DNA of 64,000 nucleotides, from the NCBI GenBank assembly GCA_036406295.1, contig DASWVJ010000054.1:8259-72258 (forward strand). Direction: 5' to 3'. The notes under the pieces are model-generated. The model did not search any database. It was given only the letters and a program-made list of their open reading frames with translations, and was not told the DNA's origin. The first letter of the stretch is position 1, and every line of letters begins with the position of its first letter. This document shows positions 1 through 64,000 of this stretch, piece by piece. Source of the stretch: Bradyrhizobium sp. GTDB taxonomy: Bacteria; Pseudomonadota; Alphaproteobacteria; Rhizobiales; Xanthobacteraceae. A program made the translations under genes and the position numbers.

Positions 1-815
1 TACTTGTCAGCCCAGGCGGCACGCACTGCGAACGACTTCTCCGGATGCTTCTCCCAGAGTTCGCCCGTGGTAATGGCGGTGTAGCCGATGTCCTGATGGA
101 TGAGCTGCAGGTTCCATGGCTCGCATACGCAGAAGCAGTCCATGGTGCCGACCTTCATGTTGGCGACCATCTGCGGTGGAGGCACAACAATGGTTTCGAT
201 GTCCTTGTCGGGGTCGATGCCGCCGGCGGCGAGCCAGTAGCGAATCCAGAGATCATGGGTGCCGCCCGGGAAGGTCATCGCGGCTTTCACGGCTTTGCCG
301 GAAGCCTTCTTCTTCTCCAGCACGACCTTGAACGGGGAGGTGTCGACGCCGACCTTGATGCCGGCATATTCCTTGGCGACGGAGATGCACTGACCGTTCA
401 GGTTGAGCCGCGCCATGATGTACATCGGGGTCGGCTGGTTGTTCTGCGTCACCTTCCCCGCCGAGATCAGGTACGGCATCGGTGTGAGGATGTGCGCACC
501 GTCGATGCCGTTGCCTTCCGAGCCGAGCACGAGGTTGTCGCGGGTGGTACCCCAGGAGGCCTGCTTCTGCACTTCGACATCGGGCATGCCGTATTTGGCG
601 AAGATGCCCTTCTCCTTGGCAACAAAGAGCGGAGAGGCATCGGTCAGCGCGATGAAACCGAGCTTGGCACCCTTCACTTCAGGCCCTGCGCCCTGCGCGA
701 ACGCGCCGGCGGGAAAATTCATCTTGGCGGCAGCAAGCAGGGCTGCGGTGCCGCTTGCGGCCTTGAGGAGCTCTCGGCGGCTGAGGCCTGAGGTCTTGCT
801 GGTGCGCTTGGTCAT
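1..815 (-). CDS. CmpA/NrtA family ABC transporter substrate-binding protein (nitrate/cyanate/bicarbonate), runs off the window start
   Basis: Not in the ORF track because it is truncated. Manual minus-strand translation from ATG 815: MTKRTSKTSGLSRRELLKAA (Tat motif)...KLGFIALTDASPL...QASWGTTRDNL...IDGAHILTPMP...AMTFPGGTHDLWIRYWLAAGGIDP...PPPQMVANMKVGTMDCFCVCEPWN, all NrtA/CmpA motifs. Confidence 0.93.
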   Translation of the reverse strand, partial: MTKRTSKTSGLSRRELLKAASGTAALLAAAKMNFPAGAFAQGAGPEVKGAKLGFIALTDASPLFVAKEKGIFAKYGMPDVEVQKQASWGTTRDNLVLGSEGNGIDGAHILTPMPYLISAGKVTQNNQPTPMYIMARLNLNGQCISVAKEYAGIKVGVDTSPFKVVLEKKKASGKAVKAAMTFPGGTHDLWIRYWLAAGGIDPDKDIETIVVPPPQMVANMKVGTMDCFCVCEPWNLQLIHQDIGYTAITTGELWEKHPEKSFAVRAAWADK

Positions 816-989
816 CGGTCGTATCGTCCTTTGCGTCGTTGCGTCGTGTGCTGCGTCGGTGCATCGAGTGCCTTCCGATGACGCTGCGGGGCGCATGAGG
901 GCGCGCTCTGGCGAGGCCCCAGAATGGTGGCGTCACAATCCGGATCGGTTGGTCTCGAGGGACGGCGTCAATGGCGTCAGCACCCACTA

Positions 990-1006
990 TTCAAGCGGTG
1001 TGCCAA
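990..1006 (-). promoter_or_regulatory. sigma54 (-24/-12) promoter of the nrtA-like gene
   Basis: Minus strand TTGGCAC-ACCGC-TTGAA matches TGGCAC-N5-TTGC except one base at -12; about 175 bp upstream of the ATG. Confidence 0.65.
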
Positions 1007-1102
1007 GCGTGTCGCAGCGCAATAAGTCTATGAATTAGAAGAACTTACGATTTCAGCCGATTAATCATCGTTAGCGTTTTCGCGCTTTGAAAATTTGCGA
1101 TT

Positions 1103-1159
1103 CGCTCAATTCTTGTGGGCCGTTCGCCCAATCCTTGTGCGCCGCACAGGGATTGGGCA
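1103..1159. promoter_or_regulatory. Three tandem NtrC-like enhancer sites
   Basis: 17-bp boxes CGCTCAATTCTTGTGGG (1103-1119), CGCCCAATCCTTGTGCG (1125-1141) and CGCACAGGGATTGGGCA (1143-1159) resemble TGCACCA-N3-TGGTGCA; 100-150 bp upstream of the sigma54 site with an AT-rich spacer between. Confidence 0.55.
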
Positions 1160-1177
1160 GATGCCGAAATGTTACTC

Positions 1178-2092
1178 TCAGGCGTCTTCCGTGGCCTTTG
1201 CCGTGAGCGGCTTTGGCGCGGCTCCGCCGCCTGGCTTCATCCTGAATTCGTAGGTCATCAAATGCCAAGGCGCAGACGCCGGCCTGCCGTCGGGCATCGT
1301 GGGATCGGTGCGCTTTTCGACGTTGGCAATCAGTTCATCCTTCACGCCGAACACGACGTCGCGATCGATGTTGGCATCGCCGCCGATGAAGACGTGGGTG
1401 ACGAGCGGCTCATAGCCGGGCGCGGCGACAAGGAAATGCACATGCGCGGGCCGCATCGCCGGACGCCTGGTGTAATGGATCATCTCGCCGACGGGCCCGT
1501 CCACGGGAATCGGATAGCTGCATGGGAGGATGGAGCGGAAGAAGAAGCGGCCATCGGCGTCGGTGATAAAGCGCGCCCGCGACGAGGGTCCCTGCGTCGC
1601 ATAGGTCGGCTTTTGCGAGTCATAGAAACCGTCGTCGTCGGCGTGCCAGACGTCGACGGGCACGCCCGGCAACGGCTTGCCGTTGAGATCGGTGACGCGG
1701 CTCTGCACGAACATCCGGTCACCCTGAAGGTTGGCCGAGATGTCGGTACCATGCGGCGTGACCTTGTGCTCGCCGACATAGAAGGGTCCGAGCACGGTGG
1801 TCTCGGTGGCGCCTGCGCGGTCGCGATGGTTGACCGCATCGACCAGCATGGAAACACCGAGCACGTCGGAAAGCAGGATGAATTCCTGGCGGATCGCCGT
1901 GCACTTCTGCCCAGTACGGGTCAGGAAGTCGATTGCGAACTCCCACTCCTCGAAGGTCAGGTCGGTCTTGCGGACATAGTCGTGCAATGATTTCACGAGC
2001 TCCTGCAGCAGGAATCTGGCGCGCGGGTTCGGCGTGTCGTCGAAGCTGTGGATCACGGCCTCGGTCAGTTCGGTTTCACTGAATTGGGTCAT
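1178..2092 (-). CDS. Intradiol ring-cleavage dioxygenase (hydroxyquinol/catechol 1,2-dioxygenase family)
   Basis: RQEFILLSDVLG, TVLGPFY, VWHADDDGFY, YPIPVDGPVG, RPAHVHF (Fe ligands Tyr/Tyr/His/His). Confidence 0.93.
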   Translation of the reverse strand: MTQFSETELTEAVIHSFDDTPNPRARFLLQELVKSLHDYVRKTDLTFEEWEFAIDFLTRTGQKCTAIRQEFILLSDVLGVSMLVDAVNHRDRAGATETTVLGPFYVGEHKVTPHGTDISANLQGDRMFVQSRVTDLNGKPLPGVPVDVWHADDDGFYDSQKPTYATQGPSSRARFITDADGRFFFRSILPCSYPIPVDGPVGEMIHYTRRPAMRPAHVHFLVAAPGYEPLVTHVFIGGDANIDRDVVFGVKDELIANVEKRTDPTMPDGRPASAPWHLMTYEFRMKPGGGAAPKPLTAKATEDA

Positions 2093-2228
2093 TGGGCTGT
2101 CCTGCGGGATGACGCGACGGCCTCAGCCTACACCCGCATACCGGACTTGCGTAGGCACAAGCGGTTGGATCGGGTCACGCTTTTCGGCTATCAAACCCGC
2201 CTCCCTGCTTGTTCCGGAGATCCGTTCC

Positions 2229-3503
2229 ATGCTTGCCCCGACCCCCGCCTCGCCCGAATCCGCCGGGATGTCCACCGCCGCGTTCGCCCGCGTCGAGCGG
2301 CATCTGAAGGAACGCTATATCGATGCCGGCCGCTACCCGGGGACGCAGCTCCTGGTCTACCGCCGCGGCAAGGTCGTGCACTCCTCCGTGCAAGGCTACG
2401 CCGACCTCGAGCGCAAGGTGCCCGTCAAGGACGACACCATCTTCCGCATCTATTCCATGACCAAGCCGATCACCTCGGTTGCCTTCATGATGCTGGTGGA
2501 GGAAGGCCGCGTCGCGATCGACGAGCCCGTGCACAAATACATTCCGGAGTGGAACAATCTCGGCGTATTCGTCGCCGGCAGCAATCCGGCCTATCTGACC
2601 AGGCCGCCGGCGCGGCCGATGCAGATCGTCGATCTGCTACGCCACACGTCGGGCCTGACCTACGGCTTCCAGCAGCGATCCAATGTCGATGCCGGCTATC
2701 GCGAAAGGAAGATCGGCGAGGTCGTGACGTCGGGCACGCTGGACTCGATGATCGCGGACCTTGCGAAGATGCCGCTGGAGTTCTCGCCCGGGGAAGCCTG
2801 GAACTACTCGCTCTCGACCGACGTGATCGGCTATCTCATCGGCAAGATCTCCGGCCAGCCGTTCGAACAGTTCCTGAAAGAGCGCATCTTCAAGCCCCTC
2901 GGCATGAACGACACCGACTTTCATGTGCCTGCCGAGAAGGCGCATCGCTTCGCCGCGTGCTACTCCGCCGATCCGCCCGGCGAAATCAAGTTCCACGCCA
3001 CCGAGCGCAAGGCGATGCTCACCTTGCAGGACGACCCGACGAAGAGTTCCTACCTCAAGCCGCCCAGCTTCTTTTCCGGCGGCGGCGGATTGTGCTCGAC
3101 GGCGGCCGACTACCTCACCTTCTGCCGCGCCCTGCTCAACCGCGGCGAGCTCGGCGGCGTCCGCCTGCTCGGACCGAAAACGCTGGCGCTGATGACGACC
3201 AACCATCTCCCCGGCGGGCGCGATCTTCCCGCCTTGTCACGCTCGATGTTCAGCGAGGCGACCAACAACGGGGTCGGCTTCGGGCTGGGCTTCGCCATCA
3301 CCATGGACCCGGCGCAGACCCTGATTGCGGGCAGCCCCGGCGAATATTTCTGGGGCGGCGCGGCCGGAACCGCCTTCTGGATCGATCCTGCCGAAGAGCT
3401 GATCACGATCTTCATGACCCAGGTCATGCCGTCGACCGCCTACCCGATCCGGCGCGAGCTGCGCACCATGATCAACGCGGCGATCACGGACAGCAATCTC
3501 TGA
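2229..3503 (+). CDS. Serine hydrolase (beta-lactamase class C / esterase family VIII)
   Basis: IFRIYSMTKPI (SxxK), LLRHTSGL, PGEAWNYS, WGGAAGT; GGAG RBS before ATG 2229. Confidence 0.9.
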   Translation: MLAPTPASPESAGMSTAAFARVERHLKERYIDAGRYPGTQLLVYRRGKVVHSSVQGYADLERKVPVKDDTIFRIYSMTKPITSVAFMMLVEEGRVAIDEPVHKYIPEWNNLGVFVAGSNPAYLTRPPARPMQIVDLLRHTSGLTYGFQQRSNVDAGYRERKIGEVVTSGTLDSMIADLAKMPLEFSPGEAWNYSLSTDVIGYLIGKISGQPFEQFLKERIFKPLGMNDTDFHVPAEKAHRFAACYSADPPGEIKFHATERKAMLTLQDDPTKSSYLKPPSFFSGGGGLCSTAADYLTFCRALLNRGELGGVRLLGPKTLALMTTNHLPGGRDLPALSRSMFSEATNNGVGFGLGFAITMDPAQTLIAGSPGEYFWGGAAGTAFWIDPAEELITIFMTQVMPSTAYPIRRELRTMINAAITDSNL

Positions 3504-3616
3504 AGGACGTCGGGTTCCGCGCTGCGACGCAGAATCCGGCCGTGGCGAAATTCCTTGGCGGAAATTCGGCCCTTCTCCTAATGTCCCCGGGGGGGTTCGT
3601 CTCGCCCGGGATCGTT

Positions 3617-5125
3617 GTGCCGAAGCTTTCGTTGCCAGTGCGTCTCGCCCTGCTGGTGGCTGGAACCACACTGCCGCTGATCGTGTTCGCGGCTGGCATC
3701 GTCCTGTACAACTACAAGCAGGATCGCAATGACGCGGCGCAGCGCGTGCTGGAGACCGTGCGCTCGATCCGTATTGTGCTCGATGCCGAGGTGCAGCGCA
3801 TGACCGGAGGCCTGCAGATGCTGGCGCTCACCTCCTCGCTGCGCGCCGGCGACTACGACACATTTCGGCCGATCGCACTCGGCCTTCTCGAGCAATACGG
3901 CAGGGACGGCGTGGTGCTGGTCTCCGACCGTCAGGGACGGCAGGTGTTCTCCTCGACGACCGCTGATGTCGCGAGCCTGCCTCCGCGCAACAACCGCGAC
4001 ATTGTCGAAAAGGTCTTCGCCACCAGGGAACCCGCCTACTCCAACCTGTTCGTTGATGCAGTCAAGAAAAGGCTGGTTCTCACGGTGGAGGTGCCCGTCA
4101 TCAAGGAAGGTGACGTGGAGTACGTCATCTCCTTCAGCCCGCCGCTGGAAATATTCCAGCACGTCATTGAAAAGCAGCGTCCAAACCTCGACTGGACACT
4201 CTCGATCTTCGACGGCGAGGGCACCAATTTTGCCCGGGTGCCAAACCCGCAGGAGACGATCGGCAAGGGCGCCTCGCCGACGCTGTTCACCGAAATGTCC
4301 CGGACCGGCGAGGCGACGCTGACCACGGTGACGCTCGAAGGCGTGCCGCTGATCACGAGCTTCACGCGCTCTGCGCTCACCGGATGGACGGTAGCGGGCG
4401 GCATTCCCGAAAGCTCGGTGGTCAGGCCTTTGTGGCGCAACCTTGCGATCACGAGCGCGATCGGCGGCATCCTGTTGCTGGTCGGGCTTGCCTTCGCCGT
4501 GCGGATGGCGACGACGATCGCGCGCGGCGAGATGCTGCAGGACCTGCTGGTCGAGGAGCTCAATCACCGCGTCAAGAACACGCTCGCCATCCTGCAATCG
4601 ATCGCGGCGCAGACGTTTCGCAGCGCTAGCCGGTCGGAGCGTGAGAAGTTCGAGGGCCGGCTGCGCGCACTCGCGGAGGCGCATAATTTGCTGAGCACCG
4701 AGAAATGGCAGGGTTCGGACCTGCAGGACGTGATCGGCCGCGTACTGCAGCCGTACCTGCTCAACAACCCCGACCGGGTGCGGATGTTCGGCCCGAAGGT
4801 GCCGCTCGCGCCGCGGCTTGCCGTGGTGCTGTCGATGATCCTGCACGAGATCGCCACCAACGCCACAAAATACGGCGCGCTGTCCAACGACAGCGGCACG
4901 GTAACGCTGGACTGGGAGATCGTCGAGGAGGACGCCAGGCGGAAGTTGCGCCTGATCTGGACCGAGGCCGGCGGCCCGCAGGTCACGGCCCCGGTGCAGC
5001 GTGGCTTCGGCTCGCGGCTGATCGAGCGTAGCGCGCGCGACCAGCTCGGCGGCGAGGCGACAGTCGATTTCCTGCCGCGCGGCGTGGTCTACACCGTGAC
5101 GGTCGGACTGGACGGCGAGAAGTAG
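3617..5125 (+). CDS. Membrane HWE-family sensor histidine kinase with a Cache-like periplasmic domain
   Basis: C-terminal half of ORF 2048..5125: two TM segments, ELNHRVKNTLA (H box), LHEIATNATKYGALS, WTEAGGP, GFGSRLI. Start is GTG 3617 or ATG 3581. Confidence 0.9.
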   Translation: MPKLSLPVRLALLVAGTTLPLIVFAAGIVLYNYKQDRNDAAQRVLETVRSIRIVLDAEVQRMTGGLQMLALTSSLRAGDYDTFRPIALGLLEQYGRDGVVLVSDRQGRQVFSSTTADVASLPPRNNRDIVEKVFATREPAYSNLFVDAVKKRLVLTVEVPVIKEGDVEYVISFSPPLEIFQHVIEKQRPNLDWTLSIFDGEGTNFARVPNPQETIGKGASPTLFTEMSRTGEATLTTVTLEGVPLITSFTRSALTGWTVAGGIPESSVVRPLWRNLAITSAIGGILLLVGLAFAVRMATTIARGEMLQDLLVEELNHRVKNTLAILQSIAAQTFRSASRSEREKFEGRLRALAEAHNLLSTEKWQGSDLQDVIGRVLQPYLLNNPDRVRMFGPKVPLAPRLAVVLSMILHEIATNATKYGALSNDSGTVTLDWEIVEEDARRKLRLIWTEAGGPQVTAPVQRGFGSRLIERSARDQLGGEATVDFLPRGVVYTVTVGLDGEK

Positions 5126-5131
5126 CCGCCC

Positions 5132-5473
5132 TTATTTCACCAGCTTGAGGAAAGGCCGGCCGCGGCGACGCCGCCCCCGCGGCATCTTGGGGGTGCGCAC
5201 CGTCCGTGCCTTCTCTTCCGCCGCCTGCATTTCGCACAGGAGCCTCAATTCGGAATCTGTCACGCCCTTGAGCTTCATGCGAAGCTGCAGGATCGCCACC
5301 GACAGCAAATCCGCCGTCTCGTGCTCGGCGTCGTTTGCGAGCGAGGCCTGGCATCGTTCGAGAGTTGCAAGTGTCGCTCGCAACCTCGCCTCCAGATTCG
5401 CCGCCAGCGCCTCGGCCGGCATGACGCTGACGAGCTGGACCGACGGCGATTCGGCCGGTGGCTTCATGCCCAT
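5132..5473 (-). CDS. Small hypothetical protein (about 113 aa), basic C-terminus
   Basis: ORF 5132..5521 with likely ATG 5473; helical core ETADLLSVAILQLRMKLKGVTDSELRLLCE; fills the gap between the kinase and LysR genes. Confidence 0.6.
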   Translation of the reverse strand: MGMKPPAESPSVQLVSVMPAEALAANLEARLRATLATLERCQASLANDAEHETADLLSVAILQLRMKLKGVTDSELRLLCEMQAAEEKARTVRTPKMPRGRRRRGRPFLKLVK

Positions 5474-5777
5474 GTCTGCTTCCCCAATTCCCGAGGGAGG
5501 TTGCCCGCGCACTTGCGCCAAAAGAAGACGGCAGAATGTGCCTTGCCTCGCCTGGAACCCTGCCGAGTTGCTGCTGCGCCGGCGTTACACGGGCCAAGAT
5601 GAACGGCCAGCCTTATCCAAATACCCTTGAGGGCGCTCGACCGTTCGGAAACTGCGGGAGAAAACGGTGTTCGCCGCTGGGCAGTAATTTTAGACGTGAA
5701 TAATCGGGGCGCGAGACCCGCCCTGGTTGTACTACTCGGCATCTTCTGCCAAGATTAGCCGACGTAAAGGGGCCTGT

Positions 5778-6812
5778 ATGTCGCTTACACTGGAAAGGGG
5801 TGTTCCGCAGGAAGAACGCCGGAATATATCGCTCGGCGGTCTTACCGATTGGGACGCAGCCCGGATATTCTTGGAAGTCGTACGCTGCGGCAGCTTCCGC
5901 TCAGCCGCCGAGCGGCTTGGGCTGTCGATCAACGTGGTGCGCCGGCGCATCGACGATTTCGAGCGGCAGGTCGGCGCCACGCTGTTTACCCGCGACGTCC
6001 ACGGCACCCACCTGACCGACGAGGGTGCGATGGTCGTCTCCGCCGTGGAGCGGATGGAGGCGGCTTCCTTCGATCTGATGCGGGCCAGCAGCTCCGTGAC
6101 CAGCACCCTGTCCGGCGAGGTACGCGTCGCCGTCACCGAGGGACTTGGCACCTTCTGGGTGGCGCCGCGCCTGGTCGAATTCCAGCGCTCCTACCCTAAC
6201 ATCATGGTCGACCTTCACTGCGCGATGCGCTCGGCCGACGTCTCCCGTCACGAAGCCGACGTCGCCATCCACCTCTCCCAACCGGCTTCGCTCGACGCGA
6301 AGCTGGTGCGGATTGGCCGCATGCATCTGATGTTCTTCGCAAGCGAGCCGTACATCGCCGCCCACGGCGCGCCGAAGTCGTTCGCAGACCTGACCAGGCA
6401 CCGCCTGGTGCTGCAGAGCGCGGACCAGACGGCGACAAAGGAATTGTTCGAGAGTTTCTTTCCCGGCTTTTCGCAGCGCGACCTGCTTGCGATGCGCACC
6501 AATGTCTCCAGCGCCAATTACTGGGCCGTCGCCAACGGCGCGGGCGTCGGCGTGTTTCCGACCTACGCCCACGCACTTGGCGGCCTTGTCCCGCTCGAGA
6601 TCGAGTTTCGCAGGCCGTTCGACATCTGGCTCTCCTACCATCCCGGCAGCGGCCGCATCCCGAGGGTGCGCCGCACGATCGACTGGCTGGTGGAGGCCTT
6701 CAATCCCGCCAAATTCCCTTGGTTCAAGGACGACTTCGTCCATCCAAGCGAATTCAAGGCGGTGTATATGGGCGAGTCCCTGACCCATCTTTTCGGGGGC
6801 TTCTCGACCTAG
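5778..6812 (+). CDS. LysR family transcriptional regulator
   Basis: DWDAARIFLEVVRCGSFRSAAERLGLS HTH, LFTRDVHGTHLT, GEVRVAVTEG. Confidence 0.93.
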   Translation: MSLTLERGVPQEERRNISLGGLTDWDAARIFLEVVRCGSFRSAAERLGLSINVVRRRIDDFERQVGATLFTRDVHGTHLTDEGAMVVSAVERMEAASFDLMRASSSVTSTLSGEVRVAVTEGLGTFWVAPRLVEFQRSYPNIMVDLHCAMRSADVSRHEADVAIHLSQPASLDAKLVRIGRMHLMFFASEPYIAAHGAPKSFADLTRHRLVLQSADQTATKELFESFFPGFSQRDLLAMRTNVSSANYWAVANGAGVGVFPTYAHALGGLVPLEIEFRRPFDIWLSYHPGSGRIPRVRRTIDWLVEAFNPAKFPWFKDDFVHPSEFKAVYMGESLTHLFGGFST

Positions 6813-6826
6813 GACGGTAGGAGCGT

Positions 6827-7222
6827 ATGAACAAAACAGCAGCGAAGAGAATGAAACAGCGTAGCGCGGGCAAGCCTGACATCGAACTTGGCAAGAGAAT
6901 CCGGTTGCGGCGGGTCGAACAGAAGATCTCGCAGGCGGAGCTCGGCGAAAAGCTCGGCGTCAGCTTCCAGCAGGTCCAGAAGTACGAGAAGGGAGTCAAT
7001 CGCGTGGGCGCGGCGCGCCTGCAGCAGATCGCCAATGCGCTCGACGTGCCCGTGACGTTCTTCTACGACGGCGACAACAAGGCGCGTGAAGTCGAGAGCC
7101 TGTTGTTCCTCGACAGCGCGTTCAGCCTACGGTTGCTGCGCGCCTACAGCAAGATCAAGGACCAGACCGTGCAACGACAGCTGGTGTCCCTGATGGAATC
7201 GATCGCGGCCAACGAAGACTAG
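6827..7222 (+). CDS. XRE-family HTH regulator, PraR/PhrR-like
   Basis: GKRIRLRR...SQAELGEKLGVSFQQVQKYEKGVNRVGAARLQQIANALDVPVTFFYDG; AGGAG RBS. Confidence 0.9.
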   Translation: MNKTAAKRMKQRSAGKPDIELGKRIRLRRVEQKISQAELGEKLGVSFQQVQKYEKGVNRVGAARLQQIANALDVPVTFFYDGDNKAREVESLLFLDSAFSLRLLRAYSKIKDQTVQRQLVSLMESIAANED

Positions 7223-7309
7223 AGCGGGATGGCGGATCGCCATCTCACTCTGACTTGGGAGCATGATCTCTTTCGGAAAAATGCTTCACTTTTCCGGATC
7301 ATGATCTAG
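7219..7309. repeat. CTAG-bounded 91-bp MITE-like palindromic intergenic repeat (alphaproteobacterial CIR/BRU-RS-like)
   Basis: CTAG at both ends (7219-7222, 7306-7309); internal hairpins gatggcg-gat-cgccatc and gcatgatc..cggaaaa..ttttccggatcatg. Confidence 0.75.
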
Positions 7310-8964
7310 GTGTTTTCGCGAGCCTGGTTTGCAGCACCGCGGACCCGATCTATCAGCGCGATACAATCGGCGGGTAGCCTGTTGCTGCGCCAGGCCACGT
7401 GTTGGTCGGGCCTCGACAACACGAGTCTGTCACCATCCGGCTTGACGGAGGCCGGCGCTTCGACGTCCAGAATTTCCAAGGGCAGGCCCCTTTTGCGCGC
7501 GGCGGCGCCAAGCGGGGCGACATCGATCGAGCGATCGAAGCGCAGCAGCGTGAATTCCGGTCCCATCGCATCGTAAAGCGATCGACCATCCCTGCACCAT
7601 CGATGCGGCGTGCGGCAGCCCAGCACGGTCGATGGCATATAGCTGTCCATCGTGTAAGGCGGCGGCTTGCCCTCGTCATAGGCAATGATCGGCGAGTTGT
7701 CGTAATAGCTGCCGAAATTGAGCCCCGCGCAGGCGTATTGCCGGACGTTGATCTCGTAAGTGAGGCGTCCAACTTCCTTTCGCGCGCGTTCACCGGCAGG
7801 CCCGGCACCCTCGATCTCTTGCGGCACGGATCCGCGGCGGCGGATTTCGGCTTCCGCATGCGACATCGCAAAACGCGAGACCTGGCTGGTGATCGGCCAG
7901 CGCTCGGCCTCGTAGGCTTCGAGGATAGAAGCAGGCGCCCAGCCGTTGAGATGCGCTGCGAGCTGCCAGGACAGGTTCATGGCATCGGCAATGCCGGCGT
8001 TCATGCCGTAGCCGGCATAGGGCACCCAGATGTGGGCGGCATCGCCGGCGATGAAGACGCATCGATCGCGGAACTTGCTCGCGATCAGGCGGCGGCCGTA
8101 CCAGTCCTCCTTCGAGATGACGTCGTAATGGAAGTCAGGGTCGACACCCAGAATGGTGCGGATGCAGGCGTCGCGGTCCACCGAATCGAAATCGCCCTCA
8201 CCCGGCCTCATGTAATTGTGCACCAGCCAGCGCTCACGCCCGTCAATCGCATAGACCATTCCGGAGCGGCGCGGATTGATCGAGCCGGTGCCCCAGGCGC
8301 GCTCATGCCGTTGCAGACCGATGAGCGCAGGCGCGCGGATGAAGGTCGATTGCACCCGCTGCACCACGGCATCGCCCGTCAATTCCGCGCCGATCGCCTT
8401 GCGCACGATCGAGCGCGCGCCGTCGCAGCCGATCAGGTAGCGGCAATTCATGCGCCTGATGTTGTCGGTGTCGAGGTCGCACAGGGTGACGCTGGCGGAT
8501 GTCCCATCGATCGTCACTTCCTCGACCGCGGTACGATTGACGATGCGGATGCGCGGTTGCGACGCCGCATGCTCGAACAGGATCGGCTCGAGAAAAATCT
8601 GGTTGATGCGGTGCGGCGGCTCCGGCGTTGGCCAGTTGCAGTCCGGACCATCCTTCGCGGTGAAGCGATCGCGCCGGCAGGGAATCCTGATCCGCGTCAG
8701 CTCCTCGCCGGTGAACGTCGTGCGGTAGCTGATGTCGTGCGGATAGTCCGCCGGCAGGCCGGCCTCGCGTACCTTCCCGGCCAGGCCAAGCCGCCGAAAA
8801 ATCTCCATGGTGCGCGCCGCGACATGGTTGCATTTCGGTTCCGGCGCTTCGCCCGGCCGGCGTGTCTCCACCACGGTGACGTCGATGCCGCGCCAGGCGA
8901 GATCGATGGCGAGCGTGAGACCGACAGGACCGGCGCCCACGATCAAGACATTGCAATCGGACAT
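7306..8964 (-). CDS. FAD-dependent monooxygenase (FAD_binding_3, aromatic hydroxylase-like)
   Basis: IVGAGPVGL, LIGCDGARS, FIAGDAAHIWVPYAGYGMNAGIADA, C-terminal RPDQHVAW. Confidence 0.93.
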   Translation of the reverse strand: MSDCNVLIVGAGPVGLTLAIDLAWRGIDVTVVETRRPGEAPEPKCNHVAARTMEIFRRLGLAGKVREAGLPADYPHDISYRTTFTGEELTRIRIPCRRDRFTAKDGPDCNWPTPEPPHRINQIFLEPILFEHAASQPRIRIVNRTAVEEVTIDGTSASVTLCDLDTDNIRRMNCRYLIGCDGARSIVRKAIGAELTGDAVVQRVQSTFIRAPALIGLQRHERAWGTGSINPRRSGMVYAIDGRERWLVHNYMRPGEGDFDSVDRDACIRTILGVDPDFHYDVISKEDWYGRRLIASKFRDRCVFIAGDAAHIWVPYAGYGMNAGIADAMNLSWQLAAHLNGWAPASILEAYEAERWPITSQVSRFAMSHAEAEIRRRGSVPQEIEGAGPAGERARKEVGRLTYEINVRQYACAGLNFGSYYDNSPIIAYDEGKPPPYTMDSYMPSTVLGCRTPHRWCRDGRSLYDAMGPEFTLLRFDRSIDVAPLGAAARKRGLPLEILDVEAPASVKPDGDRLVLSRPDQHVAWRSNRLPADCIALIDRVRGAANQARENT

Positions 8965-8982
8965 GCCGTAAGAAATCCCGCC

Positions 8983-9960
8983 TCATTCCGCTTCCGCGCC
9001 GGAGTTCTTCACGATCACGGCCCAGCGGTCGACCTCGGCCTTGACGTAGGCCGCAAAACCATCCGGCGTCGATGGCGGCAATGGCTCCAGCGAAAGCGCC
9101 GTCAGCCTTTCCCGCGTCGCGGGATCGGCCATCAGCGCGTTGATCTGGCCGGCAAGTTGATCGACGACCGCGCGCGGCGTGCCTGCCGGCGCGACCACGC
9201 CCTGCCAGGCAACGAGCTCGTAACCCTTGAGCCCGCTTTCCGCGATGGTGGGGATGTCGGGCGCGATGGCGACGCGCTTTGGCGTCGTGACTCCGAGCAC
9301 CTTCACCTTTCCCTCCTTGATTTGCTGCAGCGCCGGCTGCAGATCGACCACCATGAAGGGAATATGGCCGGAGATCACGTCGAGCATCGCCGGAACGCTG
9401 CCCCGGTAGGGCACGTGGCGGACATCGATACCCGCCGCCGTCTTCAGCATCTCGGCGCCGAGATGCTGCGGGCTGCCATTTCCGGCAGAGCCATAGGCCA
9501 GTCCCGGCTTCGATTTGGCGTAGGCGATGAATTCCGCCAGCGTCCGGGCGGGGATCGCCGGATTGACGATCAGCGCAAAGGGCACGCCGGCGACGAGCGC
9601 GATCGGGGCAAAATCCTTCACGGGATCGTAGGGCAGCTTCTTGTACAGCGTCTTGTTGATCGCGAGCGTGGTCGAGGTCGCCATCAAGAGCGTGTAACCG
9701 TCGGCGTCCGATTTCGCGACCTGGTCGGCCCCGAGCGTGGTGCCGGCACCCGGCTTGTTCTCGACCACGACGGTTGCGCCAAGGCCGCTCTTGAGCTGGT
9801 CGGCGACCAGGCGCCCGAGCAGGTCGGTGGTGCCGCCTGCGGGATAGGGCACGATCATCTTGATGGTGCGGCTGGGATAGGCCTGCGCGCATGCCGGAAA
9901 CGCGCTCGCCAGCAGAAGTCCGCCGCCCCCTACGATCACCTCTCGCCGCGTGAACGACAT
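8983..9960 (-). CDS. Bug/TctC tripartite tricarboxylate transporter substrate-binding protein
   Basis: YPSRTIKMIVPYPAGGTTD, ENKPGAGT, YGSAGNGS, VPYRGS; Tat-like start MSFTRREV. Confidence 0.92.
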   Translation of the reverse strand: MSFTRREVIVGGGGLLLASAFPACAQAYPSRTIKMIVPYPAGGTTDLLGRLVADQLKSGLGATVVVENKPGAGTTLGADQVAKSDADGYTLLMATSTTLAINKTLYKKLPYDPVKDFAPIALVAGVPFALIVNPAIPARTLAEFIAYAKSKPGLAYGSAGNGSPQHLGAEMLKTAAGIDVRHVPYRGSVPAMLDVISGHIPFMVVDLQPALQQIKEGKVKVLGVTTPKRVAIAPDIPTIAESGLKGYELVAWQGVVAPAGTPRAVVDQLAGQINALMADPATRERLTALSLEPLPPSTPDGFAAYVKAEVDRWAVIVKNSGAEAE

Positions 9961-10196
9961 GGCCTTCCCCCGGATGCTTTTTGTTGTTCGGTTGCGAACC
10001 ACCATAGCCGACGCAGCGATATAGCAAAGGGGCCAGAGCGTGATTGCAGCCATTCATCCGCATCTTGTGGAGAAGAACGGCATTCTCCGCGCCGCAGCCC
10101 GGCAAAGAAACATCCCTGCAGCGGCGATGCAGGAGCTATCATGCGCCGCGGGCGGCCGAAATTCCGCCCGACGGTCCCGATTGAAGGCAACCCACG

Positions 10197-11018
10197 ATGC
10201 TAGACACCCCCAAAGCCACCCGAAAATCCCACGCCGACGGCAAGATTTTGCAAAGCGTCGACGATGGCGTTGGCATCATCACCTTCAACAATCCGGAAAA
10301 GCGCAATGCGATGTCGCTGGAGATGTGGGAGGGGCTCGGCAATGCGCTGACCGAGCTGCGCGACGATCCCGCGGTGCGCGTGGTGGTGCTGGCCGGCGCC
10401 GGCGATAAGGCCTTCGTTTCCGGCGCCGACATCAGCCAGTTCGAGAAGACCCGGCATAATGCCGAGGCGGCGGCGGAATATTCGAAGCGCAGCGAAGCGC
10501 AACGCGCACTGCTGGCAAACTACTCCAAGCCGACGATCGCCTGCATCCGCGGCTTCTGCCTCGGCGGCGGCATGCAGGTCGCGATGCTCACCGACATCCG
10601 CCTTGCCTCTGACAACAGCCAGTTCGGCATTCCTGCGGCGAAGCTCGGCATCGCCTATGGCTATGACGGTCTTCGCCATCTGGTGTCGCTGGTCGGACCA
10701 TCCTGGGCGCGGCTGATCATGTATACAGGCATGCGCATCGACTCGGCCGAAGCGCTGCGCATCGGTTTCGTCAATCGCGTGCTGCCGGACGGCGAGCTCT
10801 GGAACGCGACCATGGAGGTCGCCCGGACCATCGCCGGCAATGCGCCGCTCGCCATCGCCGCTGCCAAGATCACCATCCGGGAGGTGCTGAAGGACCCCGA
10901 CAAGCGCGACATGGAAGCGATCAAGGCGATCGGCAATGCCTGCATGGACAGCGAGGATTTCAAAGAAGGCCGCACCGCCTTCATGGAGAAGCGCAAGCCG
11001 CGATTCAAGGGGAAGTAA
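10197..11018 (+). CDS. Enoyl-CoA hydratase/isomerase (crotonase) family protein
   Basis: PEKRNAM, AFVSGADI, GFCLGGG, EGRTAFMEKRKPRFKG. Confidence 0.93.
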   Translation: MLDTPKATRKSHADGKILQSVDDGVGIITFNNPEKRNAMSLEMWEGLGNALTELRDDPAVRVVVLAGAGDKAFVSGADISQFEKTRHNAEAAAEYSKRSEAQRALLANYSKPTIACIRGFCLGGGMQVAMLTDIRLASDNSQFGIPAAKLGIAYGYDGLRHLVSLVGPSWARLIMYTGMRIDSAEALRIGFVNRVLPDGELWNATMEVARTIAGNAPLAIAAAKITIREVLKDPDKRDMEAIKAIGNACMDSEDFKEGRTAFMEKRKPRFKGK

Positions 11019-12098
11019 TCAGAGAGCCGCCAGCACCGCCTTCGTCACATCGGCCGTGCCGTTGCTGCCGCCGAATTCCGTCGGCTTGATGCCGTCGGCA
11101 TAAGCCTTGTCCACCGCGCGCTCGATGCGCTCGCCGGCCTCCGCTGCACCTTCCACGCCGTGCTTGTCGGCGAGCCAGTCCAGCATCATCGCGGTCGAGA
11201 GGATCATTGCCGTCGGATTGGCCTTGCCCTGCCCCATGATATCGGGCGCCGTGCCATGGCAGGGCTGGAACATGGCGTGGCGGTCGCCGATGTCGGCCGA
11301 GGGCGCCATGCCGAGTCCGCCGATCAGGCTGGCGGTGAGATCGGAAAGGATGTCGCCGAACATGTTCTCCGTCACCAATACGTCGAAATCCCAGGGGCGC
11401 TTCACCAGGAAAGCGGAGCAGGCATCGACATAGACATGATCGGCCTTGACGGTGGGATGGCGTTTGGCAGCCTCGTCAAATATCTCGCGGAAGAACGCGA
11501 AGGCGCGGAACACGTTCGCCTTGTCGACGCAGGCAAGAGCACCGGGCCGGCCGCGCGCCTTGCGGCGCTCGGCGAGGCGGAACGAGAACTCGAACAGGCG
11601 CTGCGAGGTATGGCGCGTGATCACCATCGTCTCCCGCGCCTCGCTCTCGGTGACCACGCCCTTGCCCATCGAGGCGAACAGGCCCTCGGTGGATTCCCTG
11701 ATGACCACGAGATCGATGCCGCGGCTGTCTGCGCCGACGATCGGACTCGGCACACCCGGAATGAGCCGCGCCGGACGCACGCCGGCATAGAGGTCGAAAT
11801 GAAAGCGCAGCTCGATCTGCGGCGCGATCTCGGTGTTATCGGGGTAGCGCACCGAGGGCAGCCCGCACGCTCCCAGTAAAATCGCATCCGCCTCCTCGCA
11901 CAGGCGGATGGTGGAGTCCGGCATCGACTTGCCGGTTTCGCGGTAATGGTTGGCGCCGGCCGGCGCTTCGGTGAAGCGGAACGCGAGGTCCGACTTCGCC
12001 TCGACCCTGCGCAGGACTTCCAGCGCCGGCGCCATTACCTCCGGGCCGATGCCATCGCCGCCGAGCACGGCGATATGGAACGCGTTGTTGGCGGACAT
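11019..12098 (-). CDS. Isocitrate/isopropylmalate/tartrate dehydrogenase family protein (atypical)
   Basis: GGDGIGPEV, DLYAGVRP, VDKANV, NMFGDILSDL, HGTAPDIMGQGKANPTA. Confidence 0.9.
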   Translation of the reverse strand: MSANNAFHIAVLGGDGIGPEVMAPALEVLRRVEAKSDLAFRFTEAPAGANHYRETGKSMPDSTIRLCEEADAILLGACGLPSVRYPDNTEIAPQIELRFHFDLYAGVRPARLIPGVPSPIVGADSRGIDLVVIRESTEGLFASMGKGVVTESEARETMVITRHTSQRLFEFSFRLAERRKARGRPGALACVDKANVFRAFAFFREIFDEAAKRHPTVKADHVYVDACSAFLVKRPWDFDVLVTENMFGDILSDLTASLIGGLGMAPSADIGDRHAMFQPCHGTAPDIMGQGKANPTAMILSTAMMLDWLADKHGVEGAAEAGERIERAVDKAYADGIKPTEFGGSNGTADVTKAVLAAL

Positions 12099-12126
12099 GG
12101 GTGACCTTCGGAAGAGGATTGAGCAT

Positions 12127-12250
12127 GTCATTCCGGGGCGATGCGAAGCATCGAACTATGGAGCGCAATTGCGCTCCTGAGAATCTCGAGATTCGCCGAT
12201 GCGCAATTGCGCATCTGTGCTCTGGTCCTTTGGACCATCCCGGAATGACG
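12127..12250. repeat. CGTC-type REP/palindromic repeat (long variant)
   Basis: Terminal IR gtcattccggg...cccggaatgac enclosing hairpins gagcgcaattgcgctc, gaatctcgagattc and gatgcgcaattgcgcatc; second family member at 35924-35998. Confidence 0.85.
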
Positions 12251-12258
12251 GCGGAGAC

Positions 12259-13329
12259 TTATGGCGTCAGCACGGCGCGGCCGACCAGCTTGCCCTTCTG
12301 CAAATCGAGCAGCGCATCATTGGCCTTTGCGAGCGGCAGCCTGGTCACGGGGATCGGCGGCACCTTCTTGGCTCGCACGAGATCAAGCAATTCCTGCGTC
12401 TCACGCAGATTGCCGACATAGCTGCCCTGGATGGTGACCGCCTTGATCGGAATCAGCGGCAGAGCAAACGTGGCGCCGCCGCCGAACAGACCGACAATGA
12501 TGAGCTTGCCGCCCTTGGACAGGCAATCGAAGCCGAGCTGCGAGGTCTGGGCGCTGCCGACGAGGTCGATCACGGCACGGATCGGCCCGCCGGCCTTCTT
12601 CTGCAATTGCTCCAATGCATCCGGTGCCTTGCCGTCGACGGTGGCGAGCGCGCCGGCGGCTTCCGCGGCCTCGCGCTTGCGCGCATCGATGTCGACGACA
12701 ATGGCACCCTTGCCGCCCATTGCCTTGAGCAGCGACAGCAGCATCAAGCCGAGGCCGCCGGCGCCGAACACCACAATCGGCGTGTTCAAATCCTTCTCGA
12801 TTTTCTTCAGCGCGCTATAGGTGGTCACGCCAGAACAGGCGTAGGGCGCAGCGGTGACGGGATCGAGGCCCTTCAGGTTGATCAGATACTTCGCATTTGG
12901 CACCGTCATGTGGTCGGCATAGCCGCCGTCACAATAGACGCCGAGCGCATTCGGCTTGATGGCGCACATGTTCTCGTCGCCGCCGACGCAGGTAGGACAC
13001 TTGCCGCAGCCGAGCCAGGGATAGACCAGCGCGATATCGCCGATCTTGAGATCACCCTTGTCGGCGGCCGTAACGTCGGGCCCGAATGCAACGATTTCGC
13101 CTACGGTCTCGTGGCCCATGGTCCGCGGCAGCGAGACGCCGCGGTCTTTCAGCGACAGCGGCTTGCGGCCATGGCCGAGATCGTAACCGCCTTCCCAGAT
13201 GTGCAGGTCGCTGTGGCAGACGCCGGCGGCTTTTACCTTGATCAGCACCTGCGTGCCGGTCGGCTGCGGCGTCGGCTGATCCACTTCCTTGAGCGGGGCG
13301 TTGAAATCGGCAACCTGGAAGCTCTTCAT
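12259..13329 (-). CDS. Zinc-dependent alcohol dehydrogenase (MDR family)
   Basis: GVCHSDLH, GHETVG, structural Zn CGKCPTC...C, FGAGGLG. Confidence 0.94.
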   Translation of the reverse strand: MKSFQVADFNAPLKEVDQPTPQPTGTQVLIKVKAAGVCHSDLHIWEGGYDLGHGRKPLSLKDRGVSLPRTMGHETVGEIVAFGPDVTAADKGDLKIGDIALVYPWLGCGKCPTCVGGDENMCAIKPNALGVYCDGGYADHMTVPNAKYLINLKGLDPVTAAPYACSGVTTYSALKKIEKDLNTPIVVFGAGGLGLMLLSLLKAMGGKGAIVVDIDARKREAAEAAGALATVDGKAPDALEQLQKKAGGPIRAVIDLVGSAQTSQLGFDCLSKGGKLIIVGLFGGGATFALPLIPIKAVTIQGSYVGNLRETQELLDLVRAKKVPPIPVTRLPLAKANDALLDLQKGKLVGRAVLTP

Positions 13330-13416
13330 CGCGTCTCTCCCGAAGATGGTTTCTTGTTGGGCGGACCTTGCCACGTCCGAGCCGTCACGACAAATGCGGA
13401 GCCGCGCAACTGGCAT

Positions 13417-14384
13417 TCAGATCAGCGGATGATGGCAGGCCACGTATTGGCCCGGCGCGACCGTCCGCAATTCCGGCACTTCGCCGGCGCATTTCGCATC
13501 GGCACGGGGGCAACGGGTACGGAAGCGGCAGCCCGAGGGCGGCGCGATCGGCGATGGCGGCTCGCCTACCGCCACGCTTTCGGCCGGGCGCATGTCGGGA
13601 TCGGGCACCGGAATGGCCTCGATCAGCAGCGCGGTATAGGGATGCGCCGGCTTTGCAAACAGCTGCTCGGAGGGCCCGACTTCGCAGAGGCGGCCAAGAT
13701 ACATCACCGCAACACGGTCGCTGACCGCCTTCACGACGGCGAGGTCATGGGCGATGAACAGCAGTGTCAGCCCATAGCGTGACTTCATCTCCTCCAGGAG
13801 ATTGAGGATTTGCGCTCGGATGGAGACGTCGAGCGCGGAGACCGGCTCGTCGCAAATGATGAAATCCGGATTGAGCACCAGCGCGCGGGCTATGCAGATG
13901 CGCTGGCACTGCCCGCCGGAGAATTCGTGCGGCAGGCGCCCCATCACCAATGCCGGATCGAGACCGACGGCTGACAGCACGTCGGAAACCATCTGCTTGC
14001 GCCTCTCGGGATCCTTGATGCCGGCGATCACCAGGGGCTCGGCGACGATGTCGCCAATCCGCCGCCGCGGATTGAGCGAGGCGATCGGGTCCTGGAAAAT
14101 CAGCTGCACGCGCTGGCGCATCTTGCGCAGGGCGTCGCCGCGCATGGCGGTGAGATCGTTGCCGTCGAACAGCACCTTGCCGGATTGCGCGCGGCGCAGC
14201 TGCAGCACGGCGCGGCCCAGCGTGGACTTGCCGCAGCCGGACTCGCCGACAAGGCCGAGCGTTTCGCCGTGCGCGATGTCGAGACTGACGTCGGAAACGG
14301 CATGAACGATCTTGCCGCCCACGACATATTCGACGACGAGATTTTCGACCTTGAGCAGCGAATCGGTAGGCGAAGACTGCAGCA

Positions 14385-14388
<4 letters not shown>
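13417..14388 (-). CDS. Oligopeptide/dipeptide-type ABC transporter ATP-binding protein (DppF/AppF-like)
   Basis: [40 protein letters not shown]; ATGA overlap with the upstream gene. Confidence 0.93.
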
Positions 14389-15376
<988 letters not shown>

Positions 15377-15380
<4 letters not shown>

Positions 15381-16249
15381 AGCGCGCCCTGCCTCGGGTC
15401 GGTCAGCGCACGCAGGGTGTCGCCAACGAGATTGAAGGACAGCACGGTGAGGAACATCGCGATCGCCGGCAGGAAGGCGAGCCGCGGCGCGATGTCGAGG
15501 CTCTCACGTCCCTCCCCGATCATGCTGCCCCAGCTCGAGATCGGCGGCGGCACGCCGAGGCCAAGGAAGGACAGCGAGCCCTCCACGACGATGATGACGG
15601 CGACGCCGAGCAGGAAGAAGGCAAACAGCGGCAAGATCACATTCGGCAGCAGTTCACGGAGCAGAATCCGCGCATGCGAGGCGCCGAGCGCTTGCGCCGC
15701 AATGACGAATTCGCGCCGCGACAGCGTCAGCGTTGCGGCGCGGGCCACGCGCATGAAGGCGGGACTGCCGAGCACCCCGAGGAGGAGGGTGAGATTGAGG
15801 ATCGATTGCCCGACATAGGCGATCACGGCCAGCACGAGAATCAGCGGCGGAAAGGCCAGCAGGACATCCATCGCGCCGACGACAAAAGACCCGAGCCGGC
15901 CGCCGAAATAACCTGAGAGCATGCCGAGCGCGCCGCCGACGGTCAGCCCGATCATCGGCGCGCAGAGGCCGACGACCAGCGAGACGCGCGCGCCGTAGAT
16001 CAGGCGCGAGAGTTCGTCGCGGCCGAGCCCGTCGGTGCCGAGCCAGTGCGCCGCCGAAAACGGCGCGCGCCGCTCCAGCATGTCCATGGTGGTAGGGTCC
16101 GGAATCGGCAGGACCGTCGCAAAGATCGCCAGCGCAAAGACCAAGAGTATCCAGCCGATCGCGGCCCAGAACAGCATGCCGAGCCGCCTGCCCTTGCGCG
16201 CCGGCGCGGAGACTGCCTCCTCGGCAAGGTCGAGCTCAAGCGTGGCCAT
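15377..16249 (-). CDS. ABC transporter permease (DppC-like)
   Basis: HWLGTDGLGRD, EFVIAAQALGAS, LSFLGLG..SWG. Confidence 0.92.
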
Positions 16250-17186
16250 GACGGATCCTGGGATCGAGAACCGCGTAGAGCATGTCGACGATGAAGTTGA
16301 TGATGACGAAGCCCGCCGCGACCAGCAGCACCACCCCCTGCAGGATGATGAGGTCGCGGGTGAGGATCGCGCCGACCAGCAGGCGGCCGATGCCGGGAAG
16401 CGCAAAGATCGTTTCGACGATCAGCGCACCGCCGATCAGGCGGCCTATATTGATTCCGGTGATCGTCACCAGCGTCAGCGATGAAGGTTTCAGCGCATGC
16501 ACGAACAGGATGCGCGCCGGCGTAAGTCCCTTGGCCTTGGCAAGCAGGATGTAGTCTTCCTGCAGTGTCGCGATCATGTCGGACCGCAGAATGCGCATGA
16601 TGCCCGGCCATTCCGCGAGCGCCAGCGTCATCGCCGGCAACACGAAGAAGCGGAGGTTGCCGAGCGGGTCTTCCGCGAACGGCACGTGGCCGGTCGCCGG
16701 CAGCCAGCGCAGCTCGACCGCGAACAGATAGATCAGCAGGATCGCGGAGAGAAAGGTCGGCACCGACAGCATGGCGAAGGCGGTGCCGGTCATGAAGCGG
16801 TCGAACGGGCCGCCGCTGCGCGCGGCGCAGGCGATCGCCAGCGGCACGCCGAGCGCTAGCGCCCCCAGCTGGGCCAGGAGCATCAGCTCGATCGATACCG
16901 GCAGCCGCTCCGCCACCGCCTGCAGCACTGTCTGGCCGGTACGGAAGGAGCGGCCAAAATCGCCCTGCAGCACGTGACCGAGCCAGATGAAATAACGCTG
17001 CCAGATCGGCTGGTCCAACCCCATGTCACGGCGGAGCGCTGCGAGATTCTCCGGCGTCGCCTGGTCGCCGAGGATCGTGAATGCAAGATCGCCGGGTAGC
17101 AGCGACGCGACGGAGAACGTCAGCAGCGAGACCGCAATCAGCACCGGCACCAGATAGAGAAGCCGGCGCGCAACGAAGAACGCCAT
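16236..17186 (-). CDS. ABC transporter permease (DppB-like)
   Basis: GLDQPIWQRY, GDFGRS, YILLAKAKGL, VETIFALPGIG. Confidence 0.93.
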   Translation of the reverse strand: MAFFVARRLLYLVPVLIAVSLLTFSVASLLPGDLAFTILGDQATPENLAALRRDMGLDQPIWQRYFIWLGHVLQGDFGRSFRTGQTVLQAVAERLPVSIELMLLAQLGALALGVPLAIACAARSGGPFDRFMTGTAFAMLSVPTFLSAILLIYLFAVELRWLPATGHVPFAEDPLGNLRFFVLPAMTLALAEWPGIMRILRSDMIATLQEDYILLAKAKGLTPARILFVHALKPSSLTLVTITGINIGRLIGGALIVETIFALPGIGRLLVGAILTRDLIILQGVVLLVAAGFVIINFIVDMLYAVLDPRIRHGHA

Positions 17187-17192
17187 GAGCGG

Positions 17193-18734
17193 CTATTCCT
17201 TCCAGGTGCGCGAAACGTCGATCACCCCGCTATACATCTTGGGCAGGCCTTTCACCTTCGCCGTCGAGATCGCGTAGTAGGTGTTCTGGAAGGTCCAGAA
17301 CCAGATCGCCTCCTTGTTGATCAGCCGGGTGATCTGGCAATAGAGATCGATACGCTTGTCGGTATCGGCCGTGGTGCGGGCCTGCTCGAGCAACTTGTCC
17401 AGTTCCGGATTCGAATAATTGGCTAGCGCGGCCGGGCTGCCGGTGTGGAAATTGGCATACATCTGAACGTCGGGATCGGCGAGATCCACGATGCGCCAAG
17501 GCGTCATCTGGAACTGGCGCGTGAACGCGCGCGGCGGAATGGTGGCCTGATCGACCTGCTCGATCTCCATGTTGGCGCCAATATTCTTCCAGAACTGCTG
17601 CAGCACCTGCCCGCTGGCGCGGCCGCGCGGTGTCGCGGTGACCAGTGTCTTGAACTCGACCGGCTTGCCGTATTCCTTGATCAGCACTTTCGCCTTCTCG
17701 ACGTCGAATGGCAGCGCGCCGTCATCCTTGCACTTGACCCAGGAGCCGTCGCCATAGGGGTTGCTGGCCGGACGAGACAGGCCATTGCTGAGTGCCTGCG
17801 ACCATTTCTTGCGGTCCAGCGCCATGACAAGCGCCTGGCGTACGCGCACGTCGTCGAACGGCGCGACCTTGGTATTCATGGCGTAGACCGTGGCGCCGGA
17901 TCCTACATAGGTGTGCACGGTCAGCTTGGAGTCCTTTTGCGCCTTCTGGATGTTGTCGGCGTCGACCTCGTCATCCCAAATCAGGTCAACCTCGCCCGAC
18001 TGGAGGCTGGCAAAACGCGACTGCGCGTCTGGCAGCGGCTTCAGCACGATGCGGTCGAGATAGATCTTGTCCTTGTCCCAATAGTCCGGGTTCTTCTCCA
18101 GGACCATGCGATCGCCGGCGGTCCAGGACTTCAGGACATAGGGACCGGTGCCGACGGGATTGCGGTTGTAGTCGTCGCCCTTGGCCTTCCATGCCGTCGG
18201 GGAGTGAACTGCGCTGTTCTGGCTCGCATATGTTACCAGTGAGGGAAAGTTCACCTGCGGGTCGTTGAGGTTAAAGATCAACGTCAGCTCGTCCGGAGCC
18301 TGCACGTTGTTGATGTAGGATATATAGAAGGCGCAGCGGCACTTGTTCGCCGGATCCTTCTGCCGGTCGAAATTTGCCTTGTAAGCTGCGGCATTGAATG
18401 GCGTGCCATCGTGGAATTTCACGCCGGGACGAAGCTTGAAGGTCCAGGTTTTGAAGTCTTCCGAAGGCTCCCACGATAGAGCCAGCTCCGGCTGAGGCTT
18501 TCCGTTGGCATCGAGGTAAGTGAGCGTATCGAAGATAGCGGATGATGCGGTCAGCGCGGCAGTGTCGTAGACGCCGACCTTGAGCGGATCGAAGCCGGGG
18601 ATGTCGAGCTCGAGGCCGACCGTGATGGTGCCGCCTGCCTTTTGCGCACTGGCGGGACTGGCTGACAGTGCCATGCCAAATGCCGCCACAACGAAAAATG
18701 GCGCGAAGGCGCTCGAGCGGGCTGCCGCAATCAT
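17193..18734 (-). CDS. ABC transporter substrate-binding protein, family 5
   Basis: Signal peptide; PELALSWE, TFKLRPGVKFHDGTPFNA, PVGTGPY, FDDVRVRQAL. Confidence 0.93.
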   Translation of the reverse strand: MIAAARSSAFAPFFVVAAFGMALSASPASAQKAGGTITVGLELDIPGFDPLKVGVYDTAALTASSAIFDTLTYLDANGKPQPELALSWEPSEDFKTWTFKLRPGVKFHDGTPFNAAAYKANFDRQKDPANKCRCAFYISYINNVQAPDELTLIFNLNDPQVNFPSLVTYASQNSAVHSPTAWKAKGDDYNRNPVGTGPYVLKSWTAGDRMVLEKNPDYWDKDKIYLDRIVLKPLPDAQSRFASLQSGEVDLIWDDEVDADNIQKAQKDSKLTVHTYVGSGATVYAMNTKVAPFDDVRVRQALVMALDRKKWSQALSNGLSRPASNPYGDGSWVKCKDDGALPFDVEKAKVLIKEYGKPVEFKTLVTATPRGRASGQVLQQFWKNIGANMEIEQVDQATIPPRAFTRQFQMTPWRIVDLADPDVQMYANFHTGSPAALANYSNPELDKLLEQARTTADTDKRIDLYCQITRLINKEAIWFWTFQNTYYAISTAKVKGLPKMYSGVIDVSRTWKE

Positions 18735-18865
18735 GGTTTCCTCCCCTCTAGTCTGGCGCCTGTCCGATAATTTCGGATCGTAAACGACGCCTTGTCAGAT
18801 TGGCGAAAATCGCACGCGGCTGCAAGCCCGCAACCCGACAGGCGGGATGAAACGCCGCAGCCGAG

Positions 18866-20071
18866 TCAGCGCCGTGCGGCAGCCGCCGGCTTCTCGGCAA
18901 ATGCCGAAATATCGTCGTCGGAAAGCCCGGTCTCTTTCAGATAGGCGCGCGTGTGCTCACCGAGCGTCGCCATCTTCTTCGCCGCCGATACCTTGGCGCC
19001 CGACATGCGGAACGGCTGGTTGAGCACCCTGAAAGTTCCGCCGCCATCCTCGACCTCCGCCAGCGCGCCACGATGGGCCAGCTGGGGATCAGCGAGCGCC
19101 TGCTTCACGGTGCGATAGGCCGACGACGGCACGCCCTCCGCATTCAGCGCGGCAAGGCATTGCGCCGTGCTTACCGACCGAGACCAGGCCTCGACGCCCT
19201 CCATCAGATTTGCCCAGTTCTCGCGGCGGTCGGCATATCTGGCAAAGCGCGGGTCGCTCACCCACTGCGGGTGCCCGATCACCTGCATCAGGCTCTGGAA
19301 TGTCTTCTCGCTGGCGATGGCGACCATCACATAGCCGTCGCTTGTCTCGATTGGCCCGAACATCGGCCGCTGCGGCGGCTTGACCTCGAATTGCGACCAC
19401 TGCAACTCGTTCAGCGTCAGGCTCAACATGGATTCCAGCATCGACACGTCGATGTGCTGGCCCTTCCCGGTTGTATGGCGCTGATACAGCGCTGCGCCGA
19501 TGGCGCCGAAGGCATAGACGCCGGTCAGCACGTCGGCGTGATAGATGCCGCAATAGTCCGGCCGGCTGCGCCCCGGCTGATAGGCGAGATGCGCCATCTC
19601 ATAGCCGGATGCAGCATGGATCACCGGCGCATAGGCCGGCAATTCCGCCGACGGTCCGGCCTGGCCGTAGCCGGAGATCGAGCAATAGACCAGCTTCGGG
19701 TTGAGCGTGCGCACCGAGTCATAGTCGAGCTTCAGCCGCTTCATCACGCCGGGACGGAAATTCTCCACCAGCACATCGGCGCTTGCGATGAGCCGGCGGA
19801 CGGCTTCGACCCCCGCGGGCGATTTGAGGTCGAGCACCACGCTGTTCTTGCCGATGTTGAGCTGGCCGAAGGCAGTGCTGCAATGGTTGCGCACCGGCGG
19901 GCGGGTGCGCATCGTCTCGCCCTCGGCGGTCTCGATCTTGATCACCTCGGCGCCGGTGTCGGCCAGCATTCGCGTGCAGTGAGGCCCGGCGATCGTGGTC
20001 GAAAAATCGAGCACGCGCAGACCGGCAAAGCTTCCTGTCAAATGGCCCTCACCTTTTTCGGCTATTGTCAT
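18866..20071 (-). CDS. CaiB/BaiF family III CoA-transferase
   Basis: GLRVLDFS..IAGP, GAEVIKIE, DVLVENFRPG, CSISGYGQ, GQHIDVSM. Confidence 0.93.
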   Translation of the reverse strand: MTIAEKGEGHLTGSFAGLRVLDFSTTIAGPHCTRMLADTGAEVIKIETAEGETMRTRPPVRNHCSTAFGQLNIGKNSVVLDLKSPAGVEAVRRLIASADVLVENFRPGVMKRLKLDYDSVRTLNPKLVYCSISGYGQAGPSAELPAYAPVIHAASGYEMAHLAYQPGRSRPDYCGIYHADVLTGVYAFGAIGAALYQRHTTGKGQHIDVSMLESMLSLTLNELQWSQFEVKPPQRPMFGPIETSDGYVMVAIASEKTFQSLMQVIGHPQWVSDPRFARYADRRENWANLMEGVEAWSRSVSTAQCLAALNAEGVPSSAYRTVKQALADPQLAHRGALAEVEDGGGTFRVLNQPFRMSGAKVSAAKKMATLGEHTRAYLKETGLSDDDISAFAEKPAAAARR

Positions 20072-20199
20072 CGTGCTCACGCTCCCTTCGCGCCACTCTG
20101 GAAGGGGCGCGCGGCGCGACCCTAGTTTGGGTCAGGCCGGCGGGAAAGCCTCCCGTCCGGAGCCGTCTCTTCATGGCGTGCATTTCGCGCGAGAAAAAC

Positions 20200-20215
20200 T
20201 GGACCCGATCTTGCA
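20200..20215 (+). promoter_or_regulatory. Possible sigma54 promoter upstream of glgA
   Basis: TGGACCCGATCTTGCA: GG-N10-GC spacing with a perfect TTGCA, about 35 bp before the glgA start; the -24 box is imperfect. Confidence 0.35.
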
Positions 20216-20248
20216 TAGCAGCATGGACGCTTGGCTAACGAGGGTGCC

Positions 20249-21709
20249 TTGAAGGTCCTCTTTGTCACCACGGAGATGGACGATTTCGTCCGGGTGGGCG
20301 GGCTCGCCGCCGTGTCCGCCGCCCTTCCTCGCGCCCTGCGGGCCTGGAGCGATGTCCGGATCGTGCTGCCGGGCTACCGGGACGTCGTCGAGCAATTCAC
20401 CCACGTTGAAATCGTTGGACAATGTGCCGGGATGGCCGAGATGCCGGCCTGCGCGCTGGGGCGGACTTCAACGCACGACGGGCTGCCGGTCTACGTGCTG
20501 CTGTGCCCGCTGCTCTACGACCGGCCGGGCAACCCCTATGGCGATGAGAGCGGCCGCGACTGGCCGGACAACGACGTCCGTTTCGGCCGGCTGGCATCCG
20601 CGGCGGCGGAACTTGCCATGGGCAGGCTGGACAGGAATTGGGCAGCGGACCTCGTCCACGCCAATGACTGGCAGGCTGCGCTGGTGCCGGCCTATCTCGC
20701 CTGGAAAGGCGCGAGCATCCCCTCCATCCTGACCATCCACAACCTCGCCTACCAGGGCCTCTTCCCGCGCGCGGCGCTGCGGCGGATCGGCGCACCGGAA
20801 GAGTCCTTTCATATCGACGGGCTCGAATTCTACGACCAGCTTTCCTTTCTCAAGGGCGGACTGATGTACGCCTCGCACCTGACCACCGTCAGTGCGACTT
20901 ATGCAAAGGAGATCACGACGCCCGAGCTCGGCTGCGGCCTTGAGGGCGTGCTGCGCCTTCGCTCCAGCGCCGACGAGCTGACGGGGATCTTGAACGGCAT
21001 CGACGAAAGCTGGGATCCACGCTTCTGCGCGCAGCTCGCGCAACCCTTCGCCGCCGGCGACTGGGACGCCAAGCAGGCCAATGCCGACTATGTCCGCAAG
21101 CAATTTGGACTTGCGATCTCGCGCGGGCCGATTTTCGGCCTCGTCGCCCGCCTCGTGCACCAGAAGGGCATCGACCTCGTGCTGTCAGCCGCCGATGAGA
21201 TCATCGGTTCGGGCGGCCAGATTGTCGTGACCGGAAGCGGCGAGCCCGCATTGGAGCAGGCGTTGGTCGAGGCACATCGGCGGCGGCCGGATGCGATCGG
21301 CGTCACCATCGGCTTCAACGACGCGCAGGCACGGCGCGTCTTTGCCGGCAGCGATTTTACCCTGATGCCATCGCGCTTCGAGCCCTGCGGGCTGAGCCAG
21401 ATGTATGCCCAGCGTTTCGGATCGCTGCCGATCGGCCATCAGACCGGTGGACTCGCCGAAACCATCAAGGACGGCGAGACCGGTTTCCTGTTCGAAAAGC
21501 CGTCGATGGAATCTTTCCTCGGTGGCGTGCGGCGCGCTTTCTCCACCTTCAAGGCCAAGGATCGGCTCGACACCATGCGCCGCAGCGCGATGGCAAAGTC
21601 CTTCAGCTGGGACTTGTCGGCTGCCCTTTACAGCGCGCTCTATCGCAAGCTGGCGGCGCCGCAGGTCGGCGCGCAAGGTGTCACGCTCTCCGCCGGGTCT
21701 CCGGCATGA
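20249..21709 (+). CDS. glgA: Glycogen/starch synthase (GT5)
   Basis: VLFVTTEM..VRVGGLAAV, VHANDWQ, TIHNLAYQG, GILNGID, MPSRFEPCGLSQMYA, TGGLAETI; likely TTG start. Confidence 0.92.
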   Translation: MKVLFVTTEMDDFVRVGGLAAVSAALPRALRAWSDVRIVLPGYRDVVEQFTHVEIVGQCAGMAEMPACALGRTSTHDGLPVYVLLCPLLYDRPGNPYGDESGRDWPDNDVRFGRLASAAAELAMGRLDRNWAADLVHANDWQAALVPAYLAWKGASIPSILTIHNLAYQGLFPRAALRRIGAPEESFHIDGLEFYDQLSFLKGGLMYASHLTTVSATYAKEITTPELGCGLEGVLRLRSSADELTGILNGIDESWDPRFCAQLAQPFAAGDWDAKQANADYVRKQFGLAISRGPIFGLVARLVHQKGIDLVLSAADEIIGSGGQIVVTGSGEPALEQALVEAHRRRPDAIGVTIGFNDAQARRVFAGSDFTLMPSRFEPCGLSQMYAQRFGSLPIGHQTGGLAETIKDGETGFLFEKPSMESFLGGVRRAFSTFKAKDRLDTMRRSAMAKSFSWDLSAALYSALYRKLAAPQVGAQGVTLSAGSPA

Positions 21710-22976
21710 CCAGCAGGATCAGCAGCAAGCCCATTGCCGCGACACTGGCCAGCCCGAGAAAAGCCACGCTGCTGCCGAGCTTGTCGGTGATGTAGCCTGC
21801 AAGCACGGTGCTGAGCGAGGCGCCGATACCCGTTGCCGTGCCGATGATGCCCAGCGCCAGATTGAAGTGCCCGCTGCCGAAAGCGACATCGGCGACGATC
21901 AGCGGAACCATCACGGCAAAGACCGCCGCCGTGATGCCGTCGAAGATCTGCACCGCGACGATCAGGTACGGATCCGTCACCGTCGCAAACAGGATCCCGC
22001 GGATGGCCAGCGCGCCGAAGCCGATCAGCAATATCGGCCGTCTGCCCCATTCTTGCGCCTTTCGTCCGACGGTGGGCGACATCATCGCCACGATGGCCTG
22101 TGGCACGATGATGCAGGCGGCAATCAGCACCGGTGCCCACTGGCTCGACCGTGTGGTGACAACACCGGCCATGATCGGCAGCATGGCCGCATTGGCAAGC
22201 TGCAGCAACAGGATGCTGGCAGCGAAGATCAGCAACGGCTTTTGCCGGATCAGGGTGAAGACGCTGGTCGCTTTCTTGTCCGGCTTCTCGCGCAGGATGG
22301 CGCCATGCGCCTGCACGATGTCGATCTCCCGCTCGCGGATGCGCCACAGCGCCAGCAAGGTCGGGATGGCGAGCAGGAATGTCACCAGGAAGACGGAGCG
22401 GTTGGAGATGTAGTAACCGGCGGCCCCCATCAGCACGGCGGCAGAACCGTTGCCGAGCGAGGCAAAGCGGGCGTTGCGGCCGAGGCGCTCGCCGATCGCG
22501 TGCGGGCCGACCAGGCCGAGGCTGATCGCGGCGATCGCAGGACCCAGCACGCAACTTGCCATCGCATGCAGGGCCGCCGCCGCCGTCACGACCGGAAAGA
22601 TCGGCCACAACGCGTAAGCCAGTGCGCTCATGGCGATGGCGGAAACGGCGAAGCCGGCCACGACGCGCTCCGAGCGCGCGGCATCGACGATCGCACCGCC
22701 CGGCATCTGCCCCAGCAATCCGACGATGCCCCCGATCGAAAGCACAAAACCGATCTCCACCTGGGTCCATTTCTGCGTGGTGAGGTAGACGGCGATGAAC
22801 GGGCCGAAACCGGTCTGCACGTCGGCCAGGAAGAAGATGAACCAGTCGAGCCCGTGCTGGCTCTGCGGCGACGGCGGCGGCCGTGTCGGGACAGGAAGCG
22901 GCACGACAGTGCCCGCAGGCGGCCGCTCCGGACGGTCGTCGTCATGGCTCGCGATCAAATGGAACGGCCGCACCAC
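21681..22976 (-). CDS. MFS transporter
   Basis: About 12 hydrophobic helices; FFLADVQTGFGPF, WGRRPIL, terminal MPET. Confidence 0.9.
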   Translation of the reverse strand: MVRPFHLIASHDDDRPERPPAGTVVPLPVPTRPPPSPQSQHGLDWFIFFLADVQTGFGPFIAVYLTTQKWTQVEIGFVLSIGGIVGLLGQMPGGAIVDAARSERVVAGFAVSAIAMSALAYALWPIFPVVTAAAALHAMASCVLGPAIAAISLGLVGPHAIGERLGRNARFASLGNGSAAVLMGAAGYYISNRSVFLVTFLLAIPTLLALWRIREREIDIVQAHGAILREKPDKKATSVFTLIRQKPLLIFAASILLLQLANAAMLPIMAGVVTTRSSQWAPVLIAACIIVPQAIVAMMSPTVGRKAQEWGRRPILLIGFGALAIRGILFATVTDPYLIVAVQIFDGITAAVFAVMVPLIVADVAFGSGHFNLALGIIGTATGIGASLSTVLAGYITDKLGSSVAFLGLASVAAMGLLLILLVMPETRRRA

Positions 22977-22991
22977 CGATCGCTGCTCCCT

Positions 22992-23480
22992 CTAATGGTC
23001 AAATTCCCAGGGCTGCAGGCTTCCGGCCGCACCGAGCACGATTATCGGCGAATCCTCCTTGTACTCGGGCGCCTTGCTGACCTGTTCCTTGGTCAATTCC
23101 AGCGAAATGCTGTCGCTTTTGTTGGCAATGGCGCCGAAACGAAGCGCGCGCCAATCGACGACAATCTTGCGGCTGCCGACGCCGAGGAACCCGCCGAAAT
23201 CGATCACCGCGGCGCGAACCACGCCTTCGCGGTCAACGATGACATCGACGATACGGCCCATGTTCTCGTCGGCGGCGCTGCGAACCTCGCGGCCAAGGAT
23301 GCCGTGCGCGTCGCGCGCTCCGATCACGGTGACGGAGGCCGGCGGTTTCGGCTCCTTCGCGCTATCCTGCTTCGGAACATCCTTCGCCGTGCCGCGTCCG
23401 GCGGTCTCGTTCTGCGCCCACGCGCCGATGGACGTGGCGAGCGCCACGGCCAGGACGGCCACCAACCAACTTGCGCGCAT
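22992..23480 (-). CDS. Exported PRC-barrel domain protein
   Basis: Signal peptide; ILGREVRS..ENMGRIVDVIVD..AAVIDFGGFLGVGSRKIVVDW, APEY. Confidence 0.88.
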   Translation of the reverse strand: MRASWLVAVLAVALATSIGAWAQNETAGRGTAKDVPKQDSAKEPKPPASVTVIGARDAHGILGREVRSAADENMGRIVDVIVDREGVVRAAVIDFGGFLGVGSRKIVVDWRALRFGAIANKSDSISLELTKEQVSKAPEYKEDSPIIVLGAAGSLQPWEFDH

Positions 23481-23516
23481 GTCAACTCCCCTCTCTTCTA
23501 GGCGCGTCGCCCCGCC

Positions 23517-25709
23517 TCAGTGCGTCAGCACGATCGACACCTGGATCTGGCCGCGCGTGCGCAACACCTCGAGCGACACCTCCTCGCCATGGCGCCGCAG
23601 GCGCAAATCGACGCTCGACGTACCGAGCTTGAGGTCGCGCAGCACCACCTCGTTCAAGAACGACGGCAGCTTCGGATCGCGCAGGCGTATCTCGCCGCGG
23701 GCCGCATCGAATTCCAGACCGAGTGCAGCTTCCAGCAACGTAAATGGCGCGCCGCTCGCCCAGGCCTGCGGCGCACAGGCGACGGGATAAAGCACGGGTC
23801 CGCGCTTGCGTTCGCGCCGGAAACCGCAAAACAGCTCGGGCAACCGCCGCAAGTCCATGTAGCTCGCGGCATCGAACAGGCTCTCGAAGAGATGGGCCAC
23901 CGAATGCTTCAGCCCGTAGCGGGCGAAGCCGAGCGCAATCAGCGCATTGTCGTGTGGCCAGATCGAGCCGTTATGATAGGACATCGGATTGTAGCGCGCT
24001 TCGTCCTGCGCGATGGTGCGAATGCCCCAGCCGGAGAAGAAGCGACGGCTCATGAGGTCGGCCGCGACGCGCCGGGCGCGATCCTCGCTCGCGATGCCGG
24101 TGAACAGGAGCTGCCCCGCGTTTGAGGAATGCACACGGCATTGCTTCTTGGTGCCGTCGAGCGCCAGCGCATAGGTGCCAAGCTCCTCGCACCAAAACGC
24201 CTCTTCAAACCGCTCGGCGAGAAGCTGCGCGTCGACCTCGAGCTTCCTCACCATGTCGAGACGGCCAAGGCGCCAGGCGCAGCGTGCCGCCAGCCGCTTG
24301 GCGGCAAACACGTATCCCTGCACCTCGGCAAGCGCGATATGACCTTCAGCCAGCCTGCCGTCGGCATGAAAGATGGCGTCAAAGGAATCCTTCCAGCCCT
24401 GATTGGCGAGCCCCAGCTCGCTGGCGCGCCGGTATTCGACAAAGCCGTCATCATCGGGGTCGCCGGGCCCGTCGATCCATTGCAGCGCCGCCTCGATCGC
24501 AGGCCAGAGTTCGATGAGCAGCTGCTCGTCACCGGTGCGCTCGACATAAAGACCTGCCAGCAGCACGAACAGCGCCGTGGAGTCGACGCTGCCGTAATAT
24601 TTCGCAAAGGGCACTTCGCGTAGCGCCGCCATTTCGCCGCCGCGCATCTCGTGCAGGATCTTGCCTGGCTCGGCGTCCGCGAGCGGATCGGTGACGTCGG
24701 CCTGGAAGTATGCCAGCCGCCTCAGCACGCCGCAGGCGATACGCGGATCGACCCACAGCATCTGCAACGCCGTGATCAGGCCGTCGCGGCCGAAGGTCGT
24801 CGAGTACCAGGGGATGCCGGCGTACGGATAGCGGCCCTGCGGCGTGTCCGTCATCAGCATGTTGAGGTCGGCCATCGCCTGGCTCAGCACCTCGTTGAAG
24901 ATGTTGTTCGAGGTCTCGACGGTGGCGGCGCCGGCGGTCTGACGGCGCATCTCGCGCCGGTGCGCCAGCAAGCCGCGGAAGAACGGCACCGATTTGCCCA
25001 TAAACGGCCTATTACAGGACACGGCGATGGACAACGAAACGGTCTGTCTCGGCGCGAGATCGAAATGATAGGTCGCAGCATTCACCGAAAGCCGCGTCGG
25101 CCGCGGCTCGAAATGCAGGACAGTGAACCGCCCCTGGCCGTCGAGGCCCCGATATTCGAAGACGACATCGGCCGGCCCCGACAGCTTGCTGGCGCCCACG
25201 CCGCGCCTTGGCCGCCGCTCGCCGCGCACCTCGAACAGATCGGCGAAATCATTGTCGAACAGCAGCGTCAGGTCGAAGTGCGCCGGCTGGTCGCCGTGGT
25301 TCTGCAGCCCGATCCGCTGATAGGCGGTACTGCGCCACAGGAAGATCGAGCGCACGATGTGCAGCGTGTCCTTGCGCAGCATCAGACGGCCGTTGCGGTA
25401 CACGTCGGAATTGGTGAGATCGATCGTCAGCGCCGAATTGTCGTCGCGCAAATTCGAGCCGAGCAGCAGCGGCTGAACGTCGTCCAGCATCATCTCGAGC
25501 CGGGCGAGATAGCGGGTGTCGGCGTTGAATAGTCCGTCCGGACCGCCGGCGGATGCGCCGATGTCGCCGTGACTGTCGAGCACGATAAAGGTATCGTCGT
25601 GCTTCAGCGAGCGCCGCGGACGCGTCGCCGGCCCGGTCATCGGAATATAGAACGGCGACTCCGTCGCTTGTTCGACCGTGCGAAGCTGGCTTATGGGCTC
25701 TGACACCAT
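23517..25709 (-). CDS. Amylo-alpha-1,6-glucosidase / glycogen debranching-like enzyme
   Basis: GLFNADTRYL N-domain; AGIPWYSTTFGRD, EPGKILHE, YYGSVDST, NQGWKDS, YHNGSIWPHDN, RLPELFCG, ACAPQAW. Confidence 0.92.
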   Translation of the reverse strand: MVSEPISQLRTVEQATESPFYIPMTGPATRPRRSLKHDDTFIVLDSHGDIGASAGGPDGLFNADTRYLARLEMMLDDVQPLLLGSNLRDDNSALTIDLTNSDVYRNGRLMLRKDTLHIVRSIFLWRSTAYQRIGLQNHGDQPAHFDLTLLFDNDFADLFEVRGERRPRRGVGASKLSGPADVVFEYRGLDGQGRFTVLHFEPRPTRLSVNAATYHFDLAPRQTVSLSIAVSCNRPFMGKSVPFFRGLLAHRREMRRQTAGAATVETSNNIFNEVLSQAMADLNMLMTDTPQGRYPYAGIPWYSTTFGRDGLITALQMLWVDPRIACGVLRRLAYFQADVTDPLADAEPGKILHEMRGGEMAALREVPFAKYYGSVDSTALFVLLAGLYVERTGDEQLLIELWPAIEAALQWIDGPGDPDDDGFVEYRRASELGLANQGWKDSFDAIFHADGRLAEGHIALAEVQGYVFAAKRLAARCAWRLGRLDMVRKLEVDAQLLAERFEEAFWCEELGTYALALDGTKKQCRVHSSNAGQLLFTGIASEDRARRVAADLMSRRFFSGWGIRTIAQDEARYNPMSYHNGSIWPHDNALIALGFARYGLKHSVAHLFESLFDAASYMDLRRLPELFCGFRRERKRGPVLYPVACAPQAWASGAPFTLLEAALGLEFDAARGEIRLRDPKLPSFLNEVVLRDLKLGTSSVDLRLRRHGEEVSLEVLRTRGQIQVSIVLTH

Positions 25710-25764
25710 CGGAACCTCAAGCGGCTGGGTTCTATCCCTGCGCGACGCGCAAAACGCGGCTGCC

Positions 25765-27528
25765 TTAGGCCGCATGAACAGCGAGGCGCCCCATCTCGCG
25801 CACGACCAATTCGCGGTAAGGCCCCCTTCCCCGCAGGAGAACGTCCGGCGGGCCGTCCTCCAGGATCTGCCCGCCCTGCAGCATCACCACGCGATCGAAG
25901 CTGCGCAGTGTCGCCAGGCGATGGGCGATGGCGATGACGGTGCGACCGCGTACCAGCCGCGCGAGCGCTTCGCGGATGGCCTCTTCCGACTCGGTGTCGA
26001 GCGCGGCGGTTGCCTCGTCGAGCAGCAGGATCGGCGCATCCTTCAGGAATGCGCGCGCGATGGCGATGCGCTGCCGTTGACCGCCCGACAGCTTGATGCC
26101 GCGGTCGCCGACGATTGTAGCCATGCCTTCCGGCAAATGGTCGATGAAATCGCAGCGCGCGGCAACAGCCGCATCCAGCACCTCTTCGTCGGTTGCGCCC
26201 GGCCGGCCGTAACGGATGTTCTCCTTGATCGAGCGATGGAACATCGAGATGTCCTGCGGCACCACGGAAATCGCCTCGCGGAGACTGTGCTGGGTGACGC
26301 GGGAAATGTCCTGGCCATCGATTGCAATGCTGCCATGCTGGACATCATAGAATCGCTGCAGCAACGCGAAGACGGTCGACTTGCCGCCGCCCGACCGTCC
26401 GACCAGCCCGACCTTCTGCCCCGCCGGGATGTGCAGGCTGAACTTGTCGAACACATGGGCGCCGTTGGGGTAGCGGAAGGAGACGTTGGCGAAATTGATG
26501 GATGCGCCGCGCTTCACCAGCGGTGACGCTTCCGGGTGATCCTTCAATTCATGCGGCTGAAGCAGCGTCGCAACCGCCTCGGTCAGGCGGGCGAAATGCT
26601 GGGTAACATCGACCAGCGCCACGGCAAGGTCGCGCGTCGCGCTCAGGATAGCAATGCCGAGCGTGCAAACCAGCACGACGTCACCTGTCGTCGCGGCTCC
26701 GCGCTGCCACAGTGAGACGACCCAGGCGAGCAGCGCGATCGTCAGCACGACGGTCACGCCCGCGTGCGCAAGCCGCAGCTTTTCCAAGTAACGCAAGCTC
26801 CTTCCCCGGGCGACGAGTTCCCTTCCGACCGTGGCGTCGAACCGGTCGTGCTCCTGCCCGAACCCGCCGAAGGCGCGCACCAGCGGCATGTTGTTGATGA
26901 CGTCGACCATCTCGCCGTCCACCGCGGCCGCCTTGCCGGCAAAATCGTCATGCAGGGGCTTGCCGGCCGCCGCGAAGCGGAACATGGCGAAGACCATGAC
27001 GGCGGCGATCGTGATGAGGCCCGCCGACATTGCGGGGCTGACGGTCCCAATCAGCAGGATTGCCGAAACGGTCGCGATGCACGGAGGCATCACGTTCCAT
27101 ATCATCATGTTTTCAACCGTGAACACGGCGTTGGACGTCGCCGTGATGCGGCTGGTCAACATCCCCGGCAGGCGCTCGGAGAAATAATTATGCGCATGAC
27201 CGGTCAGATGACGAAACAAATCTCGTCTCAAGTCGCCGGTGACGCCCACAAAAGTGTAGCTCCCGATCCAGCTTGCGACGCGCCAAAGGAAATTGTCGGC
27301 GGCAATCAGCGTCATGAGAATGACGAATGCCAGCCATACGCCATTTGCGTGAGACGGCCCCCCCGAGAGACTGTCGACCATATTCTTCACGCCATATTGC
27401 GTGCCCACCGAACAGGCAACTGCGGAAACAACGGCAGCGAATATGACCAAATGCGCGGCCATGCGCTTGCGAACGTAGCGCAACGCGAACGCGATCGGAC
27501 GGTGCGCATAGCCTGAAAGATTTTCCAT
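25765..27528 (-). CDS. ABC exporter, fused permease/ATPase (MsbA/NdvA-like fold)
   Basis: N-terminal TM domain; GRSGGGKST, LSGGQRQRIAIARA, LLLDEATAALD, IAHRL. Confidence 0.92.
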   Translation of the reverse strand: MENLSGYAHRPIAFALRYVRKRMAAHLVIFAAVVSAVACSVGTQYGVKNMVDSLSGGPSHANGVWLAFVILMTLIAADNFLWRVASWIGSYTFVGVTGDLRRDLFRHLTGHAHNYFSERLPGMLTSRITATSNAVFTVENMMIWNVMPPCIATVSAILLIGTVSPAMSAGLITIAAVMVFAMFRFAAAGKPLHDDFAGKAAAVDGEMVDVINNMPLVRAFGGFGQEHDRFDATVGRELVARGRSLRYLEKLRLAHAGVTVVLTIALLAWVVSLWQRGAATTGDVVLVCTLGIAILSATRDLAVALVDVTQHFARLTEAVATLLQPHELKDHPEASPLVKRGASINFANVSFRYPNGAHVFDKFSLHIPAGQKVGLVGRSGGGKSTVFALLQRFYDVQHGSIAIDGQDISRVTQHSLREAISVVPQDISMFHRSIKENIRYGRPGATDEEVLDAAVAARCDFIDHLPEGMATIVGDRGIKLSGGQRQRIAIARAFLKDAPILLLDEATAALDTESEEAIREALARLVRGRTVIAIAHRLATLRSFDRVVMLQGGQILEDGPPDVLLRGRGPYRELVVREMGRLAVHAA

Positions 27529-27722
27529 GATCCCCTTAAGACGGTTGGTGGCGAAGACGACGTTTCCTGCGCACGACTATGTGAAGACCGCTTGTCCGAC
27601 CGCACAGTGCCCGGCCATCACTGCGCAACATTGCTGCAGCATCGAGTTTGATGAAAATCTGCTTGTGCGAGATGGCATCAGCGAGACCGCAGCGTGAAGG
27701 AAGAATGATCGGCACAGTTATG

Positions 27723-27749
27723 GGAACCTCGCACGTGCGAAAACGTTCC
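27723..27749. promoter_or_regulatory. Overlapping divergent sigmaEcfG (general stress response)-type promoters
   Basis: Plus strand GGAAC-N16-CGTT (27723-27747) facing the GT4 gene; minus strand GGAAC-N16-GGTT (27749-27725) facing the ABC exporter operon. Confidence 0.7.
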
Positions 27750-27811
27750 CACATCACAGGACTGGCCGGGGCTATCTTCACCTATGCACAGCAAAGACAG
27801 GAGACGCAGAA

Positions 27812-28879
27812 ATGCGCATCGCGCAGGTTGCCCCGCTGACCGAGGCGGTTCCACCTAAACTGTATGGCGGCACGGAGCGGGTGGTCTCCTGGCTGACGGA
27901 AGAGCTGGTTGCGCTCGGACACGACGTTACGCTCTTTGCGAGCGGCGACTCGCGCACTTCAGCGAAGCTGGACGCGACCTGGCCGAAGGCCCTGCGACTG
28001 GACGGTGCGGTACGTGACCCCAACGCACTCCACATCGTGATGCTGGAGCGCGTCCGCCGCAAATGTGACGACGAGGAATTCGATTTCCTGCATTTCCACC
28101 TCGACTACTATCCGTTCTCGCTGTTCTCGCGGCAGCCGACGCCTTTTCTCACGACCCTGCATGGCCGGCTCGACCTGCCGGAGCACCAGCCGGTGTTCAA
28201 CACGTTCAAGACACCCGTGATCTCGATCTCGAACGCGCAGCGCCGGCCGGTACCGCAGGCGAACTGGGTGCGCACCATTCACCACGGCCTGCCGGAGGAC
28301 CTGCTGACGCCCCAGCAGGTGAAGCCGTCCTATCTCGCCGTGCTGGGCCGGATCGCGCCTGAAAAGGGCGTCGACCGCGCCATCCGCATCGCGACGCGAT
28401 GCGGCATACCGCTCAAGATTGCGGCAAAAATCGATCGCGCCGACCAGGACTATTACGACGAGTTGATCCGGCCCATGATCGAGCGCAATCTGCTCGTCGA
28501 GTTCATCGGCGAGATCAGCGACCATGAGAAATCGGATTTCTTGAGCGGCGCGATCGCACTGTTGGTGCCGATCGACTGGCCGGAACCGTTCGGCCTCGTC
28601 ATGATCGAGGCGATGGCCTGCGGCACGCCCGTGATCGCCTATAACCGCGGATCGGTCGCCGAGATCGTCGATGACGGCAGCACCGGCTTCGTCGTCGAGG
28701 ACGAAATCAGCGCTGTTGCCTCGGTCGACCGGGCGGGGACCCTCGATCGCGGCAAGATCCGCAAGGTGTTCGAACGACGCTTCTCTGCGCGCCGCATGGC
28801 GCTCGACTATCTCGCCGCCTATCGCAGCCTGATGGAAATGGCCGAACCGCGCATCAAGCTCGTCAGCAGCGCCGAATAG
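27812..28879 (+). CDS. Glycosyltransferase family 4 protein
   Basis: MRIAQVAP..VPPKLYGGTERVV, LGRIAPEKG, WPEPFGLVMIEAMACGTPV. Confidence 0.93.
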   Translation: MRIAQVAPLTEAVPPKLYGGTERVVSWLTEELVALGHDVTLFASGDSRTSAKLDATWPKALRLDGAVRDPNALHIVMLERVRRKCDDEEFDFLHFHLDYYPFSLFSRQPTPFLTTLHGRLDLPEHQPVFNTFKTPVISISNAQRRPVPQANWVRTIHHGLPEDLLTPQQVKPSYLAVLGRIAPEKGVDRAIRIATRCGIPLKIAAKIDRADQDYYDELIRPMIERNLLVEFIGEISDHEKSDFLSGAIALLVPIDWPEPFGLVMIEAMACGTPVIAYNRGSVAEIVDDGSTGFVVEDEISAVASVDRAGTLDRGKIRKVFERRFSARRMALDYLAAYRSLMEMAEPRIKLVSSAE

Positions 28880-28900
28880 CGCCAGTCGCCGGAGCGCGGG

Positions 28901-30844
28901 TCAGGCCACTGGCGTGCGCTTCGGCTCGACGATCTCGAACATCCGCGGAAACTCGTCCATCAGCATCATCAATTCGCCGAGCCGCAGCGGATTGCCCGTA
29001 ACCTTGATCTTGCCGGCGCCGACCGCGTCCGGAAAGGTGGTCAGCCTCGCGACCACCTCGTCGAGCACGCTGCGCGCCAGCGTGAAGCCGGCATCCGCGT
29101 CGGCAGCTTGTGCGCCCGCGACATAGGTCAGCGCGGAATTTTCCAGATTGAGGATGAAGGTCTCGTTGGTATCCGTGAAATTCCAGTTCAGCACGATGCG
29201 CTTGCCTTCCGCCTTCGGCCCGTTGAGGCGAACGCCGAGCACGTCCCATAGCTGCTCGGTGCGCAGCGCCGCCAGCGTCTCGCGCGGCATCGCCGCGCGC
29301 GGCGGCGCCTTCGGCATGCCCTGTCGAAGTTCCTGCGCGCCGAACAAATAGGCGTTGCGCCAGGTCGAGCTTTCGGCGGCGTAACCGAGTTGCTCAAAAG
29401 TATCGGCAAGCAGTGCGCGCGCGGCCTGGTTGTCGGGATCGGCAAATACCAGATGGCTCACGGCCTGGGCAACGAAGCGGAATCCTCCCCGCGCAAAATC
29501 CTTGCGCGCCCGCTCAAGCAACGCATCTGCGCCGCCCATGTATTCGACATATTTCCTGCCGCTTTCGACGGGCGGCAGCGGGTCGAGATTGACGGGATTG
29601 GCGTCATACCAGCCAAGATATTTCTGGTAGATCGCCTTCACATTATGCCGGATGTGGCCGTAATAGCCGCGGCCGTGCCAGGCGCCGTCCAGGCTCTTCG
29701 GCAGGCGGATCGCCTCGGCGATCTCCGCTGCGGTGAGACCATGATTCATCAGGCGGATAGTCTGGTCATGCGCGAACTTGTAGAGATCGCGCTGCTCACG
29801 GATCATGGTGTCGATCCGCTCCCTGCCCCACACCGGCCAGTGGTGCTGGCCGCACATGGCTTCCGCCTTGCCGCCCCACATCTGCAGGGCCTCGCCGAGA
29901 TATTTCGACCAGGCGAGCGCATCGCGCACGTCGGCGCCGCGGAACGGCAGCAAATTGTGGAAATTGTGCGTGCAGTTTTCCGCAAGGTTGAGCAGCTTGT
30001 AGCGTGGGACGTAGAAATGCATCTCGGCTGGCGCCTCGCTGTTCGGCGCCATCTGGAATTCGAACTCGAGCCCGTCGATGACGCGCTTGTCGCCGGTTGC
30101 GATGATCAGGTCGGTCGGCCGCAGCAGCGCCACGCTGCCGACTGCCATCGACTTGCCGAGCCCACAATCAACATGGCCACGTGCGCCCTTGGCGAGGAAC
30201 GGCCCGAACTGGTATTGCGCGCGCCGCAGCATCGCCGGCCCCGCGATGATGTTCTCGGAGACCGCGTGCTCCATGAAGAGATTCGGCGCGATGATCGGCA
30301 CCTTGCCGCTTGCGAGCGTCGCGTCGTCGAGCACGCCGCGGGCGCCGCCCCAATGATCGGTATGGGTATGGGTGAAGATGACCGATGTAACCGGCTTCCT
30401 GCCGCGATGCTGGAAGTAGAGCTCCATCGCTGCCCGCGCGCCCTCGATCGAGGTCAGCGTGTCGACGACCACGACGCCCGTGTCGCCCTCGATCAGCGTC
30501 ATGTTGGCGATGTCGAGGCCGCGCACCTGGTAGACCCCGGGCAAGACCTCGAACAGGCCGTGATTCATGTTAAGGCGCGACTGCCGCCACAAGCTGGGAT
30601 CGACGGTCGGCGGGGCCTTCTCGTCTTCCAGGAAGGCGTAGGGCTCGAGGCTCCAGACCACCCTGCCCTGCGGCGAGGTAATCTTCGCGTTCTCGATCGT
30701 GCCGAGGAAGCCGCGCGCGGCATCGTCAAAATCACGTGTATCCGGAAACGGCAGCGTTTTCAGCGTCGCCTCGTGCTGCGCAACGACCGAAGCGGATGCG
30801 TCCTTCGGCATCTCCTTGGGCATTTCGGCGGCGGTCTCGGTCAT
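28901..30844 (-). CDS. Alkyl sulfatase (SdsA1/Pisa1-type metallo-beta-lactamase with dimerisation and SCP2-like domains)
   Basis: SLWRQS, YQVRGLDIAN, THTHTDHWGG, SEAPAEM, QHHWPVWG, RGYYG, WRNAYL. Confidence 0.93.
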   Translation of the reverse strand: MTETAAEMPKEMPKDASASVVAQHEATLKTLPFPDTRDFDDAARGFLGTIENAKITSPQGRVVWSLEPYAFLEDEKAPPTVDPSLWRQSRLNMNHGLFEVLPGVYQVRGLDIANMTLIEGDTGVVVVDTLTSIEGARAAMELYFQHRGRKPVTSVIFTHTHTDHWGGARGVLDDATLASGKVPIIAPNLFMEHAVSENIIAGPAMLRRAQYQFGPFLAKGARGHVDCGLGKSMAVGSVALLRPTDLIIATGDKRVIDGLEFEFQMAPNSEAPAEMHFYVPRYKLLNLAENCTHNFHNLLPFRGADVRDALAWSKYLGEALQMWGGKAEAMCGQHHWPVWGRERIDTMIREQRDLYKFAHDQTIRLMNHGLTAAEIAEAIRLPKSLDGAWHGRGYYGHIRHNVKAIYQKYLGWYDANPVNLDPLPPVESGRKYVEYMGGADALLERARKDFARGGFRFVAQAVSHLVFADPDNQAARALLADTFEQLGYAAESSTWRNAYLFGAQELRQGMPKAPPRAAMPRETLAALRTEQLWDVLGVRLNGPKAEGKRIVLNWNFTDTNETFILNLENSALTYVAGAQAADADAGFTLARSVLDEVVARLTTFPDAVGAGKIKVTGNPLRLGELMMLMDEFPRMFEIVEPKRTPVA

Positions 30845-30880
30845 ACTCGTCACTCCCCTTGAATCTTCCTCTCGCGGCCC

Positions 30881-32695
30881 TCAGCGGAACTCCAGCCCTT
30901 CGAACTGGCCGCTGCTGCGCCACGCGTCGATGTACTTGAAGTAGGCCAGCGCGCCCGCGGGATAGCCGACATTGAGCTTCGCCGCGGGACCGGGCTCGTA
31001 TCCCTCGTTGTTGTAGTAGCCGGGCGTGCAATCCTGCGAGCCGATCATCCGTCCCGGGCCCTTGAGCAGCAACGCGATCCAGCGGTCCTCAGCTTCCTTT
31101 GTCACCTCGATTTCCTTCGCCCCGATCGTCCGCGCGTGGCTCACCATCATCGCGATCGTGCGCGCCGCTTCGGTCAGATTATGCGGCACGTTGGAAATCA
31201 GGTTGGCGCCCTGGGCCGGCTGCACGAAGAACGCGTTCGGGAAGCCGTGGACATGAATCCCGTGCTTGGTGCGCATGCCCTCCGCCCAATAGTCCGACAG
31301 TCTTGCGCCGCCGCGGCCGGTCAGGTCGAAGCCGGCACGGCGCTTGTATTCGGTGCCGACCTCGAAACCGGACGCATAGATGATGCAATCGAGGGCGTAC
31401 TCCCTGCCGGCGACGACAACGCCGTTTTCGGTGATCTTCTCGACGCCCTTGCCCTCGGTATCGACCAGATGCGTGCCTGGCGTATTGAACGCCTGAAGAT
31501 AGGAATCGTGGAAGCACGGCCGCTTGCAGAGCTGGCGGTACCAAGCTTTCAGCCTGGCGGCCGTTTTGCGATCCCTGACGATGGTGTCGACCCGCGCGCG
31601 GATTTCCTCCATCTTCTCGAAGTCGGAATCCTCGAACGCCGCCAGCATGTTTGGCGGCGTGCGCTGCTCGCGCGGCAGTTGGATGATTTTTGCGCGGATG
31701 CGGCGGTTCAGGTCGGTCCAGCCATCCTGAACAAGATCGACCTCGGCCGCGCCACCGGCCTGGTTGGCCGTGAAATTCTCAAGCCAGCGCAGTTGCCAGC
31801 CCGGGGTTGCGATCTCGGCAAACCATTTCGGATCGATCGGGGCGTTGTCGCGCACATCGACCGAGGACGGCGTACGCTGGAAGACGTAGAGCTCCTTGCA
31901 GGCGCGCGCCAGGTGCGGCACGCACTGCACGGCCGTGGCGCCCGTGCCGATGATGCCGACGCGCTTGTCGGCGAGCTTCTCCATCAGCGCGCCCGACGGG
32001 TCCCCGCCGGTGTAGTCATAGTCCCAGCGGCTGGTGTGGAAGGAATGTCCCTCGAAGGACTCGATGCCGGGAATGCCGGGAAGCTTCGGCACATGCAGCG
32101 GCCCGGTGCCCATGCCGACGAACTGCGCCGTGAAGGCATCACCGCGGGTGGTACGGATCAGCCAGCGCGATTTCGTCTCGTCCCAGTCGAGGCTCGCGAC
32201 CTCTGTGTGGAACAGCGCATTGTCGTAGAGGCCGTACTGCCTGCCGATACGCTGGCAGTGCGCGAGGATCTCCGGCGCATGCGCATATTTCTCCGACGGC
32301 ATATGACCGGTCTCTTCCAGCAGCGGCATGTAGACCATCGAGGCCGTGTCGCATTGTGCGCCGGGATAGCGGTTCCAGTACCAGGTACCGCCGAAATCGC
32401 CGCCCTTCTCGATAATGCGGACATCCCTGATGCCGGCTTCCACCAGCCGCGCCGCGGTAGCGAGCCCCGCAAAACCGCCGCCGATGAAAGCAAAGGTGAC
32501 GTGATCGTTCTTCGGCGCGCGCGGCGTGACGGGCGTGTAGGGGTCCTCCAGGTAATGGGCGAGCTGGCCCTTGACCTGGAGATACTGGTCGTTGCCGTCG
32601 GGACGCAGCCGCTTGTTGCGCTCTTCCAGGTATTTCTTGCGCAGCCACTCCTTGTCGAGCTTGGTGGTTGGCTGCGGTTGATCCGTTATCGTCAT
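30881..32695 (-). CDS. Baeyer-Villiger monooxygenase (type I flavin monooxygenase)
   Basis: GGGFAG, GGTWYWNRYPGAQCD, fingerprint FEGHSFHTSRWD, IIGTGATA, CKRP, CTPGYYNNEG. Confidence 0.93.
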   Translation of the reverse strand: MTITDQPQPTTKLDKEWLRKKYLEERNKRLRPDGNDQYLQVKGQLAHYLEDPYTPVTPRAPKNDHVTFAFIGGGFAGLATAARLVEAGIRDVRIIEKGGDFGGTWYWNRYPGAQCDTASMVYMPLLEETGHMPSEKYAHAPEILAHCQRIGRQYGLYDNALFHTEVASLDWDETKSRWLIRTTRGDAFTAQFVGMGTGPLHVPKLPGIPGIESFEGHSFHTSRWDYDYTGGDPSGALMEKLADKRVGIIGTGATAVQCVPHLARACKELYVFQRTPSSVDVRDNAPIDPKWFAEIATPGWQLRWLENFTANQAGGAAEVDLVQDGWTDLNRRIRAKIIQLPREQRTPPNMLAAFEDSDFEKMEEIRARVDTIVRDRKTAARLKAWYRQLCKRPCFHDSYLQAFNTPGTHLVDTEGKGVEKITENGVVVAGREYALDCIIYASGFEVGTEYKRRAGFDLTGRGGARLSDYWAEGMRTKHGIHVHGFPNAFFVQPAQGANLISNVPHNLTEAARTIAMMVSHARTIGAKEIEVTKEAEDRWIALLLKGPGRMIGSQDCTPGYYNNEGYEPGPAAKLNVGYPAGALAYFKYIDAWRSSGQFEGLEFR

Positions 32696-32740
32696 CACAA
32701 AGGCGCCCTTGGATAAGCCGGTCGTGACTCCATTATCGCT

Positions 32741-33985
32741 TCATACGGGATGGGCCGCCAGATAGGGAGAATCGGCGATCGACCAGGACGGCATGGGCTC
32801 CATCCGGAAGATCTGCCGCAAATGCACTTCGTCGGGCCCGTCGCCGATCCGCAGCAGCCTGCCCCAGGCCAGCGCCTGGTGGATCGGCGTATCCTCCGAG
32901 CCGCCCATCGCGCCGAACACCTGCATGGCGCGGTCCGCAATCTTCTGCAGCATCGCCGGCACCGCGACCTTGATTAGCGAGACATCGCGCCAGGCGCCGT
33001 GATGGCCGCTCTGGTCGAGCCGCCAGGCACAGCGATAGGCGAGCAGCCGCGCCTGCTCCAGCTCGACGCGCGATTCGGCGATCCAGCGCTGCACGCTGTC
33101 ATACTGGATGATGGTGCGGCCGAAGGTCGAGCGCTCCATGGCGCGCACCATCATCAATTCGATCAGTAGCTCGCAGAGGCCGATCGAACGCATGCAATGG
33201 TGGATGCGCGCAGGTCCCAACCGGACTTGCGCCACCTTGAAACCGTCCCCCTCCGCACCGAGCAGGTTTTCGGAAGGCACGCGGACGTTCTCGAAGGTCA
33301 GCTCGCCGATCGGCGCGACGTGATCCTGACAGCCCATCCAACTCAGCCGACGCACCAGGCGAACGCCCGGCGCATCCATGGGCACCACGATGCAGGAATG
33401 GCGGCGTGTGCGATCCGCACCGGAATCGGTCACACCCATCACGATCAGGAAGCTGCAGCGCGGATGCGCAGCGCCCGTGATGAACCATTTGCGGCCGTTG
33501 ATTATGTAGTCGTTGCCGTCGCGGACCATTCTGGTCGCGATGTTGGTCGCATCGGATGAGGCGACATCCGGCTCGGTCATGCCGAACGCCGAGCGCGTCT
33601 GCGCTTCCAGCAGCGGACGCAGCCAGCGCGCCTTCTGCTCCGGCGTCGCGCAGTTTTGCAGCGCGATCATGTTGGGCACGTCAGGCGCCTGGCAGTTGAA
33701 GACTTCCGGCGCCCAGAACAGCCGGCCCATAATTTCCGCCAGCGACGCATATTCGAGATTGGAAAGCCTTGTCCCGGGCTCGTCTGAAGCCAGCTCCGGC
33801 AGGCCGAGATTCCAGAGACCCGCGGCGCGCGCCTTCTGCTGCAACTCGGCCATGAAGGGCGGCGTGTCGGGATTGGCTGCAACATGCGCAAGCCAGGCGC
33901 GGTGGCGCGGCAGCACTTCGCCATCGAAGAAGGCCTGCAATTTTTTGCGCCACTGCTCCGACTGTCCGGACTGATTGAAATCCAT
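32741..33985 (-). CDS. Acyl-CoA dehydrogenase
   Basis: EVFNCQAPD, SAFGMTEPDVASSDATNI, INGRKWF, AQVRLGPARIHHCMR, RIGDGPDEVH. Confidence 0.93.
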   Translation of the reverse strand: MDFNQSGQSEQWRKKLQAFFDGEVLPRHRAWLAHVAANPDTPPFMAELQQKARAAGLWNLGLPELASDEPGTRLSNLEYASLAEIMGRLFWAPEVFNCQAPDVPNMIALQNCATPEQKARWLRPLLEAQTRSAFGMTEPDVASSDATNIATRMVRDGNDYIINGRKWFITGAAHPRCSFLIVMGVTDSGADRTRRHSCIVVPMDAPGVRLVRRLSWMGCQDHVAPIGELTFENVRVPSENLLGAEGDGFKVAQVRLGPARIHHCMRSIGLCELLIELMMVRAMERSTFGRTIIQYDSVQRWIAESRVELEQARLLAYRCAWRLDQSGHHGAWRDVSLIKVAVPAMLQKIADRAMQVFGAMGGSEDTPIHQALAWGRLLRIGDGPDEVHLRQIFRMEPMPSWSIADSPYLAAHPV

Positions 33986-34019
33986 GCTGCCTCCCGACTT
34001 TTGCCCGGCAGCTAACCTG

Positions 34020-34090
34020 ATATCGACACGAAATACAATTTCTGTTTCGATATATTGACAATAATAGAATATATGATCCATTATATGAAC
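34020..34090. promoter_or_regulatory. AT-rich divergent control region: imperfect inverted repeat (candidate IclR operator) and sigma70-like promoter
   Basis: atatcgacacgaaat..atttctgtttcgatat IR (34020-34053); TTGACA at 34055-34060 and CATTAT at 34079-34084. Confidence 0.45.
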
Positions 34091-34879
34091 ATGGCTACTG
34101 CCCTTTCGACCGCAGAGGCCCAGGCCGACCCCGCATTCGCAACCACGCTTGCGCACGGGCTCGACGTGCTGGCGGCCTTCCGCAACAATCCCGGTCCGCT
34201 GTCAAACGCTGAACTTGCCGCTCACACCGGCCTGTCGCGGCCGACGGTGTCGCGGCTCACCTACACGCTGGCGCAGCTCGGCTATCTCAAGCGGGGCACC
34301 AAGGGTTTTGTGCTCGGGCTCGGCGTGCTTGCCGCCGCCTACCCGGTCCTGTCGGCCTTGAAAGTGCGGCAACTCGCGCGGCCGCTGATGCGCGATTTTG
34401 CGGCCTACACCGGCGGCACGGTGTCGATCGCCATGCCGTTCGGGGTCGACTTCATCTATGTGGAGACATTGCGCACCACCGACGCGGTGCCGCATGTGCC
34501 TGATGTCGGCTTCACCGGCGCGATCTCCACGACCGCGGTCGGCCGCGCATTGCTGTCGCTCTACACCAAAGAAGAGCTCGACGGCTATGTCGCCAAGGTG
34601 AAGGCTGAGCAGCCGCAGGACGCCGATTATGTGATGAAACGTACCCTGCCCGACGTCGAGCTGAGCCGCGAACGCGGCTTTGCGGTGTCGCTCGGCGAAT
34701 GGCGGCGCGAGATCTTTGGCGTCGCCGCGCCGCTCTACCGCACGCCGTCGGGCGATTGCCTCTCCGTCAATTGCGGCATTCCCTCATTTCGATTTTCCGC
34801 CGAGCAGATCGAGCGCGAATGTGGACCTCGCATCCTGGGGCTCGCGCGCAGCATCAAGTCTCTCGTCGCCAACGCCTAA
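34091..34879 (+). CDS. IclR family transcriptional regulator
   Basis: FATTLAHGLDVL, ELAAHTGLSRPTVSRLTYTL HTH, TAVGRALL, GVAAP. Confidence 0.92.
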   Translation: MATALSTAEAQADPAFATTLAHGLDVLAAFRNNPGPLSNAELAAHTGLSRPTVSRLTYTLAQLGYLKRGTKGFVLGLGVLAAAYPVLSALKVRQLARPLMRDFAAYTGGTVSIAMPFGVDFIYVETLRTTDAVPHVPDVGFTGAISTTAVGRALLSLYTKEELDGYVAKVKAEQPQDADYVMKRTLPDVELSRERGFAVSLGEWRREIFGVAAPLYRTPSGDCLSVNCGIPSFRFSAEQIERECGPRILGLARSIKSLVANA

Positions 34880-34932
34880 AAGTTATTGAAAGGCGCCGCT
34901 CGAACGGCGCGACATTACAGTGGGAGGGAAGT

Positions 34933-35913
34933 ATGAGCCGGACCAGGGCCGCGCTGGGCTTTACTGCTGCCATCGCCATGCTGATTGCCGGCAATGCCGC
35001 GACGCATGCGCAGGAGAACTGGCCGAGCCGGCCGATCCGCGTCATCGTCCCCTACCCAGCCGGCGGCATTGTCGACATCGTAGCGCGCGCCGTGACCGAG
35101 CAGGTCGGGCGCGATCTCAAGGCGACCGTCGTGGTCGAAGCGCGGCCCGGCGGCAATAGCAATATCGGCACCGCGGCGGTCGCGCGCAGCGATCCCGACG
35201 GTTACACATGGCTGGTCTCGGGTCCCGCGGCGCTGGTCAATCCCGGGCTCTACAAGGACGCCGGCTGGGATGCGATGAAAGACCTGAAATGCGTTGGGCT
35301 TGCGGTCTGGACGCAGGCCGTGGCGGTGGTCAACCCGACACTTCCGGTGAAGACCATCGGCGAGTTCGTGGAGCTGGCACGCAGCAAGCCGGGCCAGCTC
35401 AATTTCGGCAATCCCGGCACGGGATCGTCGATCGACCTCTCCGCGCAAAAGCTGTTCCAGGCCGCCAACGTCAAGCTGACCAATGTCGGCTACAAGGGCC
35501 AGCCGCAGGCGCTGGTCGATCTCATGACCAATCTGATGCACTTCGAGATCGTCTCGATGGCGCTGGCGCTGCCGCATATCAAGCAAGGCACCATCAAGCC
35601 GCTGGCGGTGCTCACCCATAACCGCGTTGGCGACCTGCCGAACGTACCGACCATCGCGGAAGCCGGCTATCCGGAAGCCGCCTATGTGCCGTGGTACGGC
35701 ATCTATGTGCCGTCAGGCACGCCAGATGCGCTCGCCGAGAAGATCAACGCCGCCATCAACAAGGCGCTGGAAAATCCGGATGTGCAGCGGCAGCTTTCCA
35801 TCACCGACATTCCGGGCAAGCCGATGCCGCTACGCGACCTCGCCGCCCTGATGAAGTCAGATCACGAAAAGCTCTCCACCGTCGTGAAGACCGCTGGAAT
35901 GGCGCTGCAATAA
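34933..35913 (+). CDS. Bug/TctC substrate-binding protein
   Basis: WPSRPIRVIVPYPAGGIVD, RPGGNSNIG, PDGYT, VGYKG. Confidence 0.92.
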   Translation: MSRTRAALGFTAAIAMLIAGNAATHAQENWPSRPIRVIVPYPAGGIVDIVARAVTEQVGRDLKATVVVEARPGGNSNIGTAAVARSDPDGYTWLVSGPAALVNPGLYKDAGWDAMKDLKCVGLAVWTQAVAVVNPTLPVKTIGEFVELARSKPGQLNFGNPGTGSSIDLSAQKLFQAANVKLTNVGYKGQPQALVDLMTNLMHFEIVSMALALPHIKQGTIKPLAVLTHNRVGDLPNVPTIAEAGYPEAAYVPWYGIYVPSGTPDALAEKINAAINKALENPDVQRQLSITDIPGKPMPLRDLAALMKSDHEKLSTVVKTAGMALQ

Positions 35914-35923
35914 CAGGCGGCTA

Positions 35924-35998
35924 GTCATTCCGGGGCGATGCAAGCATCGCACCCGGAATCTCGCGGTTCCGTGTGCTCGCGCACCATCCCGGAATGAC
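35924..35998. repeat. CGTC-type REP/palindromic repeat (short variant) between convergent genes
   Basis: gtcattccggggcgatgcaagcatcgcacccggaatc...ccatcccggaatgac; same termini as 12127-12250. Confidence 0.85.
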
Positions 35999-36004
35999 CT
36001 GCGG

Positions 36005-37009
36005 TCACTTCGCCACCTTACTCGCGTCCATCTTGATGGAGGGATCGAGCATCCTGGTGGAGAAGGCAGTGCCGACGTCGAACGGCTTTTCCATGCCGAG
36101 ATAGGTCTGCACCAGCTCGTAGTCCTTCTTCATGCGCTCGCCGTCGATCCAGCCCAGCCCCTTGGTCGTGGTGAACTCGTCGGTCATCAGGAACTTGATG
36201 CGCTCCCACTGCCGCTGCTGGTTCTCCTTGTCGAGGCCGGAGACCTGATCGAGCAGCGCCTTCAGGCAAGGCGCGACGTCGGCGACGCAGGCGGCGAAGG
36301 CCTTCTGGCTGACCCGAACAAACTGTTCGACCAGCTTCGGGTTCTTCTCCATGAAGGCGCCGTTCACGATCAGCGAGTTGCCGTACGGGTTGAGCCCGAT
36401 GTCCTTCCAGTTGAGATAACCAAGATCGGAGCCGAACTCGATCACCTTCAGATCGTGCTCGTTGTAAAAGTCGCTGATGATATCGACGGTGTGGCTCTTC
36501 AGCGCGGCGATTTTTGCGGTCGGGCCGACATTGACGAAGTTGACCGAGTCCGGCGCGATGCCGGCTGCCTTGGCAAAGGCCGGCCACATCACGCGCGAGG
36601 CATCGCCGGGCGGATTGCCGATCTTGTGGCCGGGAAAATCCTTGGCGCCGTTCACGCCATAGCTCTTCAGCCAGTAGAAGGTCTGGCCGGTGTTGGCATA
36701 GATGCTCATCAGCGCCACGACGTCGGCGCCCTTGCTCTTGGCCACCAGCATGGTGGCGAGATCGGCGATGCCGAACGGCGAGCCGCCGGAGCCGACCTTC
36801 AGCGATGAGACGCCGGAGCCCTTGCCGGTCTCGATGGTGAGATCGATCCCGGCCTTCTCGTACCAGCCTTGCGCCTTGGCGTAATAAAATGGCGAGTGGT
36901 CCGCAGTAGGCGTCCAGTTCAGGGTCAGGTTGATCGCCTCCCCTGCGTGCGAGCCGGCGGCAGGCAAGCTCAAGCCGATGGCCAGAACGGCGATCCGCAA
37001 ACCCTTCAT
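36005..37009 (-). CDS. ABC transporter substrate-binding protein, NMT1/THI5-like (copy 1)
   Basis: Signal peptide; LNWTPTADHSPFYYAKAQGWY, GKGSG, GLNPYGNSL. Confidence 0.9.
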   Translation of the reverse strand: MKGLRIAVLAIGLSLPAAGSHAGEAINLTLNWTPTADHSPFYYAKAQGWYEKAGIDLTIETGKGSGVSSLKVGSGGSPFGIADLATMLVAKSKGADVVALMSIYANTGQTFYWLKSYGVNGAKDFPGHKIGNPPGDASRVMWPAFAKAAGIAPDSVNFVNVGPTAKIAALKSHTVDIISDFYNEHDLKVIEFGSDLGYLNWKDIGLNPYGNSLIVNGAFMEKNPKLVEQFVRVSQKAFAACVADVAPCLKALLDQVSGLDKENQQRQWERIKFLMTDEFTTTKGLGWIDGERMKKDYELVQTYLGMEKPFDVGTAFSTRMLDPSIKMDASKVAK

Positions 37010-37088
37010 GGCAATTCTCCTCCGCTAAGGCAGCCTTGTCGCCGCGACCGCGCGACGCTACCAATGCAACAAGGGACAGCACGACTTG

Positions 37089-37104
37089 TCAACCATCTGG
37101 TTGG
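37089..37104. promoter_or_regulatory. TetR (RutR-like) operator 1
   Basis: TCAACCA-TC-TGGTTGG palindrome in the divergent SBP/TetR gap, overlapping a minus-strand TTGACA (37087-37092). Confidence 0.7.
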
Positions 37105-37106
37105 AA

Positions 37107-37754
37107 ATGCCCAAAAGACGTACAGACGGTACAACCACTAGGCGCCGCGATCCGGCCGCGACACAGAAGAAGCTACTGACGGCCGCTCGGCACGAATTTG
37201 CCAGCCGGGGCCTCGCCGGCGCGCGCGTCGACGACATCGCCGAACGTGCGGGCGTCAACAAGCAGCTTGTCTACCACTATTTCGGCGACAAGGACGCGCT
37301 CTATCTCGCGGTATTGGAATGGGTCTATGAGGAAATCCGCGCTCAGGAACGCAAGCTCAATCTCGAGGGATTGCCGCCGCAAACCGCCATCCGCAAGTTG
37401 ATCGAGAGTTCCTTCGATCACCTCGCCGCTCATCCCGACTTCATCCTCCTGCTCAACGACGAAAATCGCGGCGGCGCCCGCCATGTTCGCGGTTCGCGCA
37501 AACTGGAAGCCATGCATTCGCCGCTGGTCAGCGTGGTATCGAAAATCCTCGGAGAAGGCGTGAAGGCCGGGACGTTCCGCCGCGGCATCAATCCGGTCCA
37601 TCTCTACATCTCGATTGCGGGCCTCAGCTATTTCTTCTTTTCCAACACGCCGACGCTGTCGGCGATCTTCGGCAAGGACTTTTCCAGCCGGGCGGCGAAA
37701 CAGGCGCGGCGCAGGCACGTCGTCGATCTCGTCATGCAGTCGCTGCGGCCGTAA
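37107..37754 (+). CDS. TetR/AcrR family regulator (RutR/NicS-like)
   Basis: EFASRGLAGARVDDIAERAGVNKQLVYHYFGDKDALY; LYISIAGLSYFFFSN. Confidence 0.93.
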   Translation: MPKRRTDGTTTRRRDPAATQKKLLTAARHEFASRGLAGARVDDIAERAGVNKQLVYHYFGDKDALYLAVLEWVYEEIRAQERKLNLEGLPPQTAIRKLIESSFDHLAAHPDFILLLNDENRGGARHVRGSRKLEAMHSPLVSVVSKILGEGVKAGTFRRGINPVHLYISIAGLSYFFFSNTPTLSAIFGKDFSSRAAKQARRRHVVDLVMQSLRP

Positions 37755-37770
37755 TCAACCAGATGGTTGA
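37755..37770. promoter_or_regulatory. TetR (RutR-like) operator 2
   Basis: TCAACCA-GA-TGGTTGA with perfect 7-bp arms, immediately after the TetR stop and upstream of the permease. Confidence 0.7.
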
Positions 37771-37840
37771 AAGCGGAGCTGGATCGCGCTAGGTTTGCCG
37801 CGCCGCCGCGAGGGCGGCACATTGCCCCGGGAGCTTCAGC

Positions 37841-38611
37841 TTGCCTGCCGACGGAACACGTTCAGCCCGGTCGTTTGCGATCATCCTGATCGTGCACGTC
37901 GCCGTGATCGTGCTCTGGCAAGTCCTGGTCGACGTCTTCAAGGTGCCTAAATTCGTTCTACCCTCGCCGCTGGCCGCGTTTTCGACCCTTGGCTCCGCCA
38001 AATATGCCTGGGTCTCGAATACCGCCGTCACCGCGGCCGAAATCCTCGGCGGCTTCAGCCTTGGCGCCCTCGTCGGCGTCGCGCTTGCCGTGATATTCAC
38101 CTGGTCACGCATCGTCGCCCTGATGCTGCTGCCGCTGTTCGTGACGCTGAACATGATTCCGAAAGTCGCGCTGGGGCCGCTTGTGATCGTGTGGTTCAGC
38201 TACGGCATCCTGCCGAACATCCTGATCGCGTTCAGCATCTGCTTCTTTCCGATCCTGCTGACGACTGCGCGCGGGCTCAGCGAGGTCGAGCCTGACCTGC
38301 TGGATCTCGTGAAATCGCTGCGCGGCTCGCGGTGGACGCTGTTCCGGAAGATCCAGCTACCGGGCTCGTTGCCTTACGTCTTCTCCGGCATGAAAGTCGG
38401 CGCCATCCTGGCGGTCGCCGGCGCGATCGTCGGCGAGTTCATCGCCTCCGAGCGGGGCCTCGGCTACCTGATGATCCAGGTGCAGTCTTCGCTCGACACG
38501 CCGGCGATGGTAATGGCGGTCGTGCTGCTTACCCTGCTCGGCGTCGCTCTCTATGGCCTCGTGCTCGGCCTCGAGCGGCTGTTCGTCGTCCGTGACATCA
38601 GGCTGCAATAG
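37841..38611 (+). CDS. ABC transporter permease (SsuC/TauC-like)
   Basis: VLPSP, IPKVALGPL, KIQLPGSLP, AIVGEFIASERGLGY; TTG start. Confidence 0.9.
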   Translation: MPADGTRSARSFAIILIVHVAVIVLWQVLVDVFKVPKFVLPSPLAAFSTLGSAKYAWVSNTAVTAAEILGGFSLGALVGVALAVIFTWSRIVALMLLPLFVTLNMIPKVALGPLVIVWFSYGILPNILIAFSICFFPILLTTARGLSEVEPDLLDLVKSLRGSRWTLFRKIQLPGSLPYVFSGMKVGAILAVAGAIVGEFIASERGLGYLMIQVQSSLDTPAMVMAVVLLTLLGVALYGLVLGLERLFVVRDIRLQ

Positions 38612-38626
38612 GAACGGGTAGGAAAA

Positions 38627-39664
38627 ATGCTGCTCACCCGCGAAACCTTGCCCGAGACGATTTCGGATATCGCCGCGCTCGATGAGCTGCTGTGCCGTCC
38701 CAGTCAGGCGTTGATCGATGACCTCGGCAAGGTCGACGGCGACATCATGGTCCTTGGCGTCGCCGGCAAGATGGGACCGACGCTCGCCGGGCTCGCCAAG
38801 GCCGCCCTTCCCGGCCGGCGCGTGATCGGCGTGGCGCGCTTCAGCGAGCCCGGCACGAAGCATTGGCTGCAGGCCCGCGGCATCGAGACCATCAATTGCG
38901 ATCTGCTCGACGAAGCGGCGATCGGTGCACTGCCGAAAGCCCCCAACATCGTGTTCATGGCCGGCCGCAAGTTCGGCGCCGAAGGCGACCTTGCGCTGAC
39001 CTGGGCCATGAATTCGCATGTCCCGGCGCTGGTTGCCCAGGCCTTCAAGGGATCGCGAATCGTCGCGTTCTCGACTGGCTGCGTCTATCCGTTCGTGCCC
39101 GTGGACAGCGGAGGCTCCCGCGAGGAGATGCAGCCTGACCCGCCCGGCGAATACGCGCAGTCCTGCGTCGGACGCGAACGCATGTTCGAATACTTCTCGA
39201 AGAAGTTCGCAACGCCCGGCCGGCTGTTCCGGCTCAACTACGCCATCGATATGCGCTACGGCGTGCTGTACGACATCGCAAGCAAGGTACTGCAGGGCAA
39301 GCCCATCGACATCAGCCTCGGCCATGTCAATTTCATCTGGCAGGGCGATGCGTCCTCGCAGGCGCTGCGCTGCCTTGCTTATTGCGACACACCGACCTCG
39401 CCGATCAATGTCAGCGGTCACGAGATCCTGGCGGTGCGCGACCTTGCCGCCAAGTTCGGCAAGCATTTCGGAAAGGACCCCATTCTCGTCGGCAAGGAAG
39501 AGCCGACGGCGTGGCTGACCGATACGTCGCTGGCAATCAAACTGTTCGGCCTTCCGGTCGTCGACACCGAGCAATTGATCAAGTGGACCGCTGACTGGGT
39601 GCAGCGAGACATGCCGAGCCTCGGCAAGCCCACCAAATACGAGGTCCGCGATGGCCGCTACTGA
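38627..39664 (+). CDS. NAD-dependent epimerase/dehydratase (atypical extended SDR)
   Basis: VLGVAGKMG, FMAGRKFG, FSTGCVY, GEYAQSCVGRE, RLNYAID. Confidence 0.88.
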   Translation: MLLTRETLPETISDIAALDELLCRPSQALIDDLGKVDGDIMVLGVAGKMGPTLAGLAKAALPGRRVIGVARFSEPGTKHWLQARGIETINCDLLDEAAIGALPKAPNIVFMAGRKFGAEGDLALTWAMNSHVPALVAQAFKGSRIVAFSTGCVYPFVPVDSGGSREEMQPDPPGEYAQSCVGRERMFEYFSKKFATPGRLFRLNYAIDMRYGVLYDIASKVLQGKPIDISLGHVNFIWQGDASSQALRCLAYCDTPTSPINVSGHEILAVRDLAAKFGKHFGKDPILVGKEEPTAWLTDTSLAIKLFGLPVVDTEQLIKWTADWVQRDMPSLGKPTKYEVRDGRY

Positions 39665-40475
39665 AATCGCCATCGCCCGCCTGGGCCCGGAAGATGCGCC
39701 CGCAGGGCTCGTGCTGTCGACCGAAGCACGCTGGAACCAGAACGAGGACGACTGGCGGTTCTTCCTGTCGAAGGGCATCGTCTTCGGCGTTCGGGACGAC
39801 GGCGGCCGGCTGGTCGCGACCGCGGCACTGCTGCCCTATTCGGCGGGCAATGCCTGGATCAGCATGGTGCTGGTCACCGAAAGCTGGCGCCGCCGGGGCA
39901 TTGCGACCAGGCTGGTCGATGCGTGCCTCGTCACAGCGAAGCAGATGAACCTGACAAGCTGGCTCGACGCGACGCCGGCGGGCGCGACCGTCTACGGTCC
40001 GCTCGGCTTTGCGCCGACACTGGAATTGCGCCGGCTCCGGCTGGAGAATTCCGGATCATCGACCGCCGCGCCACCGCTTCAGGCCTGCGATCCGGCGGCG
40101 CTTGCTGCGCGCGACCTCCACGCCATGGGATTTTCGCGTGACGCGCTGCTCGCGGAATTTGCCGGCCGTCAGGACTCACGCATGGTGAGACATGGAAATG
40201 CCCTGGCGCTCATCCGCGGCGGCCGCACCGCGCGGCATATTGGTCCGCTGTTTGCGAACGGTCCGGATGAGGCGCTGGCCCTTGTCCATGACATCGTTCG
40301 ATCGGAGCACGGTCCATTGCTTCTTGACGCCGTGCACAGCCACCCAAGCTTTCTCGATGGCTTGACGGGCGCCGGCTGGAACGTCGAGCGGCCATTTCAG
40401 CGCATGCGCTTCGGCAGCGCCGGCGCGCAGAGCGCGGAATTGCCGTTTGCCGTCGCCGGCCCCGAATTCGGATAG
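39651..40475 (+). CDS. GNAT family N-acetyltransferase (tandem GNAT-like)
   Basis: WISMVLV..WRRRGIATRL, LDATPAG..VY..LGF, C-terminal HIGPL domain. Confidence 0.88.
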   Translation: MAATEIAIARLGPEDAPAGLVLSTEARWNQNEDDWRFFLSKGIVFGVRDDGGRLVATAALLPYSAGNAWISMVLVTESWRRRGIATRLVDACLVTAKQMNLTSWLDATPAGATVYGPLGFAPTLELRRLRLENSGSSTAAPPLQACDPAALAARDLHAMGFSRDALLAEFAGRQDSRMVRHGNALALIRGGRTARHIGPLFANGPDEALALVHDIVRSEHGPLLLDAVHSHPSFLDGLTGAGWNVERPFQRMRFGSAGAQSAELPFAVAGPEFG

Positions 40476-40486
40476 GAACAGCATTC

Positions 40487-41542
40487 ATGCACCACAGCCA
40501 GATCAAGTCCGAGATACGGAAGCTGGTCGCCGAGGGCACGGTGATCCCCGCGCACCCGCTGGCGCTCGACGCCAATCGCGCGCTGGATGTCCGGCATCAG
40601 CGTGCGCTGACGCGCTATTACGTCGACGCCGGTGCCGGTGGGCTCGCGGTCGGTGTGCATACCACCCAGTTCGCAATCCGCGACGTCGGCATGTATCGCC
40701 CGGTACTCGAGCTTGCCGCCGAGACCGCCGCCAATTGGACCAGGCGGCCGTTGGCGATGGTCGCCGGGCTCGCCGGCCCCACGGAGCAGGCCATCAGCGA
40801 GGCGAAGATTGCGCGCGGCATCGGCTATCACGCGGGCCTGCTCAGTCTCGCCGCGATGAAGTCGGCCTCCGAAGACGAGATCATCGCCCATTGCCGTGCA
40901 GTGGCCGCCGAATTCCCGCTGGTCGGCTTTTATCTGCAGCCGGCCGTCGGCGGCGTCATCCTCAGTGCCAACTTCTGGCGGCGTTTTGCCGAGATCGACA
41001 ATGTCGTCGCCATCAAGATCGCACCGTTCAACCGTTACCGCACGCTCGACGTGTTGCGCGGGGTGGCGGCTGCCGGCGCGCTCGATCGCATCACGCTCTA
41101 CACCGGCAATGACGATCATATCCTGCTCGATCTGACACTGCCCTTCGATCTCAGGGACCATGGCGTGACGACGCGCACGCATATCCGCGGCGGACTGCTC
41201 GGCCACTGGTCGGTGTGGACCGCAACCGCGATCAAGCAATTCGAGATGTGCAAGGCCGCGCACAACAAGGATGCCGTGCCGGCCGAACTGCTGGCGCTCG
41301 ATGCCCGCGTCACCGATTGCAACAGCGCCTTCTTCGACGTCGCCAACAGTTTTCACGGCTGTATCGCCGGCTGTCACGAAATTTTGCGGCGGCAGGGCCT
41401 GATGCAGGGCATCTGGTGCCTCGATGCGGCCGAAGGCCTGAGCCTGGGCCAGATGCAGGAGATCGACCGGGTCTGCCGCGATCATGCTGATCTCAGCGAT
41501 GATGCTTTTGTCGCCGCTCACTTGCAGAAATGGCTGGCATGA
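40487..41542 (+). CDS. Dihydrodipicolinate synthase/N-acetylneuraminate lyase family aldolase-like protein
   Basis: VIPAHPLALD, GLAVGVHTTQF, GFYLQ, VAIKIAPFN (Schiff-base Lys), YTGNDD. Confidence 0.87.
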   Translation: MHHSQIKSEIRKLVAEGTVIPAHPLALDANRALDVRHQRALTRYYVDAGAGGLAVGVHTTQFAIRDVGMYRPVLELAAETAANWTRRPLAMVAGLAGPTEQAISEAKIARGIGYHAGLLSLAAMKSASEDEIIAHCRAVAAEFPLVGFYLQPAVGGVILSANFWRRFAEIDNVVAIKIAPFNRYRTLDVLRGVAAAGALDRITLYTGNDDHILLDLTLPFDLRDHGVTTRTHIRGGLLGHWSVWTATAIKQFEMCKAAHNKDAVPAELLALDARVTDCNSAFFDVANSFHGCIAGCHEILRRQGLMQGIWCLDAAEGLSLGQMQEIDRVCRDHADLSDDAFVAAHLQKWLA

Positions 41543-42318
41543 CGGCGCCGGAACCCTTCATCAGCCTGCGCAACGTCCGCAAGGTCTATCGCTCGGCCGG
41601 CCAGGAGTTCCTCGCCGTCTCCGACGTCACCATGGACGTGCAGGAAGGTGAGCTGGTTTCCCTCGTCGGCCCGTCCGGCTGCGGCAAGACCACCGTGTTG
41701 AAAATCCTCGCCGGGCTGCATGGCGCCGACGGCGGCACGGTGAAAATAGGAAACGCAACCACGCCGTTCGATCCCGCGCGCGACATCGGCATGGTGTTCC
41801 AGCAGGCGCTGCTCCTGAAATGGCGCACTGTTCTCGACAACGTGCTGCTGCCGGCCGAGATCGTCGGCCTGCCGATGGGGCCGGCGCGCACACGCGCCCG
41901 TGAGCTGTTGCAACTCGTCGGCCTTGCCGGCTATGAGGACAAGTACCCGCAACAGCTATCGGGCGGCATGCAGCAGCGCACCGCGATTGCACGCGCCTTT
42001 GTCCATGATCCCAGGCTGATCCTGATGGACGAACCGTTCGGCGCGCTCGATGCTCTCACCCGCGAGCAGATGAACCTGGAAATGCTGCGGATCTGGCGCG
42101 AGAGCGGCAAGACCATCATCTTCGTCACGCACAGCATCCAGGAGGCAGTGTTCTTGGCCTCGCACTGCGCGGTGCTCACGGCGGGACCGGCGCGCATGGC
42201 CGAGTATTTTCCGATAGAGCTGCCGTTTCCCCGCGCGCTGCCGATCAAGACCACGGACGAATTTGGCGCCTATGCGCGCCGCATTTATGGAAGCCTCGGC
42301 CTCGGCGCAGGCGCGTGA
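41539..42318 (+). CDS. ABC transporter ATP-binding protein (SsuB/TauB-like)
   Basis: GPSGCGKT, YPQQLSGGMQQR, LMDEPFGALDALTRE; ATGA overlap. Confidence 0.93.
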   Translation: MTAPEPFISLRNVRKVYRSAGQEFLAVSDVTMDVQEGELVSLVGPSGCGKTTVLKILAGLHGADGGTVKIGNATTPFDPARDIGMVFQQALLLKWRTVLDNVLLPAEIVGLPMGPARTRARELLQLVGLAGYEDKYPQQLSGGMQQRTAIARAFVHDPRLILMDEPFGALDALTREQMNLEMLRIWRESGKTIIFVTHSIQEAVFLASHCAVLTAGPARMAEYFPIELPFPRALPIKTTDEFGAYARRIYGSLGLGAGA

Positions 42319-42321
42319 GCC

Positions 42322-43320
42322 TCACTTCGCAACCTTGCTGGCGTCCATCTTAATGGCAGGATCGAGCAGCTTGGCGGTGAAAGCGCTCTCTACAGCGAAC
42401 GGCTTTTCAATGCCGAGATAGGTCTGAACCAGCTCGTAGTCGCTCTTCATGCGGCCTGCGTCGATCCAGCCCAGCCCCTTGGTCGGAGTGAACTCGTCGG
42501 TCATCAAATATTTGATGCGGCCCCACTGCAGGATTTGCTCCTCACGGTCGAGGCCCGTGACCTGATCGAGCAGCGCCTTCAGGCACGGATCGAAGTCGGC
42601 GACGCAGGCCGCATAGGCCTTCTGGGTAATCCGGACAAAATCCTCGACGAGCTTCGGATTCTTCTCGAGAAAGGCCCCGTTGACGATCAATGAATTGCCG
42701 TAGGGGTTGAGGCCGATGTCCTTCCAGTTCAGGGCGCCGAGATCGCTGCCGAATTCCTTGAGCTTCACGTCGTGCGAATTGTAGAAGTCGCTGATGATCT
42801 CGACCGTGCGCGCCTTCAGCGCGGCTGATTTCGCAGTCGGCCCGACATTGACGAACGATACTGAGTCCTGCGGCAGACCTGCCGCCTTGGCGAAGGCCGG
42901 CCACATCACGCGTGAGGCATCACCCGGCGGATTGCCGATCTTGCGGCCGGCAAAATCCTTCGGCCCGCTGACGCCATAGCTTTTCAGCCAGTAAAAAGTC
43001 TGCCCGGTGTTGGCATAGATGCTCATGACCGCAACCGTGTCCGCGCCCTTCCCGCGCGCCACCAGCATGGTCGCGAGGTCGGAAATGCCGAACGGCGCGG
43101 CGCCGGAGCCGACCTTGAGCGAGGAGATGCCGGAGCCCTTGCCAACTTCGATTGCCAGATCGATGCCTGCCTTTTCGTACCAGCCCTGCGCCTTGGCGTA
43201 ATAGAAGGCTGAATGGTCGGCGGCCGGGGTCCAGTTCAGGACGAGGTTGACGCTCTGGCCGGCGCTCGCAGGCACAGCAGTCACGGCAGCAAGCACGATA
43301 GCAATCGCTATTCTTCTCAA
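42322..43320 (-). CDS. ABC transporter substrate-binding protein, NMT1/THI5-like (copy 2, paralogue of 36005..37009)
   Basis: Long identical stretches with copy 1 (e.g. MSIYANTGQTFYWLKSYGV, KIGNPPGDASRVMWPAFAKAAG, IKMDASKVAK); likely TTG start 43320 after GGGAG. Confidence 0.9.
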   Translation of the reverse strand: MRRIAIAIVLAAVTAVPASAGQSVNLVLNWTPAADHSAFYYAKAQGWYEKAGIDLAIEVGKGSGISSLKVGSGAAPFGISDLATMLVARGKGADTVAVMSIYANTGQTFYWLKSYGVSGPKDFAGRKIGNPPGDASRVMWPAFAKAAGLPQDSVSFVNVGPTAKSAALKARTVEIISDFYNSHDVKLKEFGSDLGALNWKDIGLNPYGNSLIVNGAFLEKNPKLVEDFVRITQKAYAACVADFDPCLKALLDQVTGLDREEQILQWGRIKYLMTDEFTPTKGLGWIDAGRMKSDYELVQTYLGIEKPFAVESAFTAKLLDPAIKMDASKVAK

Positions 43321-43424
43321 CGTCAGACTCCCTGGTTCGCATGGACTTTCCACGAGCGCGCGATCGACTGCAACCGCCCTCAGGTTGCCACCGGCATGGT
43401 TCGTCGCGCGAGGCCTGATGGCCG

Positions 43425-44528
43425 CTACTCAAAGGACGACGGACCGGTATCGCGATAAGCCCAGCAGCAATCCCGCGGCAGCGAGACCTGCGTCTCGATC
43501 CCTACCTGGTGGCGCGCGGCGGTGCCGAGTTCGAGCACTTCCAGCTTGCGGCCGAACAGATCGATTTCGTAGGCGGTCTGCGTGCCCTGATAGCGGCGGT
43601 CCATCACGCGCGCCGGAAAGACGTTGTCGCCGCCTTGCCCTCCGATGGCGATGTTCTCCGGCCGCAGCGCGATGCGCACCTTGTCGTTGACATCAAGCGC
43701 ATGCAGCAGCGCGACCTCGCCGCGTTGCCCGTCGCCGAAATCGACAGTACCGAACTTGCCGTTGCGCGCCACGAGCGTGCCGGCCAGCTCGTTGGTCGCG
43801 CCGGTGAAATTGGCGACGAAGAGATCGGCGGGACGATTGTAGATCTCGTCGGGCGTTCCCATCTGCAATAGCTTGCCGTCCCGCATCACGCCGATGCGGT
43901 CGCCGAGCACCACGGCTTCGGCCTGGTCGTGGGTGACGTAAAGCGCCGTCATGCCGGTCTGCTTGAGGATGGCGCGCAGATCGTCGCGCAGCCGCAGGCG
44001 CAGCTTTGCGTCGAGATTGGACAAGGGCTCGTCGAGCAGGAGGAGCTGCGGCCGATAGACGATGCTGCGCGCCAGCGCGACGCGTTGCATCTGTCCGCCC
44101 GACAGCGCCACCACCGGGCGGTCGGTATATTCGGAGAGGCCGACCAGCTTGAGCACCTCCTCGACCTTTCGATTGGCCTCCTCGCGCGTGAGCTTGCGGT
44201 GCTTGAGCGGATAGATCACGTTCTGCCGCACCGTCATATGCGGCCACACCGCATATGACTGGAACACCATGCCGAGGTCGCGCAGCCGCGGTGGCACGAG
44301 AATGCCGCGCGCCGGCGACGACACGGCCTTGCCGCCGATCGAAATCTCGCCGCCGGTCGGATGCTCGAGCCCGGCGACGCAGCGTAGTGTCGTGGTCTTG
44401 CCGCAGCCGGAAGGGCCGAGCAGCACTACGATCTCGCCCGCCGGCACGGAAAAGCTGACGCCGTCGACCGCGGGCCGGCCGACGGCAAACTGCTTGTGCA
44501 GGTCTTTGACTTCGAGCGTGGCGGTCAT
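43425..44528 (-). CDS. ABC transporter ATP-binding protein (FbpC/PotA-like, TOBE domain)
   Basis: GPSGCGKTT, FQSYAVWPHMTV, LSGGQMQR, LDEPLSNLDAKLR, VTHDQAEA. Confidence 0.93.
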   Translation of the reverse strand: MTATLEVKDLHKQFAVGRPAVDGVSFSVPAGEIVVLLGPSGCGKTTTLRCVAGLEHPTGGEISIGGKAVSSPARGILVPPRLRDLGMVFQSYAVWPHMTVRQNVIYPLKHRKLTREEANRKVEEVLKLVGLSEYTDRPVVALSGGQMQRVALARSIVYRPQLLLLDEPLSNLDAKLRLRLRDDLRAILKQTGMTALYVTHDQAEAVVLGDRIGVMRDGKLLQMGTPDEIYNRPADLFVANFTGATNELAGTLVARNGKFGTVDFGDGQRGEVALLHALDVNDKVRIALRPENIAIGGQGGDNVFPARVMDRRYQGTQTAYEIDLFGRKLEVLELGTAARHQVGIETQVSLPRDCCWAYRDTGPSSFE

Positions 44529-44552
44529 GATGGCTTGCGTTTCACGCAGCAC

Positions 44553-45578
44553 TCATTGCCGATACCCGAAAGTCTTGTCCCAGTCCGCGACCCAGGCCTT
44601 GTGCAGCTTCACATACTCGTCGAACTTGGGGTACCAGACTTTAACCACCTTCGGATCGAATCCTTCGGGATAGACCGGCGGCTCCTTCAGCGAGGTGAGG
44701 TTACCAAGCTCCTTGATCATGAAGGTCTGGCCTTCCTTGGACAGACACCAGTTGAGGAACAGCTTTGCGGCATTCGGATGTGCAGCGGTCTTCGGGATGC
44801 CGGTAGCATAGGGATTGACGGGCGCGCCCTCAGGCGGGAAGAAGATCTTGATCGGCGCCCCGTCCTTCTGCTTCGGATAGATCGCGTTGTAGAGCAGCGG
44901 TCCCATCGCGATCTCGCCGCGCACCAGCGAGTCCGACATTGGCGCACCGGACGGATAAAGGACAGGATGGGTCGCAGCCTGTTTCGCCCAATAATCCTCG
45001 CCCAGCACCTGCCGCTCGAACATGACGCGGGTCCATGTGGTTCCGCCGGACTGCGCGAAGACCTGCCCGATCATTTTGTCATATTGCGGTTTTGTCAGGT
45101 CCCACCAGGTCTTTGGCGGGTCCTTCACCAGTTCCGTGTTGTAGGCGATCGACCATACCAGCGTGGCACGCGGCCAGAGTTTTGGTGATATCTGAGCTTC
45201 CGGATTGTAGTCGGCCGCATTCGGCGGCGCGTAGTCCTGGAACAGGTCGACCAGTTCGGACATCAGCGCGCGGTCGGAATGATCGACGACATCGGCGATC
45301 AGCTTGCCGGCGGCGGCCTCGGTCTTGACACGGGTAATGAGCTGGCCGCCGGGCGCACGCACCATCTCTATCTTGATCTCGGGAAAGCGCTTGTTGAAGG
45401 CCTTGATGACCTGCTGTTCGACCTCGGCGAAGTTGGCCGTGTAGTAGACGAGCTTGCCTTCCGCCTTGGCGGCCGCGATCAGTTCAGGCGAGCCGAAATC
45501 CTGCGCTATTGCAGGTGTGGCGGTCAGGGCGATGGCTCCGGCTACGCCGGCAAGCCAGGCGACGAGTTTTTCCTTCAT
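44553..45578 (-). CDS. Extracellular solute-binding protein (FbpA/AfuA-like)
   Basis: Signal peptide; AAAKAEGKLVYY, YNTELV..PPKTWWDL, AHPNAAKLFLNWCLSKEGQ. Confidence 0.88.
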   Translation of the reverse strand: MKEKLVAWLAGVAGAIALTATPAIAQDFGSPELIAAAKAEGKLVYYTANFAEVEQQVIKAFNKRFPEIKIEMVRAPGGQLITRVKTEAAAGKLIADVVDHSDRALMSELVDLFQDYAPPNAADYNPEAQISPKLWPRATLVWSIAYNTELVKDPPKTWWDLTKPQYDKMIGQVFAQSGGTTWTRVMFERQVLGEDYWAKQAATHPVLYPSGAPMSDSLVRGEIAMGPLLYNAIYPKQKDGAPIKIFFPPEGAPVNPYATGIPKTAAHPNAAKLFLNWCLSKEGQTFMIKELGNLTSLKEPPVYPEGFDPKVVKVWYPKFDEYVKLHKAWVADWDKTFGYRQ

Positions 45579-45596
45579 GGCCTCTCCTCCCTCTTG

Positions 45597-47366
45597 TTAT
45601 CCGGTACGCGCGACGCTGCCCTGGGCTGCGCCACGCGACAGCCAGTTAGCGCCCCCGATCAGCACGCCGAGCAAAACGGTCTGCACCAGGCTGAAGGCGG
45701 CGGTCTTGCCGAGATTGCCGCCCTCGTAATAGTCGAGCAGCAGCACCGACATCACCATGGTGTTGCTGGTGTAAAGGAACAGCGACGAGCCGAGCTCGCG
45801 GATCGCCAGCACGAACAACAGTGTCATCGCGGCGAGCACGCCGGGACGGGCGAGCGGCAGTACGATGGTCCTGACGGTGCCGAGCACGCCCTTGCCGCAC
45901 ACCCAGGCCGCCTCCTCCAGCTCGCGATGGATCTGCAGGAACGAAGTCGAGAGTGCCTTCACCGTGTCCGGCATGAAGCGGGCGATGAATGCGAGTGCCA
46001 GGATCCAGATGGTGCCGTAGAGACCGCCGGGTACGCCGATCCAGGCCCAGAGGTACGCGACGCCGATCACGAGGCCGGGAATCGCGACCGGCAAGGTCGA
46101 CACCAGGTCGATGCTGCGCCGTCCGGCAACGCTGGTGCGGTGAATAGTGTAGCCAATCGCAAAGGCGAGCGCGCCGCCGGCAATGGCGGTGATGACGCCG
46201 ACTTCGATCGAGTTGTAGATCGAGCGCATCGTCAGCGGGTTGTCAAAAATGCTCTCGAAATGCATCAGCGAGTATTGCCTGATGTCGAACAGGCTCGCGA
46301 CATCGCGGATGAACATGAATTTGCGGAACGCGGCGACGATCAGCGCCAGCATCGGCAGCACGACGACAGCGAGCAGATAGACCAGCGAGAGGCCGAAGGT
46401 GAACCAGCGCCAGCGGCCAAGATCGAGGCTGCGCGGCCGATAGGCCTTGCCGGCGACCGTGGTGTAGCTGCGGCCGCTCAGCGCCCTCTGCTGCAGGTAC
46501 ACCAGCGCACCGGTGACGACCATCAGGATCACCGCCACGGCGGCTGCCGTGTTGTAGAGCGGCGGCGACCAGTTGGTGAGCTTGAAGATGTACGTCGTCA
46601 GCACGTTCAGATTGATGGGCGCGCCAAGCACGGCAGGAATGCCGTAGATACCGAGCATCACGACGAAGGAGAGCAGCATGCCCGAGATGATCGCGGGCAT
46701 GATCAACGGGAAAGTCACCGAGAACAGTGTCGAGAAGGCGCTGGCGCCGGAAATTTCAGCCGCCTCCTCCAGGCTCGGGTCCATGTTGCGCAGCGCCGAG
46801 GAGGTGAACATGTACACATAAGGTGCGTAGTAGATGCCGAAAACGAAGATCAGGCCCCACAGCGAATAGAAATCAACGCGCCAGTCGAGCCCCATCCATT
46901 TGAACACCGTGTTGATCAGTCCGGTTTTCGGCGAGCCTAGAATGGACCAGGCAACGCCCGCCACTAGCGGCGGCGCGAAAAGCGGCAAAATGCTGGCGGC
47001 GGAGATGAATCCCTTGAAGGGCGTATTGCTGCGCACGACGATCCAGGAGAACGCGAGCCCGATCACGACGGCAATCAGCGTGCCGCCGCCACAGGCAAGC
47101 AACGTGTTGAGCAGCGCTTCCGCGACATTCGGGTTGCCGAGTACGATGAGGAAATTGCCGACCGACAGGTGCGACAGTTGAATGCCCTCAACGACCGGAT
47201 TGACGTCGGTCAGCGCGCCAACGAGCAGCAGCAGTAGCGGATAGATGACGAGAAAGGCGAGGATCGCCAGCAACAGCGCGACCCAGGCGCCTGCCCATAT
47301 ACGCTGACGAATGCCTTCGCTGGCGCCACGCGAGACCTCGCTGTGCCGGTCCGCCTGTCCGTTCAA
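45597..47366 (-). CDS. ABC transporter permease with two fused TM domains (FbpB/AfuB-like)
   Basis: Two EAA motifs (DPSLEEAAEISGAS, HRELEEAAWVCG); TTG start after GAGGGG. Confidence 0.9.
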   Translation of the reverse strand: MNGQADRHSEVSRGASEGIRQRIWAGAWVALLLAILAFLVIYPLLLLLVGALTDVNPVVEGIQLSHLSVGNFLIVLGNPNVAEALLNTLLACGGGTLIAVVIGLAFSWIVVRSNTPFKGFISAASILPLFAPPLVAGVAWSILGSPKTGLINTVFKWMGLDWRVDFYSLWGLIFVFGIYYAPYVYMFTSSALRNMDPSLEEAAEISGASAFSTLFSVTFPLIMPAIISGMLLSFVVMLGIYGIPAVLGAPINLNVLTTYIFKLTNWSPPLYNTAAAVAVILMVVTGALVYLQQRALSGRSYTTVAGKAYRPRSLDLGRWRWFTFGLSLVYLLAVVVLPMLALIVAAFRKFMFIRDVASLFDIRQYSLMHFESIFDNPLTMRSIYNSIEVGVITAIAGGALAFAIGYTIHRTSVAGRRSIDLVSTLPVAIPGLVIGVAYLWAWIGVPGGLYGTIWILALAFIARFMPDTVKALSTSFLQIHRELEEAAWVCGKGVLGTVRTIVLPLARPGVLAAMTLLFVLAIRELGSSLFLYTSNTMVMSVLLLDYYEGGNLGKTAAFSLVQTVLLGVLIGGANWLSRGAAQGSVARTG

Positions 47367-47535
47367 TGCGTTTCCCCTCGGCCGCGCCCGATTTTTTGAT
47401 TGTAATGTTCACGCGGCGCGGGACAGCCTAGTGGATCGATAGGAGGTCGGGAAGTAGCCGATAGTCGCGGCGAGCGGGCAGAGGCCGATAACACCGTGCG
47501 ATCAATTATGTTCCGCACCGCAAACGCATTTTCTC

Positions 47536-47549
47536 TTGATTTGTATCGA
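47536..47549 (+). promoter_or_regulatory. Possible FNR/FixK-type box upstream of the ior-sox operon
   Basis: TTGAT-TTGT-ATCGA, one mismatch to TTGAT-N4-ATCAA, about 65 bp upstream of ATG 47615. Confidence 0.4.
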
Positions 47550-47614
47550 CACACGCTCTGGTTCTAACGTCCCGCGCCGCTCAATCGATGGATTGGGCCA
47601 ATAGGGGACATGCG

Positions 47615-48067
47615 ATGGCAAACCTCAACATCAACGGCAAAGCCGTGAGCGTCGACGTCGAAGACGATACGCCGCTTCTTTGGGCGATCCGCGAGAACCT
47701 CGGATTGACGGGAACCAAATACGGATGCGGCATTGCACAATGCGGTGCCTGCACGGTCCATGTCGACGGCGTGGCGATGCGGTCCTGCGGTGTGACGGTC
47801 AGCGAAGCCGCCGGCAAGAAGATCGTCACCATCGAGGGTCTCGCCGGTCCCGACGGTACCCTGCACAAGGTGCAGCAGGCCTGGATCGCTAATGACGTGC
47901 CGCAATGCGGCTATTGCCAGACCGGCATGATCATGGCCGTGGCAGCGCTGCTCAACGACAAACCAAAACCGACCGACCAGGACATCAACGAGGCCATCAC
48001 CAATATCTGCCGCTGCGGCACCTTCCAGCAGGTGCGCGAGGCGATCCACGCGGCTGCGAGCGCCTGA
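47615..48067 (+). CDS. (2Fe-2S)-binding small subunit, IorA/CoxS-like
   Basis: [32 protein letters not shown]. Confidence 0.94.
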
Positions 48068-48079
48068 GGAGACTTGCCC

Positions 48080-50266
48080 ATGAACAAGCACGTCAAGCTC
48101 AGCCGCCGCTCCTTCGTCATCGGCTCCGCCGCCGCCGGCGCCGGCCTCGCCATCGGGTTCGATCTTCCGACCGGCGGCCCTAGCGTGGTGCGTGCCGCCG
48201 ACGGTTCGCCCGAGATCAATGTCTGGGTCGTGATCCGGCCCGACGACACCACCGTCATTCGCATCGCGCGTTCGGAAATGGGCCAGGGCACCCTCACCGG
48301 CCTTGCCCAGCTTGTCGCCGAGGAACTGGAATGTGACTGGTCGAAGGTGACGACCGAATATCCCACCCCCGGCCAGAGCGTCGCCCGCAAGCGCGCCTGG
48401 GGTGACTTCTCCACCGGCGGCAGCCGTGGCGTCCGCACCTCGCAGGACTATGTCCGCAAGGGGGGAGCCACCGCGCGCATGATGCTGATCCAGGCCGCCG
48501 CCAACGAGTGGAAGATGCCGGCTTCCGAATGCACCGCAGCCAACAGCGTCATTACCCATACGCCGTCGGGCCGGACGACGACCTACGGGAAGGTCGTTGA
48601 AGCCGCGGCCAAACTGGCGCCGCCAGCCGATGCCGAAGTCAAGCTGAAGGACCCCAAGGACTGGAAGATCGCCGGCAAGCCGCTCAAGCGGCTGGACACC
48701 GCCGACAAGACCACCGGCAAGATGACCTACGGCATCGACGTCAAGCTGCCGGGCATGCTCAACGCCGCGATCAAGGACTGCCCGGTATTCGGCGGCAAGC
48801 TGAAAAGCTACGACGAAGCCAAGGTCATGGGCATGAAGGGCGTCAAGAAGGTGTTGCGCGTCAACGACAGCACCGTCGCCGTGGTCGCCGACACCTGGTG
48901 GCGCGCCAAGACCGCACTCGAGGCACTGCCGATCGTCTGGGACGAAGGCCAAAACGCCAAGGTCTCCAGTGAATCGATCGCCAAGTGGCTGGCCGAGGGG
49001 CTCGACAACGCGCAGCCCGCCTACATCGGCAACCAGAACGGTGACGCCAAGGCTGCCATTGCCGCCGCTGCCAAGAAAGTCGAGGCGGTCTATAACTATC
49101 CGTACCAGAACCATGCGTGCATGGAGCCGCTGAACGCCACGGCACTCTACACGCCGGACAAGTGCGAGGTCTGGACCGGAACGCAAAATGGTGAGGCGGC
49201 ATTCGCCGCCGTGCTGGAAGTATCCGGCCTGCCCGCCGAGAAATGCGACGTTCACAAGCAGATCCTCGGCGGCGGCTTCGGCCGGCGCGGCATGACCGAC
49301 TATGTGCGGCAGGCGGTTGCCATCGCCAAGCAGATGCCCGGCACGCCGATCAAGCTGTTGTGGTCGCGCGAAGACGACATGCAGCACGGCACCTACCATC
49401 CCGTCACGCAATGCAAGCTGACCGGCGCGTTCGATGCCGACAACAATCTGACGGCGCTGCATTTCCGCCTGTCCGGACAATCCATCCTGTATTCGGTCCG
49501 GCCCGCGGCGCTGGAAAACGGCAAGGACACCGTCGCATTCCAGGGCCTCGCTCCACGCGGAGACTTTGCGATCGGCTATACCGTGCCGAACCTGCTGGTC
49601 GAGCATTCCATGCGCAACCCGCACGTTCCGCCCGGCTTCTGGCGCGGCGTCAATATCAATCCGAACGCGATCTATATGGAATGCTTCATGGATGAGCTGG
49701 CGCACGCGGTGGGCCAGGATCCGCTGGAGTTCCGGCGCAAGCTGATGTCGAAACATCCGAAGCACCTTGCCGTGCTCAATGCCGTTGCCGACAGGATCGG
49801 CTGGGGCAAGCCGGCGCCGCAAGGCGTCTATCGCGGCCTTGCGCAGATCATGGGCTACGGCAGTTACGTCGCCGGCGCCGCCGAAATCTCCGTTGTCGAC
49901 GGCAACAAGATCAAGGTGCACCGGATCGTCGCCTCCACCGATCCCGGCCATGTCGTCAATCCGGCGCAGATCGAGCGGCAGATCGCGGGCTCCTTTGTCT
50001 ACGGCCTGTCCGGCCTGTTCTACGGCGGATGTACGGTCAAGGACGGCCGGATCGAGCAGGCCAATTTCGACACCTACAATTCCATGCGCATCAGCGAGAT
50101 GCCGAAGGTGGAATCCGTCATCATGCCGAGCGGCGGCTTCTGGGGCGGTGTCGGCGAGCCGACGATCGGCGTCGCCGCGCCCGCGGTGCTCAATGCCTAC
50201 TTTGCGGCGACGGGCAAACGCATCCGTTCGGTGCCGCTGAGGGACCAGAACATTACCTTCGCCTGA
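48080..50266 (+). CDS. Molybdopterin-binding large subunit, isoquinoline 1-oxidoreductase beta (IorB)/aldehyde dehydrogenase-like, Tat-exported
   Basis: KLSRRSFV Tat motif; RSEMGQG, TGGSRGV, HACMEPLN, LGGGFGRR, WSREDD, FWRGV, GGVGEP. Confidence 0.93.
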   Translation: MNKHVKLSRRSFVIGSAAAGAGLAIGFDLPTGGPSVVRAADGSPEINVWVVIRPDDTTVIRIARSEMGQGTLTGLAQLVAEELECDWSKVTTEYPTPGQSVARKRAWGDFSTGGSRGVRTSQDYVRKGGATARMMLIQAAANEWKMPASECTAANSVITHTPSGRTTTYGKVVEAAAKLAPPADAEVKLKDPKDWKIAGKPLKRLDTADKTTGKMTYGIDVKLPGMLNAAIKDCPVFGGKLKSYDEAKVMGMKGVKKVLRVNDSTVAVVADTWWRAKTALEALPIVWDEGQNAKVSSESIAKWLAEGLDNAQPAYIGNQNGDAKAAIAAAAKKVEAVYNYPYQNHACMEPLNATALYTPDKCEVWTGTQNGEAAFAAVLEVSGLPAEKCDVHKQILGGGFGRRGMTDYVRQAVAIAKQMPGTPIKLLWSREDDMQHGTYHPVTQCKLTGAFDADNNLTALHFRLSGQSILYSVRPAALENGKDTVAFQGLAPRGDFAIGYTVPNLLVEHSMRNPHVPPGFWRGVNINPNAIYMECFMDELAHAVGQDPLEFRRKLMSKHPKHLAVLNAVADRIGWGKPAPQGVYRGLAQIMGYGSYVAGAAEISVVDGNKIKVHRIVASTDPGHVVNPAQIERQIAGSFVYGLSGLFYGGCTVKDGRIEQANFDTYNSMRISEMPKVESVIMPSGGFWGGVGEPTIGVAAPAVLNAYFAATGKRIRSVPLRDQNITFA

Positions 50267-50320
50267 CGTCATGGACGGCGGCGGCATCACGGCCGCCGCC
50301 CGTTCAGTTGGAATTCGCTC

Positions 50321-51595
50321 ATGCCGGTCACGCGCCTGCCGACGCGCAGAAATGCGGTTTTCGGCATCGCCAGCGCTGCGCTGGCGACCGCACTGCCCTG
50401 CCCGTCGCTGGCGCAGGCTGCGCCGCGTGTGGCCGTCATCGGCGGCGGCTTTGGCGGCGCGAACTGTGCGCGCGCGCTGAAGCGGCTCGACAGCAGGCTC
50501 GACGTGACGCTGATCGAGGCGAGCCGCAGTTTCGTATCCTGCCCGTTCAGCAACGAGATCATTGCCGGCTTGAGAGAATTCGAGTCGCAGCGCTTCAGCT
50601 ACGACGGCATTGCTGCCGACGGCATCAAGGTCGTGGCAAGCGCCGCCACGAAGGTCGATCCACAGGCGCGAACGATCGGTCTCGCCGATGGCGTCTCGAT
50701 CGACTACGACCGCCTCGTGCTCGCCCCCGGCATCGACATGCGCTTTGACGTCCTGCCCGGTTATGACGAGACCGCTTCCGAAAAGATGCCGCATGCCTGG
50801 AAGGCAGGCGAGCAGACGTTGCTGCTGAAGCGCCAGCTTGAAGCGATGAAGGATGGCGGCCTGGTGGTCGTCGCAGTGCCCGCCGCGCCCCTGCGCTGCC
50901 CGCCGGCGCCTTACGAGCGCGCCAGCCTGATCGCCCATTATCTGAAGACGAACAAGCCGCGCTCCAAGGTTCTGGTGCTCGACGCGAAGGACGGCTACTC
51001 GCAGCAGCAATTGTTCGAAGCCGCCTGGAAGGAACTCTATCCCGGCATGATCGAACGGATCGCATTGTCGCAAGGCGGCAGGGTCACCTCGGTCGATGTT
51101 TCGAGCGGCACCATCATCACCGAGTTCGGCAACTACACGGCCGATGTCGCCAACGTCATTCCGCCGCAGAGGGCGGGCCGCATCGCCGAGATTGCGGGCG
51201 CTGCCGACAGGACGGGCTGGTGCCCGATCGATCCCATTAGTTTCGGTTCGAAACTGGCGGCGAACATCCACGTCATCGGTGACGCCTGCCTCGCCGGCGG
51301 CATTCCGAAGTCCGCCTCCGCTGCCGCTGCACAAGGCAAGGCCTGCGCCGCGGCCATCGTGAACCTGCTTGCGGGAAAGCCGCTGGAGCCGCCGCGGCTG
51401 ACGGGCGCCTGCTACAATACGGTGGCGCCGGCTTACGCCTTCTCGCTCTCCGGCATCTATCAGCCCAAAGGCGACCAGTTCGCCGAGGTCGAAGTCAGGA
51501 CAAGTCCGCTTGAGGCGTCGCGCGAGACAAGGGCGCAGGAAGCGGAGAGCGCCCTGAACTGGTTCAAGGCGATCACGGGAGAGACCTTTGGCTAG
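50321..51595 (+). CDS. soxF: Flavocytochrome c sulfide dehydrogenase flavoprotein subunit (FccB/SoxF)
   Basis: Tat PTRRN; VIGGGFGG, SCPFSN, MPHAWKAG, RCPPAPYERASL, VIPPQRAG, IGDA..PKSA, ACYNTV, W..ITGETFG. Confidence 0.9.
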   Translation: MPVTRLPTRRNAVFGIASAALATALPCPSLAQAAPRVAVIGGGFGGANCARALKRLDSRLDVTLIEASRSFVSCPFSNEIIAGLREFESQRFSYDGIAADGIKVVASAATKVDPQARTIGLADGVSIDYDRLVLAPGIDMRFDVLPGYDETASEKMPHAWKAGEQTLLLKRQLEAMKDGGLVVVAVPAAPLRCPPAPYERASLIAHYLKTNKPRSKVLVLDAKDGYSQQQLFEAAWKELYPGMIERIALSQGGRVTSVDVSSGTIITEFGNYTADVANVIPPQRAGRIAEIAGAADRTGWCPIDPISFGSKLAANIHVIGDACLAGGIPKSASAAAAQGKACAAAIVNLLAGKPLEPPRLTGACYNTVAPAYAFSLSGIYQPKGDQFAEVEVRTSPLEASRETRAQEAESALNWFKAITGETFG

Positions 51596-52031
51596 GCCGA
51601 TCGCCTGTCTGGCCGCGGCGTTGGTCGCGCTTGGCAGCGCCGCCAGCGCGCAAGCGCTGCGCCCGTTCACCGTCGTGGGCGACGCCATCCCCGCTTCGCT
51701 CACCGCCACCGCCGGCGATGCGGCCCGCGGGCGCGCGCTCGTGGTGGAGCGCAGCAGCACCTGCATTCTCTGCCACAGCGGCCCGTTCCCGGAACAAAGT
51801 TTCCAGGGCGACGTTGCTCCCAGCCTTGCCGGCACCGGCAGCCGCTGGACCGAGGGTGAAATCCGGCTGCGCCTGGTCGACGCCTCGCGCTTCAATCCGG
51901 CAACCATCATGCCCTCCTACTACCGCATCGATGGATTGAGCCGCGTCGGCCGGGCATGGCAGGGCAAGCCGATCCTGACCGCCGAGCAGATCGAGGACAT
52001 CGTGGCGTATCTCGTCACGCTGCGCGAATAG
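51588..52031 (+). CDS. soxX: Sulfur oxidation c-type cytochrome SoxX
   Basis: GDAARGR, CILCH heme motif, GDVAPSLAG, NPATIMPSY, LTAEQIEDIVAYL. Confidence 0.9.
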   Translation: MARPIACLAAALVALGSAASAQALRPFTVVGDAIPASLTATAGDAARGRALVVERSSTCILCHSGPFPEQSFQGDVAPSLAGTGSRWTEGEIRLRLVDASRFNPATIMPSYYRIDGLSRVGRAWQGKPILTAEQIEDIVAYLVTLRE

Positions 52032-52039
52032 GAAGAGAG

Positions 52040-52498
52040 ATGGACGAATCCACGCGACGTGAATTTCTTGCCCTTGCCGGCGGCGCGGCGATGCTCGCGG
52101 TCACGCTGCGGCCGGCCGAGGCGACCCCTGCAACGATGGCGTCGGCCATCCGCAATGTCACAGGCAGCGAGCCGGTCAAGACGGGCAGGGTTAAGCTCGA
52201 TATCCCGCCGCTCGTCGAGAACGGCAACACCGTGCCGATGACGGTAAGTGTCGCAAGCCCGATGGCGCCGGAAGATCACGTCAAGAGCATCCACATCTTC
52301 AACGAGAAGAACCCGCAGCCGAACATCGGCAATTTCCATCTCTCTGCGCAGGCCGGCCGCGCCCAGGTCTCCACCCGCATCCGGCTGGCCGACAGCCAGA
52401 AGGTGGTCGCGATCGCAAAGCTGTCCGACGGCACGTTCTGGTCCGCCAGCGTCGATGTCGTGGTGACGCTCGCCGCCTGCACCGAGGAGGTGATCTGA
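52040..52498 (+). CDS. soxY: SoxY paralogue with non-canonical C-terminal arm (AACTE; AACIE-arm type)
   Basis: Tat STRREFL; PPLVENGNTVP, EKNPQP, STRIRLA; ends VVVTLAACTEEVI instead of VKVTIGGCGG. Confidence 0.88.
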   Translation: MDESTRREFLALAGGAAMLAVTLRPAEATPATMASAIRNVTGSEPVKTGRVKLDIPPLVENGNTVPMTVSVASPMAPEDHVKSIHIFNEKNPQPNIGNFHLSAQAGRAQVSTRIRLADSQKVVAIAKLSDGTFWSASVDVVVTLAACTEEVI

Positions 52499-52818
52499 TG
52501 CCCTCCGCCCTGATCAACGTCCCGGCCAAGGCCAAACGCGGCGACGTCATCGAGATCAAGACGCTGATGTCGCACATCATGGAAACCGGCTATCGCCATA
52601 CCTCATCAGGCGATTCCGTTCCGCGCGACATCATCACCAGCTTCACTTGCCGCTTCAACGGCAACGAAATCTTCCGCGCCGATCTTTTCCCGGCCATCGC
52701 GGCCAATCCCTTCTTCAGCTTTTTCACCACCGTAACGGAAAGCGGCAAGTTCGAGTTCGAGTGGGTCGGCGACAAGGGCTTTTCGGAAAGCGCCTCGGCC
52801 TCCATCACCGTCGAATGA
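52498..52818 (+). CDS. soxZ: Thiosulfate oxidation carrier complex protein SoxZ
   Basis: EIKTLMSHIMETGYR, IAANPFFSF, FEWVGDKG. Confidence 0.9.
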   Translation: MPSALINVPAKAKRGDVIEIKTLMSHIMETGYRHTSSGDSVPRDIITSFTCRFNGNEIFRADLFPAIAANPFFSFFTTVTESGKFEFEWVGDKGFSESASASITVE

Positions 52819-53591
52819 GCCTTGCGCGGACCATAGCCATCGCCGGAGTATTGATCGCGACGGCCGTTGCCGCCGGCGAAATCCCGCAAGAACAGCGCCG
52901 GTCCGGCTTCAGCTTCATGACGCCGGAAACGCAGACCATGCAGAACGACGACACCGCCAATCCCGGCATGCTCTGGGTGCTCGACGGCGAGGCGTTGTGG
53001 AAGCGCAAGGCCGGCACAGCGCAGAAGGCCTGCGCCGATTGCCATGGCGATGCCGCTGCCAGCATGAAGGGCGTCGCCGCCCGCTACCCCGCGTTCGACA
53101 AGACGCCGGGCCACCCCGTCGATCTCGAGCAGCGCATCAATCTGTGCCGCACCAGCCAGCAGCAGGCGCCGCCACTGGCCTACGAGGGCCACGACCTGCT
53201 CGCGCTCACCGCCTTCGTCGCCCGGCAATCGCGCGGCAGCCCGATCGAGGCCGGCACCGACCCGCAGCTGGCGCCGTTCATCGCCAAAGGCCGCGCGCTC
53301 TACACCCAGCGGCAGGGCCAGCTCAATCTCGCCTGCAGCAATTGCCATGAGGACGTCTGGGACAAGCGGTTGGCGGGAGCGGCGATCACGCAGGGACACG
53401 CGACGGGCTATCCGCTCTACCGCCTGGAGTGGCAGACGCTTGGCTCGCTGCAGCGGCGGCTGCGGGCCTGCCTGATCGGCATCCGGGCGCAGGCCTATGA
53501 CTTTGGCTCCTCCGAACTGGTTGAACTCGAGCTCTATCTGATGTCGCGCGCACGCGGCATGCCGATGGAGGCACCGGCGGTCCGGCCCTAG
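52815..53591 (+). CDS. soxA: Sulfur oxidation c-type cytochrome SoxA (diheme)
   Basis: MQNDDTANPGMLWV, CADCH, QRINLCR, RQGQLNLACSNCH, YPLYRLEWQ, QRRLRAC (active-site Cys), PAVRP. Confidence 0.92.
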   Translation: MSLARTIAIAGVLIATAVAAGEIPQEQRRSGFSFMTPETQTMQNDDTANPGMLWVLDGEALWKRKAGTAQKACADCHGDAAASMKGVAARYPAFDKTPGHPVDLEQRINLCRTSQQQAPPLAYEGHDLLALTAFVARQSRGSPIEAGTDPQLAPFIAKGRALYTQRQGQLNLACSNCHEDVWDKRLAGAAITQGHATGYPLYRLEWQTLGSLQRRLRACLIGIRAQAYDFGSSELVELELYLMSRARGMPMEAPAVRP

Positions 53592-54610
53592 CGCCCCGCC
53601 GGTTTTCGCTCCACCGGGTGGATCTCGAGCGCCCGCAGGCGCCCGAGCCGCAGCACTTCCATCTCCAGCGTCCGGCCGATGCGGTCGCGATCGAGCGCGC
53701 GGATCAAGTCGTCGACGCCATGGACGCCGACGCCGTCGAGCTTGATGACGACATCGCCGGGCAACAGCCCTGCCCGCCCCGCGGGTCCGTCCGGCTCGAT
53801 CTGCGCCAGCAGTGCACCCATGGTGTTGTCGATGCCGGCGAGCAGCGCATGCCGCCGCGGGATCGGCGCGGTCTGGCCGGCCACGCCGATATAGGCACGG
53901 CGGACATAGCCGTGACGGATGATCTCCGACAGCACGAACTGCGCGGTGTTGCTGGCGACCGCAAAGCAGATTCCTTGCGCGCCCGCGATGATGGCGGTGT
54001 TGATGCCGATCACCTCCGACCGGGTCGAGACCAGCGGCCCGCCGGAATTGCCGGGATTGAGCGCGGCATCGGTCTGGATCACGTCCTCGATGGTGCGGCC
54101 ACTGACCGAACGGATCGAGCGGCCGAGCGCCGACACCACGCCCGCCGTGACCGTCGATTCAAAGCCTAGAGGATTGCCGATCGCCACCACGAGCTGGCCG
54201 CGCCGCAGCGACTTCGAATTGCCGAGCGAAGCATAGGGCAGCTCTCGCGCGCCGTCGGCGCGCAGCAGCGCGAGGTCAGTGTCGGGATCGACGCCGAGCA
54301 CGCGGGCATCGGTAACGATGCCTTCCATGTCGCGCAGACGAATCTCTTTCGCCGCGCCCACGACATGGCTGTTGGTCAGCACGAGTCCGTCAGGCGAGAT
54401 CACGATGCCTGAGCCGAGCCCGCCGCGTTCGCGAGGCGTCTTTACCTTGGGACCAGTCTCGACGCGGACCACGGCGGGGCCGACGCGGTCGGTCACGTCG
54501 ATCACGGCATTGGAATAGGCATCGAGCAGCGCCTGATCATTGTCGGGAGCACGCTCGTGCGCTCGCGACAGCGGGGCGCCATCGGCGATATCTGAGGTGA
54601 AATCCAGCAT
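53588..54610 (-). CDS. HtrA/DegP-like trypsin serine protease with one PDZ domain, no signal peptide
   Basis: GSGIVIS..LTNSHVV, DLALL, IGNPLG, IQTDAALNPGNSGGPL, C-terminal PDZ. Confidence 0.93.
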   Translation of the reverse strand: MLDFTSDIADGAPLSRAHERAPDNDQALLDAYSNAVIDVTDRVGPAVVRVETGPKVKTPRERGGLGSGIVISPDGLVLTNSHVVGAAKEIRLRDMEGIVTDARVLGVDPDTDLALLRADGARELPYASLGNSKSLRRGQLVVAIGNPLGFESTVTAGVVSALGRSIRSVSGRTIEDVIQTDAALNPGNSGGPLVSTRSEVIGINTAIIAGAQGICFAVASNTAQFVLSEIIRHGYVRRAYIGVAGQTAPIPRRHALLAGIDNTMGALLAQIEPDGPAGRAGLLPGDVVIKLDGVGVHGVDDLIRALDRDRIGRTLEMEVLRLGRLRALEIHPVERKPAGR

Positions 54611-54633
54611 GGTGATGTTCCTGAAGTTTCCAC

Positions 54634-54662
54634 AGATGGTGACGAATGTACGGCGGCGCAAG
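54634..54662 (-). promoter_or_regulatory. Possible RpoH (sigma32)-type promoter of the HtrA gene
   Basis: Minus strand CTTGCG-N15-CACCATCT resembles CTTGAA-N13-16-CCCCATNT; 24 bp upstream of the ATG. Confidence 0.3.
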
Positions 54663-54791
54663 ATGCCCCATCGGCCGCTCACTGCCGGGTGATTGACAGG
54701 GTGGCCGGCGCTCACAACAATCACGCCCAAGGTAGAACAACCGTCGGCCGCCCGGCCGCCAAGACGGACCAGAACTCCCGGGGAAGGTTAC

Positions 54792-56498
54792 GTGGCAGGC
54801 ATTGATGCAGACACTTACGAATGCGACGTGCTGGTCGCGGGCTCCGGCTGTTCCGGCATGTCGGCCGCAATTACCGCCGGACATCACGGCCTGAAAGTCC
54901 TGATCGTCGAGAAGGAGCCGAAATTCGGTGGCACCACCGCGCGCTCCGGCGGTTGGCTGTGGATTCCCGGCACGTCGCTGGCGCGAGCCTGGGGCATAGT
55001 CGAGAGCCCGGAAGTTGCGCGGACCTATCTGCGGCATGAAGCCGGCAACAGTTTTGACGCCGCGCGGGTCGATGCGTTCCTGACCAGCGGCCCAGAGGCG
55101 GTCGACTTCTTCACCAGCAAGACCGCGCTGCGCTTCGACATGCCGCTGACCTTTCCGGATTACCACGCGGAAGCGCCGGGCGGCACGCAGGGCGGCCGCT
55201 CCATGGTGACGCGGCCGTTCAATGGGCGCGAGCTCGGACCGCTGATCAAGGACATCGGCCTGCCGCTGCCAGAGCTGACCGTGTTCGGCATGATGCTGGG
55301 CTCCGGCAAGGAGATCATCCATTTCATGCGCGCGACGAAGTCGCTGACCTCGGCGGTCTACGTGGCCAAACGGCTTTCGAAGCATTTCATGGACGTCATG
55401 CGCCATGGCCGCGGCATGACCTTGACCAATGGCAACGCGCTGGCGGGAAGGCTGGCGAAATCCGCGCTCGATCTGAAGATTCCGCTGTGGCTCTCCTCCC
55501 CCGTGCGCGAACTGATCGTCCAGGATGGTGCCGTGCGCGGCGCGATCGTCGAGCGCGGCGGCCGGCGCATCCGCGTTACCGCCAAGCGCGGCGTCGTGCT
55601 CGCCTGCGGCGGCTTTCCACACGACGTGGCAAGACGCAAGGCGATGTTTGCGCACGCGCCAACCGGCACTGAGCACTTTTCGCCCGGCCCCGTCGGCAAC
55701 ACCGGCGATGGCCTGCGGCTGGCGGAAGCGGCGGGTGGCCGCATCGAGGATACCCTGCCCAACGCGGCGGCCTGGGTGCCGGTCTCGATTACGACGCGCA
55801 AGGATGGCAGCAAGGGCGTGATGCCGCACTTCATAGACCGCGCCAAGCCGGGCGTGATCGCGGTGACGCGCGAGGGCAAGCGCTTTGCCAATGAAGGCAA
55901 CTCGTACCACGACTTCGTGCAGGACATGGTAAAGGCGGCAAAGCCCGGTGAAGAGCTCTCCGCATTCCTGATCTGCGATCACCGGACCCTCCGCAAATAC
56001 GGCCTCGGCAGCGTGCCGCCCTTCCCGATGCTGCTCGGCCATCACCTCAAGACCGGCTATCTCAAGCGCGGCTCGACCTTGGCCGAGCTCGCGCGCACAG
56101 CCGGCATCGACGCCAGCGGACTGGAAGCGACGGTTGCTGCGTTCAACAAGAACGCCGCCAACGGCCACGATCCCGATTTCGGCAAGGGCTCGCGCGCCTA
56201 TAACCGCTACCAGGGCGATGCGCAGCACGGGCCCAATCCCTGCATCGCGCCGATCGAGAACGGGCCGTTCTACGCCATCAAGATGGTGATCGGCGACCTC
56301 GGCACCTATGCCGGCATCAAGACCGATGCCAATGCGCGCGCGCTCGATGCCGACGGCAAGGTGATCGAGGGCCTCTATGCCGCCGGCAACGACATGGCGA
56401 GCATCATGGGCGGCAACTATCCCGGCGCCGGCATCACGCTGGGCCCTGCGCTGACCTTCGGCTATATCGCAGGCAAGCATCTTGCCGGCCGTGCGTAA
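54792..56498 (+). CDS. FAD-dependent oxidoreductase (FAD_binding_2; 3-ketosteroid dehydrogenase/fumarate reductase flavoprotein-like)
   Basis: DVLVAGSG, GGTTARSGGWLWIP, FPDYH, GVVLACGGF, RFANE, GLYAAGND, YPGAGITLG; GTG start. Confidence 0.9.
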   Translation: MAGIDADTYECDVLVAGSGCSGMSAAITAGHHGLKVLIVEKEPKFGGTTARSGGWLWIPGTSLARAWGIVESPEVARTYLRHEAGNSFDAARVDAFLTSGPEAVDFFTSKTALRFDMPLTFPDYHAEAPGGTQGGRSMVTRPFNGRELGPLIKDIGLPLPELTVFGMMLGSGKEIIHFMRATKSLTSAVYVAKRLSKHFMDVMRHGRGMTLTNGNALAGRLAKSALDLKIPLWLSSPVRELIVQDGAVRGAIVERGGRRIRVTAKRGVVLACGGFPHDVARRKAMFAHAPTGTEHFSPGPVGNTGDGLRLAEAAGGRIEDTLPNAAAWVPVSITTRKDGSKGVMPHFIDRAKPGVIAVTREGKRFANEGNSYHDFVQDMVKAAKPGEELSAFLICDHRTLRKYGLGSVPPFPMLLGHHLKTGYLKRGSTLAELARTAGIDASGLEATVAAFNKNAANGHDPDFGKGSRAYNRYQGDAQHGPNPCIAPIENGPFYAIKMVIGDLGTYAGIKTDANARALDADGKVIEGLYAAGNDMASIMGGNYPGAGITLGPALTFGYIAGKHLAGRA

Positions 56499-56500
56499 CC

Positions 56501-56938
56501 TCAGGCGCGCCGCAGGCTTGCCGGCCGCGCCTTGACGGGATCGAGCAGCGACCAGTCGCCGTCTTCCAGCACGTAGCCTTTCGGGAACGGTGCGCGCAGC
56601 TCCAGGCCAAGCGAGCGCAGCACGCGGTCGTCGCGGTAGTAGCATTGCAGGACGACACGGACGAGCGTGGCTGCGGCTGCGCCGCCGGTGGCGCGGAATT
56701 CCTGGGCGACCACGTCGCGCTTGGCCGGATCGAGAGCGGACAGCGGCTTGCCGGCAAGGCGCGCCAGCTGATCGAGGGCCTGCCGCACCATTGCGCTATC
56801 GCGGCCGAGCGTATTGAGGATATCGGCCTGGATCGCGGGATCGTCGGCGCCCGGCACCTTGTACTCATCGCTCGCCGGAATGATCATGGCGGCAATGGTG
56901 CAGAGATCATCGCGCTGGGCCTGGGTAAGTTCGGACAT
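56501..56938 (-). CDS. Gluconate 2-dehydrogenase subunit 3-like small protein
   Basis: IAAMIIP....PGA, QCYYRDDRV..LG; directly downstream of the GMC gene. Confidence 0.75.
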   Translation of the reverse strand: MSELTQAQRDDLCTIAAMIIPASDEYKVPGADDPAIQADILNTLGRDSAMVRQALDQLARLAGKPLSALDPAKRDVVAQEFRATGGAAAATLVRVVLQCYYRDDRVLRSLGLELRAPFPKGYVLEDGDWSLLDPVKARPASLRRA

Positions 56939-56945
56939 CACTTCC

Positions 56946-58544
56946 TCAGTCAAAGAGATTGGCGAGGCGCTGCTTCATCTGGTTGGCGACGTAGAGCGCG
57001 ATGGCCTGGATGGTGGAGGTCGGATTGACGCCGCCCGAGGTGACGAACACGCTGCCGTCGACGATGAACAGGTTCTTCACGTCGTGTGAGCGGCCCCATT
57101 CGTTGACCACGGAACGGTCGGGATCGGTGCCCATCCGCGCCGTGCCGAGCAGGTGCCAGCCACCCCACGGGATCGGGTCGTTGGTGCAGATGTCGGTCGC
57201 GCCGGCGGCTTCGAGAATTTCACGGCCGCGGGCCAGTCCATGGTCCATCATCTTCCGGCTGTTCTCGCTGATCGTGTAATCGATCTTCGGCGCGGGAATG
57301 CCGTGGCTGTCCTTCAGCACCGGATCGAGCGTGACGCGGTTATGCTCCTCCGGCAGGTCCTCGCAGATCGCGGAGACAGCGAGGCGATGGCCATTGAGTC
57401 TACGAAATACGCGGTGATGATCTTCGCCCCACGGCAAGATGCCCTTCTGCTCGCTGGCGACAGCTTCGAACACCGGCCCGGCGCCGCGGCCGAACTGGAT
57501 GCCATAGCCGCGGACGAAGCCGCGCGACAGGTCGGTGTCGTAGAACTCCTTGCTCCACAGGCAGGTCGGCGGCGCGCGGTTAGAGTCAGTTGGCTCCTTC
57601 ACGAAGCCATAGATCTGCGCATAGGGATGGAACATCAGGTTCTTGCCGACCAGGCCGGATGAATTGGCGAGCCCGTTAGGAAAGCGGCCGGAGACCGAGT
57701 TCAGGAGCAGCCGCGGCGTGCCGACGCCGTTGCAGGCGATGATGACGACCTCGGCCGGCTGGAACTGCTCGACGCCATCCTTATCGTAATAAACGACGCC
57801 GGAGGCCATGCCGTGCTCATTGGTCAGGATCTCGCGCACCCGGCAATGCGTGCGCAGCTCGACTCCGGCGCGCAGTGCATGCGGCCAATAGGTGATGTCG
57901 GTGCTCGCCTTGGCGCCCTGCGCGCAGGCTGGCGTGCAATGGCCGAGATTGATGCAGCGCGCACGGCCCTCATAGTCCATCGTCGCGACCGTCGTGTCCG
58001 ACGGCCACCAGTGCCAGCCGAGCTTGTTCATGGCCTTGCCGATGAGCGCGCCGGAACGGCCCATCGGCTGCGGCGGCATCGGCGGCTTCGTCAGCGGCGA
58101 GAGCGGATCGCCTGACAGGCCCGAGGTACCCATCATGCGGTCGTTCTCCTCGAAGAACGGCACCAGCGTATCGTAACCAATCGGCCAGTCGTCGGCGACG
58201 CCGTCGAGCGTCCTGACGCGGAAGTCCGAGGGATGCAGCCGCGGCCAGTGCGCGGTGTACATCACCGTCGATCCGCCGACGCCGTTGAAATTCACCACCT
58301 TGATCGGGGAATTGTCCTCGTTGATCGGATAATCCTCGGCCCGACCGCGGACGTTCGGACTGGTCGACCAGTCGCCATAGAACTTCGCCTCCCAGTCGCG
58401 CCCCGTGCTCGGATATTCCGACGGGTTCATCCAGCCGCCCTGCTCCAGGCAAAGGATGTGCATCTTGGTGTCGGCCAGGCTCCAGGCCACCGCCGCGCCG
58501 GACGCGCCGGCGCCGATGATCAGGACGTCAACGGGGTCGTTCAT
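56946..58544 (-). CDS. GMC family oxidoreductase (flavoprotein subunit)
   Basis: IIGAGASG, GVGGST, DWPI, CINLGHCTPAC, NSSGLVGKNLMFH, HLLGTARMG, VNPTSTI. Confidence 0.93.
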   Translation of the reverse strand: MNDPVDVLIIGAGASGAAVAWSLADTKMHILCLEQGGWMNPSEYPSTGRDWEAKFYGDWSTSPNVRGRAEDYPINEDNSPIKVVNFNGVGGSTVMYTAHWPRLHPSDFRVRTLDGVADDWPIGYDTLVPFFEENDRMMGTSGLSGDPLSPLTKPPMPPQPMGRSGALIGKAMNKLGWHWWPSDTTVATMDYEGRARCINLGHCTPACAQGAKASTDITYWPHALRAGVELRTHCRVREILTNEHGMASGVVYYDKDGVEQFQPAEVVIIACNGVGTPRLLLNSVSGRFPNGLANSSGLVGKNLMFHPYAQIYGFVKEPTDSNRAPPTCLWSKEFYDTDLSRGFVRGYGIQFGRGAGPVFEAVASEQKGILPWGEDHHRVFRRLNGHRLAVSAICEDLPEEHNRVTLDPVLKDSHGIPAPKIDYTISENSRKMMDHGLARGREILEAAGATDICTNDPIPWGGWHLLGTARMGTDPDRSVVNEWGRSHDVKNLFIVDGSVFVTSGGVNPTSTIQAIALYVANQMKQRLANLFD

Positions 58545-58671
58545 TGCAATTTCGTTTCACTCCCACGCCGTCGCCGCTTGGCGGGCGATCGGTCCGGTGT
58601 GACGATAGAGTGAGAAGGCTCGGCTAGTAAAGGAGGCGGAAATCGATACCGCCATGCGCAGGGGTAAGCGC

Positions 58672-59180
58672 TCTCGTTCTCGCGGCACGATCTGCCCGAG
58701 GTTTGCCGTCTCTTGACCCTCTCTTGAGGGCGCAGGGAAAGCCGGGCGCCGACTGCGCCCGCAGCACCGTGTGCAAAAGTGCTACAGAAAACGCACACGG
58801 ATTAGACAGGTACAGCCGAGACATCCCGGCTTTCCCCGCGCAATGGTTTACGGCTTATACGTACTCTCCCCGGTGAGCGGCCTTTATTGTCACCGTTGCC
58901 CCGCCAGCACAGGCCGGCGGGAATAGACGCCAGGGTCGCGGCGCCAGGACCACACGACTTCGCCGTCCGCTGCGAACGTTTCGTCCGGCGAGCAAAGCCC
59001 GCCTGACGCCGCAGCGTCCATCGCAACCCGCGCCAACGTTCCGTGACGATCGCGTTTCGCCCCCTCATGGCGGCGCGGGCTGGGTGCGTCATGCCACTGA
59101 TTTGATACTTCTGTAAAGCAGAATATTTTTCATTGCGAGGCTTGACACGATTCCGGTAAACCGAAGTGATTTGCCCGTCG
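58672..59180. repeat. About 500-bp structured non-coding intergenic element (Bradyrhizobium-type dispersed repeat or candidate ncRNA)
   Basis: No credible ORF; 17-bp long-range IR gcgcagggaaagccggg (58730-58746) / cccggctttccccgcgc (58825-58841); hairpin cggtga..tcaccg (58871-58895); recognised from memory as resembling a repeat common in Bradyrhizobium genomes; boundaries approximate. Confidence 0.6.
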
Positions 59181-59222
59181 TGTTGAATTTGCAACATCTC
59201 TGCTGCCTGTCGTCTTGCCTAC

Positions 59223-60173
59223 TCAATCCACCTTGGCACCGGTAGCTTTCACTACGGCGCTCCAGCGTGCATTCTCGCTCGCGATGAACTCGGCAAACTC
59301 GGCTGAGCCCATCAGGTGCTGGATCACGCCCAGCGTTGCGAATTTGTCGGCGATTTCCTCGGTTTGCACGACCTTGCTGACGGCAGCGTTGAGCGCATCG
59401 ATCCGCTCCTTTGGCGTGCCGGCCGGCGCAACGAACCCGATCCACGCGGCGATGCCGAAGCCGGGGAAGCCCTGCTCGGCGAGGGTCGGAACATCCGGAA
59501 GGGTCAGTATGCGCTGCGAATAGGCGCTCGCGATCGCCCTCAGGCTGCCGGCCTGAACGAAGGGCTGCGTCACCGTTACCGTGTCCATGCCTGCGCTCAC
59601 CACGCCTGCCACCAGATCGGTCATCGCCGGCGGACTGCCACGATAGGGTACGTGCATCAGGCTGATGCCGGCGCGGCGCTTGAAATCCTCCATGCCCAGA
59701 TGCGACAGCGTGCCATTGCCGGAGGAAGAATAGTTGATCTTGTCTGGATTGGCTTTGGCATAGGCGATGAACTCGGCGACGTTATTCACTGGCAGCGACG
59801 GGTTGACCACGAACAGGATCGGCAGGTCGCAGACCAGCGTCACCGGCGCAAAATCCTTCAGCGTGTCATAGCCGACCGACTTGTAGAGATGCGGATTGGC
59901 TACCAGCGAGGCCAGCGGCGCCAGCACCAGCGTTCGGCCGTCCGCTTGCGTCTTCGCCAGCTGGGCCAACGCAATGCTGCCGCCCTGCCCCGGCCGGTTC
60001 TCCACGATAAAGGTCTCGCCGAGGATCGGCCCGATGCGCTCGGCGATCAGCCGGGCCACAATGTCGGTGGCTTGCCCGGCGGGAAAGCCGACCACGATAC
60101 GCGAGATGTCGGCGGCCTTCGCAGACGCAAGGCCAAGGATGAGGGCGACGGCGGTAACGATCAGGCGCTTCAT
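59223..60173 (-). CDS. Bug/TctC substrate-binding protein
   Basis: Signal peptide MKRLIVTAVALILGLASAKA; VVGFPAGQATD, ENRPGQGG, YSSSGNGT, VPYRGS. Confidence 0.92.
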   Translation of the reverse strand: MKRLIVTAVALILGLASAKAADISRIVVGFPAGQATDIVARLIAERIGPILGETFIVENRPGQGGSIALAQLAKTQADGRTLVLAPLASLVANPHLYKSVGYDTLKDFAPVTLVCDLPILFVVNPSLPVNNVAEFIAYAKANPDKINYSSSGNGTLSHLGMEDFKRRAGISLMHVPYRGSPPAMTDLVAGVVSAGMDTVTVTQPFVQAGSLRAIASAYSQRILTLPDVPTLAEQGFPGFGIAAWIGFVAPAGTPKERIDALNAAVSKVVQTEEIADKFATLGVIQHLMGSAEFAEFIASENARWSAVVKATGAKVD

Positions 60174-60183
60174 GGCGTTTCCC

Positions 60184-61395
60184 TCATATGATCTTTGCGC
60201 TGCGCAACCGCGCGATCTCATCCGCCGCAAGGCCGATCGCCCGATAAATTTCCTCATTGTGCTGTCCGATCGAGGGGCCGGTCGAACGCACGCCGCCCGG
60301 TGTCTCCGAGAAACGCGGCACCACGCATTGCATGCGGACATCGCCGAGTTCTTCATCGGGCACGCTGACAATCGCCTCGCGTGCGATGAAGTGCGGGTCG
60401 GTGAAGATGTCAGAAGCGTCATAGATTGGCGAGAAGCCGACCTCATGCGCCGCAAAGCGCGCGCGCAATTCCGCCAGCGTCAGCCTTGCGATGGCACCGC
60501 CAACGATACCGTCCAGCACGTCGCGGTTCTTCACCCGTGAAGGATTGTCGATGAAGCGAGGATCGGTGAGCAGTTCCTTCAGCTCCAGCGCGGCGCAGAG
60601 CCGCTCGAAGATGCTTTGCGTGGAGGCGGCGATCGACGCCCACTTGCCATCGCCCGTCGCATAGATGTTGCCAGGCGCCGCATACTGGCTGCGATTGCCG
60701 CTGCCGGTACGGATCGCGCCAAGCTGGTCGTATTCGATGGCGAGGAAATCGAGCGTGCGCAGCATCGCCTCCGTCATCGAGCAATCTATCTCCTGACCAC
60801 GCGCAATCGGATCCTCTTTCAGCCGGTACAGCGCCGAGAGCACGCCGACTGCACCGAACAGCCCGCCGATCGCGTCAGAGATGGGATAGCCGAGGTGCAG
60901 CGGCGAGCCACCTTCCTCGCCGCACATCCGGGTAAAGCCGCTCATCGCCTCGAAGATGCGGGCAAAGCCCGGCCGGTCGCGATAAGGTCCGGTCTGGCCG
61001 AAGCCGGTCACACGCAGGATCGTGAGTCTCGGATTGATCTCCTGCAGCCACTGCCGCGTGATGCCCCACTGATCGAGCGTGCCGGAGCGAAAATTCTCGA
61101 TCAACACGTCGCGATCGACGAGCAGCCGCTCCAACAGCGCCTTGCCGTCCGGCTTGCGCAGATCGAGCGTGATGCCCTTCTTGTTGCGGTTGGTGACCTT
61201 CCACCACAACGGCACGTCGTTCTTGTGCGGCGCGAGCTCCCGCAGCGGATCGCCCTTGCCGGGCAGTTCCACCTTGATGACGTCCGCGCCGAGATCGGCG
61301 AGCAGTGTCGCAGCAAACGGGCCCGCGACGACGGTGGACATGTCGAGGATGCGAAGGCCGACGAGCGGCCCGGAAAGTTCAGCGACTTGGGTCAT
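60184..61395 (-). CDS. CaiB/BaiF family III CoA-transferase
   Basis: PLVGLRILD..VVAGP, GADVIKVE, NRNKKGITLDL, ENFRSG, GFGQTGPY. Confidence 0.93.
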   Translation of the reverse strand: MTQVAELSGPLVGLRILDMSTVVAGPFAATLLADLGADVIKVELPGKGDPLRELAPHKNDVPLWWKVTNRNKKGITLDLRKPDGKALLERLLVDRDVLIENFRSGTLDQWGITRQWLQEINPRLTILRVTGFGQTGPYRDRPGFARIFEAMSGFTRMCGEEGGSPLHLGYPISDAIGGLFGAVGVLSALYRLKEDPIARGQEIDCSMTEAMLRTLDFLAIEYDQLGAIRTGSGNRSQYAAPGNIYATGDGKWASIAASTQSIFERLCAALELKELLTDPRFIDNPSRVKNRDVLDGIVGGAIARLTLAELRARFAAHEVGFSPIYDASDIFTDPHFIAREAIVSVPDEELGDVRMQCVVPRFSETPGGVRSTGPSIGQHNEEIYRAIGLAADEIARLRSAKII

Positions 61396-61482
61396 GGCAG
61401 TATCCTAGCCGCGGCCCCCGCCATGCTATAAGATCAAGCATGATAAATCAGAATTGCCAGATCGTCATATCCGGGAAACGCC

Positions 61483-62391
61483 ATGGAGTTCAGGCATCTC
61501 AGGGCCTTTGTCGAGGTTGCGACGCAAGGGAGCTATGTCCGCGCTGCAAACACGCTCGGCATTGCGCAATCGGCGTTAAGCCGACAAGTCTCGGCGCTCG
61601 AGCGTGAAGTCGGCGGGCGGCTGTTTCACCGCAATGGCCGCGGCGTGGCATTGACCGAAATCGGCGAGCGCGTGCTGCCGCAGGGCCGCGCGCTGATTGC
61701 CGATACGATTGCGTTCGAACAAGCCGCGCGCAGCCCCGCCGACCGCCCCGCCGGCGAAGTGACTGTTGGCGTCGTCCCGGTTGCATCCCGAATGCTGCTT
61801 GCCGAACTCACCGCGCAGCTTCGCGACGACTATCCGGGCATACGGCTTCGAGTGCTGGAGGACTATAGCGGTCAGGTCGAGGAATGGCTGACCTCCCAAC
61901 GCATCGATATCGCCATCTACAACCGCTACCGCCGGGGCCGTGTCGCCAACTCCGAAGCGATCATGCGCGCGGATACGCATCTGATCGTCCGCAGCAGCCA
62001 CCCAATCGCGCGAGGGCGCGAAGTGCCGCTACGCGCGCTTGCAGAGGTGCCATTGGCACTTCCGGTGCGGCCCAACAGCCTGACCAATCTGCTGACGGGA
62101 CTTGCCGCCGCCCAGCATTTCGAACTCGACATCCGCCTCGAGGGAAGCTCGACGTCGCTGATCGGCGAGGCGATGCGAGCTTCCGACCTTGCCACCATTT
62201 CGCCTGCGCAGGTGTTCGCGCGCGAGATCGCGTCCGGCGAGTTCAGCGCGGTCCGCCTCGTGCGGCCGACGATCGAGCAGACGACGTGGATGTCGTTCGG
62301 CACTCACCGCGCGCTGTCGGCGGCTGCCCAGGTCGTCACCCGGCTGATCCGGAAACTGGCGACAAGGCGGCGCGCCGAACAGAAGCGGTGA
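61483..62391 (+). CDS. LysR family transcriptional regulator
   Basis: MEFRHLRAF, GSYVRAANTLGIAQSALSRQVSALE, LFHRNGRGVALT. Confidence 0.93.
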   Translation: MEFRHLRAFVEVATQGSYVRAANTLGIAQSALSRQVSALEREVGGRLFHRNGRGVALTEIGERVLPQGRALIADTIAFEQAARSPADRPAGEVTVGVVPVASRMLLAELTAQLRDDYPGIRLRVLEDYSGQVEEWLTSQRIDIAIYNRYRRGRVANSEAIMRADTHLIVRSSHPIARGREVPLRALAEVPLALPVRPNSLTNLLTGLAAAQHFELDIRLEGSSTSLIGEAMRASDLATISPAQVFAREIASGEFSAVRLVRPTIEQTTWMSFGTHRALSAAAQVVTRLIRKLATRRRAEQKR

Positions 62392-63246
62392 CTAGCGTCC
62401 GCGCTGTGCCAGGATCTTCTCCGCGGCGCGCAGATGCGGCTTGTCCAGCATCTTGCCGTCCATCTTCACTACCCCGGAGGGATTTCCGGCGAAGGCCGCG
62501 ACGACCCGCTCCGACCAGGCGATTTCCTCGTCTGTCGGCATGAAGGCTGCATTGACAACGTCGACATGCTTGGGATGAATCACGGCCTTGGCGAGGAAGC
62601 CATCGTGCCGCGCGGCGATCGACTCCGCCTTCAATGCCTCGAGATCGTTGATGTCGGCAGCGATGGTGTCGATGGGAACCACGCCTGCCGCTGCGGCCGC
62701 GATCAGGCAAAGATCGCGCGCCAGCACGAACGGCGAGTTGAAGCGGCCATCGGTACGGTTGCGCGAGGCGCCGAGCGAAGCCGCGAGGTCCTCGGCACCC
62801 CACATCATGCCCCACAGCCGCGGGCTCATGTTCTCGAAATCCATCAGCTTCAGCACGGCGCGCGCAGTCTCGGTCGCGACCGTGACGATCCGCGTCGTCC
62901 CCTGCTCGATGCCGGAAGCGGCCTCGAAGGCATCGAGATAGAGCGAAAGCGTGTTGACGTCGGCAGCGCCGGCGCATTTGGGCAGCACGATGCCATCGGG
63001 CTTGCCCGGTATCACAGCGGCGAGATCGCCGAGCGTCAGGCCGGTATCGAGCGCGTTGACGCGGATATACATCTTCTGCGCTGGATTGCGCGCATCCAGC
63101 ATATCCCGCGTGATGCCGCGAGCGGCAACTTTACCCTCCGGCGCGATGGAATCTTCAAGGTCAAGGATCAGCGCGTCCGCCGCAGTCTTCTTGGCGCTTT
63201 CGAATTTCCGGACACTGTCGCCGGGAACGAACAAAAAGGAACGCAT
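62392..63246 (-). CDS. CitE-like CoA ester lyase (HpcH/HpaI aldolase/citrate lyase beta family)
   Basis: RSFLFVPG, ILDLEDSI, IRVN, IVLPK, WGAEDL, KAVIHP, DGKMLDKP. Confidence 0.92.
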   Translation of the reverse strand: MRSFLFVPGDSVRKFESAKKTAADALILDLEDSIAPEGKVAARGITRDMLDARNPAQKMYIRVNALDTGLTLGDLAAVIPGKPDGIVLPKCAGAADVNTLSLYLDAFEAASGIEQGTTRIVTVATETARAVLKLMDFENMSPRLWGMMWGAEDLAASLGASRNRTDGRFNSPFVLARDLCLIAAAAAGVVPIDTIAADINDLEALKAESIAARHDGFLAKAVIHPKHVDVVNAAFMPTDEEIAWSERVVAAFAGNPSGVVKMDGKMLDKPHLRAAEKILAQRGR

Positions 63247-63250
63247 CGCA

Positions 63251-63706
63251 TCACACCTTCGGCTTGCCCAGCATCAACCCGGTGCGGCGGCAGCTTGCCA
63301 CCACCTCGCCGCGCTGGTTGGTCGCGGTGTGCTCGAACTCGACCAGCCCCTGCCCCGGCCGCGACTTGCTCTCGCGCTTGGAGATGATCCTGGTGTGCGC
63401 CCGCAGTGTATCGCCGTGGAACACCGGCTTGGGGAATTTGACGTCGGTCATGCCGAGATTGCCGACGGTGGTGCCGAGCGTGGTGTCGTAGACGGTCATG
63501 CCGATCATGATGGCGAGCGTATAGAGGCTGTTGAACAGCCGCTGGCCGAACTCGGTCTTCTCGGCAAAATGCGCGTCGAGATGCAGCGGCTGCGGATTCA
63601 TGGTCAGCAGGCTGAACATGGTGTTGTCCATCTCGGTCACCGTGCGGGAAAATTCGTGGTGGAATTCCTGGCCCACGACGAAATCCTCGAAATACAGTCC
63701 TGCCAT
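63251..63706 (-). CDS. MaoC family (R)-specific dehydratase/hydratase
   Basis: GLYFEDF, RTVTEMDN, TMNPQPLHLD, FPKPVFHGDTL, NQRGEVV. Confidence 0.92.
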   Translation of the reverse strand: MAGLYFEDFVVGQEFHHEFSRTVTEMDNTMFSLLTMNPQPLHLDAHFAEKTEFGQRLFNSLYTLAIMIGMTVYDTTLGTTVGNLGMTDVKFPKPVFHGDTLRAHTRIISKRESKSRPGQGLVEFEHTATNQRGEVVASCRRTGLMLGKPKV

Positions 63707-64000
63707 CTATCGTCCCTTGTAGTTTGGCGTCCGCTTCTCGACGAACGCCGTCAGCCCTTCCTGACAATCCTCAGTGGTTGCGACCAGCGCAAAGCTCTCG
63801 GCCGCATTCTCGACCGATCGGCGGAAATCGGCGTCGACCGCGCGCATGAACGCGTCGCGGCCGATCTTCATCACGATTGGCGACTTTTCCGCAAGACGCC
63901 GCGCGATCTCGCGGGCGCGATCGAGCGCCGTGCCCTTTGGCACGATCTCGCTGAGCAGGCCCATGCGGAAAGCGGTCGCAGCATCGAAGGGATCGCCGAG
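63707..64000 (-). CDS. Enoyl-CoA hydratase/isomerase family protein, C-terminal part (start outside the window)
   Basis: FDAATAFRMGLLSEIVP...EDCQEGLTAFVEKRTPNYKGR, a crotonase C-terminus. Confidence 0.85.
   Translation of the reverse strand, partial: LGDPFDAATAFRMGLLSEIVPKGTALDRAREIARRLAEKSPIVMKIGRDAFMRAVDADFRRSVENAAESFALVATTEDCQEGLTAFVEKRTPNYKGR

Follow-up and report, generated by a model that had tools for sequence, protein, structure and literature searches.

The locus described here is best read as a copy of a periplasmic module that is conserved and self-contained and in which a molybdenum hydroxylase of the xanthine-oxidase (XO) family, IorAB, is paired with a SoxYZ-type carrier, SoxY*Z, whose cysteine arm is of an AAC type. 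The link between iorAB and soxY* is conserved in both directions, the module is independent of the canonical Sox system, and the pairing is kept in many soil and freshwater bacteria, mostly without the textbook SoxB. Its core is IorAB with SoxY*Z, SoxXA is usual, and FccAB or FccB is often present.

Layout of the locus and its gene products

The window, a 64-kb stretch of Bradyrhizobium DNA, carries seven genes on the plus strand (47588-53591) in the order iorA-iorB-fccB/soxF-soxX-soxY*-soxZ-soxA. Neighbouring genes are either 6, 54 or 8 bp apart or overlap by 8, 1 or 4 bp. A divergent ABC-transporter operon lies upstream of the unit and a convergent DegP-like protease gene downstream.

47367..47587, no strand: spacer that separates iorA from the divergent ABC-transporter operon, presumed operon promoter region (ORF map and sequence)
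47588..48067 (alternative start 47615), + strand: iorA, small subunit with two [2Fe-2S] clusters, no signal peptide (Fer2_2 6e-28, Fer2 4e-10)
48074..50266, + strand: iorB, Tat-exported molybdopterin-binding large subunit, XO family, IorB/AldH type (MoCoBD_1 2.5e-33, MoCoBD_2 1.3e-26)
50321..51595, + strand: fccB/soxF, Tat-exported flavoprotein, flavocytochrome c sulfide dehydrogenase family (FCSD_central 4e-45, FCSD-flav_bind 2.8e-16)
51588..52031, + strand: soxX, monohaem cytochrome c (TIGR04485, 76.5 bits, cut-off 61)
52040..52498, + strand: soxY*, Tat-exported carrier protein, arm ...VTLAAC147TEEVI (TIGR04487, 230 bits, cut-off 172)
52498..52818, + strand: soxZ, partner of SoxY* (PF08770 1.5e-27; TIGR04490 88 bits, cut-off 76)
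52815..53591, + strand: soxA, dihaem cytochrome c, both Cys haem ligands present (TIGR04484, 230 bits, cut-off 110)

Gene layout and family assignments bear out the preliminary description of an operon of seven co-oriented, tightly spaced genes, and the motifs that it named are present in the sequence: twin-arginine motifs in IorB (LSRRSF), FccB (PTRRNAVF) and SoxY* (STRREFL), and haem-c motifs in SoxX (a single CxxCH) and SoxA (CxxCH twice). A sigma-70 consensus scan of the presumed promoter region 47367..47587 gave no match. The gene for the cytochrome partner of FccB, fccA, is absent from the 54-bp gap before fccB and from the whole genome; some 32 related loci do carry it.

Across more than 30 genera the frames of the module are open and the catalytic residues intact. 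Each of the eight cluster cysteines of IorA is kept in at least 95% of 29 module copies. In IorB, the RR, the GGGFGRR sequence and the GEP-motif residue Glu695 show no variation among 28 orthologues. Also conserved among module copies are Cys74, Cys193 and Cys364 of FccB and C59xxCH and Met108 of SoxX, while C73xxCH, Cys111, C174xxCH, Cys219 and Arg214/215 of SoxA are each kept in at least 95% of 35 copies. Ala146 and Cys147 of SoxY* are invariant in 32 copies, soxZ is kept in every module, and mean column identity is 72% for IorB, 52% for SoxY* and 62% for SoxZ.

The solved structure closest to IorB is 8GY3_C, the large subunit of a membrane-bound aldehyde dehydrogenase (1.7e-79, residues 7-726). 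Sox-linked IorAB resembles the periplasmic IorAB/AldFGH-type Mo hydroxylases (isoquinoline 1-oxidoreductase; membrane-bound aldehyde dehydrogenase, PDB 8GY3) in its small subunit with two [2Fe-2S] clusters, its Tat-exported Moco large subunit and its permuted domain order. It differs from them in being fixed beside soxY*Z, in forming a clade of its own (SH-aLRT 100), inside which the IorB of this locus falls, and possibly in having a protein-tethered substrate. A gene for a trihaem cytochrome c subunit follows a classical IorAB paralogue (40% identity), whereas the sox-linked clade has none.

Linkage across genomes and relation to canonical Sox

In 26 of 29 Bradyrhizobium genomes, iorB shares contig and strand with soxY* and lies about 4 kb upstream of it; the exceptions are a fragmented assembly, a genome with an adjacent fragment and one with a pseudogenised copy (G031). 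Outside Bradyrhizobium, an IorB orthologue was found in all 33 genomes with an AAC-arm soxY, and iorAB is directly upstream of that gene at 29/31 assessable loci. In the reverse direction, soxY*Z follows at 62 of the 66 assessable loci of the IorB clade. The co-occurrence of AAC-arm SoxY with iorAB, for which the preliminary description had proposed a survey, is confirmed by these counts, and the linkage, whose loss in other genomes would have spoken against the system, is kept across many families. By contrast, none of six loci with a canonical-type GGC-arm soxY has iorAB adjoining, and SoxB, SoxC or both stand beside four of the six. At four IorB-clade loci soxY*Z is present without soxXA, which makes the carrier the tightest partner of IorAB; no obvious loading enzyme or cytochrome was found near these four.

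No SoxB or SoxC homologue was found within the window. The claim that the system lacks soxB and soxCD holds there but not for the genome, as the search of its remainder found two canonical soxB genes, one on contig C304 and one on C201, as well as soxC (C304), beside GGCGG-arm soxY genes. In other hosts SoxB itself is frequently missing: it was not found in 23 of the 33 module genomes (20 of the 28 that are at least 90% complete), and 12 module genomes had neither a SoxB nor a SoxC/SorA-like match. Together with the linkage in both directions, the SoxB-less genomes support the proposal of a distinct system rather than the standard Sox pathway.

The module resembles the canonical system of the Paracoccus pantotrophus type (SoxXA, SoxYZ, SoxB, SoxCD) in being periplasmic and in having a dihaem/monohaem SoxXA whose haems are Cys-ligated and a SoxYZ carrier that ends in a cysteine arm, with SoxF as an optional flavoprotein. 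It lacks the SoxB hydrolase and the sulfite-oxidase-family SoxCD, and its constant partner is instead the XO-family Mo hydroxylase. Its arm reads VTLAAC(T/I/L/V)(E/D), unlike the canonical GGCGG yet itself conserved. SoxY* scores under the cut-off for true SoxY (114.6 vs 125) and above that of NCBIfam TIGR04487, the 'SoxY-related AACIE arm protein', with Thr instead of Ile in the arm; TIGR04487 is a naming model only, silent on function and partner enzymes. In B. diazoefficiens, a passage of PMC5748708 (citing Masuda 2010) states that only soxY1 is required for thiosulfate oxidation and that soxY2, which is probably the AAC-arm copy and the counterpart of this locus, is dispensable.

The preliminary description went too far in calling the system the best candidate for an undescribed one, as the gene cluster is already covered by TIGR04487 and by a report on Starkeya novella (Kappler and Nouwens 2013, PMC3797975). 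The second sox cluster of that organism, soxX2Y2Z2A2F2 (Snov_1982-1977) with an XO-family Mo enzyme (Snov_1975/1976), likewise unites SoxXA, SoxYZ, a SoxF-like flavocytochrome and a two-subunit Mo enzyme in a single operon from which SoxB and SoxCD are absent, and, as in the present MAG, it exists in addition to a complete sox cluster. It differs in that fccA is missing in our window, and it was a single-genome observation to which no function was assigned; the AAC arm, the cross-taxon linkage and the SoxB-less occurrence are not described there. The SoxXA2 and SoxYZ2 proteins were undetected and their transcripts very low on thiosulfate, methanol or glucose (PMC3797975), suggesting that thiosulfate may be neither inducer nor substrate.

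Docking model and possible functions

A complex model of SoxY* with IorB reached an ipSAE of 0.61, against 0.00 for the best of three controls; of 80 solved complexes 58 attain that mark, as do 2 of 110 mismatched pairs. The runs share at least 84% of contacts, with a partner pLDDT of at least 86. Residues 143-148 (including Cys147) and 150-152 of SoxY* meet IorB residues 406, 408, 471-490, 513-516, 522 and 526, and the model sets the cysteine arm in the substrate funnel. Gly406 and Val526 presumably correspond to the bovine XO pocket positions Glu802 and Phe914, as judged by motif alignment. We know of no solved complex of an XO-family enzyme with SoxYZ, and it is therefore unlikely that the model reproduces a memorised structure.

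The reading that we favour, if tentatively and at somewhat less than an even chance, is a sulfur-oxidising system, periplasmic and self-contained, whose Mo hydroxylase acts on sulfur bound to the carrier and replaces SoxB/SoxCD. A sulfur substrate is favoured by the intact haem motifs and Cys ligands of SoxA, the SoxX haem, the redox cysteines of FccB and the fccA of relatives. For substrate, Mo-centre chemistry, product and electron route we infer the following. Sulfide would be oxidised by FccB (with FccA in many relatives), and SoxXA* would load Cys147 of the SoxY* arm, by oxidative coupling, with a sulfur anion, be it sulfide, polysulfide or thiosulfate. SoxY*Z would then dock on IorB, the loaded arm entering the molybdenum funnel, where the Mo centre would put water-derived oxygen on the tethered sulfur. 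Electrons may leave by way of IorA, through its pair of [2Fe-2S] clusters, and reach c-type cytochromes such as SoxXA or FccA. The oxidised sulfur could be released with no need of SoxB, perhaps as sulfite when an unstable S-sulfinate breaks down, regenerating the carrier. Such hydrolase-free release from the carrier counts against the sulfur-oxidising reading, as does the lack of an evident loading enzyme or cytochrome near the four soxY*Z-only modules. To our knowledge, no XO-family enzyme oxygenates sulfur or uses a protein-tethered substrate; it is sp2 carbon that is hydroxylated.

An organic substrate, such as the organosulfur or thio-heterocyclic compound that the preliminary description proposed, would keep IorAB inside this known carbon-hydroxylase chemistry. 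SoxXA* would join SoxY* to an organic or heterocyclic thiol through a mixed disulfide, and IorAB would hydroxylate a carbon of the tethered molecule, leading to C-S cleavage and a SoxY* persulfide disposed of by FccB or SoxXA chemistry. Arm docking and strict linkage fit equally well, the IorB family includes N-heterocycle and aldehyde oxidoreductases, and the hosts are soil and freshwater heterotrophs. We nevertheless consider it unlikely, as no other conserved neighbouring gene, including any transporter, regulator or organic-compound catabolic gene, was found beside the module, FccAB as a sulfide dehydrogenase points to inorganic sulfur, and SoxAX enzymes are known with inorganic sulfur anions only.

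Re-sulfuration of the Mo centre, which the preliminary description had offered alongside replacement of SoxB/CD on the SoxY-bound adduct, would fit the docking model just as well. XO-family enzymes require a cyanolysable sulfido ligand, and persulfide-loaded SoxY*Z, aided by SoxXA and FccB, could re-insert it in the periplasm, beyond reach of the cytoplasmic XdhC machinery, while the substrate of IorAB itself would be a free aldehyde or heterocycle. Modules reduced to iorAB-soxY*Z would suit an enzyme with its repair factor. We regard such maintenance as improbable to much the same degree: XdhC chaperones occur in all five module genomes tested, in one of which (G355) the sox-linked IorB is the sole XO-family large subunit, so that XdhC presumably already serves it, and an XdhC-MocA fusion follows soxA in another genome (G184). 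Furthermore, periplasmic IorAB paralogues of the 61% and 40% identity clades do without adjoining SoxYZ, and SoxXA acting on thiosulfate without SoxB would yield a thiosulfonate, not a persulfide.

It is quite doubtful that the cytochromes matter for electron wiring only, SoxXA (and FccA) standing in for the trihaem subunit that an IorAB-type aldehyde dehydrogenase would have, with a separate role for SoxY*Z. The missing trihaem gene would agree with this, as would 8GY3, which we take to be a three-subunit enzyme including a cytochrome subunit. The tightest partner is, however, SoxY*Z and not the cytochromes, the model docks the carrier arm in the funnel, and SoxA retains the signature of a Cys-ligated catalytic haem, needless for simple electron transfer. 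Finally, a redundant or decaying duplicate of canonical sox genes, as considered for S. novella, is highly improbable: the very low expression there, the dispensable soxY2 and the G031 pseudogene would suit it, but the conservation data speak strongly against it, and so do the differing yet conserved arm and the 20 of 28 near-complete genomes with no SoxB to duplicate.

A comparable arrangement may exist in TIGR04557, whose family name (quinoprotein dehydrogenase-associated SoxYZ-like carrier) indicates a genomic tie between a carrier like SoxYZ and a periplasmic dehydrogenase outside the Sox set; its carrier is a fused SoxYZ, its partner is a PQQ enzyme, and SoxY* matches it weakly (63.7 bits vs a cut-off of 140).

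Operon layout and canonical sox genes of the source genome

The module at 47588-53591 of the window comprises seven genes, all assignments of which were backed by Pfam and NCBIfam profile searches.

Genes of the module in the window (coordinates; strand; product; basis)
47588 (or 47615)-48067; plus; iorA, small subunit of the Mo enzyme IorAB; ORF map and Pfam
48074-50266; plus; iorB, large subunit of IorAB; ORF map and Pfam
50321-51595; plus; fccB, sulfide-dehydrogenase-type flavoprotein; ORF map, PF21706 (4e-45) and PF09242 (2.8e-16)
51588-52031; plus; soxX; TIGR04485, 76.5 bits, above the cut-off
52040-52498; plus; soxY of the AAC-arm type; TIGR04487, 230 bits against a cut-off of 172
52498-52818; plus; soxZ; passes the cut-off of the curated 'true' Sox model
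52815-53591; plus; soxA; TIGR04484, 230 bits, above the cut-off

The genes are separated by gaps of 6, 54 and 8 bp or overlap by 8, 1 and 4 bp, and the tight co-oriented operon of the preliminary description was confirmed in coordinates, strands and families, as were the Tat motifs in IorB, FccB and SoxY and the haem c motifs (one CxxCH in SoxX, two in SoxA). On one side the module is flanked by a divergently oriented ABC-transporter operon and on the other by a convergent gene for a DegP-like protease, and a consensus scan for a promoter and a terminator of the operon gave no useful match. A shadow ORF is the likeliest explanation for a minus-strand frame of 1448 aa (47564-51910) that runs antisense to iorA-soxX in DNA of 65% G+C; antisense frames of this kind recur across related loci.

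IorAB belongs to the xanthine-oxidase (XO) family according to PF02738, PF20256, PF01799 and PF00111, with a Moco-binding large subunit and a small subunit carrying two [2Fe-2S] clusters. When isoquinoline or aldehyde oxidation was considered, every score against the NCBIfam equivalog models was far under the cut-off, and neither a trihaem cytochrome c gene nor an FAD-subunit gene for IorAB was found within the module. The curated cut-offs for true Sox proteins are exceeded by SoxX, SoxZ and SoxA but not by SoxY (114.6 against 125 for the true-SoxY model TIGR04488), the C-terminal arm of which reads VTLAACTEEVI and not GGCGG. Compared with canonical Sox, the SoxXA haems and cysteine ligands are shared, whereas the GGCGG arm and SoxB are not.

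The absence of soxB and soxCD claimed earlier holds for the window, where neither SoxB nor SoxC was found, the operon included, but not for the genome. The source MAG (4.95 Mb, 406 contigs, 83% complete) carries two separate canonical sox loci on other contigs, soxC-soxB-soxZ-soxY (GGCGG arm) with soxA on C304 (L010: 7805-12725) and soxY-soxA-soxB, with a second GGCGG arm, on C201 (L011: 8037-11600). Since iorAB adjoins neither of them, the operon in the window is an extra and different set. The two SoxB proteins are only 48% identical, and the loci may be two real systems or a product of binning admixture (the contamination estimate of the MAG is 1.26%).

Pairing of iorAB with the AAC-arm carrier across genomes

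Counting from the carrier, 36 genomes of the same genus were sampled, of which 29 carry a TIGR04487-class soxY; in 26 of the 29 the gene for an IorB orthologue (81-89% identity) precedes it by about 4 kb on the same strand of the same contig. The remaining three are a too fragmented assembly, one with an adjacent fragment and one pseudogenised module (G031:C2:1504825-1507956), in which iorB contains two in-frame TGA codons and matches residues 448-730 only, and the soxY match begins at model position 39. Beyond the genus, 400 genomes were drawn evenly from each of three groups, namely the phylum, the Alphaproteobacteria and the class to which a betaproteobacterium-like carrier belongs, and 33 of the genomes had an AAC-arm soxY. 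A co-oriented iorA-iorB pair immediately precedes the sox genes in 29 of these, two contigs stop short of that position and in two genomes the genes are not adjacent; the four genomes without visible adjacency have an IorB orthologue elsewhere (62-71% identity). As a control, iorAB was beside none of six GGC-arm soxY loci, four of which had SoxB and/or SoxC alongside. Among the Alphaproteobacteria sampled, about 6% of species have the module, as do most Bradyrhizobium.

The pairing was also kept when counted from the enzyme, so that the co-occurrence of AAC-arm SoxY with iorAB, raised as a question in the preliminary description, was found in both search directions. An alignment scan for IorB, with one genome per GTDB species, gave 79 loci from Bradyrhizobium, Tardiphaga, Pseudolabrys, other Xanthobacteraceae, Microvirga, Mesorhizobium, Bosea, Azospirillum, Inquilinus, Hyphomicrobiaceae and MAGs of Burkholderiales and Nitrosomonadales. 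Downstream of iorB, 58 loci have soxX, AAC-arm soxY, soxZ and soxA and four have the AAC-arm soxYZ alone, while 13 are cut off by contig or flank ends and four lack any sox gene over a distance of 7 kb. The arm VT(L/I)(A/G/S)(A/S)C(T/L/I/V)(E/D), or one close to it, is present in every soxY adjoining an IorB of the sox-linked clade. Maximum-likelihood analysis placed the sox-linked IorBs in a single clade (74 rows, SH-aLRT 100), the sister of which consists of four unlinked Bradyrhizobium paralogues with 61% identity; the classical paralogue (40% identity) falls outside and, in contrast to the sox-linked IorABs, has a trihaem cytochrome c gene downstream of it. The 61%-identity iorAB pairs, from four Bradyrhizobium genomes (L020-L023), stand alone with no sox or cytochrome gene nearby. 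Three modules from genomes titled Chitinophaga pinensis (L091), Bordetella parapertussis (L109) and Synechococcus sp. (L126) nest among proteobacterial IorBs, and the taxonomic labels or binning of these look unreliable.

The invariant core of the module is iorA, iorB, AAC-arm soxY and soxZ, with soxX and soxA nearly always present. The fccB gene is found in roughly two thirds of the examined loci, mostly in the iorB-soxX interval and sometimes past soxA, and in about 32 loci, including most non-Bradyrhizobium modules, it is preceded by a gene for a small monohaem cytochrome (about 100 aa, MDRIAKGF motif; e.g. L085:9194-9511), which is probably the FccA partner. This gene is lost from most Bradyrhizobium loci, the window included, and fccA was detected neither in the 54-bp iorB-fccB gap nor in the whole MAG. 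Compared with flavocytochrome c (FccAB), FccB is conserved while the FccA subunit is missing, and the protein in the window is SoxF-like. Two all-against-all clusterings of flanking ORFs returned only core genes, fccA, antisense shadow ORFs and generic ABC ATPases, with no conserved extra regulator, transporter or hydrolase, and downstream of the soxYZ-only modules the genes are mixed (TctC receptors, one TauD, a GGDEF protein).

Tandem iorAB copies and a double module were seen among L087, L096, L100 and L113. L096 (7001-14900) has iorAB-soxYZ followed by a second, more divergent iorAB-soxXYZA, both with AAC-arm carriers, L087 (6500-16175) has three consecutive iorAB pairs, and L100 and L113 have two pairs ahead of fccB; the second IorB copies form a separate deep branch in the tree. 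In one alphaproteobacterial genome (L016:11869-15168) soxA is followed by an XdhC-MocA fusion, a TauE/SafE-family anion (sulfite) exporter and MoaA. Such a fusion joins a Moco sulfuration chaperone to a cytidylyltransferase, and these neighbours hint at an enzyme with a sulfurated MCD cofactor and at a sulfur oxyanion crossing the membrane nearby; the arrangement was not conserved in the other loci.

Independence from canonical Sox was seen in the hosts. No SoxB (TIGR04486, E <= 1e-100) was found in 23 of the 33 module genomes from outside the genus; of the 28 with a completeness of at least 90%, 20 gave none. In 12 module genomes there was neither SoxB nor a SoxC/SorA-like match at 1e-40. The module can therefore not be a general helper of SoxB or SoxCD. 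Together with the linkage of iorAB to soxYZ, these SoxB-less hosts back the earlier reading of a distinct system rather than the standard Sox pathway.

Conserved residues and the predicted complex

Residues expected of working enzymes are kept across the module copies. IorA retains eight cluster cysteines, and IorB retains RR, GGGFGRR, FWRG and Glu695 of the GEP motif (E695, G399-G403 and R524-G525 are invariant in 28 orthologues), motifs which we take to correspond to the catalytic and Moco residues of bovine XO. SoxA has both haem motifs and the cysteine haem ligands (C73xxCH, Cys111, C174xxCH, Cys219), SoxX has C59xxCH and Met108, and FccB has Cys74, Cys193 and Cys364, presumably the FAD-binding cysteine and the redox pair as in flavocytochrome c sulfide dehydrogenase. 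All 32 copies of the AAC-arm SoxY that were compared have Ala146 and Cys147. Across families, alignment columns have a mean identity of 72% for IorB, 62% for SoxZ and 52% for SoxY.

A multimer model of IorB with SoxYZ, proposed in the preliminary description, was folded with mature IorB as the scored partner and SoxY and SoxZ each as an alignment. The score was 0.61 (runs 0.58-0.65) against 0.00 in the best of three controls, a mark found in the calibration of the tool for 58 of 80 solved complexes and 2 of 110 mismatched pairs, which is a rough guide for our own alignments. Contacts agree between runs to at least 84%, and the partner pLDDT is at least 86. The confident interface consists of SoxY 143-148 (the Cys147 arm), 150-152 and the 56-62 loop and SoxZ 32-40, facing IorB 99-113, 372-388, 406/408, 471-490, 513-516, 522 and 526. 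Gly406 comes after GGGFGRR and Val526 after FWRG, and from motif alignment and residue numbering we take them as the counterparts of bovine XO Glu802 and Phe914, walls of the substrate pocket. As the interface falls at pocket positions, the model supports the SoxY arm entering the Mo funnel of IorB. The predicted interface residues are mostly common to the unlinked sister-clade IorBs. IorB substitutions tracking non-acidic arms are confounded by phylogeny.

A candidate route of sulfur oxidation and its alternatives

The catalytic-type SoxXA, the sulfide-dehydrogenase flavoprotein (with a cytochrome in many relatives) and the cysteine carrier together point to reduced inorganic sulfur as the substrate class. 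Four observations taken together (strict pairing with the AAC-arm SoxYZ, the soxYZ-only modules, the lack of SoxB and the docking model) suggest that the enzyme acting on the carrier-bound species is IorAB, in the position of SoxCD and SoxB in the textbook pathway. Tethered sulfane sulfur would receive oxygen at IorAB, c-type cytochromes would take up the electrons by way of the IorA clusters, and no hydrolase would be needed for the product to leave. We know of no precedent for such sulfur chemistry in the XO family, and the chemistry of the whole mechanism is conjecture. Similarly, a distinct conserved module is what stands of the earlier reading, while the chemistries suggested with it remain conjecture. 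We tentatively propose, as a possibility short of an even chance, that the sox-linked IorAB is the first XO-family enzyme with a carrier-protein-tethered sulfur substrate and forms with the AAC-arm SoxYZ, and usually SoxXA and FccAB, a third periplasmic sulfur-oxidation route, independent of SoxB and SoxCD and widespread in Alphaproteobacteria scored as Sox-less.

Thiosulfate is probably neither the principal substrate nor the principal inducer. In B. diazoefficiens, soxY1 alone is needed for thiosulfate oxidation (PMC5748708), and soxY2 is by our inference the AAC-arm copy, which locus L081 supports; in Starkeya novella the second sox cluster is barely expressed on thiosulfate (PMC3797975).

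An organic thiol tethered to SoxY, the carbon of which IorAB hydroxylates, would stay within known chemistry, but no conserved genes for organic compounds accompany the module, and we consider this unlikely. The docking model would fit equally well with SoxYZ re-sulfurating the Mo=S ligand of IorAB; however, XdhC was present in all five module genomes tested, the sox-linked IorB is the sole XO-family enzyme of one genome, an XdhC-MocA fusion lies right past soxA in one locus, and other periplasmic IorAB paralogues do without SoxYZ, which makes such a role improbable. It is more doubtful still that the SoxXA and FccA cytochromes merely stand in for the missing trihaem subunit, as modules without soxXA contradict it. 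A functionless duplicate of canonical sox is very improbable given the conservation and the SoxB-less hosts, in which the module cannot be a decaying copy.

Contrary to the suggestion of an undescribed system in the preliminary description, the cluster itself is not new, although no paper was found on its function. Kappler and Nouwens (2013) drew the 'second sox cluster' of Starkeya novella, which includes an XO-family Mo enzyme, without settling its role (PMC3797975); the set is the same as here (iorAB-like genes with soxX, soxY, soxZ, soxA and soxF, and no soxB or soxCD). Bradyrhizobium-like sox genes were reported in Polynucleobacter by Hahn et al. (2012), and NCBIfam already names the carrier family TIGR04487 'SoxY-related AACIE arm protein'. 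Full-text searches gave no literature on the function of the module or on cross-taxon iorAB-soxY linkage, and a literature search gave no paper on the 8GY3 structure. The locus is best filed as an ordinary member of an unusual conserved module, in which the Sox carrier principle is combined with an XO-family partner.

If the proposed route is true, the chemistry of XO-family enzymes would also cover a non-carbon substrate tethered to a protein, and bacteria abundant in soil, the rhizosphere and freshwater would have an unrecognised way to oxidise sulfur. Surveys of sulfur potential score soxB, soxCD, dsr and sHdr, so the module, being usually without SoxB, goes unseen. It is directly testable, with six to eight genes, soluble proteins and culturable, in some cases tractable, hosts (Bradyrhizobium diazoefficiens, Starkeya novella). 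A homologue search with the AAC-arm SoxY returned near-identical Bradyrhizobium sequences from soil metagenomes.
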